Below, piece by piece: positions 1 through 32,000 of a stretch of 32,000 nucleotides of DNA; within the stretch, counting starts at the first letter, position 1; each line of letters begins with the position of its first letter. Below the pieces are notes generated by a model. That model was not told where the DNA came from. It was given only the letters and a program-made list of their open reading frames with translations, and searched no databases. Source of the DNA: Nitrosopumilaceae archaeon (GTDB lineage Archaea; Thermoproteota; Nitrososphaeria; Nitrososphaerales; Nitrosopumilaceae). The position numbers were made by a program, and so were the translations under genes. The DNA lies in the NCBI GenBank assembly GCA_035527875.1, contig DATKZR010000138.1:1528-33527 (forward strand), given 5' to 3'.

Positions 1-185
1 ACATCTAAATCAGTTGGATTGTAAATCTCCACCCATTCTGATGGAGATGCCGAATCATCACCTGGCGGATTTGTATCAACTTCATTAATTACAATATGAT
101 CAGCAATGGATAGCTGAGCACTAGCTGGAATAACTAGACCTGCAAGAACCAAAATGGAAAATAAAATAGTGATGTTCCTTATCAT
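1..185 (-). CDS. secreted lamin-tail-domain (LTD) protein, N-terminal part only (gene runs off window start)
   Basis: Not in the ORF track. The reverse strand from ATG at 185-183 reads MIRNITILFSILVLAGLVIPASAQLSIADHIVINEVDTNPPGDDSASPSEWVEIYNPTDLD. It has a signal-peptide-like N-terminus followed by the INEV..NP.G.D...EWVEIYNP pattern typical of LTD domains. The frame stays open to position 1. Confidence 0.6.
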   Translation of the reverse strand, partial: MIRNITILFSILVLAGLVIPASAQLSIADHIVINEVDTNPPGDDSASPSEWVEIYNPTDLD

Positions 186-372
186 TGCGTTTTCCTATAT
201 GGAATACACTAAAGGCTTCTTTTTAGAATTGAATAGAGGAAAAGTTGAGCTTGTTGTTAAAGTTGACCTCAGAAATACTACCTTTTGGGTGATTTTCATG
301 CGTAAATTACAACTTTTTGGTATTTAGAGAGTGCGTATGATTGATCTCAGAGTCAAAAAATAAGGGATTCTT

Positions 373-687
373 TTATCTGACGGATACACGTTTTTTACTT
401 GTTCTACGCGCTAAACGAATGGGTTTTTTTGAATGTAATTTTGGTTTGTCAGTAGCAAGACTTCTTCCTTTTTTTTGCGCATTTCTTCTAGAAATATTTC
501 GAACCTTTTCTTCTCTTTGAAGTTTTTTTAATTTTTCAGAAGGAATTTTTCTGGACGTTTTTGCATTAGATGATTTTTTCTTGTCAGCATTCAAACGTCT
601 TGTGATCCATCCTTTTTTAGAGGCCTTACTTTTTTCCGATTCTGAAGTTTTTTTCATTTTCTTTTTTGGTGAAACCATATTAATCAT
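373..687 (-). CDS. hyper-basic Lys/Arg/Ser-rich small protein, probable nucleic-acid binder, function unknown
   Basis: 104-aa ORF with an ATG start. The sequence is dominated by K/R/S (KKKMKKTSESEKSKASKK..., RLARRTSKKRVSVR) with no hydrophobic core. It lies 27 nt downstream of the 715-960 gene on the same strand. Confidence 0.5.
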   Translation of the reverse strand: MINMVSPKKKMKKTSESEKSKASKKGWITRRLNADKKKSSNAKTSRKIPSEKLKKLQREEKVRNISRRNAQKKGRSLATDKPKLHSKKPIRLARRTSKKRVSVR

Positions 688-714
688 TTTTTTATTTCCC
701 CTTCTCCTTAAAAA

Positions 715-960
715 TTATACGCTTTCAGAATCACAATTGGGACATTTTTTATCTATAATTTTAAAACCACATTCCATACAAAGTCCCTCCCCAACATCAT
801 TTTCAATCATTTGTTTTTTTCTTGTAACATAGAATTTAATTCCAAAATACAACAATATTCCAATCAAGATAGAATAGTGAAGAGGTATGTATTGAGTAAT
901 TCCAAGGACCACAAGAAATATTCCAACGATCAAAACGATATCGCGTCTCTCAAAATTCAA
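715..960 (-). CDS. small membrane protein with C-terminal zinc ribbon
   Basis: 81-aa ORF with a TTG start and no nearby in-frame ATG. It has two hydrophobic helices (IVLIVGIFLVVLGI, ILIGILLYFGI) followed by CMECGFKIIDKKCPNCDSE (CxxC-x10-CxxC). Confidence 0.55.
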   Translation of the reverse strand: MNFERRDIVLIVGIFLVVLGITQYIPLHYSILIGILLYFGIKFYVTRKKQMIENDVGEGLCMECGFKIIDKKCPNCDSESV

Positions 961-992
961 TTAATTCAGGAATATTAAGAATTGATAAAAAC

Positions 993-1065
993 GTGCCGGA
1001 GCTCAGAGCCATTAGGTTTACTTCATATCAAGTCATTTCTCTAACTCTTCTTCATTGCTCGGCAC
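993..1065 (-). ncRNA. candidate box C/D sRNA (2'-O-methylation guide)
   Basis: The reverse strand reads GUGCCGAGC-AAUGAAGA-AGAGUUAGAGAA-AUGA-CUUGAUA-UGAAGU-AAACCUAAUGGCU-CUGA-GCUCCGGCAC. A 9-bp terminal stem with one bulge closes the element. A C-like box (AUGAAGA, against consensus RUGAUGA) follows the 5' stem half and an exact D box (CUGA) precedes the 3' stem half. Internal D'-like (AUGA) and C'-like (UGAAGU) boxes are present, and the guide spacers are 12 and 13 nt. The segment is GC-enriched relative to its flanks and lies 41 nt downstream of tRNA-Pro on the same strand. Confidence 0.45.
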
Positions 1066-1106
1066 CCAAATTGCTACTGTATTCGATAATAAGATAATGA
1101 TTAAAG

Positions 1107-1183
1107 TGGTGGGATCGGCGTGATTTGAACACGCGACCTCTGCGTCCCAAACGCAGAATCATACCAAGCTAGACCACGATCCC
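1107..1183 (-). tRNA. tRNA-Pro (anticodon UGG), CCA encoded
   Basis: The reverse complement is GGGATCGTGGTCTAGCTTGGTATGATTCTGCGTTTGGGACGCAGAGGTCGCGTGTTCAAATCACGCCGATCCCACCA. The acceptor stem is GGGATCG/CGATCCC and the D loop contains GG. The anticodon stem is CTGCG/CGCAG with loop TTTGGGA (anticodon TGG). The T arm is GCGTG-TTCAAAT-CACGC, followed by discriminator A and CCA. Total length is 77 nt. Confidence 0.93.
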
Positions 1184-1204
1184 AACGAATACCAAAAAAT
1201 ACCC

Positions 1205-1215
1205 AATTTAAGTTT
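1205..1215 (-). promoter_or_regulatory. TATA-like box for tRNA-Pro
   Basis: The reverse strand reads AAACTTAAATT, 22-32 nt upstream of the tRNA 5' end at 1183. This is the usual archaeal TATA-to-start spacing. Confidence 0.3.
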
Positions 1216-1361
1216 CACAGAGACTAGTCCAAATTTAGAATAATATATGAATTCAATCTTCTTACTGCATTTTTTTAAAATTGTTTAATTTGATATTGCT
1301 TTTTAGAAAAATAAAAAAAAGAAAAGAACCAACTAGATTTAAAAACTTTAAACAAGTTAAG

Positions 1362-1505
1362 CTAAAAGCTTTTTCCACCAGAACGATGTTTTGGTAAACA
1401 TTCTCTACAATACACTGGTCTGTCTGGTTTTGGTTCAAAAGGTACTTCTGAATCTGTACCGCAATCGGAACATTTCATTGGAAACATTTTTCGCTCTTCT
1501 GACAT
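1362..1505 (-). CDS. CxxC-x17-CxxC zinc-binding small protein
   Basis: Not in the ORF track (47 aa). The sequence is MSEERKMFPMKCSDCGTDSEVPFEPKPDRPVYCRECLPKHRSGGKSF. It reads CSDC, then exactly 17 residues including VPFxPxxxRPVYC, then CREC. This matches the described CxxC-x17-CxxC domain pattern. Confidence 0.65.
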   Translation of the reverse strand: MSEERKMFPMKCSDCGTDSEVPFEPKPDRPVYCRECLPKHRSGGKSF

Positions 1506-1773
1506 AATTTTCCATGATTTTACCACTATAAGAACCAAAGAATTTTCTTTTTTTAATAGAAAATTAAGGTAAAATGCATTATCTAACGTCGTGACAAAAA
1601 AATCATAGGGGTCTAATAAAAAAAAGGAAGTATTTCCCTTAAGGAAATTATTTTGTGTGTTTTGTGGGAATCAATTGAAAAAGTGAAAAAAGATCAAAAA
1701 TATTGTGCGTATATAAAACGTAGAGCCACCTTTTCAGGTAATAATTTTAAAGGCAATTTAGAAAACAAAACCG

Positions 1774-2670
1774 TTGAATTTAGAAGATTATCTCAAGGCT
1801 GGTAAAATAGCTTCAGAAGTTCGAGAGATGGTCAGAGTAAAAGACTGGGTTGGAAAAACTGTCTATGAAATTTGTGAAGAAGTGGAAAATGAAATTATCA
1901 AACGAGGTGCAAAATGTGCATTTCCAGTAAATAGCAGCATCAACGAGATTGCGGCCCATTATACTGCAGAACCAAATGATCCAATAACAATCACAGACTC
2001 AGATTTAGTAAAAATTGATCTGGGGGTACAGATTAACGGATTCATTGCAGATACTGCTGTAACAGTTTGCTATAATCCACAATATGATGGCCTAGTACAA
2101 GCTGCAGAAGAAGCCTTGAAAAAGGCAATGTCAATGGTCAGAGTCGGTGTAAAAGCAAGCGATATTGGAAGAGTAATTGAAAAAACAATTAAACAGATGG
2201 GATTTAAACCGATCGCAAATCTTAGCGGACATTCATTAGACCAGTTTACAATTCACTCCGGAAAAACAATTCCAAATATTTGGTCAATTGGGGGGTTTAC
2301 TCTTTCTGGAGATTCAGCTTATGCATGTGAGCCATTTGTAACTACTGCAGAGGGAGGAGGATTTGTTAGAAATGGAAAAATAAAAAATATTTTTGCCTTA
2401 AATTCAAGAAAAAAAACAAAGAATGCAGAGGCAGATAAACTGGTTGATTTTATTTGGGAAAATTTCAACATGCTTCCATTTGCATTACGGTGGATTACAA
2501 AACAATGGGAAGAAAAAGAGGCAAGAGAACTACTTGATTTTTTAATTAAAAAAAAGGCAATTCAAGCCTATCCTGTATTAGTGGAAATTCACAACCAACG
2601 AGTAGCACAGGCAGAGCATACTTTCATTCCAAATGAAACTGGGGTTACAGTAACAACTAATTTTCAATAA
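1774..2670 (+). CDS. map: methionine aminopeptidase, type 2 (archaeal)
   Basis: 298 aa with the pita-bread fold. Metal-ligand context is present (FPVNSSINEIAAHYT, DLVKIDLGVQINGFIADTA, SGHSL, EPF, AQAEHT). The start is TTG, as no earlier in-frame ATG exists. Confidence 0.93.
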   Translation: MNLEDYLKAGKIASEVREMVRVKDWVGKTVYEICEEVENEIIKRGAKCAFPVNSSINEIAAHYTAEPNDPITITDSDLVKIDLGVQINGFIADTAVTVCYNPQYDGLVQAAEEALKKAMSMVRVGVKASDIGRVIEKTIKQMGFKPIANLSGHSLDQFTIHSGKTIPNIWSIGGFTLSGDSAYACEPFVTTAEGGGFVRNGKIKNIFALNSRKKTKNAEADKLVDFIWENFNMLPFALRWITKQWEEKEARELLDFLIKKKAIQAYPVLVEIHNQRVAQAEHTFIPNETGVTVTTNFQ

Positions 2671-2735
2671 GATCGTAAAAGTGAGATACTATTTTTCATC
2701 TCTGCCAAAAAATAATTTCAAATCCATTCAACTTT

Positions 2736-2849
2736 TTATTTATGATCAACATTAAGTGGATCCCTACATTTGATACATGTTGATAACTTGTTTTCGTCAA
2801 GTTCTAACTCAACATTACTTGCATAACAACGCTGGCATAATCCCTTCAT
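2736..2849 (-). CDS. tiny zinc-ribbon protein (37 aa)
   Basis: Not in the ORF track. The sequence is MKGLCQRCYASNVELELDENKLSTCIKCRDPLNVDHK, i.e. CxxC-x18-CxxC. It starts 5 nt after the stop of the 2854-3030 ORF on the same strand. Confidence 0.3.
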   Translation of the reverse strand: MKGLCQRCYASNVELELDENKLSTCIKCRDPLNVDHK

Positions 2850-2853
2850 ATTT

Positions 2854-3030
2854 TTACTCAATAGACTCGCCAAAGATTTTATCTATTTGCATTACTCCTT
2901 CACAGGAATTACATTTTGAATTCTCAGCAAATAAATAATCACCTTCTGTAAAATTTCTTTTTCGTTCCATTTCACATGATTTGCATTTTTCTATAGTATA
3001 AGCAATGACTATTTTTTCTTTTGAGAACAT
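2854..3030 (-). CDS. small zinc-ribbon protein (58 aa)
   Basis: Not in the ORF track. The sequence is MFSKEKIVIAYTIEKCKSCEMERKRNFTEGDYLFAENSKCNSCEGVMQIDKIFGESIE (CxxC-x20-CxxC). Its ATG (3030-3028) overlaps the TAA (3032-3030) of the upstream 382-aa gene by 1 nt (TAATG), which implies translational coupling. Confidence 0.5.
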   Translation of the reverse strand: MFSKEKIVIAYTIEKCKSCEMERKRNFTEGDYLFAENSKCNSCEGVMQIDKIFGESIE

Positions 3031-4178
3031 TACTGAGCAACCCCTATAGTGTTACCCACACCAATTAGCAAAACTGATTGTCCAGACTTTGTGTTATCAT
3101 GAATCATTTCATAAACCTGTGAACGCACAGTTTCTGCCTGGTTAGCAATGTCTTTAGTCATTAAAGTTATGGCCTCTTTAATTGATTGTTTAATCACAAT
3201 AGCAAGAATTGGAATGTTGTTTTTGGTTGCAATTTCTTCGATTTGGAATCTTTCAGTTCCAATACCCCCTATTGCGGCTCCAAATCCCTGAGCAGTAATT
3301 GCAGAATCCTCACCCTCCATTTTTAATGCAGCATCCACCATTATGATAATATCAGGTTTGCTTTTTGCAACTATAGTTTCTACCGCATCCCCCGGTCTTC
3401 CAACAGTAGAACCAGGACCCTCTGCTTTTAGTAAAATCAATTTTCTACCATCAAATTCTTTTTCACTAGACACGGTCTGAAATGCCATTTTCTCTTTTTT
3501 TGTATCAAGCATCATTTTCCCTACTACCATTGGTCCAATCCCATCGCCAATTGGTTGGCCCGATTTAAAAGCTGGGATAGCTTTGGTTATAGCTTCTGCC
3601 TCTTCCATGATAAAAGGTAAAATCATTTGAAGGGGTAAAATCAAAGGATAGTTATTCTGTTTTTTGGCAGTCAAATACATGTGATTAACTATCTTGAAAA
3701 TCATATGAAGTGAAGTAGCAATTTCCAAAAGTGTTATAATTTTGGTTAATTCTAATTCTCCAGTTTCGGGAGATATAGTTTTTACATGATTTCTAGAATA
3801 ATCCTCTCTTGCTCGAACAATATGCCGAACCTTTTCCACAATTCCATTTGGATCCATATCCACTGGCATTATTGTAAAGTAATCTAAAAATCGGTCAATT
3901 TTTTTTGTCGGATCTTCTCGGGGGTTCATATTTTTCTTAACATGTTCAATTAGCTCTGTTCGAGCTTCGATTCTATAGGCATCTAATTTTTTTATCGCCT
4001 TTTTAATTTCCCCAGAGGTAACTTGTAACTGAATTCTTTGCCCGTAGAAAACGAAGAGGATTATTGGGAGAATCCAAACTAACATCATAAGAGGATTTGA
4101 ATCATCACTAAAACCAAATAATTGATCAAGATCAATATTTGTAAAATCCACCATAATCTCTGCGGTCTTGGGTTCCAA
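3030..4178 (-). CDS. archaeal membrane-anchored protein of unknown function (DUF1512-like)
   Basis: 382-aa ORF. An N-terminal TM helix (LMMLVWILPIILFVFYGQRIQ) is followed by a helical region and a C-terminal alpha/beta-looking domain (GPGSTVGRPGDAVETIV...DIIIMVDAALKMEG...IGGIGTERF). Size and layout recall the archaea-only DUF1512 family; this is from memory and not searched. The start is TTG at 4178 or ATG at 4154. Confidence 0.6.
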   Translation of the reverse strand: MEPKTAEIMVDFTNIDLDQLFGFSDDSNPLMMLVWILPIILFVFYGQRIQLQVTSGEIKKAIKKLDAYRIEARTELIEHVKKNMNPREDPTKKIDRFLDYFTIMPVDMDPNGIVEKVRHIVRAREDYSRNHVKTISPETGELELTKIITLLEIATSLHMIFKIVNHMYLTAKKQNNYPLILPLQMILPFIMEEAEAITKAIPAFKSGQPIGDGIGPMVVGKMMLDTKKEKMAFQTVSSEKEFDGRKLILLKAEGPGSTVGRPGDAVETIVAKSKPDIIIMVDAALKMEGEDSAITAQGFGAAIGGIGTERFQIEEIATKNNIPILAIVIKQSIKEAITLMTKDIANQAETVRSQVYEMIHDNTKSGQSVLLIGVGNTIGVAQ

Positions 4179-4260
4179 ATTAAATCATTCGTCTAATGGA
4201 GTTAATTTTAGAACCTGAGAATTATTTTAATTCTACGAAATTGAATAAATGCTGATTGCT

Positions 4261-4268
4261 TTTATTAT
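4261..4268 (+). promoter_or_regulatory. TATA-like box for tbp
   Basis: TTTATTAT lies 21-28 nt upstream of the tbp ATG at 4289. This is consistent with a leaderless or very short-leader transcript. Confidence 0.35.
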
Positions 4269-4288
4269 AGTAAAAATAGAATGCCAGC

Positions 4289-4849
4289 ATGCCAGAGACC
4301 AAGCCAATGGTTGCAATAGTTAACGTTGTGGCTTCAGCCTCAGTAGATCAAAAGATAGACCTAAATGAAATTACACGAAAATTTCCAGATGTAGAATACC
4401 ATCCGGATCAATTTCCAGGCCTGGTTTTTAGACTAAGAACACCAAAAACAGCTACCCTGATTTTTACTTCAGGAAAAATGGTATGCACTGGTTCAAAATC
4501 TGAAGAGATTGCAAGAAAGGCAGTAAAAATTGTTGTGCAAATGCTTCGAAAGGGTGGAATCAAAATAAAAAAAGACGCCGAGGTCACCATTCAAAATATT
4601 GTTTCGTCTATAAATCTTGGAGGGAAAGTTCACCTGGAAAAAGCCGCCAGGACTTTACCCAGAAGCATGTATGAACCCGAACAGTTTCCAGGACTTATAC
4701 ACAGAATGCTTGATCCAAAAACAGTTATTCTTGTCTTTGCATCTGGGAAACTTGTCTGCACCGGAGCCAAAAATGAACAAGACGTATACCGGTCAGTTAA
4801 CAATTTACATTCATTGTTAGAAGAAAAGGATCTGATCGTTTATGATTAA
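4289..4849 (+). CDS. tbp: TATA-box binding protein
   Basis: 186 aa with the two direct TBP repeats: VNVVASASVDQKIDLNEI...YHPDQFPGLVFRL...TATLIFTSGKMVCTG and IQNIVSSINLGGKVHLE...YEPEQFPGLIHRM...VILVFASGKLVCTG. Confidence 0.96.
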   Translation: MPETKPMVAIVNVVASASVDQKIDLNEITRKFPDVEYHPDQFPGLVFRLRTPKTATLIFTSGKMVCTGSKSEEIARKAVKIVVQMLRKGGIKIKKDAEVTIQNIVSSINLGGKVHLEKAARTLPRSMYEPEQFPGLIHRMLDPKTVILVFASGKLVCTGAKNEQDVYRSVNNLHSLLEEKDLIVYD

Positions 4850-4877
4850 ACCTTGAGTTTTAAGAAGTTTATTTAGA

Positions 4878-5204
4878 TTATTTTATTGGGCTTCCCAATG
4901 GAACCTCTTCATTTACAGTTAACCAAAAGGGCTTATCATCCACATCTGCTGCAAGTAACATTGCATTAGATTCAACTCCAGCCATTTTTTTTGGCTCGAG
5001 ATTTGCGATAACAATCACCACTTTACCAACTAGATCCTCTGGCTGATAATATTGTGCACCACCAATAATGACATCTCGTCTATCGTTCCCCAAATCAATA
5101 ATTCCCTTTATGATTCTAGACTTTCCTGGAATTGGTTCAGTTTCAATTATTTTTGCAACACGTATATCTAATTTTGCAAAATCGTCATACGAAATGTTTG
5201 GCAT
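4878..5204 (-). CDS. tRNA-binding domain protein (CsaA/Trbp111/MetRS-C-terminal-like OB fold)
   Basis: 108 aa. The sequence FAKLDIRVAKIIETEPIPGKSRIIKGIIDLGNDRRDVIIGGAQYYQPEDLVGKVVIVIANLEPKKMAGVESNAMLLAA matches the tRNA_bind domain pattern. Confidence 0.85.
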   Translation of the reverse strand: MPNISYDDFAKLDIRVAKIIETEPIPGKSRIIKGIIDLGNDRRDVIIGGAQYYQPEDLVGKVVIVIANLEPKKMAGVESNAMLLAADVDDKPFWLTVNEEVPLGSPIK

Positions 5205-5245
5205 AAAAATTCCTTAATTTCCTTGTTAAAATGAATTTCGAATGG

Positions 5246-5443
5246 CTACACAAGATCTTTTTTTTGTATTCCGCTGGTCTCAATATCATATCTAAGTGGA
5301 GCAGGTAATTCTAAATATTTTTTATTAGCTAGAATTAAAATTTGATCCCCTGGAACATTTACCTTTTTTAATAATTTTCCCCGTTGGTGAGCATAAGCAT
5401 TTTTCCAAAATTCTGCTGCATCAAACGTTCCAATTTTTGTCAT
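5246..5443 (-). CDS. hypothetical small protein (65 aa)
   Basis: ATG-initiated ORF in a gene-sized gap. I recognise no family. An A/T box lies about 20-25 nt upstream. Confidence 0.4.
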   Translation of the reverse strand: MTKIGTFDAAEFWKNAYAHQRGKLLKKVNVPGDQILILANKKYLELPAPLRYDIETSGIQKKDLV

Positions 5444-5470
5444 TTGTTTTCGTAATCCATTTTATTGAAA

Positions 5471-5551
5471 GGACTGTGACGGAAGAATGGCATATGCCGT
5501 TAGAACCGGAGTTAATGTTCTGGATTTTAGGCATGATGCCCATCACAGTCT
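5471..5551 (+). other. GC-enriched structured intergenic element (possible ncRNA or paired operator sites)
   Basis: The closing stem pairs GGACTGTGACGG (5471-5482) with CCATCACAGTCT (5540-5551), with 10 Watson-Crick pairs and one terminal G-U out of 12 positions. It encloses three local hairpins/dyads: GGCATATGCC (5489-5498), AGAAC-10nt-GTTCT (5502-5521) and GGCA-TGA-TGCC (5530-5540). A T7 run follows at 5553-5559. The strand is uncertain. Confidence 0.25.
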
Positions 5552-5606
5552 ATTTTTTTACCAAGCATAATCTAATATATTTACTGCGAAAGTGGATTCT
5601 TTAGTC

Positions 5607-6023
5607 ATGGCAATAATTGAAACTTCGATTGAGATTAATGCTCCATTTGACAGGGTTTGGGAATTAGTCTCAGATATTGATAATGAGCCTAAATTTTGGA
5701 AGGGAACTAAAGAAGTTCGAAATATTTCAAAAGAAGGAAACATCATCAACCGTGAAATAATAATTGCCTTTAGAGACCAAAAATGTCAGCAAAGAGTTAC
5801 ACTTTATCCAAAAGAAAAGATCGTAGCAGTGTTTACCAAGGGAATAATCACTGGAAAAAAAACTGTAAATTTAATGTCCCAAGATAAACAAACTTTGCTG
5901 CAAGTAAATTGGGATATTAAACTCACAGGCATAATGGGAATGTTTACAGGAATGATAAAAAAGCATATCCAAAATGGTACTGATTTGGCATTGCAAAGCA
6001 TCAAAAACGAACTTGAGAAATAA
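5607..6023 (+). CDS. SRPBCC (START/polyketide cyclase-like) ligand-binding protein
   Basis: MAIIETSIEINAPFDRVWELVSDIDNEPKFWKG... is the typical SRPBCC N-terminus. I prefer ATG at 5607 over the track's GTG at 5592. The stop is 9 nt before the GT2 gene. Confidence 0.75.
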   Translation: MAIIETSIEINAPFDRVWELVSDIDNEPKFWKGTKEVRNISKEGNIINREIIIAFRDQKCQQRVTLYPKEKIVAVFTKGIITGKKTVNLMSQDKQTLLQVNWDIKLTGIMGMFTGMIKKHIQNGTDLALQSIKNELEK

Positions 6024-6032
6024 TTCATAAAT

Positions 6033-7235
6033 ATGATTATCGATATTTTTAATTTTTCCTTAACTGCAATTTTAATAGGAGTATCAGCGGCATGGATTTT
6101 TTTAATTAGGTCGATGATAAATTCATTTAGATTAACACCATACCTGGATAAATTTGAAAAAATAAAACATAATAATCCAATGGTATCAATAATTCTTCCT
6201 GCAAGAAATGAAGAAGAATTTCTTGCCCGATGTTTGGATTCATTAATTGACCAAGACTATCCAAACTATGAAGTAATAGTTGTTGATGATTCATCAGAGG
6301 ATTCAACAGGAAATATTATTTCAGAATATTCCAAACATAATTCCAAAATAACTCTTGTCACGGCAAAACCCAAACCTGACGGATGGATGGGTAAAAATTG
6401 GGCATGTATGGAAGGTTACAGAAAAGCAACGGGGGAACTGTTGTTGTTTACTGATGCAGACACAACACATGCTAGAAATGTAATTTCTTTGGCTGTATCA
6501 AATTTACTTTCTCATAATCTAGATGCTTTAACTGTAATTCCAAAATTGGTTACAATTGATTTTTGGACAAAAATAACACTTCCCATGATATCCACGTTTT
6601 TACATACAAGATTTTCAGCTATCCGAGTAAATGATCCTTCAAAGAAGACGGGGTATTTTTTTGGAAGTTTTTTCATAATTAATCAAAAAACATACGAGGC
6701 AGTAGGAACCCATGAGGGTGTAAAACAGGAAATTATTGAAGATGGAGCTCTAGGAAAAAAAGTTAAGGACTCAGGCTACAAAATGAAGATGGTCCGAGGA
6801 GATCATCTAATTAAGGCAATATGGGCACGTGATAAGAGTACTCTTTGGAATGCCCTCAAAAGGCTAATGATTCCCCTGTATCTCCAAGGCCATGGAATTG
6901 CAGTTGGCATATTTTTTGCAGTTTTATTTTTACTTTTTATGCCATTTCCCATTTTGGTGTATTCCTCAATTCTCACTTTTGAAACCGTATCAAATTCCAT
7001 GTTGTTTGTTTCCTCTTTGATTGCCTCAATATTGATCTATATTGGAGCAGTGATTGAGGTCAAAAAGGGTCTACAAATCAAATTAATTTATGCGGCTTTT
7101 GGCCCTTTGGGAAGCCTAGTAGTAGTTTTGGGATTTTTAAGTGGATTACTCCAAGCCAAGAAAGATTCTTCGGTTTCCTGGAGAGGAAGAACTTATTCTT
7201 TGAAGGACCACACCCAAAATTCTATTAGGATTTAG
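6033..7235 (+). CDS. membrane-bound family 2 glycosyltransferase
   Basis: 400 aa. An N-terminal TM helix is followed by the GT-A core VSIILPARNEEEFLARCLDSLIDQDYPNYEVIVVDDSSEDST and FTDADT (the DxD region). Several C-terminal TM helices follow. The architecture resembles lipid/carotenoid/hopanoid-type GT2 enzymes. Confidence 0.85.
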   Translation: MIIDIFNFSLTAILIGVSAAWIFLIRSMINSFRLTPYLDKFEKIKHNNPMVSIILPARNEEEFLARCLDSLIDQDYPNYEVIVVDDSSEDSTGNIISEYSKHNSKITLVTAKPKPDGWMGKNWACMEGYRKATGELLLFTDADTTHARNVISLAVSNLLSHNLDALTVIPKLVTIDFWTKITLPMISTFLHTRFSAIRVNDPSKKTGYFFGSFFIINQKTYEAVGTHEGVKQEIIEDGALGKKVKDSGYKMKMVRGDHLIKAIWARDKSTLWNALKRLMIPLYLQGHGIAVGIFFAVLFLLFMPFPILVYSSILTFETVSNSMLFVSSLIASILIYIGAVIEVKKGLQIKLIYAAFGPLGSLVVVLGFLSGLLQAKKDSSVSWRGRTYSLKDHTQNSIRI

Positions 7236-7275
7236 GAGAAATCTTTTTAGTTGTATACAAGAAATTCAAAGTCTC

Positions 7276-8418
7276 TTGGATAAATCAGGTGTTATTGTTG
7301 GAGGAATCGCTGGAGCCATAATAGTTTTAGTAGTTTTTGCAGTCATTTTTGTACCACCACCACATACAATAAAACCTGAAATTGTGGTGACCAATGGACA
7401 TGATGTTAGCACCGTTGGAGCGACAACCCCTACATATTCAAAAAACCTGTCATTAATTGAAATATTTCAAAAATCAGAAGCAGGTGTTGTAAGAGTTAAC
7501 GTTCAAAGAACCGAAGAAAACCTAATTCCAACGGGGGTGGGATCTGGTTTTGTTTTTGATAAAAAAGGTCACGTAATAACTAATGCACATGTTGTAGAGG
7601 ATGCAACAAAGGTGGCAATTACATTTCTGGATGGTAGATCATATAATGCAGAAATAATTGGTATTGACAAGTTTACAGATATTGCAGTAATCAAAGTTAA
7701 TGCAGATTTATCGTTATTGCATCCATTATCTCTTGGAGATTCTTCAAATCTTCAAGTTGGAGAACCCATAGCTGCGATTGGAAATCCATTTGGATTATCA
7801 GGCTCTATGACTTCAGGAATAGTTAGTCAATTAGGTCGACTTCTTCCTTCAGGTGCAGGGTATTCTATTCCAGATGTAATTCAAACAGATGCTGCAATAA
7901 ACCCTGGAAATTCAGGGGGACCACTACTAAACATGAGAGGTGAAATAGTTGGAATAAACACAGCGATTCAATCGGCTACAGGGGAATTCACCGGTGTAGG
8001 ATTTGCAGTACCATCACAAACCTTGGTCAAAATTATTCCAAGTTTAATACAAAACGGAGAGTACAAACATCCATGGATTGGAATTTCAGGACGAGATATT
8101 GATCCGGATTTGGCAAAAGTTTTGAACCTTAATGATGCTGTGGGGTTTTTAGTGGTAACTGTTGTTCCTGATAGTCCCGCTTCAAAAGCAGGACTGCAAG
8201 GTTCGAATAATATTGTAGAGAGAGATGGAATTCAATATACTATTGGAGGTGACATCATACTATCTGTTGATGGCGTGGAGGTCAGAAAAATATCAGATAT
8301 TTTAATTCACCTACAAAGAGGAAAATCTGTTGGTGATGAAATAGTATTGGAAATTCTAAGAGATGGAAGAACAACCAATTTCACTGTTGCTTTAGGTGAA
8401 AGGCCAAATGGCGAATAA
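7276..8418 (+). CDS. HtrA/DegP-family serine protease with PDZ domain, membrane-anchored
   Basis: 380 aa with a TTG start. After the TM anchor come the catalytic triad contexts TNAHVV, DIAVIKV and GNSGGPLLN. The C-terminal PDZ region is GFLVVTVVPDSPASKAGLQ...GDIILSVDG. Confidence 0.9.
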   Translation: MDKSGVIVGGIAGAIIVLVVFAVIFVPPPHTIKPEIVVTNGHDVSTVGATTPTYSKNLSLIEIFQKSEAGVVRVNVQRTEENLIPTGVGSGFVFDKKGHVITNAHVVEDATKVAITFLDGRSYNAEIIGIDKFTDIAVIKVNADLSLLHPLSLGDSSNLQVGEPIAAIGNPFGLSGSMTSGIVSQLGRLLPSGAGYSIPDVIQTDAAINPGNSGGPLLNMRGEIVGINTAIQSATGEFTGVGFAVPSQTLVKIIPSLIQNGEYKHPWIGISGRDIDPDLAKVLNLNDAVGFLVVTVVPDSPASKAGLQGSNNIVERDGIQYTIGGDIILSVDGVEVRKISDILIHLQRGKSVGDEIVLEILRDGRTTNFTVALGERPNGE

Positions 8419-8459
8419 AACAATACAACATTAAATACTTCCAAGAATGCATTTTTCTA

Positions 8460-9629
8460 TTGAACAATCTTGTGTTAAACTCTGAAAGTTTGAACAACAT
8501 TCTAGAAAAAAAGGCAATTTCACATGAAGATGCTCTACAAATTTATCAAGATGCCATAATTGATTCATCTGAATTGATTTTAACTGCACAAAATCTTAGA
8601 AAAAAATTCAAAGGCAATACTGTAACATTTTCAAAAAAAGCGTTTTTTAATATTATTAACATGTGCAAAGATACCTGTAGCTACTGTACTTACAAATCTG
8701 AGCCAGGAGAAGGAAAACTATCCTTAATGTCAAAACAAGAGATAAAGCAAATGCTAAAGCTTGCCAAAAAACATAGATGTGTTGAAGCATTATTTGTAAC
8801 TGGAGAACGGCCGGAGCAAAAATATCAAGAAGCCAGAGATTGGCTAAAAATTAATGGCTTCAAGTCCACTGTAGAATATCTCATCCATGCCTCAGAATGG
8901 GCATTAGAAGAGGGACTCTTTCCTCACACAAATGCAGGAAACCTCACGATTGATGAAATAAAAGAACTTCAAAAAACCAATGTTTCAATGGGATTAATGT
9001 TAGAAAATGTCAGTGAACGACTTTCACAAAAGGGGATGCCCCATTATTTGGCGGCAAGTAAAAGACCAAAGGCTAGATTAGAAGTTTTAGAGAATTCTGG
9101 AAAATTAAAAATTCCAATGACAACAGGAATCCTCGTAGGAATTGGGGAAACACCGGAGGAGATTATTGATTCTATTTTTGCAATAAAGAAACTGCATGAG
9201 AAATATGGAAATATACAAGAGGTAATCTTACAAAACTTTCAACCAAAACAAGATACAATGATGAAAAATTTTCCATCAGCACAGGAAAACTATTTCAAGA
9301 TTATTGTTTCAATATCTAGAATTATCATGCCAGATATGAATATCCAAATTCCTCCAAATCTATCACCGCAATCGTATCAAAGTTTTCTTTCTGTTGGAAT
9401 TAATGATTGGGGAGGAATATCTCCACTCACTCCTGACTATGTAAATCCCGAGTTTTCTTGGCCAGAGATAAAAAAAATAGATAAAAATTCAAAAAACGCA
9501 GGATTTGATTTAAAATGTAGATTCCCAATATATCCAGAATTTTTCTCATTTATTAGTAAAGAGTTAAGAGATAAGATGTCAGCCATTGTAGATGAAGAAG
9601 GTTTGGTAAAGGAGGAATATTGGAGATGA
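8460..9629 (+). CDS. cofG: FO (7,8-didemethyl-8-hydroxy-5-deazariboflavin) synthase subunit CofG, radical SAM
   Basis: 389 aa with radical-SAM cluster motif CKDTCSYCTY. It is paired with and overlaps the cofH-like gene. The MqnC/MqnE paralogues are the alternative assignment. Confidence 0.8.
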   Translation: MNNLVLNSESLNNILEKKAISHEDALQIYQDAIIDSSELILTAQNLRKKFKGNTVTFSKKAFFNIINMCKDTCSYCTYKSEPGEGKLSLMSKQEIKQMLKLAKKHRCVEALFVTGERPEQKYQEARDWLKINGFKSTVEYLIHASEWALEEGLFPHTNAGNLTIDEIKELQKTNVSMGLMLENVSERLSQKGMPHYLAASKRPKARLEVLENSGKLKIPMTTGILVGIGETPEEIIDSIFAIKKLHEKYGNIQEVILQNFQPKQDTMMKNFPSAQENYFKIIVSISRIIMPDMNIQIPPNLSPQSYQSFLSVGINDWGGISPLTPDYVNPEFSWPEIKKIDKNSKNAGFDLKCRFPIYPEFFSFISKELRDKMSAIVDEEGLVKEEYWR

Positions 9630-10885
9630 GCGTAAACCTTGATTCTTTGTTTAGTAATGCAGATCCTCAAATTTCAGCCATTTTAAACAGATCTTTATCA
9701 GAAAAAGAGATATCAGCTGAACAAGGGCTCGCTCTTTACAATTCTGATGGAGCGGATTTTCATTTAGTGGGAATGGTAGCCGATGAGTTAAGAAGAAGAA
9801 GAGTGGGAAATATTGTAACATATGTGGTTAATAGAAATATCAACTTTACAAATGTCTGCATAAAGCAATGTGGATTTTGTGCATTTAGTAGGGATTTCAG
9901 AGAAGAAGAAGGATATTTTCTCCCTACTGAGGAAATTGTACGAAGAGCAAAAGAAGCATACCAATTAGGAGCAACCGAAGTATGCATTCAAGCAGGGCTT
10001 CCCCCTGACATGGAAGGAGACTTGTATGAGAACATTTGTAGAGCAATAAAAAAAGAGATTCCAGATATTCACATTCATGGCTTTTCTCCCGAAGAAGTTC
10101 TTTACGGGGCAACAAGATCAAAGGTCTCCATCAAAGAGTATCTAATGAGATTAAAGGAGGCAGGGGTAAACACCCTACCTGGTACGGCAGCTGAGATTTT
10201 GGATCAGAAGTTGCGTGATAAAATATCCCCTGGGAGAATTAGTGTAAAGGATTGGATTGAGGTTATCAAAACAGCACATAAAATTGGAATTAATACCACC
10301 TCAACTATGATGTTTGGCCACATTGAAACTGCCAAAGATAGAGTTGATCACATGGCAAAGATTAGGGAAATACAAAAAGAAACAGGAGGATTTACAGAGT
10401 TTGTTCCTCTTGATTTTATTCATAGCGAAGCCCCAATGTACAAACATCAATTACACGAAGAAATTAGACAAGGCGGAAGTGGTAAAGAGGTCCTTTTGAC
10501 TCATGCCATTGCCAGAATTATGTTAAACAACTACATTGACAATATTCAAATGTCATGGGTAAAAGAAGGTCAGAAAATGTCGCAACTTTTGTTAATGTGG
10601 GGAGCAAATGATTTTGGAGGGACTTTAATTAATGAAAGTATTTCAACATCCGCCGGTTCTGAACACGGCCAATTATTAAAACCAAAAGAAATCAAACGAA
10701 CAGTAAGAGAGATTGGAAGAATTCCAGCAGAAAGAAATACCAATTATAAAATTTTAAAAAGATTTGAAAATTCAAATGATTCAGAAGAGGAGTTAGACAA
10801 AATTGAAGATATCTCTAAATTTGGATCATATATGGAATTAGTCAAGATAGACAAATACAAATATCAAAATCCAAGAGAAAAATAA
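9626..10885 (+). CDS. cofH: FO synthase subunit CofH, radical SAM
   Basis: It carries NFTNVCIKQCGFCAF. ATG at 9626 overlaps the cofG TGA (ATGA overlap); the track's TTG at 9620 is the alternative start. Confidence 0.8.
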   Translation: MSVNLDSLFSNADPQISAILNRSLSEKEISAEQGLALYNSDGADFHLVGMVADELRRRRVGNIVTYVVNRNINFTNVCIKQCGFCAFSRDFREEEGYFLPTEEIVRRAKEAYQLGATEVCIQAGLPPDMEGDLYENICRAIKKEIPDIHIHGFSPEEVLYGATRSKVSIKEYLMRLKEAGVNTLPGTAAEILDQKLRDKISPGRISVKDWIEVIKTAHKIGINTTSTMMFGHIETAKDRVDHMAKIREIQKETGGFTEFVPLDFIHSEAPMYKHQLHEEIRQGGSGKEVLLTHAIARIMLNNYIDNIQMSWVKEGQKMSQLLLMWGANDFGGTLINESISTSAGSEHGQLLKPKEIKRTVREIGRIPAERNTNYKILKRFENSNDSEEELDKIEDISKFGSYMELVKIDKYKYQNPREK

Positions 10886-12247
10886 TTGTCTGCCTTAGAT
10901 GAGGCGTTAGATCATTCCAAGAAATTACATATTGATGAATGTGAGATAGTACATGTTAAACGAAAGATCATAACCGTAAGAATTACAGATTCGGAAATTT
11001 TTGAGGTAAAACGTGTTTTAGATGAAAACTATGGAATTAGAATTATTCATGATAAAAAAATATCATCAATCCAAACAAGTAATGATAAAGAAATTGTAAA
11101 ATCCATTGAAGATGCCCTTCAAACAATATCTCATCTAAAACCAAGAAAATTTTGGAAAACTCTTCCACACGAAATAAAATCGCAAACTAGTCTTCAAGGA
11201 GTTTACGATAAAAAATTAGATGAGATTTTGGGAGTAGATATAACTGATATCGCACAAAATATGATAAATTATACATTAGATCCTAAAATCAACACGATAT
11301 CAGGATCAGTAAATATAGTCTCTGAAGTCTTTAAAATTGCAAACTCCAATGGTCTATTGGCTACAGACAAAGGAACATACGTATCAGGAATTATTAATGC
11401 TGATTCGGAGATTGGTCAATCCGAAGTTTCTGGAATAGGTCATGGATGTTGCAGAACATTAGACAAGTTTTCTGCCGAACAAATAGGAAATGATGCAAAA
11501 ACTATGTGTGTAGAATCAATTAATCCACAAAAATGTGAAAGTGGAGAATACTCAATTATTTTTGAACCATATTCTGCTGGAGAAATCCTAGCATTTGTTG
11601 CATCTTCAAATTTTAATTTTAAAACATATACAGAAAAAAAGAGTTGTTTTTCTAATAATTTTAAAGAAAAAATCGCAGTCGAAGATTTTAGTTTGGTAGA
11701 TAATCCCCATATACCCCAAGGGATTGGAACAAAACCATTTGATGATGAGGGAGTAAAAACCCAAATCAATACACTAGTGGATAAGGGATTTTTTGTTAAC
11801 ACATATCGTGATCTTTTTGATAGTTACAAAGAAGGTACAGAATCTACCGGAAATGCTTCAAGACCAGGCTCCCCTATGGGAAGAAGTGCTGAATCCATTC
11901 CAGTTTCAATGCCCCATAACATTCAGATTAAATCTGGAAGTACTTCTCAAGAAGACATGATAAAAGATACAAAACATGGATTACTTGTGGGCAGATTATG
12001 GTACACTTATGCAGTTAATACAATTAAAGGAGATTTTTCATGTACTGCAAGAAGTGGAATTAGAATAATCGAAAATGGTAAAATTAAGAGTCCTGGAAAA
12101 TCAGTACGGATTATTCATAACTTGCCAAAATTATTTCAAAACATTTCAGCTGTTGGAAATAATGAAAAAAATGTTATTCAATGGGCATCTCTTCCATCAA
12201 TTACTCCATCAATTAAAGTGGAAAAAATCCAGATAAATTCAATTTAA
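10886..12247 (+). CDS. TldD/PmbA-family (peptidase U62) metalloprotease
   Basis: 453 aa. The N-terminal and C-terminal regions (GIRIIHDKKISS..., GNASR..., HGLLVGRLWYTYAVN...GDFSCTARSG) are typical of PmbA_TldD. The TTG start directly abuts the cofH TAA with a 0-nt gap. Confidence 0.85.
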   Translation: MSALDEALDHSKKLHIDECEIVHVKRKIITVRITDSEIFEVKRVLDENYGIRIIHDKKISSIQTSNDKEIVKSIEDALQTISHLKPRKFWKTLPHEIKSQTSLQGVYDKKLDEILGVDITDIAQNMINYTLDPKINTISGSVNIVSEVFKIANSNGLLATDKGTYVSGIINADSEIGQSEVSGIGHGCCRTLDKFSAEQIGNDAKTMCVESINPQKCESGEYSIIFEPYSAGEILAFVASSNFNFKTYTEKKSCFSNNFKEKIAVEDFSLVDNPHIPQGIGTKPFDDEGVKTQINTLVDKGFFVNTYRDLFDSYKEGTESTGNASRPGSPMGRSAESIPVSMPHNIQIKSGSTSQEDMIKDTKHGLLVGRLWYTYAVNTIKGDFSCTARSGIRIIENGKIKSPGKSVRIIHNLPKLFQNISAVGNNEKNVIQWASLPSITPSIKVEKIQINSI

Positions 12248-12282
12248 AACAAAAAATATTAAATTTTAGGCGCAAAAATGGC

Positions 12283-13218
12283 TCAAATAAGGAAGGTAAA
12301 AACAAGAAAAGCAACATAAGCTACTGCCAAAACAATTCCCATTATTCTGTTTATTACTCCCATTTTCAAAGCTATAAGTAATGAAGCACTAAATGCAATC
12401 ATTATTGCATAATCAATAAAAACTTCAGATGCAATAATAACACTGCCAAGGGTTGCACCCACACCCATTATCATCAAAATATTGTAAATGTTACTTCCAA
12501 TAATATTCCCAACACCAATATCAGTATGTCCCTTTCGAATTGCAATAATAGAAGTTATCAGTTCTGGAAGTGAAGTGCCTATCGCAATCACTGTTAGTCC
12601 AATTAGTTTTTCAGATAAACCAAATTCGGCTGCTAAAACCACCGCATTTTCAACTGTTAGATAAGCACCCACTCCAAGTAACGCAACACCAAGTACAATT
12701 AGTCCTACAGCTTTGAGATATATTTTATTTTTTGTACCACTTGTGTCTGTATTGTTTTCATCTCTTTGTTTTTTTGCATCTTTGTAAGTAAAAATTGTAA
12801 GAGGAATTAGAGAACCAATCAAAATTATTCCATCGTATTGTGAGAGCTCACCATCCAATGATAATGCAATTAACAAAAGAGACACACCCAACATAATTGG
12901 AATTTCTTTTCGTAGAGTTGACCTACTTACTACAAGTGGAACCATAATAGCTGCAATGGCAATAACCATTCCAACGTTTGCGATGTTACTTCCAATAATA
13001 TTTCCTAAAATTATATCACTGTGTTCACCAGCTGCTACAATACTTGCAGCTAATTCAGGCGTAGAGGTCCCATACGCAACTACAGTCATGCCAATTATCA
13101 AATTACTTATTCGTAGTTTTTTGGCAATCACTACACCACCATTTACCAACCAGTTTCCACCAAAGCATAGCATTGCAAGCCCCACTAAAGTTAGGACCAC
13201 ATTGATGGCAATATCCAT
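12283..13218 (-). CDS. Ca2+/Na+ antiporter (CaCA family, YrbG/NCX_Mj-like)
   Basis: 311 aa with about 10 TM helices. Both alpha-repeat signatures are present: GTSTPELAASI...GNIIGSNIANVG and GTSLPELITSI...GNIIGSNIYNIL. Confidence 0.9.
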   Translation of the reverse strand: MDIAINVVLTLVGLAMLCFGGNWLVNGGVVIAKKLRISNLIIGMTVVAYGTSTPELAASIVAAGEHSDIILGNIIGSNIANVGMVIAIAAIMVPLVVSRSTLRKEIPIMLGVSLLLIALSLDGELSQYDGIILIGSLIPLTIFTYKDAKKQRDENNTDTSGTKNKIYLKAVGLIVLGVALLGVGAYLTVENAVVLAAEFGLSEKLIGLTVIAIGTSLPELITSIIAIRKGHTDIGVGNIIGSNIYNILMIMGVGATLGSVIIASEVFIDYAIMIAFSASLLIALKMGVINRIMGIVLAVAYVAFLVFTFLI

Positions 13219-13395
13219 ACTGAGAGTTCAGATCAAGGTTGTTTAAATTGGACGATTTACCATAAATTTACAATTCTAACAATTGCAGTAAACTTGAACT
13301 TTACATTGGAATATCAGGCATTTTAGGTTCAGATTTGATGAATCTGCTTTGTTATGACACTAAACTGTGATAAACATTTTGAGGTGTTAACGAGT

Positions 13396-13899
13396 TTATC
13401 GACAAAGAGTAAAAAGGCAGTCCCCCCGCTTTGTGCGTAAATTTTCCAGAGAGACTATCGTAGAACGATGGTATGATTTGTTGGACAAAAAATCTATTTT
13501 GAAATTATTTTTTGGGGTTGAATATTGTAATGCACCTGTTTCATAAATTCCGTCTAAACTATTAGGAAATGGATATTCTGCAAAGTCACTTTGTACCAAT
13601 TCAACATTATTCCATCCGTTTTCAACTGCTCGTTTTCTTGCTTGATCAAGCATTTTATCAGTAATGTCAACTCCGATTAGTTTACCCTCTGGCCCGATTA
13701 TATCTAAAACTAGAGGAAAATTTAATCCAGTCCCACAACCAAGCTCCACACCAGTATCGCCCTTTGACAGTTCTAATGCATTGACTGTCATTTTTCGATA
13801 TTTTCCAATTTTAAGGCCTAGCAGACGGTAAAACTTTACGGCTAGATCATAATTTTCTGCATATTTTCTGTAAGCTACAGCAACTTTGTTTTCACTCAT
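13396..13899 (-). CDS. class I SAM-dependent methyltransferase, C-terminus possibly truncated by a frameshift
   Basis: Motif I is VELGCGTGLNF, followed by LIGVDITDKMLDQARKR and VELVQSDFAEYPF. The ORF ends only 8 codons after a C6 run (13422-13427). See the corresponding finding. Confidence 0.8.
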   Translation of the reverse strand: MSENKVAVAYRKYAENYDLAVKFYRLLGLKIGKYRKMTVNALELSKGDTGVELGCGTGLNFPLVLDIIGPEGKLIGVDITDKMLDQARKRAVENGWNNVELVQSDFAEYPFPNSLDGIYETGALQYSTPKNNFKIDFLSNKSYHRSTIVSLENLRTKRGDCLFTLCR

Positions 13900-13978
13900 A
13901 ATGTATTATACGAGTTTGAAAGTGATAAAGAATAAGGCTAATTCACAAATTTGATTTTTGTATGGATTAAGATTTGAA

Positions 13979-14203
13979 TTATGTTTTCAACTTTTCAGCT
14001 AGTTCTTGTTTTTTTGGAACTCCTGTAAATTCTAACTTTTCATTTATCACAATACCTGGTGCTGTGTATATTGGATATTTTTCTAAATATTCTGGCTTTT
14101 CAGTTACATCAATTACTTGATAAGGTATTTTCATTTCATCAAGCATTTTTTCAACAACGCTACAGTTTGAACAACCTGGAGTTGTAAGAATCTCCACTTT
14201 CAT
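13979..14203 (-). CDS. small thioredoxin-fold (glutaredoxin-like, CxxC) protein
   Basis: MKVEILTTPGCSNCSVVEKMLDEMKIPYQVIDVTEKPEYLEKYPIYTAPGIVINEKLEFTGVPKKQELAEKLKT is 74 aa with active site CSNC and a cis-Pro context (APG). The start is trimmed to ATG at 14203. The upstream 43 codons of the track ORF overlap the YHS ORF in another frame. Confidence 0.8.
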   Translation of the reverse strand: MKVEILTTPGCSNCSVVEKMLDEMKIPYQVIDVTEKPEYLEKYPIYTAPGIVINEKLEFTGVPKKQELAEKLKT

Positions 14204-14366
14204 GATTCTTTTTTTATAAATGACTCTGGATCTGTCTGAAAAGCCCATTGGCATGTAGGACTGCAAAAATGGTATGTCGCCCCTTCGTGTTCCAATTTTG
14301 CGGATTTGGTTGCATCTATTTCCATACCGCAAACAAGATCCTTTACCAGTTCTGTTTCCCCCTCAT
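14200..14366 (-). CDS. YHS-domain small metal-binding protein; start disrupted (needs +1 G in a G5 run)
   Basis: Not in the ORF track. In the frame with codon first positions divisible by 3, 14340-14200 reads DLVCGMEIDATKSAKLEHEGATYHFCSPTCQWAFQTDPESFIKKES*. This is a full YHS/TRASH-type pattern (D.VCGM...G.tY.FCS..C...F..dPe.F). Its TGA overlaps the ATG of the Trx-fold gene (ATGA). The open frame reaches back to 14373 with no ATG/GTG/TTG. An ATG at 14366 is out of frame by one nt across GGGGG (14358-14362). Confidence 0.6.
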
Positions 14367-14368
14367 GC

Positions 14369-15463
14369 TTATTCTACCTTCAACTTGCCCCATTCAGTAA
14401 CAGCATGATTCCCTGCAGTTTCTCCTTGACCTCCATCCCAAATAGCAAATCCGATTTTGTATTCATTTCCAACTGAAAATTGCTTATCTATCATTCCAAA
14501 TCCTGCCACTTCAATATCTTCAGTAACAAGTAATCTTGAAACCTCAACAATCCATTCTCCTGCATCCGAATCATAAACACCTGCTGCAGTAAGGTCATTG
14601 TTTCCTCCCTGATTGTTGTCATCATCTCTGTAATAGTGATCCTTTAGCTGCTCAAATGGTCCTGCAAATTCATCATCTATTACATTAGGTGATTCTGTGT
14701 GGCTATCAAATGCCTTCCAGTGCCAAATATCTACAATACCTTCCCCTATGGTTCTTTGAGGGACTGTGACATGTGGAACTCCAGCTGCACCCATCGCAAT
14801 ATCAGAGTTTCCAGAAATATCAAAACCAAAAGCAATTCTGTCTGTTTCAGTTTTTCCCTCATTATTTGCATCATCATCTTGCCAACGGAGCAAGAAATAG
14901 ATCTTCTCTCCATCGTTTAATGACTTAGCTATTACCTGACGATTTTCATGAACATACACTGTTGAAAATATTACTCCAGCAACATCATTCCATTTATCAT
15001 CAATTATTCCATCAACTATAATTCCTCCATCTGATTTAGCTGAAGGTAAAATGGTTGTATCAGGTTCTAACTCCTGTGGATCTTTTACTACTAGAAATCC
15101 ATGTTGTTCATCGTGTCCTGCACCGCAAGGGACTGAACAATAATAATGAAATACTCCAGGTTTGTCAGCAACAAACTCCATCTCTGTCATCTGTCCTGGT
15201 AAAACTGGTTCGTTAATTTGATATTCATCAATGGCAATCCCATGAGGTACATCAGCTGTTGCAAGATTGAGAGTTACATGGTCTCCTTGGTTAACCTCGA
15301 TAAATTGTGGCTCAAATCCCCACTGAAAAGCAACAATATCAAAACTCTTGTCTTCCCCTGATGTTGTACCCATTGGAGTATAGTTCATCATAATATACCC
15401 AATTACAATAACTGCCACTACGCCACCAAGTACGATAGAATTTATTGCTTTTTTACTTGCCAT
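14369..15463 (-). CDS. membrane-anchored fusion protein: COX2/CuA-like cupredoxin domain + EB_dh (ethylbenzene-dehydrogenase-gamma/DOMON-like haem b) domain
   Basis: 364 aa with an N-terminal TM helix. The cupredoxin part is AFQWGFEPQFIEVNQGDHVTLNLATADVPHGIAIDEY...PGVFHYYCSVPCGAGHDEQHGFLVV, i.e. H...C-x3-C-x3-H as in CuA. The C-terminal part is DGIIDDKWNDV...AKSLNDGEKIYFLLRWQDDD...DRIAFGFDI...AMG...VDIWHWKA, which matches EB_dh family hallmarks. Confidence 0.8.
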   Translation of the reverse strand: MASKKAINSIVLGGVVAVIVIGYIMMNYTPMGTTSGEDKSFDIVAFQWGFEPQFIEVNQGDHVTLNLATADVPHGIAIDEYQINEPVLPGQMTEMEFVADKPGVFHYYCSVPCGAGHDEQHGFLVVKDPQELEPDTTILPSAKSDGGIIVDGIIDDKWNDVAGVIFSTVYVHENRQVIAKSLNDGEKIYFLLRWQDDDANNEGKTETDRIAFGFDISGNSDIAMGAAGVPHVTVPQRTIGEGIVDIWHWKAFDSHTESPNVIDDEFAGPFEQLKDHYYRDDDNNQGGNNDLTAAGVYDSDAGEWIVEVSRLLVTEDIEVAGFGMIDKQFSVGNEYKIGFAIWDGGQGETAGNHAVTEWGKLKVE

Positions 15464-16421
15464 ATTTTTCCTTCACCACATATCCTATAGCAGGTATTGC
15501 TATTAACAATACCAACATGGTCCATGGAATTGGCATGATGACATGTGCCCCCATTGTCATCTCTGGCTCTATTCCAAATAATGGCATTACTTCATTCCAT
15601 GCAAGATGAAATGGTGAACGTTCCCACCAAGGATGTCCAAAAAGTCCTAGTAAAAGAATGAATGCACCAATAGCTAACAATCCAAAACCTGTTGCTTTTT
15701 CAACTGCAACTCTTTTCTTTACCAGAGTTTGTGTTGCACTAATTCCAAGTATTGCCAATATTGCAATAAATATCAAAGGAACTGCTCGTCCAATACCGTG
15801 AATTAACCCCAGTGAACCGCCTACGACAACACTACCAGTGCCTATGATGTATGTTAACATAAAATAAAAGAATGGATTCGGGCAACCCACACCTGCATTA
15901 CCCAAAAGCAGCCCCATGAGAAGTGGTTTTAGTTTGTCGCCACGTTTTTCTATGAATTTTGGAGTACCAGCATAAGATGGCAATTTTAGATTTAGTAATT
16001 TTAATTCAGACAAACCAAATGTGAATGCTATAGATCCTGCAAAAAACCACATAACTCGTGTTGCTTGGTCTATTCCTGTATACTGTCCAAGCAATGCAAC
16101 TGCTATACCATAAGTAGTGATTGTGATGACTAGTCCTATTCCAAAAAGAACCGCTATACCTAATCCCTTTTTGTATCCTTTTCCCATGCATAGTGGAACT
16201 ATAATGAATACCATGGGCAAGGTACATGGTAGAATTATCATTGAAAGACCTGCAGCATATGCTATTAGCAACCATGAAGCATATGGCGTAGATCCTACTT
16301 CTTCTTCAACAAGTTCGACTGTAGAAAGATAAAGTATTCCGATAATAAATGCAGAAAGCAGAGCAAACAGTAACAGTATCAAAACATTTTTTCCTTTGCT
16401 AGTTGCTACGTCTTGAGTCAT
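15453..16421 (-). CDS. CcdA/DsbD-family transmembrane thiol:disulfide electron transporter-like protein
   Basis: 322 aa, polytopic. Two intramembrane Cys-Pro motifs are present: LPCTLPMV and GVGCPNPFF. It overlaps the downstream cupredoxin gene by 11 nt. Confidence 0.7.
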   Translation of the reverse strand: MTQDVATSKGKNVLILLLFALLSAFIIGILYLSTVELVEEEVGSTPYASWLLIAYAAGLSMIILPCTLPMVFIIVPLCMGKGYKKGLGIAVLFGIGLVITITTYGIAVALLGQYTGIDQATRVMWFFAGSIAFTFGLSELKLLNLKLPSYAGTPKFIEKRGDKLKPLLMGLLLGNAGVGCPNPFFYFMLTYIIGTGSVVVGGSLGLIHGIGRAVPLIFIAILAILGISATQTLVKKRVAVEKATGFGLLAIGAFILLLGLFGHPWWERSPFHLAWNEVMPLFGIEPEMTMGAHVIMPIPWTMLVLLIAIPAIGYVVKEKYGK

Positions 16422-16444
16422 ACTCTATCTCAATGTATTTTTGA

Positions 16445-16473
16445 ATTTACTCAATACTTACATTGGAGTAAAT
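16445..16473. promoter_or_regulatory. 8-bp inverted repeat over the core promoter of the minus-strand redox operon
   Basis: ATTTACTC-13 nt-GAGTAAAT lies 24-52 nt upstream of the CcdA-like ATG (16421). It overlaps the only A/T box suitably spaced to act as a TATA. Confidence 0.3.
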
Positions 16474-16493
16474 GTGGTTTATTAGTTGGTTGT

Positions 16494-16515
16494 ATTATCA
16501 TACGTGATTATCATA
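16494..16515. promoter_or_regulatory. direct repeat ATTATCATA x2 in the divergent promoter region
   Basis: ATTATCATA occurs at 16494-16502 and again at 16507-16515 (13-nt period). This is just upstream of TATAAAA (16535-16541), which sits 23-29 nt before the Met-rich gene ATG. Confidence 0.25.
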
Positions 16516-16563
16516 AAGAGAATTATTCCATTGCTATAAAAGACGAAAACAAGAAAAAACAAT

Positions 16564-16827
16564 ATGGACAAAACAATTTTGGTAGCAGTATCGATTATAG
16601 TATTTTTTGTTGGATTTGGAGTAGGTTCTGTAGTGTTTTACAATCAACCAAATATGCCCATCTTAGGTCATGGAATGACAGGTCCTATGTATAGCCCAGA
16701 AATCATGAATCAGATGATGGACGATCCACAGTTACAAGAACAAATGATAGATACTATGATGAAAAACCCGCAATTTATGAACAATCTAATGCAACACCAA
16801 GACTTTATGAAGCGGATAAATCCATAA
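16564..16827 (+). CDS. Met-rich exported/anchored small protein, putative Cu(I)-binding
   Basis: 87 aa with an N-terminal TM/signal anchor (ILVAVSIIVFFVGFGVGSVVF). The tail contains 12 Met by my count, in repeated M-x2-3-M and NPQ(F/L)M-like units: GHGMTGPMYSPEIMNQMMDDPQLQEQMIDTMMKNPQFMNNLMQHQDFM. Confidence 0.6.
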   Translation: MDKTILVAVSIIVFFVGFGVGSVVFYNQPNMPILGHGMTGPMYSPEIMNQMMDDPQLQEQMIDTMMKNPQFMNNLMQHQDFMKRINP

Positions 16828-16839
16828 ACGGATACTAAA

Positions 16840-17226
16840 TTGACCTTTAATTATACTGTAAAAACCCAAAAAAACATAGATAAAGTAATTGAGGAAATTA
16901 CATCAAAACTTTCAGAAATAAAATTTGGTGTTCTTGGAACCTTGGATTTCAAGGAAATTTTTGCAAAAAAAGGAATTGATTATCCACATGAATACAAATT
17001 ATTAGAAGTTTGTAACCCACAAGCCGCAAAACAGGCACTTGATTCTGATCCAAACATTGGATTATTACTTCCATGTACAATTGCAGTGTATGAAAAAGAT
17101 GATCAAAATTTTATCAGCTTGGCAAAACCTACAACGTTACTTGCTGTTGCATCAAACACAGCGTTAGAATCTATGGGAAAAGAAATTGAAGCAAAACTAA
17201 TTGAAGTAATTGATAATTCAAAATAA
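16840..17226 (+). CDS. DUF302 domain protein
   Basis: 128 aa with a TTG start. LEVCNPQAAKQALDSDPNIGLLLPCTIAVYEKDD is the characteristic DUF302 core. Confidence 0.85.
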   Translation: MTFNYTVKTQKNIDKVIEEITSKLSEIKFGVLGTLDFKEIFAKKGIDYPHEYKLLEVCNPQAAKQALDSDPNIGLLLPCTIAVYEKDDQNFISLAKPTTLLAVASNTALESMGKEIEAKLIEVIDNSK

Positions 17227-17488
17227 GATAATTTCATGTCTAACTACGTCCATTTCTATCCCCAAAATGGTAGGTGAATCCCCATGGAGTTGAATCTAAA
17301 TTTAAAAATAAAATGTATCGAAACTTATCAGATTCTAATATTTGAAATTTTTTTTGGGAAGGATGAAAATAAAAAGTGTAACATTGTTATTGAACGTGTA
17401 ATACTCTTTAAATTCATCATTCACTAATAAAAAATACTGGAAATTGGACGCCCTTTGATATTGTATGTAGGTTTGTCACGTCCTTTTT

Positions 17489-17620
17489 CTATTCCAATAC
17501 TAGGATCGTTTTTTGATACTCTGACTCACATAATGGACAAACCATAAAGTTCTCTACAATTCTCAAGGGAACAAAAATGCTATCTTTTACACAGTTTGGG
17601 CATGATGTAAATTCACTCAT
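17489..17620 (-). CDS. tiny zinc-ribbon protein (43 aa)
   Basis: Not in the ORF track. The sequence is MSEFTSCPNCVKDSIFVPLRIVENFMVCPLCESEYQKTILVLE (CxxC-x17-CxxC). It lies 40 nt downstream of the TFB-like gene on the same strand. Confidence 0.4.
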   Translation of the reverse strand: MSEFTSCPNCVKDSIFVPLRIVENFMVCPLCESEYQKTILVLE

Positions 17621-17659
17621 AAATTAGCAATAAAATCATATTATTTAGCAACATGTCAG

Positions 17660-18064
17660 TTAGAGTCTCTTCAGACTAGCCTCAATTTCCTCAAAAACCA
17701 TCTCGTAGCATTTTCTAAGATCCTCCTCCTTTATGTGAGACACTTTTGCTATCTCTTTGAGGGTTTTTGGTTGCTCGGCAGTACGGCAAACAGTAAAGAT
17801 ACAAATCGCGACTATCAGATAAGGGGATTCGTATTTGAACGGATTTTTATCTACAAGATTTTCATGTAGTCGTTGTGCAAAATCTATTGTATCTTGATTT
17901 AATTTTAGTTCCTTCTGAAATTCCGTGTAAATACTAGTGATTTTTCCACCCATTACTATTCTGATTAACAAAGAATAGATTGTATACTGTATGTTGTTCA
18001 AACCAAATCTCTGACTCATTAAATGCAAAATCTTCCACGATAACTTCTGGGTGAATTTGGGCAA
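17660..18064 (-). CDS. TFB(TFIIB)-like cyclin-fold protein lacking the N-terminal zinc ribbon and B-reader
   Basis: 134 aa. The C-terminal 75 aa (LNQDTIDFAQRLHENLVDKN...ESPYLIVAICIFTVCRTAEQPKTLKEIAKVSHIKEEDLRKCYEMVFEEI) follow the TFIIB cyclin-repeat pattern (A..l......sP..laaA.iY.a.r.....T..eia.v..v....i.r.Y). There is no Cys-rich N-terminus. The start is TTG at 18064 or ATG 15 codons in. Confidence 0.5.
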   Translation of the reverse strand: MPKFTQKLSWKILHLMSQRFGLNNIQYTIYSLLIRIVMGGKITSIYTEFQKELKLNQDTIDFAQRLHENLVDKNPFKYESPYLIVAICIFTVCRTAEQPKTLKEIAKVSHIKEEDLRKCYEMVFEEIEASLKRL

Positions 18065-18123
18065 GGCTCTTTTATTGGCTATATAGTTTTGTCATGCCTA
18101 ATTCTTTCCATATTATACGATTT

Positions 18124-18140
18124 TTGTTCAATCTGAACAA
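18124..18140. promoter_or_regulatory. 17-bp dyad TTGTTCA-ATC-TGAACAA upstream of the receiver gene
   Basis: This is a perfect 7-bp inverted repeat with a 3-nt spacer, 36-52 nt upstream of the ATG at 18176. It lies immediately upstream of an A/T box (GAATATTATCC, 18143-18153). Confidence 0.3.
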
Positions 18141-18175
18141 GCAGAATATTATCCAATTATGAATTGATGTAAATT

Positions 18176-18541
18176 ATGAACATTCTGCATATTGATGATT
18201 CTCAAGAAATCTGTCAATTATATTCAGACATGTTTACAAAAGATGATCATTCATTTCAGAGCGTAAACTATGGTAAAGAAGGACTAGATCTTGTTCTCAA
18301 AAATGAATATGATTTAATTCTGCTTGACATGTGTATGCCAAAATACAGTGGGATGGATTTTCTTCGTGATTTAAAAAAAAAGAGACCATCAGAGTTGAAA
18401 AAAGTAGTTGTCACAAGTGTGTTGCAATTCAATGAGACTCAGGTTAAAGAATTGAAAAAATTTGGTATCCATTCAGTTGAAGAAAAACCAAGAGACATTC
18501 AACAATTAGAGAGATTACAAAAGGACATGTGGCTTCGATGA
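18176..18541 (+). CDS. single-domain response regulator (CheY-like receiver)
   Basis: 121 aa with a complete phospho-acceptor set: DD (HIDDSQE), the phospho-Asp context LILLDMCMP, T/S (VVVTSV) and K-P (EEKP). Confidence 0.9.
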   Translation: MNILHIDDSQEICQLYSDMFTKDDHSFQSVNYGKEGLDLVLKNEYDLILLDMCMPKYSGMDFLRDLKKKRPSELKKVVVTSVLQFNETQVKELKKFGIHSVEEKPRDIQQLERLQKDMWLR

Positions 18542-18557
18542 TAAACTAGATTTAAAA

Positions 18558-18746
18558 TTATTTTTTACTCATTAACGATTTCATCAAAATTCCGTCTGGA
18601 TAGTCGATAAAATGGTCTTCCATAGCATGTTCTCTAAATTCTTTGATTATCTTTTCAGCTACATCTTCTTTGGTCATAAAACTACAATCAAAACCATAAT
18701 TTTTACAAGCAATCTTTGAAATTATTTTTTTAGAATATTGTCTCAC
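18558..18746 (-). CDS. DUF1059 small metal-binding-like protein
   Basis: 62 aa with a GTG start. IACKNYGFDCSFMTKEDVAEKIIKEFREHAMEDH follows the DUF1059 pattern (C...G.dC.f......e.e.......H....H). Confidence 0.6.
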   Translation of the reverse strand: MRQYSKKIISKIACKNYGFDCSFMTKEDVAEKIIKEFREHAMEDHFIDYPDGILMKSLMSKK

Positions 18747-18941
18747 ATCTCTTTCTTCGGGTAATTCTGATTTGTTTTCAAAAAACTTTACTTTACTTCA
18801 CCCACTATCGCCCATATATTATTGTCTTTCAAATTATTAAGTATTAATTTCTGTAATAATTAAAAAGTAACAATTTCTGAAATTCAGATTTTCTTAATTT
18901 AAAATTTTAATTCATTTTAATAGTTCCATTTTCTCTACCCT

Positions 18942-19784
18942 CTAAATTACAGCATGACATACTTCTATCCAACCACTTTTATCATTCTTGAAATATTGAT
19001 TTTCATTAGTTCTTTGTCTTTCCATTTGTTTCATATTGTAATTTGCAATAATTTTACCATTCAAATTTAAAATTTTATTTTGAATTTCTTCTTTAAAATA
19101 ATGAGTGATACTCTCTAAACCAAACTCAGAACCGATAATTTTAAAAATTTTGTTTGGAATTACTACTCTATTTTCTGATATCATTTTCTGGGGTATCAGA
19201 TATTCTAAAATAAGGTTATTTTGTTTATTGGGTGTCTGAAATTTTTCCATAATATTCCAAAACTTTTCTTCATCCATATAATATGAAAAACCCTCAGCAA
19301 CAACAAGTGTTGGTTTGGTTCTTTGAAATCCACAATTTTTCATACTGTTAAGTAATTCTTTGGAAAGTGATAAATCAAAAGTTATGTGTTTTATATGACT
19401 AGATAAAGAAGGGTCAATTTCATCAATTATGTGCTTCTTAAATTCCATGTTTGCATTATCTACTTCAAAAATTCTTACAGAGTTAAAATGTGACCATATT
19501 TCAAGGGATAAAGAATCCAACCCCGCACCAAGTAATACAACTTGTTGGATATCATTGTTGGAAAGAACATTATTTACAATATTTAGGATACAGTTTTTTC
19601 TATTCTTAATTACTTGATCATAGTGAGCCCATACCAGATTGCATTTTGCAGCAAGCTTTCTTCCTGACTTTAGGTCGATTAATTTTCTATAATTTTGAGA
19701 TAACTTACTTTTATGAATTTCAGCCCCTCCCCATAAAAGCACCAAGGCAGAAGTGGAAGCTAGGGTTTCATTATCAGAACTCAT
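18942..19784 (-). CDS. SAM-dependent methyltransferase, leucine carboxyl methyltransferase (LCM/TIGR00027-like) family
   Basis: 280 aa. QQVVLLGAGLDSLSLE is the LCM-type motif I context, and there is a downstream acidic loop (FEVDNANM). Confidence 0.75.
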   Translation of the reverse strand: MSSDNETLASTSALVLLWGGAEIHKSKLSQNYRKLIDLKSGRKLAAKCNLVWAHYDQVIKNRKNCILNIVNNVLSNNDIQQVVLLGAGLDSLSLEIWSHFNSVRIFEVDNANMEFKKHIIDEIDPSLSSHIKHITFDLSLSKELLNSMKNCGFQRTKPTLVVAEGFSYYMDEEKFWNIMEKFQTPNKQNNLILEYLIPQKMISENRVVIPNKIFKIIGSEFGLESITHYFKEEIQNKILNLNGKIIANYNMKQMERQRTNENQYFKNDKSGWIEVCHAVI

Positions 19785-19975
19785 ATTTGTTATGAATTAT
19801 TTAGAGATAAAAAAATTCCATTTCCATCGTTATTTTTCAATTCTCATCATTCCCAAAAAATAATTTCAAATTAACTGGATTCTAACAAGCAAAGTAAATA
19901 TTCTAGGCGTTAAAAGAGTGTAAAAAAACCATTCACATAGGTAAACAATGCACTAGTTGAACATTAATAAAGTAA

Positions 19976-19996
19976 CATACCGTACCATACGGTATG
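19976..19996. promoter_or_regulatory. 21-bp perfect palindrome covering the start codon of the wHTH gene (probable autoregulatory operator or start-codon hairpin)
   Basis: CATACCGTA-CCA-TACGGTATG has 9-bp arms, and the last three nt are the ATG at 19994-19996. A TATA-like TTAATAAA at 19964-19971 lies 23-30 nt upstream of that ATG. Confidence 0.4.
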
Positions 19997-20341
19997 ATAC
20001 GCGCAAGATTAACATATCTGCCAATAGAGGTAGCAGATCAATTTGAGGATTTTATTATCAAAAGAGACGAGCAAGTACTAGATGCAGTAAAAGCAAGAAC
20101 GAAGGATTACAGTACATTATCACTTCTGAAATTATTGTATCAACTCAAAGGAAACTCTATGACATTTTCAGAACTATACTCAAAGTCAAAGATTAGAATG
20201 AAAAGATCATTTCTAAACTATTTGCACTTGTGTGTGGATTATAACTTTATTCAAAAGAAACCTGTTGGATCAAATGTCATTTATTCCATAACAGACAAAG
20301 GAAGAGTAATGTTGAATCTGTTTATTCATAAAAGTAATTAG
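19994..20341 (+). CDS. winged-helix DNA-binding protein (putative transcription regulator)
   Basis: 115 aa. LSLLKLLYQLKGNSMTFSELYSKSKIRMKRSFLNYLHLCVDYNFIQKKPVGSNVIYSITDKGRVML has a helix-turn-helix plus beta-wing layout like ArsR/MarR/PadR-type wHTH proteins. Confidence 0.55.
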   Translation: MIRARLTYLPIEVADQFEDFIIKRDEQVLDAVKARTKDYSTLSLLKLLYQLKGNSMTFSELYSKSKIRMKRSFLNYLHLCVDYNFIQKKPVGSNVIYSITDKGRVMLNLFIHKSN

Positions 20342-20364
20342 ACGGAACAAATCGACGTAAAGAA

Positions 20365-21090
20365 GTGCAAAAGGAATTTCCAGAGGCAGAAGTATTTGAA
20401 ATAAAAAAAGTAGATCTAAAAAACCCAATCATATTTGCAGGGTTTGTTGGAGCAGGACTTGTAGGACCGCTTGCTATTAACCATATTATAGAAAAATTAG
20501 AAATGAAAGAAATTGCAGTAATGAGATCAAAGTATCTCCCACCATCAACGGTTTTTATGAGAGGAAGACTGCGTCATCCCTTTAGATTTTATGCAAACAA
20601 AGAAGGAACAATCTGCGTAATAATTTGTGAAATTACATTAAGAATGGAAGGCATATACTCCATTATTTCATCAATTTTAGATTGGGCAGCTGAAAAAGGA
20701 TCTAAAGAGATTGTAATTTTGGATGGAGTGGCAAGCAATGAACATGATGACAAAGCATATTGTGCAGCAGAAGAAGATCTAGTTAGACTAATGGCAGATG
20801 CAGACATTAACTTAATCCCCCAGGGGTTTATCACTGGAATTCCTGGTGGAATTTTAAATGAATGTCTAGTACGCGAAATTCAAGGCCTGGCGCTTCTTGC
20901 AAAGGCAAATAAAACAGACCCAGATCCTGCTGCGGCATCCACCATAATTGAGGCTATAAATCGATTTTATAACATGAAAATTGATGTAGAGGATCTAAAG
21001 AAAGAAAGAGATAGACTACATGAACAATTTACTGAATTGTCCCAAAAATATCTAGAACATAGAGAAGAGCTTTCTGGCATGTACATGTGA
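20365..21090 (+). CDS. PAC2-family proteasome assembly chaperone-like protein
   Basis: 241 aa with a GTG start. PIIFAGFVGAGLVGPLAINHII...MRSKYLPP...HPFRFY and the C-terminal coiled tail match the archaeal PAC2 (formerly DUF75) layout. Confidence 0.65.
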   Translation: MQKEFPEAEVFEIKKVDLKNPIIFAGFVGAGLVGPLAINHIIEKLEMKEIAVMRSKYLPPSTVFMRGRLRHPFRFYANKEGTICVIICEITLRMEGIYSIISSILDWAAEKGSKEIVILDGVASNEHDDKAYCAAEEDLVRLMADADINLIPQGFITGIPGGILNECLVREIQGLALLAKANKTDPDPAAASTIIEAINRFYNMKIDVEDLKKERDRLHEQFTELSQKYLEHREELSGMYM

Positions 21091-21139
21091 CCCAATCTCA
21101 GGGCAAATTCTTTTATTCAAATCAAATACGCATCACACT

Positions 21140-22162
21140 ATGACACTAACATACAAAAAAGCTGGGGTGGATATTTCTAATATTAAAAAAAGTCAAGCTG
21201 CAATAGGCAAACTAATTGAATCAACACATAAACTTCAAAAAATGGCAAAGATAACACATGGCTTTGGACATTATGCCGGAATAGTAGAAATTCCTGGTGG
21301 AAAACTTTTAGCTACTCATACTGATGGAGTAGGGACTAAAGTAATAATTGCAAATCTAATGAAAAAATACAACACCATTGGAATTGATTGTATTGCAATG
21401 AATGTAAATGATATAATATGTATTGGTGCCACACCGATTTCGTTTGTCGATTATATAGCTGCAAACAAAAATGATCAACAAATTTTTAAAAAAATAGTTG
21501 AAGGTCTTGTTACTGGTGCAAAAAAATCTGCAATGCCAATAGTTGGAGGAGAAACTGCAATAATGCCAGATGTACTTGATGGGAATGGATTTTCATTTGA
21601 TTTGGCAGGAATGGTTGTTGGGATGGTATCAAAAAAAGACTTGATACTTGGAAATAAAATAAAGACAGGAGATGTAATTATAGGTGCAAAAAGTAGCGGT
21701 ATTCATTCTAATGGGTATTCACTAGCAAGAAAAGCCCTTTTGACCAAATATACAGTCAAAGACAAAATCAAAGGAGTAGGAGTTTTAGGAAATGCTCTAC
21801 TGAGACCTACTGAAATTTACGTCAAACCTGTATTAGAGATGATTCAGAAATGCAAATTAAATGGATTGGCCCATATTACTGGAGGATCCTTTACCAAATT
21901 ACTCAGACTCAAAAAAATTGGATATGAAATTTATTCCTTGCCTAAATTACCTCCAATTATGAGTCTAATTGAAGAGCAAGGAGTAAAATCCGAAGAAATG
22001 TACAAGACATTCAATATGGGAGTTGGATTTTGTGTAATTGCTCCAGAGAATCAAGCAAATCAAATAAAATCAATTTTCAAAAAACACAAGATATCAAGTC
22101 AAGAAATTGGTAAGATCACATCAAAAAAAGGAGTGACAGTAAACTCTATTAAAATCGCATAG
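21140..22162 (+). CDS. purM: phosphoribosylformylglycinamidine cyclo-ligase (AIR synthetase)
   Basis: 340 aa with YKKAGVDI, THTDGVGTKV, AMNVNDI, GGETA and SSGIHSNGYSLARK. Confidence 0.95.
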   Translation: MTLTYKKAGVDISNIKKSQAAIGKLIESTHKLQKMAKITHGFGHYAGIVEIPGGKLLATHTDGVGTKVIIANLMKKYNTIGIDCIAMNVNDIICIGATPISFVDYIAANKNDQQIFKKIVEGLVTGAKKSAMPIVGGETAIMPDVLDGNGFSFDLAGMVVGMVSKKDLILGNKIKTGDVIIGAKSSGIHSNGYSLARKALLTKYTVKDKIKGVGVLGNALLRPTEIYVKPVLEMIQKCKLNGLAHITGGSFTKLLRLKKIGYEIYSLPKLPPIMSLIEEQGVKSEEMYKTFNMGVGFCVIAPENQANQIKSIFKKHKISSQEIGKITSKKGVTVNSIKIA

Positions 22163-22231
22163 TTATTCAACTTCCAAATAAATTTAATCCATAATTGCCT
22201 TATATGGACCCAATTATTCATATGTAAAGTA

Positions 22232-23458
22232 ATGGCAGAAGAACAGTTTATTGAGACCATAATTGGAGTTGGAATATTACTTTTTGCTGCAAAATTAATG
22301 GCAGAACTATTCCTCAGATTAAAACTGCCAATTGTGTTAGGTGAGCTGTTAGCAGGAATTATAATTGGCCCGTTTGCACTAGGGGCATTTTTTGTAGTTG
22401 ATGGACACCAGGTGTTGGAGATAAATGACGAGATAAAAATACTTGGTGAAATAGGTGCAATAGTAATTTTGTTTATGGCAGGACTTGAAATGACTCCAAA
22501 AGAGTTCTTAAAGGGAGGAAGAAATTCATTCATAGTTGGCACTGGCGGAGTAGTTATCCCGTTCTTTGCAGGATTTGTTGTTTTTCAGTTATTTGGATTT
22601 GATGCCTTACAATCAATGCTAATTGCAACAGCACTTACTGCAACCAGTATTGCAATATCAATTCAGGTTTTAAGTGAGTTTGGCAAAATTAAATCCCCCG
22701 AGGCCCGTCTCATTATTGGTGCGGCAGTAGTTGATGATATTTTAGCTATAGCAGTTTTGTCAGTGGTCTCATCAATTGCCGTTGGAGAAGGAGGAGTAGA
22801 TTCCTTGGAAATTTCAGATGTAATATTTACAATTTTGAAGGTATTAGCATTCTTTGGAATAATGCTCATTGTTGCAGTAATTGTGATTCCAAAAGTTGTT
22901 ACCCCCAGACTATGGAAAGCAAAAGGAAGTGTTGAGGGAATAGCCACGGCATCGTTTTTTGGAGCGGCGGCTGTGGCAGGCATTATAGGATTGTCGCCGA
23001 TTGTAGGAGCATTTGCAGTGGGCATGGCATTATCTACTAGTAAGGTATTTGAAAAAATTGAAAATTATATTGGAAAAATAGGTTTGATTTTTGCACCGTT
23101 GTTTTTTGCCATAATTGGAGCTCAGGTGGATCTCAGAGCGGTAAATTGGGAAGTAATTTCATTGAGCGCTATTGTAATTGCAATTGCAGTTGTAACAAAG
23201 TTGGGTGGATGTGGATTACCTGCAATGATCCTCTTGAAAAATAAAGTTATAGGCCTGAGAGTTGGAATTGGCATGATCTCAAGAGGAGAAGTAGGTTTGA
23301 TAGTAGCAGGAGTTGGCGTATCTTCTGGAATTTTAACTTCTAATGTTTATTCAACCATTGTAATCATGGTAGCGGTAACCACAATCATTACACCAATTTG
23401 GTTAAAGATTGAATATAGAAAAGAACAAAAAAAAGATGAGGCTGAAAATCCTAATTAA
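22232..23458 (+). CDS. monovalent cation:proton antiporter (CPA2, Na+/H+ exchanger family), no KTN domain
   Basis: 408 aa with about 12 TM helices. The N-terminus is the typical PIVLGELLAGIIIGPFALG, followed by FMAGLEM and ISRGEVGLIVA. Confidence 0.9.
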   Translation: MAEEQFIETIIGVGILLFAAKLMAELFLRLKLPIVLGELLAGIIIGPFALGAFFVVDGHQVLEINDEIKILGEIGAIVILFMAGLEMTPKEFLKGGRNSFIVGTGGVVIPFFAGFVVFQLFGFDALQSMLIATALTATSIAISIQVLSEFGKIKSPEARLIIGAAVVDDILAIAVLSVVSSIAVGEGGVDSLEISDVIFTILKVLAFFGIMLIVAVIVIPKVVTPRLWKAKGSVEGIATASFFGAAAVAGIIGLSPIVGAFAVGMALSTSKVFEKIENYIGKIGLIFAPLFFAIIGAQVDLRAVNWEVISLSAIVIAIAVVTKLGGCGLPAMILLKNKVIGLRVGIGMISRGEVGLIVAGVGVSSGILTSNVYSTIVIMVAVTTIITPIWLKIEYRKEQKKDEAENPN

Positions 23459-23497
23459 AATTATTGAGATTTCAAACGAGAAAATTCTCATAAAGTC

Positions 23498-23505
23498 TTA
23501 AATTA
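23498..23505 (+). promoter_or_regulatory. TATA-like box for the basic-repeat protein gene
   Basis: TTAAATTA lies 25-32 nt upstream of ATG 23530. It is too close to the GTG at 23509 used by the ORF track. Confidence 0.3.
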
Positions 23506-23529
23506 CACGTGAAATTGGAGTTGCCATAC

Positions 23530-23781
23530 ATGTATGAAAATTCTGGAGACCCAGAAAGAGAATCAATTCCGTCTAATGAATATTTACTTGAAGAGATCGC
23601 AAAAATAAAAAAAGAATTAAAACACCTAAAGAACCTAAAAGGAAAAACAGCTCGATCTTCTAAAGTTAAGAGAAAGCCTGTAAAGAGGAGAGCTGCTGTA
23701 AAGAGAAAGGTAGTAGCTAAGAGAAAGCCTGTAAAGAGGAGAGCTGCTGTAAAGAGAAAGGTAGTTAGAAGAAGAAAATAG
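23530..23781 (+). CDS. small protein with hyper-basic repeated C-terminal tail (KRKPVKRRAAVKRKVV x2)
   Basis: It has an acidic/neutral N-terminus (MYENSGDPERESIPSNEYLLEEIAKIKKELKHLK). The tail is SSKVKRKPVKRRAAVKRKVVAKRKPVKRRAAVKRKVVRRRK. I prefer ATG 23530 over GTG 23509 because of the TATA spacing. Confidence 0.55.
   Translation: MYENSGDPERESIPSNEYLLEEIAKIKKELKHLKNLKGKTARSSKVKRKPVKRRAAVKRKVVAKRKPVKRRAAVKRKVVRRRK
23668..23769 (+). repeat. tandem direct duplication, 2 x 51 bp (17 codons)
   Basis: Unit 1 (23668-23718) and unit 2 (23719-23769) are identical for their first 47 nt: AAGAGAAAGCCTGTAAAGAGGAGAGCTGCTGTAAAGAGAAAGGTAGT. Confidence 0.9.
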
Positions 23782-23834
23782 GCCTAAATCTCAATTAATT
23801 TAACGAATTTATGTCTTGAACCATCAGATTATCT

Positions 23835-25421
23835 ATGAGTGAACTTGATTCGGTATTTTCAAAAGCATGTAATGAAATTTCCCAAAATCTGCTATTGATT
23901 GATGAACCTAACAAACAACAAATTAAAGAAGAAATTAGGATAATTTGCAGAAAGTATTCTTTAAGCAGAATGCCCAAAAGCCATGAAATTCTTTCAATGG
24001 TAAAAGGAAATGATTTTTCAAAATTAAAAAAAGTATTACTTAAAAAACCAATAAAGACAGCATCTGGAGTTGCAGTGGTTGCTCTAATGCCAAAACCATA
24101 TGCGTGTCCTCATGGAAGATGTACATATTGTCCTGGAGGAATCGAATTTAATTCTCCAAACAGTTACACCGGAAAGGAACCATCTACACTAAATGCCATT
24201 GAAAATGATTATGATCCAAAATTACAAATTACCACAAAAATAGATAAGCTGATTGCATATGGACATGATCCTTCTAAAATGGAAATTGTGATTGTTGGTG
24301 GAACATTTCTTTTCATGCCCAAAGATTATCAAGAAAATTTTATCAAATCTTGTTATGATGCATTAAATGGAACTGATTCAAAAAGTCTTCAAGAGGCCAA
24401 ATCAAACAACGAGCATGCAAAAATTAGAAACGTTGGATTTACCATTGAAACAAAACCAGATTTTTGTAAAAAAGAACATGTTGATTGGATGTTAGACTAT
24501 GGAATAACAAGAATTGAAATTGGGGTCCAATCATTGCAAGAAAGAGTATATGAAATAGTTAACAGAGGTCATAATTATAACGATGTAATAGAATCTTTTC
24601 AGATTTCAAAAGACGCAGGATATAAAATAGTGGCTCATATGATGCCAGGGCTTCCCACAGTAACTCCTGCGGAAGATATTTCAGATTTCAAAAAATTGTA
24701 CAATGATTCCCAACTCAGACCAGACATGTTGAAAATTTATCCTTCCTTGGTTTTAGAAAATACTCCTCTTTATGAGGACTATAAACAGGGAAAATACTTA
24801 CCCTATTCGGATGTAGATTTGATTAACGTACTCACAGAAATGAAAAAATTGGTTCCTAAATGGGTTAGAATCATGAGAGTTATGAGAGAAATTGGTCCAA
24901 AAGAAATCATCGCAGGTCCCAAATCGGGCAACCTCAGGCAGATTGTCCACCAAAATCTTGCCAAACAAGGAATGGTCTGTAAATGCATTAGATGTAGGGA
25001 AGTTGGTTTATCAAAGAAAATGCCCCAAGTACATTCTTTGAGTCTTAATAGAATTAATTATGACTCATCAGGGGGAGATGAAGTCTTTTTGTCATATGAG
25101 GATTCCAATGAATCAATTTATGGATTTTTAAGACTAAGAAATCCAAGTAGTTTGGCACATAGAAAAGAAGTTGGAACAGATTCTTGTATTGTAAGAGAAT
25201 TGCACGTTTATGGCAAATCTTTGAAACTTGGTCAGAAGGAAGAAAATGGAATTCAACATTCAGGACTTGGTAAAAAATTAATGAAAGAAGCTGAAAAAAT
25301 ATCCAGAGAAGAGTTTGATGCAAAAAGAATCATTGTAATTAGTGCAGTAGGTACAAGAGAATATTATCAAAAATTAGGGTATTCGTTATATGGGCCCTAC
25401 ATGGGTAAACCATTGAATTAG
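23835..25421 (+). CDS. elp3: Elp3-type tRNA uridine(34) modification enzyme (radical SAM + GNAT acetyltransferase domains)
   Basis: 528 aa. The radical-SAM motif context is CPHGRCTYCPGG, and IEIGVQS is present. The C-terminal GNAT region is ELHVYG...QHSGLGKKLMKEAE. Confidence 0.92.
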   Translation: MSELDSVFSKACNEISQNLLLIDEPNKQQIKEEIRIICRKYSLSRMPKSHEILSMVKGNDFSKLKKVLLKKPIKTASGVAVVALMPKPYACPHGRCTYCPGGIEFNSPNSYTGKEPSTLNAIENDYDPKLQITTKIDKLIAYGHDPSKMEIVIVGGTFLFMPKDYQENFIKSCYDALNGTDSKSLQEAKSNNEHAKIRNVGFTIETKPDFCKKEHVDWMLDYGITRIEIGVQSLQERVYEIVNRGHNYNDVIESFQISKDAGYKIVAHMMPGLPTVTPAEDISDFKKLYNDSQLRPDMLKIYPSLVLENTPLYEDYKQGKYLPYSDVDLINVLTEMKKLVPKWVRIMRVMREIGPKEIIAGPKSGNLRQIVHQNLAKQGMVCKCIRCREVGLSKKMPQVHSLSLNRINYDSSGGDEVFLSYEDSNESIYGFLRLRNPSSLAHRKEVGTDSCIVRELHVYGKSLKLGQKEENGIQHSGLGKKLMKEAEKISREEFDAKRIIVISAVGTREYYQKLGYSLYGPYMGKPLN

Positions 25422-25430
25422 TGAAAAGAA

Positions 25431-27017
25431 ATGTCAGAATCAGAAACAATAGGAAAAGGAATTTGGATTGACAAGTTAGCTCAAGAATTATTAGAACGCG
25501 AAAAATCACTTGGAAGAAATTTGGATTTGATTAAAGTTGAGAGCGGCCTTGGAGCTTCTGGAATTCCACATATTGGAAGTTTAGGTGATGCAGTTAGAGC
25601 ATACGGAGTAAAAATGGCACTAGAAAACTTTGGGTACAAATCAGAGTTAATTGCATATTCAGATGATCTAGATGGTTTAAGAAAAATCCCAGAGGGATTT
25701 CCAGAATCACTGCAAGAACACATTGCCAAACCTGTATCACTCATACCAGATCCGTTTGGTTGTCATGAATCTTATGGAATGCATATGAGCAGTATACTTT
25801 TGGATGGGTTAGAAAAAGTGGGAATAAAATACCAATTTAGAAGGGCGGTGGACACTTACAAGCAAGGGTTACTAAAGGATCAAATTCATGTAATTTTACA
25901 GAACAGTTCAAAAATTGGAGATAAAATCTCAGAACTTGTAGGTCAAGAAAAATTTCAAAAATATTTACCATATTTTCCTGTATGCTCGAACTGTAGCAGA
26001 CTATACACGGCTGAATCGACAAAATATCTTCCTGATGAAAGGAAGGTATTGTACAAGTGTCATGATACGGAAATAGGATCCAAGATAGTCAAAGGATGTG
26101 ATCATGAGGGAGAGGCCGACATTACAAAGGATCTAGGCAAACTAGCATGGAAAGTAGAATTTGCTGCACGGTGGGCTGCTTTTGATATTAGATTTGAGGC
26201 ATATGGAAAAGACATTATGGATTCTGTTAAAGTAAATGATTGGGTCTCAGATGAAATTTTGAATTACCCTCACCCACATCATGTCAAATATGAAATGTTT
26301 CTTGACAAGGGGGGGAAAAAGATTTCGAAATCCTTAGGGAATGTAATTACGGCACAAAAGTGGTTAGAATTTGGAACTGCAAAATCAATTTTACTTTTAC
26401 TTTACAAAAGAATCACAGGAGCAAGAGAACTTGGATTCGAAGATATTCCATCTCTTTTGAATGAGTACAATGAACTAGAAGATATTTACTTTGGAAGGAT
26501 CAAAGTAGACAACCAAGCCAAGCTTACAAAGTCCAAAGGATTGTTTGAATATGTGAATTTGTTAAATCCTCCAAAAGAGTCTAGCACACATGTCAATTTT
26601 AGACTTTTAATTGAATTATCTAAAATTTTCAAAGAAGATAGAATCACAAGAGTGATGAAGAAACTTTTAGATTACGGGGTAATAAAAAATCCACAGCCTG
26701 AAATTGAAACATTAATTAAATTAGCTGGAAATTATGCAGATGAATTTGACCAACAAGAAAAAGCAGAAATCGATCTTGATGAATTGACAAAAAAAACTCT
26801 TAGGGAATTGACAATTGCCTTGGATACTGAAGAAGAGATAGAAGATATTCAAAATACCATTTATCAAATAGCAAAATCAAATGGTGTCCAACCAAAAGAT
26901 TTCTTTAAAATTCTTTACCAAATAATTTTGGGTACATCTCGTGGGCCAAAAATAGGGCCATTCATTTCAGACATTGGGAGAAAAAAAGTCTCAAAAACAA
27001 TTTCAGAATACCTATAG
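25431..27017 (+). CDS. lysS: lysine--tRNA ligase, class I (archaeal LysK type)
   Basis: 528 aa with the class I signatures GIPHIGSLGD (HIGH-like) and KISKSLGN (KMSKS). It has a Cys-containing insertion (CSNC...KC...GC), and AYGKD is present. Confidence 0.93.
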   Translation: MSESETIGKGIWIDKLAQELLEREKSLGRNLDLIKVESGLGASGIPHIGSLGDAVRAYGVKMALENFGYKSELIAYSDDLDGLRKIPEGFPESLQEHIAKPVSLIPDPFGCHESYGMHMSSILLDGLEKVGIKYQFRRAVDTYKQGLLKDQIHVILQNSSKIGDKISELVGQEKFQKYLPYFPVCSNCSRLYTAESTKYLPDERKVLYKCHDTEIGSKIVKGCDHEGEADITKDLGKLAWKVEFAARWAAFDIRFEAYGKDIMDSVKVNDWVSDEILNYPHPHHVKYEMFLDKGGKKISKSLGNVITAQKWLEFGTAKSILLLLYKRITGARELGFEDIPSLLNEYNELEDIYFGRIKVDNQAKLTKSKGLFEYVNLLNPPKESSTHVNFRLLIELSKIFKEDRITRVMKKLLDYGVIKNPQPEIETLIKLAGNYADEFDQQEKAEIDLDELTKKTLRELTIALDTEEEIEDIQNTIYQIAKSNGVQPKDFFKILYQIILGTSRGPKIGPFISDIGRKKVSKTISEYL

Positions 27018-27024
27018 ATATAAA

Positions 27025-27225
27025 ATGGCACATGACCAACACAACAAATCACGAAATAATGGCGGATTTGCTTTAATTATACTGGGAGCGCTTTTACTGT
27101 ATTTGGCACCAAACATCTATCCAACAAGTCCAGAATTAGGTATATTGGCCCTTGTAGGAGGTATAATTGTTGGAAGTATTGGATTTTACCTAAAATTTAT
27201 TCGCAATAAAGAAAAGAAAATCTAA
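27025..27225 (+). CDS. small two-TM membrane protein (66 aa)
   Basis: MAHDQHNKSRNNGGFALIILGALLLYLAPNIYPTSPELGILALVGGIIVGSIGFYLKFIRNKEKKI. I prefer ATG 27025, because the track start at 26974 lies inside lysS. Confidence 0.5.
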   Translation: MAHDQHNKSRNNGGFALIILGALLLYLAPNIYPTSPELGILALVGGIIVGSIGFYLKFIRNKEKKI

Positions 27226-27268
27226 AGAAACGTTCATCTTTTGGAAAGAATCGTAGACAATAACGGGA

Positions 27269-28048
27269 TTGTTTGGAAAGAAAAAAGAGACCATCAGAGA
27301 GGTAACTCCTATAGAAAATAGTGAAGAATCTATTCTAAAAGAAGAACTAGAAGAGGAAGTTGAAAAATTACAAAAAGAATTTCGAAGAAAACAAGAGGAA
27401 ATTAAAGAACATGAAAACAGACTACAAGATGTTAGAACAGAATATGACTCTACTGTTTCAGATTTAATGGATATAAAAAAAGAAACCAATCAGAAAAATT
27501 TGGAGCTTGATACAGTTAAAAGAGAAATTAGAGAAATTAGAGTAAAAATAAAAGGTGAAGAAGCAAATTATCAACAAAATAAAAAAATATCTGAAAATTT
27601 AGGAAAAGCTGAAATTGACATTGAAAATGCAAAACAAGAATTAGAAAATTCTATAAATGAAGATAAAAAAATTAAAGAAAGAATTCGGGAAGGAAAATCG
27701 AGTTTACAAGAAACAAAAACGCTGGAAATCCAAACCAAGAAAGAGTTAGAAGAAATTACTTTAAAACTAAACAACACAAAAAAAGAACTAGAAACTGCTG
27801 AAAATAGAAAAAAATTTTCTAATAAAGAAAAGGAATTCATTGAAAAGCAAACTAGAAATCAACCGGACATAAAGGGAATTATGGAGGCAGCAAGTGTTGT
27901 TACTGCTTCTTTAAAATCAAAATTAAGTATGGCCGGAAAAGAAATGGAAACAATTCAGCAGTTATTGGAAAAAGAACGTAAAGAACACATGCTTACTAAA
28001 GAAAGGCTAGAAAAATTACAAGACAAAGAATCTAAAAATATATCATAA
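27269..28048 (+). CDS. long coiled-coil K/E-rich protein, function unknown
   Basis: 259 aa with a TTG start. It has near-continuous heptad-like K/E/L/I composition, with one short hydrophobic break (IMEAASVVTASLKSKLSMAG). Confidence 0.6.
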   Translation: MFGKKKETIREVTPIENSEESILKEELEEEVEKLQKEFRRKQEEIKEHENRLQDVRTEYDSTVSDLMDIKKETNQKNLELDTVKREIREIRVKIKGEEANYQQNKKISENLGKAEIDIENAKQELENSINEDKKIKERIREGKSSLQETKTLEIQTKKELEEITLKLNNTKKELETAENRKKFSNKEKEFIEKQTRNQPDIKGIMEAASVVTASLKSKLSMAGKEMETIQQLLEKERKEHMLTKERLEKLQDKESKNIS

Positions 28049-28492
28049 CCCAAGAAGATTTTTTTCCCATTTTCCTTTCACTTCTTCTTCAGAAAATCCT
28101 AGATCATATAGAGGAGAAGTTATCTCTAGAATCTCACTTGCCTTAACGAGTACAATTGCTCCAATGGGACTTTTGATTCCTATCTCTCGATAATGATTTA
28201 AAATAGCATCATAAGTTTGGCCATTTTTAATTATAGTTCCTATGCCTTTAAAACGAAATCCTTTTCGTAGTAACGGATCTACAACATTAATCTCAAGATT
28301 TGGATTGGTCTCCAAATTCTTCAGAGTGTTTGGAGAACGAATATCTGCAAATGCCAAAGTCTCATCACCCCAAGCAATCAGGGTCCCTTTTGGAGAAAGA
28401 TTAGGGGTTCCATCCTCTGAAACTGTTGCAACATACCCTAATTTTTGAGCGTTCAAAAATTGTTTTATAAATTCTGAAATTTTCTGTGACAT
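28043..28492 (-). CDS. pyridoxamine 5'-phosphate oxidase-like FMN-binding split-barrel protein
   Basis: From ATG 28492 it reads MSQKISEFIKQFLNAQKLGYVATVSEDGTPNLSPKGTLIAWGDETLAFADIRSPNTLKNLETNPNLEINVVDP..RKGFRFKG. The track's longer N-terminus is unlikely to be real. Its 3' end overlaps the coiled-coil gene convergently by 6 nt. Confidence 0.8.
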   Translation of the reverse strand: MSQKISEFIKQFLNAQKLGYVATVSEDGTPNLSPKGTLIAWGDETLAFADIRSPNTLKNLETNPNLEINVVDPLLRKGFRFKGIGTIIKNGQTYDAILNHYREIGIKSPIGAIVLVKASEILEITSPLYDLGFSEEEVKGKWEKNLLGL

Positions 28493-28526
28493 GGACAATA
28501 AGAAAACAAAATAATAACTTTTTAGG

Positions 28527-28718
28527 TTATCTGAAAAAATCTTCCGCATACATTGAGAAAAAGAAGAAACCAATTCCACCACCAATTATTGCAACCCATG
28601 CTACAATCTGCTCCCTTTTTGACATTACCGGCAATCCATCTTTACGTATTATTGAATCTACTCTATTTTGAAGATAATATCTAGAAGGATCAAGTGGATA
28701 TCCAATATATTTTTCCAA
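28527..28718 (-). CDS. hypothetical small protein with C-terminal TM helix (63 aa)
   Basis: TTG-initiated ORF with a C-terminal hydrophobic segment (IVAWVAIIGGGIGFFFFSMY). I recognise no family. Confidence 0.3.
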   Translation of the reverse strand: MEKYIGYPLDPSRYYLQNRVDSIIRKDGLPVMSKREQIVAWVAIIGGGIGFFFFSMYAEDFFR

Positions 28719-28831
28719 GTCAATTATTTCGTTGCCAAAGTACTTTCCGCAGTATGGGAAATTAAATTCAAATTGGCTTAATATAATTACAGGTAAAACA
28801 ATTTTTATTTAAAAAATTTTCAAATTGGATA

Positions 28832-29005
28832 TTATCCGTAAATCATACACTGTTCACATTCACAATTTTCCTGTTGTTTTGTTTTAGCCAGACATTTTTT
28901 ATGCTGACCTGCCTGACATTGAACACATACCTGGTTCAAGTTTTCTACGGTGGTGTATTTTTTTGATTGATCAAAACCAAAACCACCGTCTTGAGGTCCA
29001 ACCAT
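28832..29005 (-). CDS. small Cys-rich protein (57 aa, 6 Cys + 1 His)
   Basis: Not in the ORF track. The sequence is MVGPQDGGFGFDQSKKYTTVENLNQVCVQCQAGQHKKCLAKTKQQENCECEQCMIYG. The pattern is C-x2-C-x4-H-x2-C-x9-C-x-C-x2-C. Confidence 0.4.
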   Translation of the reverse strand: MVGPQDGGFGFDQSKKYTTVENLNQVCVQCQAGQHKKCLAKTKQQENCECEQCMIYG

Positions 29006-29075
29006 ATTATATCTAATTCAAAGGAGTATTTCTACTTCACTGATAGAGTATTTTTTAAAAAATCAAGAGAAATTT

Positions 29076-29216
29076 TTATTTTTCTTTTTTCTCATCAGAG
29101 TCTGGCTTGTCCCAAAGGTGCATGGTTCCTCGTATCATAAAAGAGCCTACAATAATGGCGATAAATCCCCCTACAATAAACATAAAAAATCCCCCTATAC
29201 TTTTGATTCCGACCAC
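29076..29216 (-). CDS. tiny single-TM protein (46 aa), tentative
   Basis: Not in the ORF track. A GTG start gives (M)VGIKSIGGFFMFIVGGFIAIIVGSFMIRGTMHLWDKPDSDEKKEK, with one clear TM helix and a charged tail. Confidence 0.25.
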   Translation of the reverse strand: MVGIKSIGGFFMFIVGGFIAIIVGSFMIRGTMHLWDKPDSDEKKEK

Positions 29217-29292
29217 TATTTCTCTTAGGGTATCTGTCTAATTATAATTGTCTGGAAAACAAGATTAACGACTAGAGTTATTCATCATAATA

Positions 29293-29400
29293 ATGAATTG
29301 TCATAATAAAAAAATTGGATGTTATCATGACAACTCGATTCATTACGAGGCAAAAGGAAGATGTCTAGTAAAAGATTGTAAATGTGAAAAATTCCAATAA
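29293..29400 (+). CDS. tiny Cys/His-rich protein (35 aa), tentative
   Basis: Not in the ORF track. MNCHNKKIGCYHDNSIHYEAKGRCLVKDCKCEKFQ has 5 Cys and 3 His in 35 residues. Confidence 0.3.
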   Translation: MNCHNKKIGCYHDNSIHYEAKGRCLVKDCKCEKFQ

Positions 29401-29419
29401 AAATATTACAATTTATCCT

Positions 29420-29752
29420 TTAGAGGGATGATAATTTATTTTCTAATTCCTGAATCTCTTTTTGAGCCGCATCATACTTGTTTGTTACAAATTCTTTTTT
29501 TGCCTTTATTACTTTAGATAATGCTTCTTTGTAACCTTGGTCTTCTTTCTTGATAACATCACAAGAATCAAGTGTCGTCAAATGTGCCGTCACTGTTGCC
29601 ATTGCTCCTTTTTTATTAAATTTTACAATTCCTCCAAATGCTTCAATTGGCATTAAAGCGGATTCTGCTTTACATTTGTAGGTAACTCTTCCCGTTTCTG
29701 TATTAAATAACTGAGTAACCCCACCTGACGTTTTAGTTACAATTACTGTCAT
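29420..29752 (-). CDS. hypothetical protein (110 aa), beta-rich N-domain + C-terminal helix
   Basis: ATG-initiated ORF filling the gap upstream of ferritin on the same strand. I recognise no family. The C-terminal 40 aa look helical/coiled (KEALSKVIKAKKEFVTNKYDAAQKEIQELENKL). Confidence 0.5.
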   Translation of the reverse strand: MTVIVTKTSGGVTQLFNTETGRVTYKCKAESALMPIEAFGGIVKFNKKGAMATVTAHLTTLDSCDVIKKEDQGYKEALSKVIKAKKEFVTNKYDAAQKEIQELENKLSSL

Positions 29753-29797
29753 GAGATTATAAAATATTATGAGGTATTAATGATTTTAGAAAAAAGA

Positions 29798-30310
29798 TTA
29801 AGCTGCTGGTTCAGCTGCTGTTGCCTGAGTTGCAAGAAGTTTATCAATTTCATTGATTGCTAGTTTATCTCTGCCAATAAGATCAAACTTTTGCAATAAG
29901 GTTTCAAATTTTGTTTCCTCTTGAACTTGTTCATTTACAAACCATTCAAGAAATGCATATGTGGAGTGATCTTTATCTTTTTGAGAGATCTCCACCATTT
30001 TGTGAATTGCTTGGGTTACTAGTTGTTCGTTTTTTAATGCAGTTTTGATTAGAGTCTCAAGTGATTTGTAAGAAGTGAATGGAGCCTTTGTTGCAGGAAT
30101 TGTGGCAATGGCCCCCATGTCATTTAGAAAATGGACTATTTTTAGCATGTGAGTTCTTTCTTCATCAGATTGGGCATAAAAGTAACTGGCTGCACCTTCA
30201 TATCCTGTGACCTCACACCAGGAAGCCATTGCTAGATAACTGTTTGATGCGTTAGCCTCAAGGCCAACTTGATCATTGAGTGTTTTTTTCATTTTTGGAG
30301 AAATTTTCAT
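29798..30310 (-). CDS. ftn: ferritin (non-haem Ftn type)
   Basis: 170 aa. LNDQVGLEANASNSYLAMASW...AQSDEERTHMLKIVHFL...FLEWFVNEQVQEE carries the ferroxidase-centre E/ExxH/E/QxxE contexts. Confidence 0.9.
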   Translation of the reverse strand: MKISPKMKKTLNDQVGLEANASNSYLAMASWCEVTGYEGAASYFYAQSDEERTHMLKIVHFLNDMGAIATIPATKAPFTSYKSLETLIKTALKNEQLVTQAIHKMVEISQKDKDHSTYAFLEWFVNEQVQEETKFETLLQKFDLIGRDKLAINEIDKLLATQATAAEPAA

Positions 30311-30393
30311 TCTGATAAATTGTTTATTTTGATGTATTAAAAATGGTTTCTTTCATGAAGTAAATCCAAACCAGTCTCATAGTTAATTGAAAA

Positions 30394-32000
30394 TTAACTA
30401 ACCCCTTGAGATTGTACAGAAAGATCATCAAATAGTGTTGTAAATTCAATTATGTCATCTTGGTCTCCATAGAGTACGGCCTGTTCAGATTCTATCGCCT
30501 CAGCAATTGACAGATGTCCACCAACAATTTGTTTGTGGGTATTAGAATCTAGTGAAAGTATAATGTCAGGATTTTCTGGGAAACCATTAGTCACTGCAAG
30601 AATACTATTTCTTACATGTAAGGTAAATTCCTCTTCAATATCAGAATATTGAATCCCTAAAACGATGTCAAGTCCTGCGGCTTTTTCTGCATCCAATTTT
30701 GTTGGCAATGCTTTTAACAATTTTTCAATTGGAAGTTCTGCCATCTGTTCAGGACTGGTTTGGGTAAATATACCTGGAACTATAGTTATCGTTCCTTCAA
30801 GTACTTGGGCTTCAGTTAATGACCAATGTCTGATGTCAAATGAATCTGAGCGTTGCCCAAGCACACGTAATGCATGAGCTTTGAGAAGTTTAGTTTCTTC
30901 GTTGTCAGGATCAGAATTAATAGCATATGATGCAAGCTCTGCTGCCCATTCATATTCACCATTTTCTATGGCCCGTTTTATATCGGAATTAATATTATAA
31001 ATTCCCCCAAATCCACTAACGATTTTTTGAGATTTTTCCTCCATGCTGACAGGAGTCAAAAAGGCAGGATCTCCTTCAAACCAGCCTAGGTTTCCATAGT
31101 AGATTTGCTTTACATGTGAGGAAACTTGATTTCTTGTTTTTGTAAGCCACGGATGGTTATCCAAATGTTCTGGTAATTCTATCATGTGAGATAACTCATC
31201 TGCAGTATAACCCATATTCATTCCCCGAATAGTTTGATCATAAATATACTGAGTTGCATCTCTTGTAGAGATTAAAACATCTCTGACATTTTCCTTTCCA
31301 ATTATTGGTTTGACATGACTTGGTACAAGGTATTCTGCTTCAAGTGGAATCATTTGGTCTAGTGCATTAACATAATTCATTGGGTCCCGATAAACTGAAC
31401 CTCTAAGTGTGTAGATGTTTGGAACGATGGAATAGATGTTATCACCAATTAACAATACTTCTTTTTCAGGTAACCAGACATAGATTTGATCAGGTGATTC
31501 ACCGGCTACGAAAACCATTTTTATTTTTACACCAGAAATTTCAACTTCTAGTTCATCAGAAAACGTTTGAGTAGGTGCAGCATAAGCGATTGTTCCAGGA
31601 ACCATTGGTGGAAAAACACCAAGATTTCTTCTATCTGGTCCTTCATCAGATAAAAATGCACCAGATACATAGGCCGAACGTTCAGCAGCTATAGGCCCTA
31701 ATACACTATTTTCATTAATGTAAAAATCAACATGAGAATCATGTGCATAAATTTCAATGTCTTCACCTTCTTCTAGAAATGCCCCAGTCCCGTGTACATG
31801 ATCAAGATGACCATGTGTGTAAATTATTGCCTTGACTGGTTTGTCAGAAATCTTTCTAAATTCTGCAATTACTTCTTTTGCATCTTCGTATGTACTTAAT
31901 GTATCAACTATGATGAGTCCATCATCACCTTCAATCATTATGCTATTGGCTAGATCATACCCTACTGCAACATAAACGCCATCAGTAACTTTATGGACTG
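30394..32000 (-). CDS. alkyl/aryl-sulfatase-like MBL-fold hydrolase (SdsA1/BDS1 family), 5' end beyond window
   Basis: It has the MBL motif YTHGHLDHVHGT, a central dimerisation-like helical region and a C-terminal SCP2-like domain (FTLHVRNSILAV...). The frame stays open upstream of the track's Met (…VHKVTDGVYVAVGYDLANSIMIEGDDGLIIVDT) to position 32000. Confidence 0.85.
   Translation of the reverse strand, partial: VHKVTDGVYVAVGYDLANSIMIEGDDGLIIVDTLSTYEDAKEVIAEFRKISDKPVKAIIYTHGHLDHVHGTGAFLEEGEDIEIYAHDSHVDFYINENSVLGPIAAERSAYVSGAFLSDEGPDRRNLGVFPPMVPGTIAYAAPTQTFSDELEVEISGVKIKMVFVAGESPDQIYVWLPEKEVLLIGDNIYSIVPNIYTLRGSVYRDPMNYVNALDQMIPLEAEYLVPSHVKPIIGKENVRDVLISTRDATQYIYDQTIRGMNMGYTADELSHMIELPEHLDNHPWLTKTRNQVSSHVKQIYYGNLGWFEGDPAFLTPVSMEEKSQKIVSGFGGIYNINSDIKRAIENGEYEWAAELASYAINSDPDNEETKLLKAHALRVLGQRSDSFDIRHWSLTEAQVLEGTITIVPGIFTQTSPEQMAELPIEKLLKALPTKLDAEKAAGLDIVLGIQYSDIEEEFTLHVRNSILAVTNGFPENPDIILSLDSNTHKQIVGGHLSIAEAIESEQAVLYGDQDDIIEFTTLFDDLSVQSQGVS

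Follow-up and report, generated by a model that had tools for sequence, protein, structure and literature searches.

A rare paralogous operon copy in Nitrosopumilaceae as a candidate thiol-reductant and copper-handling module for an accessory CuA/probable-haem protein

In the analyzed window, a stretch of 32,000 nucleotides from a Nitrosopumilaceae archaeon, an operon that is widespread in Nitrosopumilales occurs as a rare paralogous copy, with a gene for a cupredoxin::EB_dh fusion protein (CupEB) inserted between ccdA and yhs. We consider the chances to be about even that this copy encodes a thiol-reductant and copper-handling module for CupEB, an accessory CuA/probable-haem protein.

The gene cluster and its products

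The gene cluster is real (Table 1). All ORFs and coordinates of the original prediction are as described, the overlaps between the CcdA-like and CupEB genes (11 nt) and between the YHS and Trx genes (ATGA, at 14200-14203) are exact, and a Pfam search, in which each assigned domain of the island scored above the gathering cut-off, agrees with the five domain assignments (CcdA, cupredoxin::EB_dh, YHS, Trx-fold and DUF302). The proposed split into cytoplasmic and exported proteins is borne out by hydropathy. The YHS ORF, however, does not begin right after the CupEB stop at 14369, as had been thought. This frame is open from 14373 and contains no ATG, GTG or TTG before 14325; seven relatives start with ATG-GTA-AAA-GAT (MVKDLVCGM) at a position where the window has CTG (14349-14347), so that the start in the window is either non-canonical or decayed. 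Initiation at the next ATG (14325) would drop the first invariant Cys. Because the conserved start codon lies 19 nt past the CupEB stop, the two genes are coupled here through proximity rather than overlap.

Table 1. Features of the island and its flanks (window coordinates)
Feature	Position	Strand	Product	Evidence
CcdA/DsbD-type membrane protein	15453..16421	-	322 aa	Pfam DsbD_TM 36.7 bits, 3.5e-9
CupEB (cupredoxin::EB_dh)	14369..15463	-	364 aa	EB_dh 78 bits, 1.4e-21; Cupredoxin_1 2e-7; COX2 9e-7
YHS protein	14200..14349	-	~49 aa, cytoplasmic	Pfam YHS 50.8 bits, 1.7e-13
Trx-fold protein	13979..14203	-	74 aa, cytoplasmic	Pfam Thioredoxin_3 58.3 bits, 8e-16
Met-rich protein	16564..16827	+	87 aa, membrane-anchored, exported	hydropathy; no Pfam match
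DUF302 protein	16840..17226	+	128 aa, cytoplasmic	Pfam DUF302 65.8 bits, 3e-18
Shared divergent control region	16422..16563	.		tandem repeat conserved in relatives
SAM methyltransferase remnant	13396..13899	-		Pfam methyltransferase families

The CcdA-like protein has 8 predicted helices, namely the CcdA core with one extra TM segment at each terminus, in a topology inferred from hydropathy and the positive-inside rule. It belongs to an island-type paralog (defined by at least 70% identity, an extra Cys78 and a Met/His loop) and shows 50-58% identity to a very common AOA paralog. Cys66 (LPCTLP) and Cys180 (GVGCPNP) are invariant among 49 homologs, together with H208, H263, E267, H272, W275, N276, E287 and H293. 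The outer-face loop, which in the window reads GHPWWERSPFHLAWNE...EPEMTMGAHVIMP, contains conserved His/Glu in the core paralog and Met/His in the island-type paralog. The AF2 model has a pLDDT of 72, and the profile of this protein retrieves no sequence match from the PDB. One family member is named 'sulfite exporter TauE/SafE' at NCBI.

CupEB is an exported, highly acidic protein that consists of an N-terminal membrane anchor (residues 7-25), a CuA-type cupredoxin domain (~33-127) and an EB_dh domain (~135-364). Its profile matches the CuA domains of T. thermophilus ba3 at 1e-17, with the CuA ligands aligned to H74, C109, C113 and H117 and the axial Met aligned to Q120, all of which are invariant in 23 homologs; the two cysteines are the only ones in the protein. 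Foldseek matches include ba3 subunit II, the NosZ CuA domain and EbdC (2ivf_C). In the alignments, H353 takes the place of the haem ligand Lys201 in EbdC and of the corresponding Lys in NxrC; the alignment is ambiguous at the position of the canonical haem Met ligand, and residues 218-286 are poorly modeled by AF2. CupEB is probably a membrane-anchored electron-transfer protein with two centers, a CuA-like site with a Gln axial ligand and a probable haem b. In one MAG, the CupEB gene is split into two ORFs.

The two small cytoplasmic proteins are well conserved. The YHS protein contains three invariant Cys (VCGM...FCxxxC) within the family consensus KDxVCGM..K..GKxYxFCxxxCxWAF (65 distinct sequences). 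The Trx active site is CSNC in the window, and TTPxCxNC is kept throughout the family (69 distinct sequences), for which the nearest NCBIfam families are the MJ0307 and MTH895/ArsE thioredoxins, with scores below their cut-offs. On the divergent strand, the Met-rich protein (15% Met, an N-terminal TM segment and no Cys) is short for its family, whose members measure 150-240 aa and contain ~20% Met.

Conservation of the operon and distribution of CupEB

As an operon, CcdA-YHS-Trx is near-universal among the Nitrosopumilales sampled, which are marine ammonia-oxidizing archaea, and it exists without CupEB. Of the 77 evaluable loci, 76 have YHS after the common CcdA-like gene, 68 have Trx and 67 have both; nine loci have CcdA-YHS without an adjoining Trx. 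The CcdA stop and the YHS start overlap by 4 nt in 67/72 loci, and YHS and Trx overlap by 4-17 nt in 53/60. The gene order CcdA-CupEB-YHS-Trx recurs in 9 independent loci, which is far beyond chance, and a tenth CcdA-CupEB junction (L115) shows the same 11-nt overlap as the window. Co-inheritance is strict: the CupEB insert follows all 10 island-type CcdA genes with readable downstream sequence (the 9 full clusters and L115), and CupEB adjoins none of the ~68 core-type CcdA genes. In L115, CcdA is 70% identical as against 54% for CupEB and, judging from this comparison, the pair has co-diverged.

All six genes had been expected to co-occur; neighborhood analysis shows that four do so strictly, with the Met-rich gene often a fifth. 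The predicted link of the latter to the island holds: a Met-rich ORF is located divergently upstream of CcdA-like genes in 23/72 loci (two chance short ORFs excluded), and a Met-rich segment is fused N-terminally to CupEB in two loci (P0023/P0024/L008/L114). The P0023/P0024 fusions also carry CPMCP and CPWCP motifs, and the fused CupEB variants stand alone, with no triad in their vicinity. DUF302, conversely, is not a member of the island, being absent from the 72 loci with a readable upstream flank; among all 113 loci, it is present only in L034, whose contig matches the window at 100% identity, and in the unrelated bacterial locus L009.

Between the divergent units, a tandem ATGATAATCA-CGT-ATGATAATAC motif at 16492-16514 may be an operator: it has no significance within the window alone, but L003, L004, L035, L002 and L060 keep a repeat of the form ATGA(T/G)AATCA N3-4 ATGAKAAT in the corresponding region. 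Downstream, a SAM methyltransferase gene frequently adjoins the island, encoding 213 aa in L001, L003, L004 and L035 and 166 aa in L028; the window copy is truncated after residue 128 (at 13516), and the C-terminal 85 aa are not found in the window. In other genomes, the neighbors are copper-related, with multicopper oxidase and plastocyanin genes in L001, a plastocyanin gene and, judging by its sequence, a cation-diffusion-type transporter gene in L002, an AsnC-TRASH regulator gene in L027, and genes for a multicopper oxidase and a DtxR-type regulator in L114.

CupEB is rare, with 26 clusters at 90% identity, 8 loci in 7 assemblies among 185,579 species representatives, and 3 clusters at 50% identity among 1.84 billion proteins. 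Its nearest non-AOA relatives are detected at E-values of 1e-11 or weaker. Five cultured strains possess one CuA-type gene each (PMC13464753), and therefore CupEB is probably absent from them.

Relation to known systems

The closest counterparts are the CcdA/DsbD-beta thiol-disulfide transporters with a cytoplasmic thioredoxin donor (CcdA of Bacillus and Rhodobacter, plastid CCDA), which share with the window protein a DsbD_TM match above the cut-off, two membrane Cys in Pro-flanked motifs, a CxxC thioredoxin (here encoded in the same operon) and an orientation compatible with inward-to-outward electron flow. The archaeal protein differs in having 8 helices instead of 6, a conserved outer His/Glu or Met/His loop and an obligate YHS partner, with no exported thioredoxin-like acceptor encoded nearby. 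Furthermore, AOA genomes contain no c-type cytochromes to mature (PMC4010524), in agreement with the earlier proposal that the CcdA-like protein serves another client. In the TlpA-ScoI-PcuC system of Bradyrhizobium diazoefficiens, the bridging CuA cysteines, those of CoxB, are kept reduced by TlpA outside the membrane before copper insertion, as CuA metallation demands (PMC6669012), and the only cysteines of CupEB are that very pair; however, the cluster lacks TlpA, Sco and PCuAC homologs and encodes instead anchored Met-rich and cytoplasmic YHS proteins. ScsB/ScsC of Salmonella and Proteus, with which Reyes et al. had earlier compared AOA DsbD, similarly links a DsbD-family membrane reductase to copper handling, but neither the periplasmic N-terminal domain of ScsB nor its exported partner ScsC is represented in the window island.

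CupEB itself resembles the CuA domains of ba3 subunit II and clade II (Sec-dependent) NosZ in its single N-terminal TM segment, cupredoxin H-x34-C-x3-C-x3-H pattern and fold (rmsd 1.0-1.5 A over ~95 residues), and departs from them in the Gln that replaces the axial Met and in the fusion to EB_dh without a catalytic partner domain or subunit. With the EB_dh haem b subunits of the type II DMSO-reductase family (EbdC, NxrC), it shares the domain, the conserved WHWKA motif and the 2ivf_C fold. In contrast to these, CupEB has the invariant His353 in place of the Lys haem ligand, carries a 13-residue insertion close to the region of the Met ligand, has a Sec-type anchor where they are Tat-exported, lacks alpha and beta subunits and, at 52 bits against a cut-off of 170, scores too low for NCBIfam TIGR03477.

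Proposed function and alternative explanations

We infer the following route for electrons and copper. The thioredoxin reductase of the cell would reduce the small CxxC thioredoxin, from which two electrons would pass to Cys66/Cys180 of the CcdA-like protein; the latter would carry reducing power to the outer face, where copper would be handled by the His/Glu loop (core paralog) or the Met/His loop (island paralog) together with the Met-rich protein. The reductant would hold exported Cys copper ligands, in the window island C109/C113 of CupEB, as thiols, making a binuclear CuA-type site loadable, and possibly would also turn Cu(II) into Cu(I). On the cytoplasmic side, the three-Cys YHS protein would bind metal, whether to donate, accept or sense it, and CupEB would transfer electrons through its CuA-like site and probable haem b. 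The original suggestion that the CcdA-like protein reduces the neighboring CuA cysteines survives in part: C109/C113 are a plausible local client because the island encodes no other exported Cys pair, but the triad is near-universal without CupEB and so its primary client cannot be CupEB. Given that exported thioredoxin-like (TlpA/ResA/ScsC), Sco or PCuAC genes are neither present in the window nor consistently adjoining the triad, CcdA would act directly or via unlinked partners. The copper-related neighbors in other genomes and the linked Met-rich gene speak for this route, and DsbD-family genes, likened to ours at the family level, are among the most up-regulated in N. viennensis under Cu limitation (PMC7785015). 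Against it stand the fused CupEB variants with no triad nearby, the missing canonical YHS start in the window and the DsbD family of N. maritimus, which Reyes et al. found unresponsive to Cu.

Alternatively, although this appears unlikely, the island might be an Scs-like copper-stress or detoxification island, in which the CcdA-like protein would supply electrons that keep extracytoplasmic thiols and Cu(I) binders working under copper excess, the Met-rich protein would sequester Cu(I), CupEB would oxidize Cu(I) or act as an electron sink, and the YHS protein would buffer cytoplasmic copper. Cu(I) resistance proteins typically contain Met-rich motifs, and the patchy, accessory distribution of CupEB, the variable flanks and truncated gene at 13516 (as in a mobile island), and the multicopper oxidase, cation-diffusion-type transporter or TRASH-type (CopR-like) regulator genes adjoining the cluster in other loci are in line with such a role, as is the tie of the DsbD homolog ScsB to copper tolerance (cited in PMC7785015). 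Nevertheless, the near-universal triad fits housekeeping better than resistance, and neither a Cu-exporting P-type ATPase nor an exported thioredoxin of the ScsC type is encoded in the cluster. Moreover, the up-regulation of the DsbD family in N. viennensis is a response to Cu limitation, not excess. Less probable still is a thiol-based, MerT-like Cu(I) translocase, in which the membrane Cys pair would pass Cu(I) from one side to the other, with the YHS protein as its partner in the cytoplasm and the His/Met loop and Met-rich protein outside, and Trx would reset the oxidized pair. YHS, ahead of Trx, is the most constant partner of CcdA, to which it is coupled by the 4-nt overlap, and is retained in the nine loci without an adjoining Trx; the outer-face His/Glu/Met residues are not in the generic description of CcdA; and Cu+ binding or Cu import by DsbD was proposed by Reyes et al. 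The TauE/SafE annotation of one family member points in the same direction. The superfamily of DsbD_TM also includes metal-ion transporters. To our knowledge, however, no CcdA/DsbD family member moves metal, and canonical Pro-flanked Cys motifs with an adjoining thioredoxin are what plain electron transfer would be expected to show.

The original prediction of a dedicated assembly and electron-transfer module of the core thaumarchaeal periplasmic chain, or its variant with CupEB as a subunit of a novel N-oxide/N2O reductase, is weakened by the distribution of CupEB and now seems very improbable. In its favor, the combination of a CuA-like site with a probable haem b constitutes an electron-transfer architecture, Sec-dependent NosZ provides the closest CuA domains (46-52% identity over ~95 aa), and which enzyme reduces N2O in AOA is unknown (PMC13464753). 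However, no CuZ/beta-propeller, oxidase subunit I, Mo-bisPGD or FeS subunit genes are found nearby in any of 11 loci, the CupEB gene is split in one MAG, and the five strains probably missing CupEB include N2-producing ones. Being rare and probably missing from these cultured strains, CupEB is accessory rather than part of core electron transport. The island carrying it thus most probably serves copper cofactors in an accessory capacity, outside the core respiratory chain.

Gene layout of the island and conservation of the triad

The six open reading frames of the original prediction are all present at the positions that it assigned to them, and the corresponding domain assignments (DsbD_TM, Cupredoxin_1/COX2 combined with EB_dh, YHS, Thioredoxin_3 and DUF302) pass the Pfam gathering scores. 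The two predicted overlaps are exact, namely 11 nt at 15453-15463 between the CcdA-like gene and the gene for the cupredoxin::EB_dh fusion protein (hereinafter CupEB), and ATGA at 14200-14203 between the YHS and thioredoxin-fold (Trx) genes. Hydropathy analysis indicates a single N-terminal anchor each for CupEB and the Met-rich protein, no anchor in the YHS, Trx and DUF302 proteins, and a multi-helix CcdA-like protein with Lys-rich termini and loops facing inward. The GC content is 0.38-0.39 and the GC skew -0.27 and -0.16 at 14001-16000, compared with a GC content of about 0.33 in the flanks; this is the stretch occupied by the genes for CupEB and the CcdA-like protein.

Features of the island and its immediate surroundings in the window
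Feature	Coordinates	Strand	Evidence
Methyltransferase gene	13396-13899	-	
Trx-fold gene, 74 aa	13979-14203	-	ORF; Pfam Thioredoxin_3
YHS frame	ends 14200	-	ORF; Pfam YHS
CupEB (cupredoxin::EB_dh)	14369-15463	-	ORF; Pfam Cupredoxin_1/COX2 and EB_dh
CcdA-like gene	15453-16421	-	ORF; Pfam DsbD_TM
Tandem motif	16492-16514		
Met-rich protein, 87 aa	16564-16827	+	ORF; no Pfam family
DUF302 gene	16840-17226	+	ORF; Pfam DUF302
Zinc-ribbon ORF, 43 aa	17489-17620	-	CPxC...CPxC
TFIIB-repeat ORF, 134 aa	17660-18064	-	single TFIIB cyclin repeat

The YHS frame was thought to begin directly behind the CupEB stop at 14369, which is not the case: the conserved start codon is a CTG at 14349-14347. The frame contains no ATG, GTG or TTG from the stop at 14374-14376 down to 14325, and seven relatives start at the CTG position with ATG-GTA-AAA-GAT (MVKDLVCGM). 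The next in-frame ATG, at 14325, would drop the first of three cysteines that are invariant among 65 distinct family members, so that this residue is encoded in the window only if translation proceeds from the CTG, which could be a rare start codon, a sequencing error or a sign of early gene decay.

The order CcdA-CupEB-YHS-Trx recurs in nine homologous loci (L001-L006, L027, L028 and L035) and is partially retained in three more (L007, L034 and L115). A far more common form lacks CupEB. Mapping of the window's proteins onto 80 metagenome loci and several long contigs showed that, downstream of the common (core-type) CcdA gene, YHS is found in 76 of the 77 evaluable loci, Trx in 68 and both in 67. 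A 4-nt overlap joins the CcdA stop to the start of YHS in 67 of 72 loci; for the YHS and Trx genes, 53 of 60 loci show an overlap of 4, 11 or 17 nt. CcdA-YHS pairs devoid of an adjacent Trx gene occur in nine loci in all. Two core-type copies occur on a Nitrosotenuis contig (L029) at a distance of 3 kb, one consisting of CcdA (330 aa) and YHS but no Trx, the other of CcdA (367 aa), YHS and Trx (5001-6127 and 9410-10889); a gene for a 220-aa Met-rich protein lies between the copies, and a multicopper oxidase gene is located upstream of the first. All sampled Nitrosopumilales triad loci have a GC content of 30-43%. Every island-type CcdA gene, the paralog present in the window, has CupEB behind it, and no core-type gene does. 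This holds down to the most divergent island-type member (70% identity), whose CupEB is 54% identical and again overlaps by 11 nt. This strict association indicates that the CcdA/CupEB pair has been co-inherited since a single insertion. The copy in the window represents a specialised paralog of the triad with its own proposed client, CupEB. We found no description in the literature of a CcdA-YHS-Trx operon, of Met-rich proteins of ammonia-oxidising archaea (AOA) or of a CuA::EB_dh fusion.

The CcdA-like protein, its partners and the flanking genes

The CcdA-like protein matches PF02683 (DsbD_TM) over residues 51-223 with 36.7 bits (cut-off 27.1), and no PDB sequence matches its profile. Solved CcdA structures have a six-helix core built as an inverted 3+3 repeat. 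In the CcdA-like protein, the Pro-flanked C66 (LPCTLP) and C180 (GVGCPNP), one in each half of the membrane domain, are invariant in 49 homologs. About a dozen relatives are at least 70% identical to the window's protein, and more than 1,000, of equal length and architecture, are 50-58% identical. The two types differ at position 78, with an extra Cys in island-type proteins and Ser in core-type proteins, and in the outer loop, which is of Met/His type (EPEMTMGAHxxM) in the former and rich in His and Glu (EFEMDEHEHEH) in the latter. Invariant in both types are C66, C180, H208, H263, E267, H272, W275, N276, E287 and H293. Disulfide exchange with the cytoplasmic thioredoxin is a prediction from genomic context, a CxxC Trx gene being adjacent in 68 of 77 loci; no exported acceptor is encoded nearby. 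The YHS protein scores 50.8 bits against PF04945; a homolog search with its 49 residues, limited by the word index, returned only 5 near-identical matches.

The resemblance to the Scs system is incomplete. ScsB has a periplasmic N-terminal domain, whereas the N-terminus of the CcdA-like protein is a single transmembrane helix, and ScsC is an exported thioredoxin-like protein, whereas the only Trx-fold gene of the island encodes neither a signal nor a transmembrane segment. A role in cytochrome c maturation (System II) was rejected because the window encodes neither c-type cytochrome clients nor CcsBA/ResBC. Cytochrome c homologs are absent from AOA genomes, which encode few haem proteins (PMC4010524).

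A membrane-anchored protein of 150-240 aa with about 20% Met is encoded head-to-head with the CcdA-like gene in 23 of 72 evaluable loci, core-type loci included (the automatic count of 25 comprised two short chance ORFs, which were removed). None of these proteins matches a Pfam family. Homologs of the window's 87-aa protein are also found as an N-terminal Met/His-rich fusion in 558-aa variants of CupEB (P0023/P0024; L008 323-1996 and L114 5101-6777), with added CPMCP and CPWCP motifs. The fused genes are solitary, with no local CcdA, YHS or Trx gene, and the one in L114 is located near genes for a multicopper oxidase, a DtxR-type regulator and a Na/H exchanger.

The six genes do not form a syntenic set as a whole: the CcdA-CupEB-YHS-Trx order is conserved and a divergent Met-rich gene is common, but DUF302, proposed as part of the system, is not syntenic. 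It is present in L034, a locus 100% identical to the window, and in no other locus with an upstream flank. Judging from this distribution, DUF302 is a neighbour rather than a member of the cluster, and we discarded it as a component. The only hit outside the window's population is in a Holophagales MAG (L009 3895-4212), where it directly precedes a clade II nosZ-like gene. The zinc-ribbon and TFIIB-repeat ORFs near DUF302 could represent either small genes of transcription-factor type or fragments.

The region between the divergent Met-rich and CcdA-like genes contains the tandem motif ATGA(T/G)AATCA N3-4 ATGAKAAT, which is kept in the equivalent regions of L002, L003, L004, L035 and L060; it is not enriched within the window, and its support is cross-locus conservation only. 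In L027, L048 and L065, the palindrome CTTTACAAnnGTAAAG takes its place. Both elements may be operators for metal-responsive regulators. In N. viennensis, the promoter motif linked to Cu limitation is TTCSGSMTTTGWACYANT, which the tandem motif does not resemble. A scan for sigma-70 promoters and terminators, a model not applicable to archaea, gave no signal above shuffled sequences.

The window has the character of a normal archaeal chromosome segment of low GC content; its other genes include those for TBP, a TFIIB repeat, class I LysRS, radical SAM proteins of F0-synthase type, Elp3 and PAC2. The flanks of the island vary among genomes and include a multicopper oxidase and a plastocyanin-like gene in L001, a plastocyanin-like gene and, judged from sequence, a cation-diffusion-type transporter in L002, an extra cupredoxin in L006, and, directly after Trx in L027 (the SCGC AAA799-P11 locus), an HTH regulator of AsnC type that bears a TRASH domain (3811-4245, minus strand) and belongs to a type resembling the archaeal copper-responsive regulators CopR/CopT. 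The usual downstream neighbour is a methyltransferase of 213 aa, as in L001 and L004. The window's gene matches only residues 1-128, with a breakpoint near 13516, and the C-terminal 85 aa are encoded nowhere in the window, which suggests a rearrangement junction at the island edge.

The cupredoxin::EB_dh fusion protein

A profile of 13 CupEB homologs gives E = 1e-17 for the CuA domain of Thermus thermophilus ba3 oxidase subunit II and 1e-12 for NosZ CuA domains. H74, C109, C113 and H117 align with the T. thermophilus ligands H114, C149, C153 and H157, whereas the axial Met of CuA is replaced by Gln120; all five residues are invariant among 23 homologs, and CupEB would offer a naturally occurring CuA site whose axial ligand is Gln. 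For the cupredoxin domain the AF2 model is of good quality, and Foldseek matches include ba3 subunit II (with its single transmembrane helix), NosZ and EbdC. The CuA pair comprises the only cysteines of CupEB and the sole exported cysteine pair in the island. Neither oxidase subunit I nor the NosZ CuZ propeller was found in any locus examined, as a domain or as a neighbour gene; N2O reductase, an existing annotation that relies on the CuA domain alone, was accordingly dismissed.

The C-terminal domain is a divergent EB_dh, with 78 bits against PF09459 (cut-off 33.3) and a score below the NCBIfam subfamily cut-off. The position of the Lys haem ligand of EbdC/NxrC is occupied by an invariant His353, as in some remote homologs, and the Met-ligand region contains a 13-residue insertion that makes the alignment ambiguous, leaving M224 and H231, both invariant, as ligand candidates. 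Over residues 218-286 the AF2 model has a pLDDT below 50 and is unreliable. Given these features, haem b binding is plausible as a prediction, and CupEB would be among the very few extracytoplasmic haem candidates in AOA. A gamma subunit of a type II DMSO reductase was also considered and rejected: Mo-bisPGD alpha and FeS beta subunits are absent from the window and 11 related loci.

CupEB forms 26 clusters at 90% identity, and every labelled cluster is Nitrosopumilaceae-type; an exact look-up of the window's protein gave no record. It is present in 8 loci of 7 assemblies among 185,579 species representatives, and a set of 1.84 billion proteins yields only 3 clusters at 50% identity, with the next matches no better than E = 1e-11. 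In one MAG (L006 6001-7783), CupEB is split into two ORFs of 238 and 121 aa, and a 209-aa cupredoxin gene lies between CupEB and YHS. Each of five cultured strains has a single CuA-type gene (PMC13464753), from which we infer that CupEB is missing from all five. Hence CupEB is accessory, and the island is not part of core respiration.

Functional interpretation

AOA energy metabolism runs on copper proteins. The backbone described here combines a thiol relay of CcdA type, a cytoplasmic thioredoxin of its own and an obligate small three-cysteine metal-binding protein. The Met-rich partner, the metal-type residues of the outer loop, the copper-protein neighbours and a published copper response tie the triad to copper. 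Copper limitation in N. viennensis places the DsbD family (arCOG02398) in the group of most up-regulated genes, with no such response reported for N. maritimus, and ScsB-like Cu(I) handling has been suggested for the AOA DsbD (PMC7785015). The Trx and Dsb families have been described as repeatedly acquired in AOA (PMC7554672).

We give even chances to the reading of the island as a thiol-reductant and copper-handling module that serves an accessory CuA/probable-haem b electron-transfer protein. In Bradyrhizobium, TlpA must keep the CuA cysteines of CoxB reduced before metallation (PMC6669012). The original proposal that the CcdA-like protein serves the neighbouring CuA cysteines fits this copy, since those cysteines are the sole exported pair in the island; it does not extend to the triad at large, which clearly serves some general function that does not depend on CupEB and for which the CuA subunit II of the five cultured strains is one candidate client. 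A copper-stress island is a reading that we regard as unlikely.

The YHS protein could also be the cytoplasmic partner of a thiol-based Cu(I) translocase, a reading that we hold to be distinctly improbable. It is similarly doubtful that the near-ubiquitous Nitrosopumilales trio is a hitherto unrecognised thiol-based machine for copper translocation and metallation, as opposed to a plain electron shuttle, with the island copy loading the Gln-ligated CuA/haem b protein. Under such a scheme, the membrane cysteine pair of the CcdA fold would pass Cu(I) between the YHS chaperone and the outer His/Met loop with the Met-rich carrier, and the thioredoxin would reset the pair. A core electron-transport role, as originally suggested, or an N-oxide reductase module is very improbable; the rarity of CupEB and its inferred lack in the cultured strains speak against the former. 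The original interpretation is partly supported.

The redox partners that were noted as missing for the AOA DsbD (PMC7785015) are encoded in the same operon in the sampled Nitrosopumilales loci, as a YHS protein and a small thioredoxin that are translationally coupled, often accompanied by a divergent Met-rich exported protein. The island copy, with its own CuA-type client, offers a natural, testable pair of client and machinery. The analysis brings to light an operon that is widespread, so far undescribed and relevant to the maturation of copper cofactors in AOA.

Follow-up and report, generated by a model that had tools for sequence, protein, structure and literature searches.

What does a Nitrosopumilaceae archaeon do with a protein in which a copper domain of the cytochrome oxidase subunit II type is joined to a haem domain of the ethylbenzene dehydrogenase type? 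Such a protein is encoded in the 32,000-nt stretch of DNA analyzed here (the window), and its genomic neighbors and sequence relatives narrow down the answer.

One gene, two predicted redox domains

The fusion gene lies at 14369..15463 on the minus strand, starts with ATG and encodes 364 aa. The first-pass annotation had placed the open reading frame exactly, and all the motifs it quoted are present. Reading from the N terminus, with every feature on the minus strand, Lys-Lys comes just before a membrane anchor (aa 4-27; 15383..15454), followed by a CuA-type cupredoxin domain delimited by phmmer, Foldseek and ligand conservation (aa 39-128; 15080..15349), a fast-evolving linker (aa 129-150; 15014..15079) and a DOMON-like EB_dh haem-b domain defined by Pfam and Foldseek (aa 151-364; 14372..15013). 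The anchor coincides with a Kyte-Doolittle hydrophobic stretch at aa 3-29 and a helix at aa 4-26 in the structure models. The predicted topology is N-in, C-out, that is, outward-facing, in keeping with the single membrane-anchored, outward-facing polypeptide proposed earlier. Of the two structure models, the first is good for the cupredoxin domain only and the second for the EB_dh core only.

The first-pass annotation had suggested an HMM scan for COX2 and EB_dh. Indeed, both families score above their Pfam gathering cut-offs: COX2 (PF00116) at E=9.1e-7 (29.3 bits versus 22; residues 59-118) and EB_dh (PF09459) at E=1.4e-21 (78 bits versus 33.3; residues 173-353). Cupredoxin_1 also matches, at E=2e-7 (31.4 bits versus 27). 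The fusion is under purifying selection, which constrains both domains and is relaxed in the linker: dN/dS against five orthologues is 0.12-0.19 overall, about 0.1-0.2 in the cupredoxin and EB_dh domains and about 0.4-0.6 in the linker. A CuA-cupredoxin/EB_dh fusion is thus confirmed as an observation, and the interpretation first placed on it is supported; that the protein would bind Cu and haem is suggested by sequence and fold comparisons. The reading we favor, to which we give an even chance, is that of a two-center protein which carries electrons outside the cytoplasm, tethered to the membrane, and whose Cu site would be matured by the thiol-reducing, copper-handling cassette around its gene.

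The neighborhood of the fusion gene

The genes around the fusion, which the first-pass annotation overlooked, namely DsbD_TM, YHS, thioredoxin and a Met-rich partner, are the most informative evidence at the locus. Upstream, a 322-aa DsbD_TM/CcdA-like thiol-disulfide membrane transporter (15453..16421, minus strand; Pfam DsbD_TM 3.5e-9, 36.7 bits versus a cut-off of 27.1) carries the membrane-embedded Cys motifs PCTLP (C66) and GCPNP (C180), and its end overlaps the start of the fusion by 11 nt. The DsbD_TM-fusion pair is syntenic in all loci of the 364-aa form with sequence reaching upstream of the fusion (seven loci). These transporters form a tight group of 82-93% identity, with 50-58% identity to housekeeping thaumarchaeal paralogues, and the cluster copy is a paralogue dedicated to the fusion cluster. 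Downstream is a small metal-binding YHS/TRASH protein (14200..14349, minus strand; Pfam YHS 3.5e-10), either 41 aa from the ATG at 14325 or 49 aa from a CTG at 14347-14349, where its orthologues, which begin MVKDLVCGM, have ATG. Its stop is overlapped by 4 nt by the gene for a small cytoplasmic thioredoxin of 74 aa with a C-S-N-C motif and no membrane segment (13979..14203, minus strand; Pfam Thioredoxin_3 3.2e-15). This thioredoxin is 89-97% identical among syntenic loci, and the order fusion-YHS-thioredoxin is found in seven loci. With the two overlaps, the genes form a tightly packed operon.

Divergently transcribed from this cluster is a gene for a Met/Gln-rich membrane-anchored protein, recognized by composition and BLASTP (87 aa, 15% Met; 16564..16827, plus strand) and also found in loci L005, L006 and L007. 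The Met-rich protein recurs fused to the N terminus of a 558-aa variant of the fusion: it is homologous to part of the N-terminal extension of the 558-aa variants, and BLASTP matches it to P0023 with 53% identity over 30 aa (E=5e-8). The extension is 12-15% Met and has two CPxC motifs, and the 558-aa variants do not have the DsbD_TM-YHS-thioredoxin cassette as neighbors. At the level of sequence similarity, the 558-aa variant provides a Rosetta-stone link between the fusion and the Met-rich protein. A direct repeat, ATGATAAT-N5-ATGATAAT (16494..16514, minus strand), is conserved ahead of DsbD_TM, where the divergent promoters lie. The window has exactly one copy of it, as does each of L003, L005, L006 and L008, and every copy lies upstream of DsbD. 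The repeat is a candidate regulator binding site.

Other fusion loci carry, nearby, a CDF transporter, a YHS-type P-type ATPase, a multicopper oxidase and a DtxR-type regulator. Two loci have small cupredoxin genes added to the cluster, and their products are candidate partners of the fusion. A Pfam scan of the cluster detected no TlpA-, Sco- or PCuAC-family domain and no extracytoplasmic thioredoxin-like partner. Haem-copper oxidase subunit I and the NosZ catalytic domain are absent among the scanned window ORFs and the syntenic loci; the earlier statement that no oxidase subunit I adjoins the gene therefore stands for the scanned window ORFs. No catalytic or redox partner of the fusion was identified in the window, and a literature search yielded no useful link between DUF302 and copper, for which reason DUF302 has no place in the model.

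In bacteria, CuA assembly requires a reduced Cys pair (through TlpA) and Met/His-rich copper chaperones (PMC6669012). The cluster resembles the bacterial relay from thioredoxin through DsbD/CcdA to TlpA (with ScoI and PcuC) in placing thioredoxin and DsbD_TM beside a CuA protein that would need a reduced Cys pair, and the Met-rich protein recalls the Met/His-rich tail of PcuC (PCuAC). It differs in having no TlpA/Sco/PCuAC domain, and the cassette also occurs without a CuA gene in other thaumarchaea. The fusion cluster is a paralogous copy of a generic thaumarchaeal DsbD_TM-YHS-thioredoxin cassette. Nitrosotenuis has the cassette but not the fusion, so the cassette is no maturation system reserved for the fusion; that idea is weakened, and the part specific to the fusion is the DsbD paralogue.

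Since all cluster neighbors are thiol-redox or metal-binding proteins, the fusion may itself belong to copper homeostasis. It could act as an extracytoplasmic cupric/ferric reductase or a Cu(I)/Cu(II) buffer, taking up or detoxifying copper together with DsbD_TM, YHS, thioredoxin and the Met-rich protein, in the manner of DOMON/cytochrome-b561 metal reductases or the Scs (DsbD-like) copper-tolerance systems. DsbD-family genes are among those most strongly induced in Nitrososphaera viennensis at copper limitation, and the authors of that study propose Cu(I) handling (PMC7785015). The Met-rich partner and the Met/His/CPxC-rich N-terminal extension resemble Cu(I)-binding sequences, the metal genes at the other loci point the same way, and one paper reports that a CYBDOM (cytochrome b561 plus DOMON) protein affects Arabidopsis iron homeostasis (PMC10784552). 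However, a full CuA ligand set is the mark of a protein that transfers electrons, not of one that traffics metal, the accessory genes fit the role of maturation factors equally well, and the gene is too rare for a general copper-uptake route. A one-electron reductase would also have no evident electron source, because DsbD delivers thiol equivalents. We consider copper homeostasis possible but rather unlikely to be the function.

The EB_dh domain and its candidate haem ligands

A two-center electron-transfer protein needs a haem in its C-terminal domain. The EB_dh score there is far above the cut-off, which upholds the earlier assignment. The NCBIfam model for the haem-b subunit of type II DMSO reductases (DMSO_red_II_gam) gives a partial match at 5.3e-14, its 52 bits being far under the cut-off of 169.85. 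In a Foldseek search, NxrC (7b04_C, E=1.5e-10) and EbdC (2ivf_C, TMt 0.66) both rank above CBM9 modules. These are the gamma subunits of nitrite oxidoreductase and ethylbenzene dehydrogenase; they share with the fusion the EB_dh family, the x-M-G Met ligand and the motifs WHWKA and FAxWDG. The fusion differs from them in having a His for Lys, no alpha and beta subunits and an AAGVPH insertion specific to the fusion family. Their complexes are soluble, whereas the haem domain here would be tethered to the membrane through the fused cupredoxin. No molybdoenzyme alpha or beta subunit genes were found among the scanned window ORFs or in related loci.

Alignment columns and conservation single out three candidate axial haem ligands on the minus strand, M224 (14792-14794), H231 (14771-14773) and H353 (14405-14407). 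M224 and H231 are invariant in 19 sequences with identity down to 56%, and every full-length member has H353. The Met of the AMG motif had been proposed as the haem ligand, and M224 does fall in the conserved x-M-G ligand column, where 23 of 37 EB_dh relatives have Met and 33 of 37 have Gly next. The EbdC counterpart is Met108, although the loop with M224 aligns poorly to EbdC in pairwise comparison. H353, which the first-pass annotation passed over, stands at the second haem-ligand position, that of EbdC Lys201; the column is Lys in 25 of 37 relatives and His in 6. Motifs common to haem-binding relatives (WHWKA, FAxWDG and GE..G) are retained. With M224 in the Met-ligand column and H353 replacing the EbdC Lys, the sequences make Met224/His353 the most likely axial pair, with His for the Lys of EbdC. 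Three conserved candidates do compete for two axial positions. Comparison with these relatives and the structure models suggest that the domain would hold one non-covalent haem b.

Domains of this kind can work outside the cell. The cytochrome domain of cellobiose dehydrogenase and the CYBDOM/DOMON domains are outward-facing DOMON beta-sandwiches with a Met/His haem b, which pass single electrons to the copper of an LPMO or to metal ions. They resemble the fusion by analogy only, being outside the top 50 Foldseek matches; they are eukaryotic, and their copper acceptor is a separate enzyme, whereas the fusion has a joined CuA domain. Among archaea, cytochrome b558/566 (CbsA) of Sulfolobus is an N-glycosylated, and therefore outward-facing, haem-b protein, and FoxC of the Fox cluster has been modelled as EbdC-like. 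Together they are a precedent for EB_dh-like haem b outside an archaeal cell. Both differ from the fusion in having no cupredoxin and in belonging to another phylum and physiology, and the match of CbsA to the fusion is faint (E=0.02, far below the cut-off).

The C-terminal domain might instead be free of haem, a CBM9/DOMON-like carbohydrate-binding or scaffold module that, for example, docks the cupredoxin on S-layer glycans and leaves a copper protein with a single center. Fold matches to CBM9 modules are strong (TMt 0.62-0.64), the Lys of the canonical ligand pair is missing, and the haem loop (aa 224-241) has low confidence in both structure models, which are ligand-free. Nor is a haem-export route known for such a protein. 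EbdC-type subunits are believed to leave the cell already folded; how haem b would be delivered to a Sec-type membrane-anchored domain is unexplained, and this counts against the two-center reading. Against a haem-free module, Pfam calls EB_dh and not CBM9_1, NxrC and EbdC outrank CBM9 by fold, and every full-length member keeps the x-M-G Met, the His at the Lys position and the motifs of the haem-binding relatives. We therefore hold a haem-free domain to be improbable.

The CuA-type site and Gln120

The N-terminal domain had been likened by eye to oxidase subunit II, and profile and structure comparisons agree: besides the Pfam matches, the best PDB sequence match is the CuA domain of Thermus ba3 oxidase (phmmer, E=6e-15), and Foldseek aligns the domain to 2cua_A with TMt 0.71. 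DVPHG pairs with DVIHG of the Thermus domain, and the ligand loops align without gaps (C-S-V-P-C-G-A-G-H-D-E-Q in the fusion, C-N-Q-Y-C-G-L-G-H-Q-N-M in ba3). Thus, H74 (15242-15244) and C109, C113 and H117 of the loop C109-x3-C113-x3-H117-x2-Q120 (15104-15139; both minus strand) correspond to H114, C149, C153 and H157 of ba3, bearing out ligand by ligand the claim that H, C, C, H are kept in C-x3-C-x3-H spacing. From this alignment and the models, we expect a binuclear CuA-type site with His74, Cys109, Cys113 and His117 as ligands and Cu as its occupant.

Because the gap-free alignment keeps His, Cys, Cys and His in register, Gln120 falls on the axial Met160 of ba3, and the usual weak Met three residues past the second His is missing. 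The Met-to-Gln change noted at first pass is a property of the whole family: all 25 fusion members have Gln as the axial residue, and all 44 CuA relatives outside the fusion have Met. A further member, L021 (54% identical), likewise has Gln. H74, C109, C113, H117 and Q120 are invariant in the 19 sequences with identity down to 56%. The "extra His" that had been noted after the Gln is present here as H121; it is not conserved, and most members have Gly. To our knowledge, a CuA site with a non-Met axial ligand is known only from engineered proteins.

We placed the domain relative to COX2 and NosZ by score and identity comparisons. Subunit II of Thermus thermophilus ba3 oxidase (PDB 2CUA/1EHK) has the same plan of one N-terminal membrane helix and then a cupredoxin, with the same His, C-x3-C-x3-H loop and spacing to the axial position; the fusion differs in Gln for Met160, the lack of a nearby subunit I gene and the C-terminal haem domain of 235 aa. 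The highest identity to any outside family is to the C-terminal CuA domain of clade II (Sec-dependent) NosZ, at 37-53% over about 95 aa. This end of the protein also gives the best of the NCBIfam partial matches (1.9e-18), with CoxB at 8.6e-12 and weak matches to nitrosocyanin and plastocyanin. Only the last 85-90 or so positions of the NosZ models match, at 66 and 49.5 bits against a cut-off of 625, and the fusion lacks both the CuZ beta-propeller and nos accessory genes and has Gln instead of Met. The nearest stand-alone Met-type relative, P0029, lies in a bacterial-like neighborhood without subunit I. This context is uninformative on the origin of the fusion.

Mononuclear sites of the stellacyanin type typically have an axial Gln, and the site of the fusion may accordingly not be binuclear: it could hold a single copper, as a stellacyanin-like or "red/purple" site, or C-x3-C could be a redox-active disulfide, a direct substrate of the DsbD_TM protein to whose gene the fusion is translationally coupled. 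The weak nitrosocyanin and plastocyanin matches would fit. But the C-x3-C-x3-H loop and upstream His are gap-free against the CuA loops of both ba3 and NosZ, every top match, whether by family or by fold, is a CuA domain, and engineered Met-to-Gln variants of the Thermus CuA domain remain binuclear. We rate a non-binuclear site as very unlikely.

A rare gene of Nitrosopumilaceae

The fusion is rare: of 185,579 species genomes 8 carry it, and its proteins make up about 26 clusters. All carriers are apparently Nitrosopumilaceae, yet it is missing from nearly all Nitrosopumilaceae genomes. The carriers come from sediment, soil and estuary. Five cultured strains are reported with one CuA-type gene each. 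The fusion is a rare accessory gene, not general to ammonia oxidizers; being rare and absent from cultured strains, it is not part of the core ammonia-oxidation pathway. It had been described at first pass as a kind of protein not characterized in ammonia oxidizers. No paper describing it was found in the literature searched, and neither the San Francisco Bay MAG paper nor the Fe-oxidation paper mentions it, which agrees with that description; as a rare accessory gene, it does not represent a general feature of these organisms. One single-cell genome labels it "Nitrous-oxide reductase protein".

That label, the NosZ matches and the fact that the N2O-to-N2 enzyme of these archaea is not yet known in the literature could hint at a CuA electron-entry module of an unrecognized N2O/NO-reducing system, but this is hardly credible with no CuZ beta-propeller in the fusion, no nos genes among the scanned window ORFs, one CuA-type gene in each N2-producing cultured strain, no candidate from comparative genomics and the absence of the fusion from nearly all Nitrosopumilaceae genomes. 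As an N2O reductase in its own right, the fusion is rejected, having no CuZ domain and given the single CuA-type gene per cultured N2-producing strain.

A proposed two-center electron-transfer protein

In the two-center electron-transfer protein that we favor, the first center would be a binuclear CuA-type Cu site in which the weak axial Met is permanently swapped for Gln120, and the second a non-covalent haem b in the EB_dh/DOMON-like beta-sandwich with Met224 and His353 as axial ligands. Electrons would hop between haem and copper inside one polypeptide, linking a pseudo-periplasmic donor to an acceptor. Gln, with an O or N donor instead of the thioether S, and the Met/His haem may tune both potentials. 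Cytoplasmic thioredoxin would send reducing equivalents through DsbD_TM, and this route would hold the copper-bridging Cys pair as a dithiol for metallation, as TlpA/DsbD does for bacterial CoxB; copper would be handled by the YHS protein inside the cell and by the Met-rich protein outside. What the sequences show directly is the domain architecture, the conserved ligands, the synteny, the purifying selection and the rarity of the fusion; we infer the occupancy of both centers, which way electrons flow and the part of the cassette in maturation.

A bolder, and in our view unlikely, extension is that Gln-CuA plus Met/His haem b makes an outward-facing redox module of low potential and of a new class. 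It would serve as the entry to or exit from an accessory pathway, such as extracellular Cu(II)/Fe(III) reduction or delivery of electrons to a periplasmic N-oxide enzyme, and the cassette and Met-rich protein would be the first recognized archaeal maturation system for extracytoplasmic copper-thiolate sites.

Electron transport in ammonia-oxidizing archaea is believed to rely on copper proteins, with several key enzymes and carriers still unidentified. A CuA-haem-b wire on the outer face of the membrane would mean that some lineages own extra, uncharacterized electron-transfer hardware. If Gln has been fixed by selection, the family is a natural experiment on axial-ligand tuning of a binuclear copper center. 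Copper limitation strongly induces DsbD-family genes of thaumarchaea (PMC7785015). The setting of the fusion suggests a job for the widespread, copper-responsive thaumarchaeal cassette, one that can be tested: it may keep extracytoplasmic Cu-binding Cys residues reduced and supplied with Cu.

A CuA-type cupredoxin fused to a haem-b domain

The open reading frame (ORF) at 14369-15463, on the minus strand, encodes 364 amino acids. In the first-pass annotation, made from the sequence alone, it had been read as a CuA-like cupredoxin joined to an EB_dh haem-b domain, and both its boundaries and the two-domain fusion are as claimed. When we scanned the protein against Pfam with hmmscan, all three matches exceeded the curated cut-offs: EB_dh (residues 173-353, E=1.4e-21, 78 bits against 33.3), Cupredoxin_1 (E=2e-7, 31.4 bits against 27) and COX2 (residues 59-118, E=9.1e-7, 29.3 bits against 22). 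In NCBIfam, the partial matches, each of domain size, are to Sec-dependent NosZ at its CuA end (1.9e-18), to CoxB (8.6e-12) and to the type II DMSO reductase haem-b subunit (5.3e-14). Single domains should not reach full-length cut-offs, and all three scores lie far below them. At the N terminus, a hydrophobic helix of 24 residues comes after a Lys-Lys pair, and both domains are therefore predicted to face outward. Against five orthologues, dN/dS is 0.12-0.19, with both domains constrained and the linker relaxed. As annotated, no oxidase subunit I adjoins the gene; neither this subunit nor a molybdoenzyme subunit was found among the 27 window ORFs scanned (the cluster ORFs and most ORFs of at least 90 amino acids). 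The original observation is confirmed, and within the reach of sequence analysis its interpretation is supported.

The top PDB sequence match in phmmer is the CuA domain of Thermus thermophilus ba3 cytochrome c oxidase (6e-15). The two align without gaps, DVPHG on DVIHG and CSVPCGAGHDEQ on CNQYCGLGHQNM. The ba3 ligands, His114, Cys149, Cys153, His157 and Met160 in the published numbering, are kept as His74, Cys109, Cys113 and His117, with Gln120 in the axial Met position. All five residues are invariant in an alignment of 19 family members. A regular-expression count over the search hits gave the Gln form, C-x3-C-x3-H-x2-Q, for 25/25 family members, and the Met form, C-x3-C-x3-H-x2-M, for 44/44 non-fusion relatives; a more divergent member (locus L021, 54% identity) has Gln as well. 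The retained ligands and the Met-to-Gln replacement first noticed in this one protein thus hold across the family. The "extra His" after the Gln (H121) does not, being Gly in most members. Structure prediction from the family alignment modelled the cupredoxin domain confidently.

The EB_dh domain stands far apart from other proteins: of 1.84 billion representatives scanned in full with HMMER, only three fell below 1e-30, all from the fusion family, and 44 below 1e-3. We aligned 34 of these relatives with three fusion-family members. M224 falls in a conserved x-M-G column (Met in 23/37, Gly in 33/37), whose Met is the Met108 haem ligand of EbdC, and the WHWKA, FAxWDG and GE..G motifs are all kept, bearing out the EB_dh hallmarks and MG context described earlier. 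At the column of H353, 25/37 proteins have Lys and 6/37 have His, and pairwise HMMER alignment places H353 on Lys201, the second haem ligand of EbdC. With M224 in the Met column and H353 in the Lys column, haem ligation is most likely Met/His instead of Met/Lys. M224 and H231 are invariant in the 19-member family alignment, and H248, K336 and H353 occur in every full-length member. With a broader alignment, the EB_dh core was modelled confidently (pLDDT >90), and the loop 224-241 was still uncertain.

A family-specific insertion, AAGVP-H231 (residues 226-231), aligns with C-x3-C-H motifs in five distant EB_dh relatives (P0074, P0075, P0083, P0093 and P0099), making H231 a third candidate ligand. 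These relatives suggest that some EB_dh domains form a subfamily of haem-c type. In the fusion family, the insertion may be left over from a version with covalently bound haem c, and descent of the archaeal family from that subfamily, followed by loss of the cysteines, is a possibility. Among the 37 aligned proteins, a cupredoxin occurs in just the three fusion-family members, and cytochrome c is fused to five others.

Distribution

Among 5.8 billion protein clusters searched, about 26 have the architecture (59-89% identity). Those with a named source are all Nitrosopumilaceae (Nitrosarchaeum, Nitrosopumilus, Nitrosomaritimum and a Marine Group I single cell), except one labelled Gammaproteobacteria. 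Past these, similarity falls abruptly to NosZ and small COX2-like proteins, which match the cupredoxin part only. When one genome from each of 185,579 species was scanned by pattern, the complete fusion turned up at eight loci. Apart from a 2.8-kb contig labelled Gammaproteobacteria (L007), these belong to Nitrosopumilaceae-type MAGs. The neighbours on the L007 contig are 91-96% identical to archaeal or window ones, and it is probably mis-binned. Two copies of the cluster (L005 and L009) lie on different contigs of one MAG, Nitrosopumilus sp. SMAG_U87, and are either paralogues or mixed strains. The gene is rare, accessory and absent from cultured strains. Its product has been named "ethylbenzene dehydrogenase-related", "DMSO reductase haem b subunit", "cytochrome c oxidase subunit 2" and "nitrous-oxide reductase protein", and we found no discussion of it in the literature searched. 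The fusion joins two well-known families in a new domain architecture and has natural substitutions at two ligand positions.

The surrounding gene cassette

A DsbD_TM/CcdA-like gene on the same strand (15453-16421, minus) overlaps the fusion start by 11 nt; its product has two membrane cysteines, in PCTLP and GCPNP motifs. Downstream lie a small YHS/TRASH metal-binding ORF (14200-14325, minus; Pfam 3.5e-10) and a 74-residue thioredoxin with C-S-N-C (13979-14203, minus), which overlaps the YHS stop by 4 nt. This order holds in every locus with the 364-residue form, as far as contigs extend (L001/L004, L003, L005, L006, L007 and L008, plus L009, whose contig ends inside the fusion gene). The DsbD_TM protein belongs to a tight group (82-93% identity), about as numerous as the fusion family. 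The next relative is a single 70% member, itself followed by a fusion gene, and then come >1000 thaumarchaeal paralogues at 50-58%. On sequence grounds, the DsbD_TM gene here is a dedicated paralogue. Housekeeping paralogues also sit in DsbD_TM–YHS(–thioredoxin) cassettes without the fusion (Nitrosotenuis, L019); the cassette is therefore generic, with the fusion gene placed inside one copy. The Nitrosotenuis MAG has two such cassettes within 6 kb (5001-6127 and 9410-10889), adjoining universal stress protein genes and a multicopper oxidase, and the module seems widespread in thaumarchaea. In N. viennensis, DsbD-family genes are among those most strongly induced under copper limitation, and a role in Cu(I) handling was proposed (PMC7785015).

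Past its Pfam domain, the DsbD_TM paralogue has a C-terminal extension (15453-15630, minus; residues ~265-322) with a His/Met-rich stretch, …HPWWERSPFHLAWNEVMPLFGIEPEMTMGAHVIMPIPW…, and then a final membrane helix; this stretch may form a loop that binds Cu(I). The YHS genes of six related loci begin 'MVKDLVCGM…'. In the window (14326-14349, minus) the matching start codon is CTG (Leu), and the protein starts either there or at an internal ATG (14325). A start at the ATG would cost it the first Cys of its metal-binding motif, C-x19-22-C-x3-C. Ahead of the DsbD_TM gene, a direct repeat, ATGATAAT-N5-ATGATAAT, is conserved in five loci (window 16494-16514, minus; L003:4947, L005:556, L006:625 and L008:4950) and occurs nowhere else in the window or the related loci analysed, making it a candidate operator for a regulator.

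Divergent from the cassette, a plus-strand gene (16564-16827), also present in L005, L006 and L007, encodes a membrane-anchored protein of 87 residues with 15% Met. Two 558-residue fusion variants (P0023 and P0024) lack the cassette as neighbours; their N-terminal extension has 12-15% Met, 11 His and two CPxC motifs, and one stretch of it shares 53% identity with the Met-rich protein (E=5e-8). This stretch is a Rosetta-stone link between the Met-rich protein and the fusion. A DUF302 gene (16840-17226, plus) begins 12 nt beyond the Met-rich gene, and the two probably share a transcript. A DUF302 homologue in a Holophagales MAG (L011:3895-4212) lies ~2 kb from a CuA-type cupredoxin gene, and the literature searched yielded no useful DUF302–copper link.

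Two loci have a further small cupredoxin gene, upstream in L001 and downstream in L008, whose products are candidate redox partners of the fusion. The one in L008 (209 residues; L008:7154-7783) sits between the fusion and YHS genes. The L008 fusion gene (L008:6001-7089) reads TAA, in frame, at the position where GAA encodes Glu241 in other members; this makes it either a pseudogene or a sequencing error. Downstream of the thioredoxin, a UbiE/COQ5-like methyltransferase (13396-13899, minus) has 167 residues against 213 in L003, L005 and L006. Its sequence departs from theirs after residue ~127, and no other frame encodes the lost C-terminal part; the breakpoint, near 13515, looks like the border of a deletion or rearrangement at the cluster edge.

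Proposed function and alternatives

Characterised relatives of both domains are pure electron-transfer modules. Since no catalytic site is apparent either, we read the fusion as a two-centre electron wire that would be tethered to the outer membrane face, with Gln and the Met/His haem presumably setting the potentials of the two centres. Cytochrome b558/566 is N-glycosylated and hence a precedent for an outward-facing archaeal haem-b protein; FoxC, too, is modelled as EbdC-like.

TlpA is recharged by DsbD/CcdA and cytoplasmic thioredoxin. During bacterial CuA assembly it keeps the two bridging cysteines reduced, as they must be, and chaperones then bring in the copper, one of them by means of a Met/His-rich tail (PMC6669012). 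The fusion cluster has a thioredoxin, a DsbD_TM transporter, a cytoplasmic YHS metal-binding protein and the extracytoplasmic Met-rich protein. The parsimonious reading is that these would mature the copper site. We detected no TlpA-, Sco- or PCuAC-type domain in the cluster, so DsbD_TM would act on the site directly or via an unlinked partner.

The strongest rival places the fusion in copper homeostasis, as a metal reductase or buffer. It draws on the cassette context that also speaks for maturation, and on neighbours with links to metals at other loci: a CDF transporter, a YHS-type ATPase, a multicopper oxidase and a DtxR-type regulator. A non-haem, CBM9-like C-terminal domain is a weaker proposal: in Foldseek, NxrC (7b04_C, 1.5e-10) and EbdC (2ivf_C, TMt 0.66), both haem-b gamma subunits, outrank non-haem CBM9 modules. 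Also weaker is a mononuclear or purely thiol-redox "CuA" site; Foldseek also matched the fusion to the ba3 CuA domain (2cua_A, TMt 0.71). An N2O/NO-reductase module is contradicted on two counts: the fusion has no CuZ domain, and the gene is absent from N2-producing cultured strains, reported to have a single CuA-type gene each (PMC13464753).

As a two-centre wire, the protein would join a Met/His haem b to a CuA site with a natural Gln ligand, a combination attractive to bioinorganic chemistry. It also offers a handle on a copper-responsive thaumarchaeal cassette.
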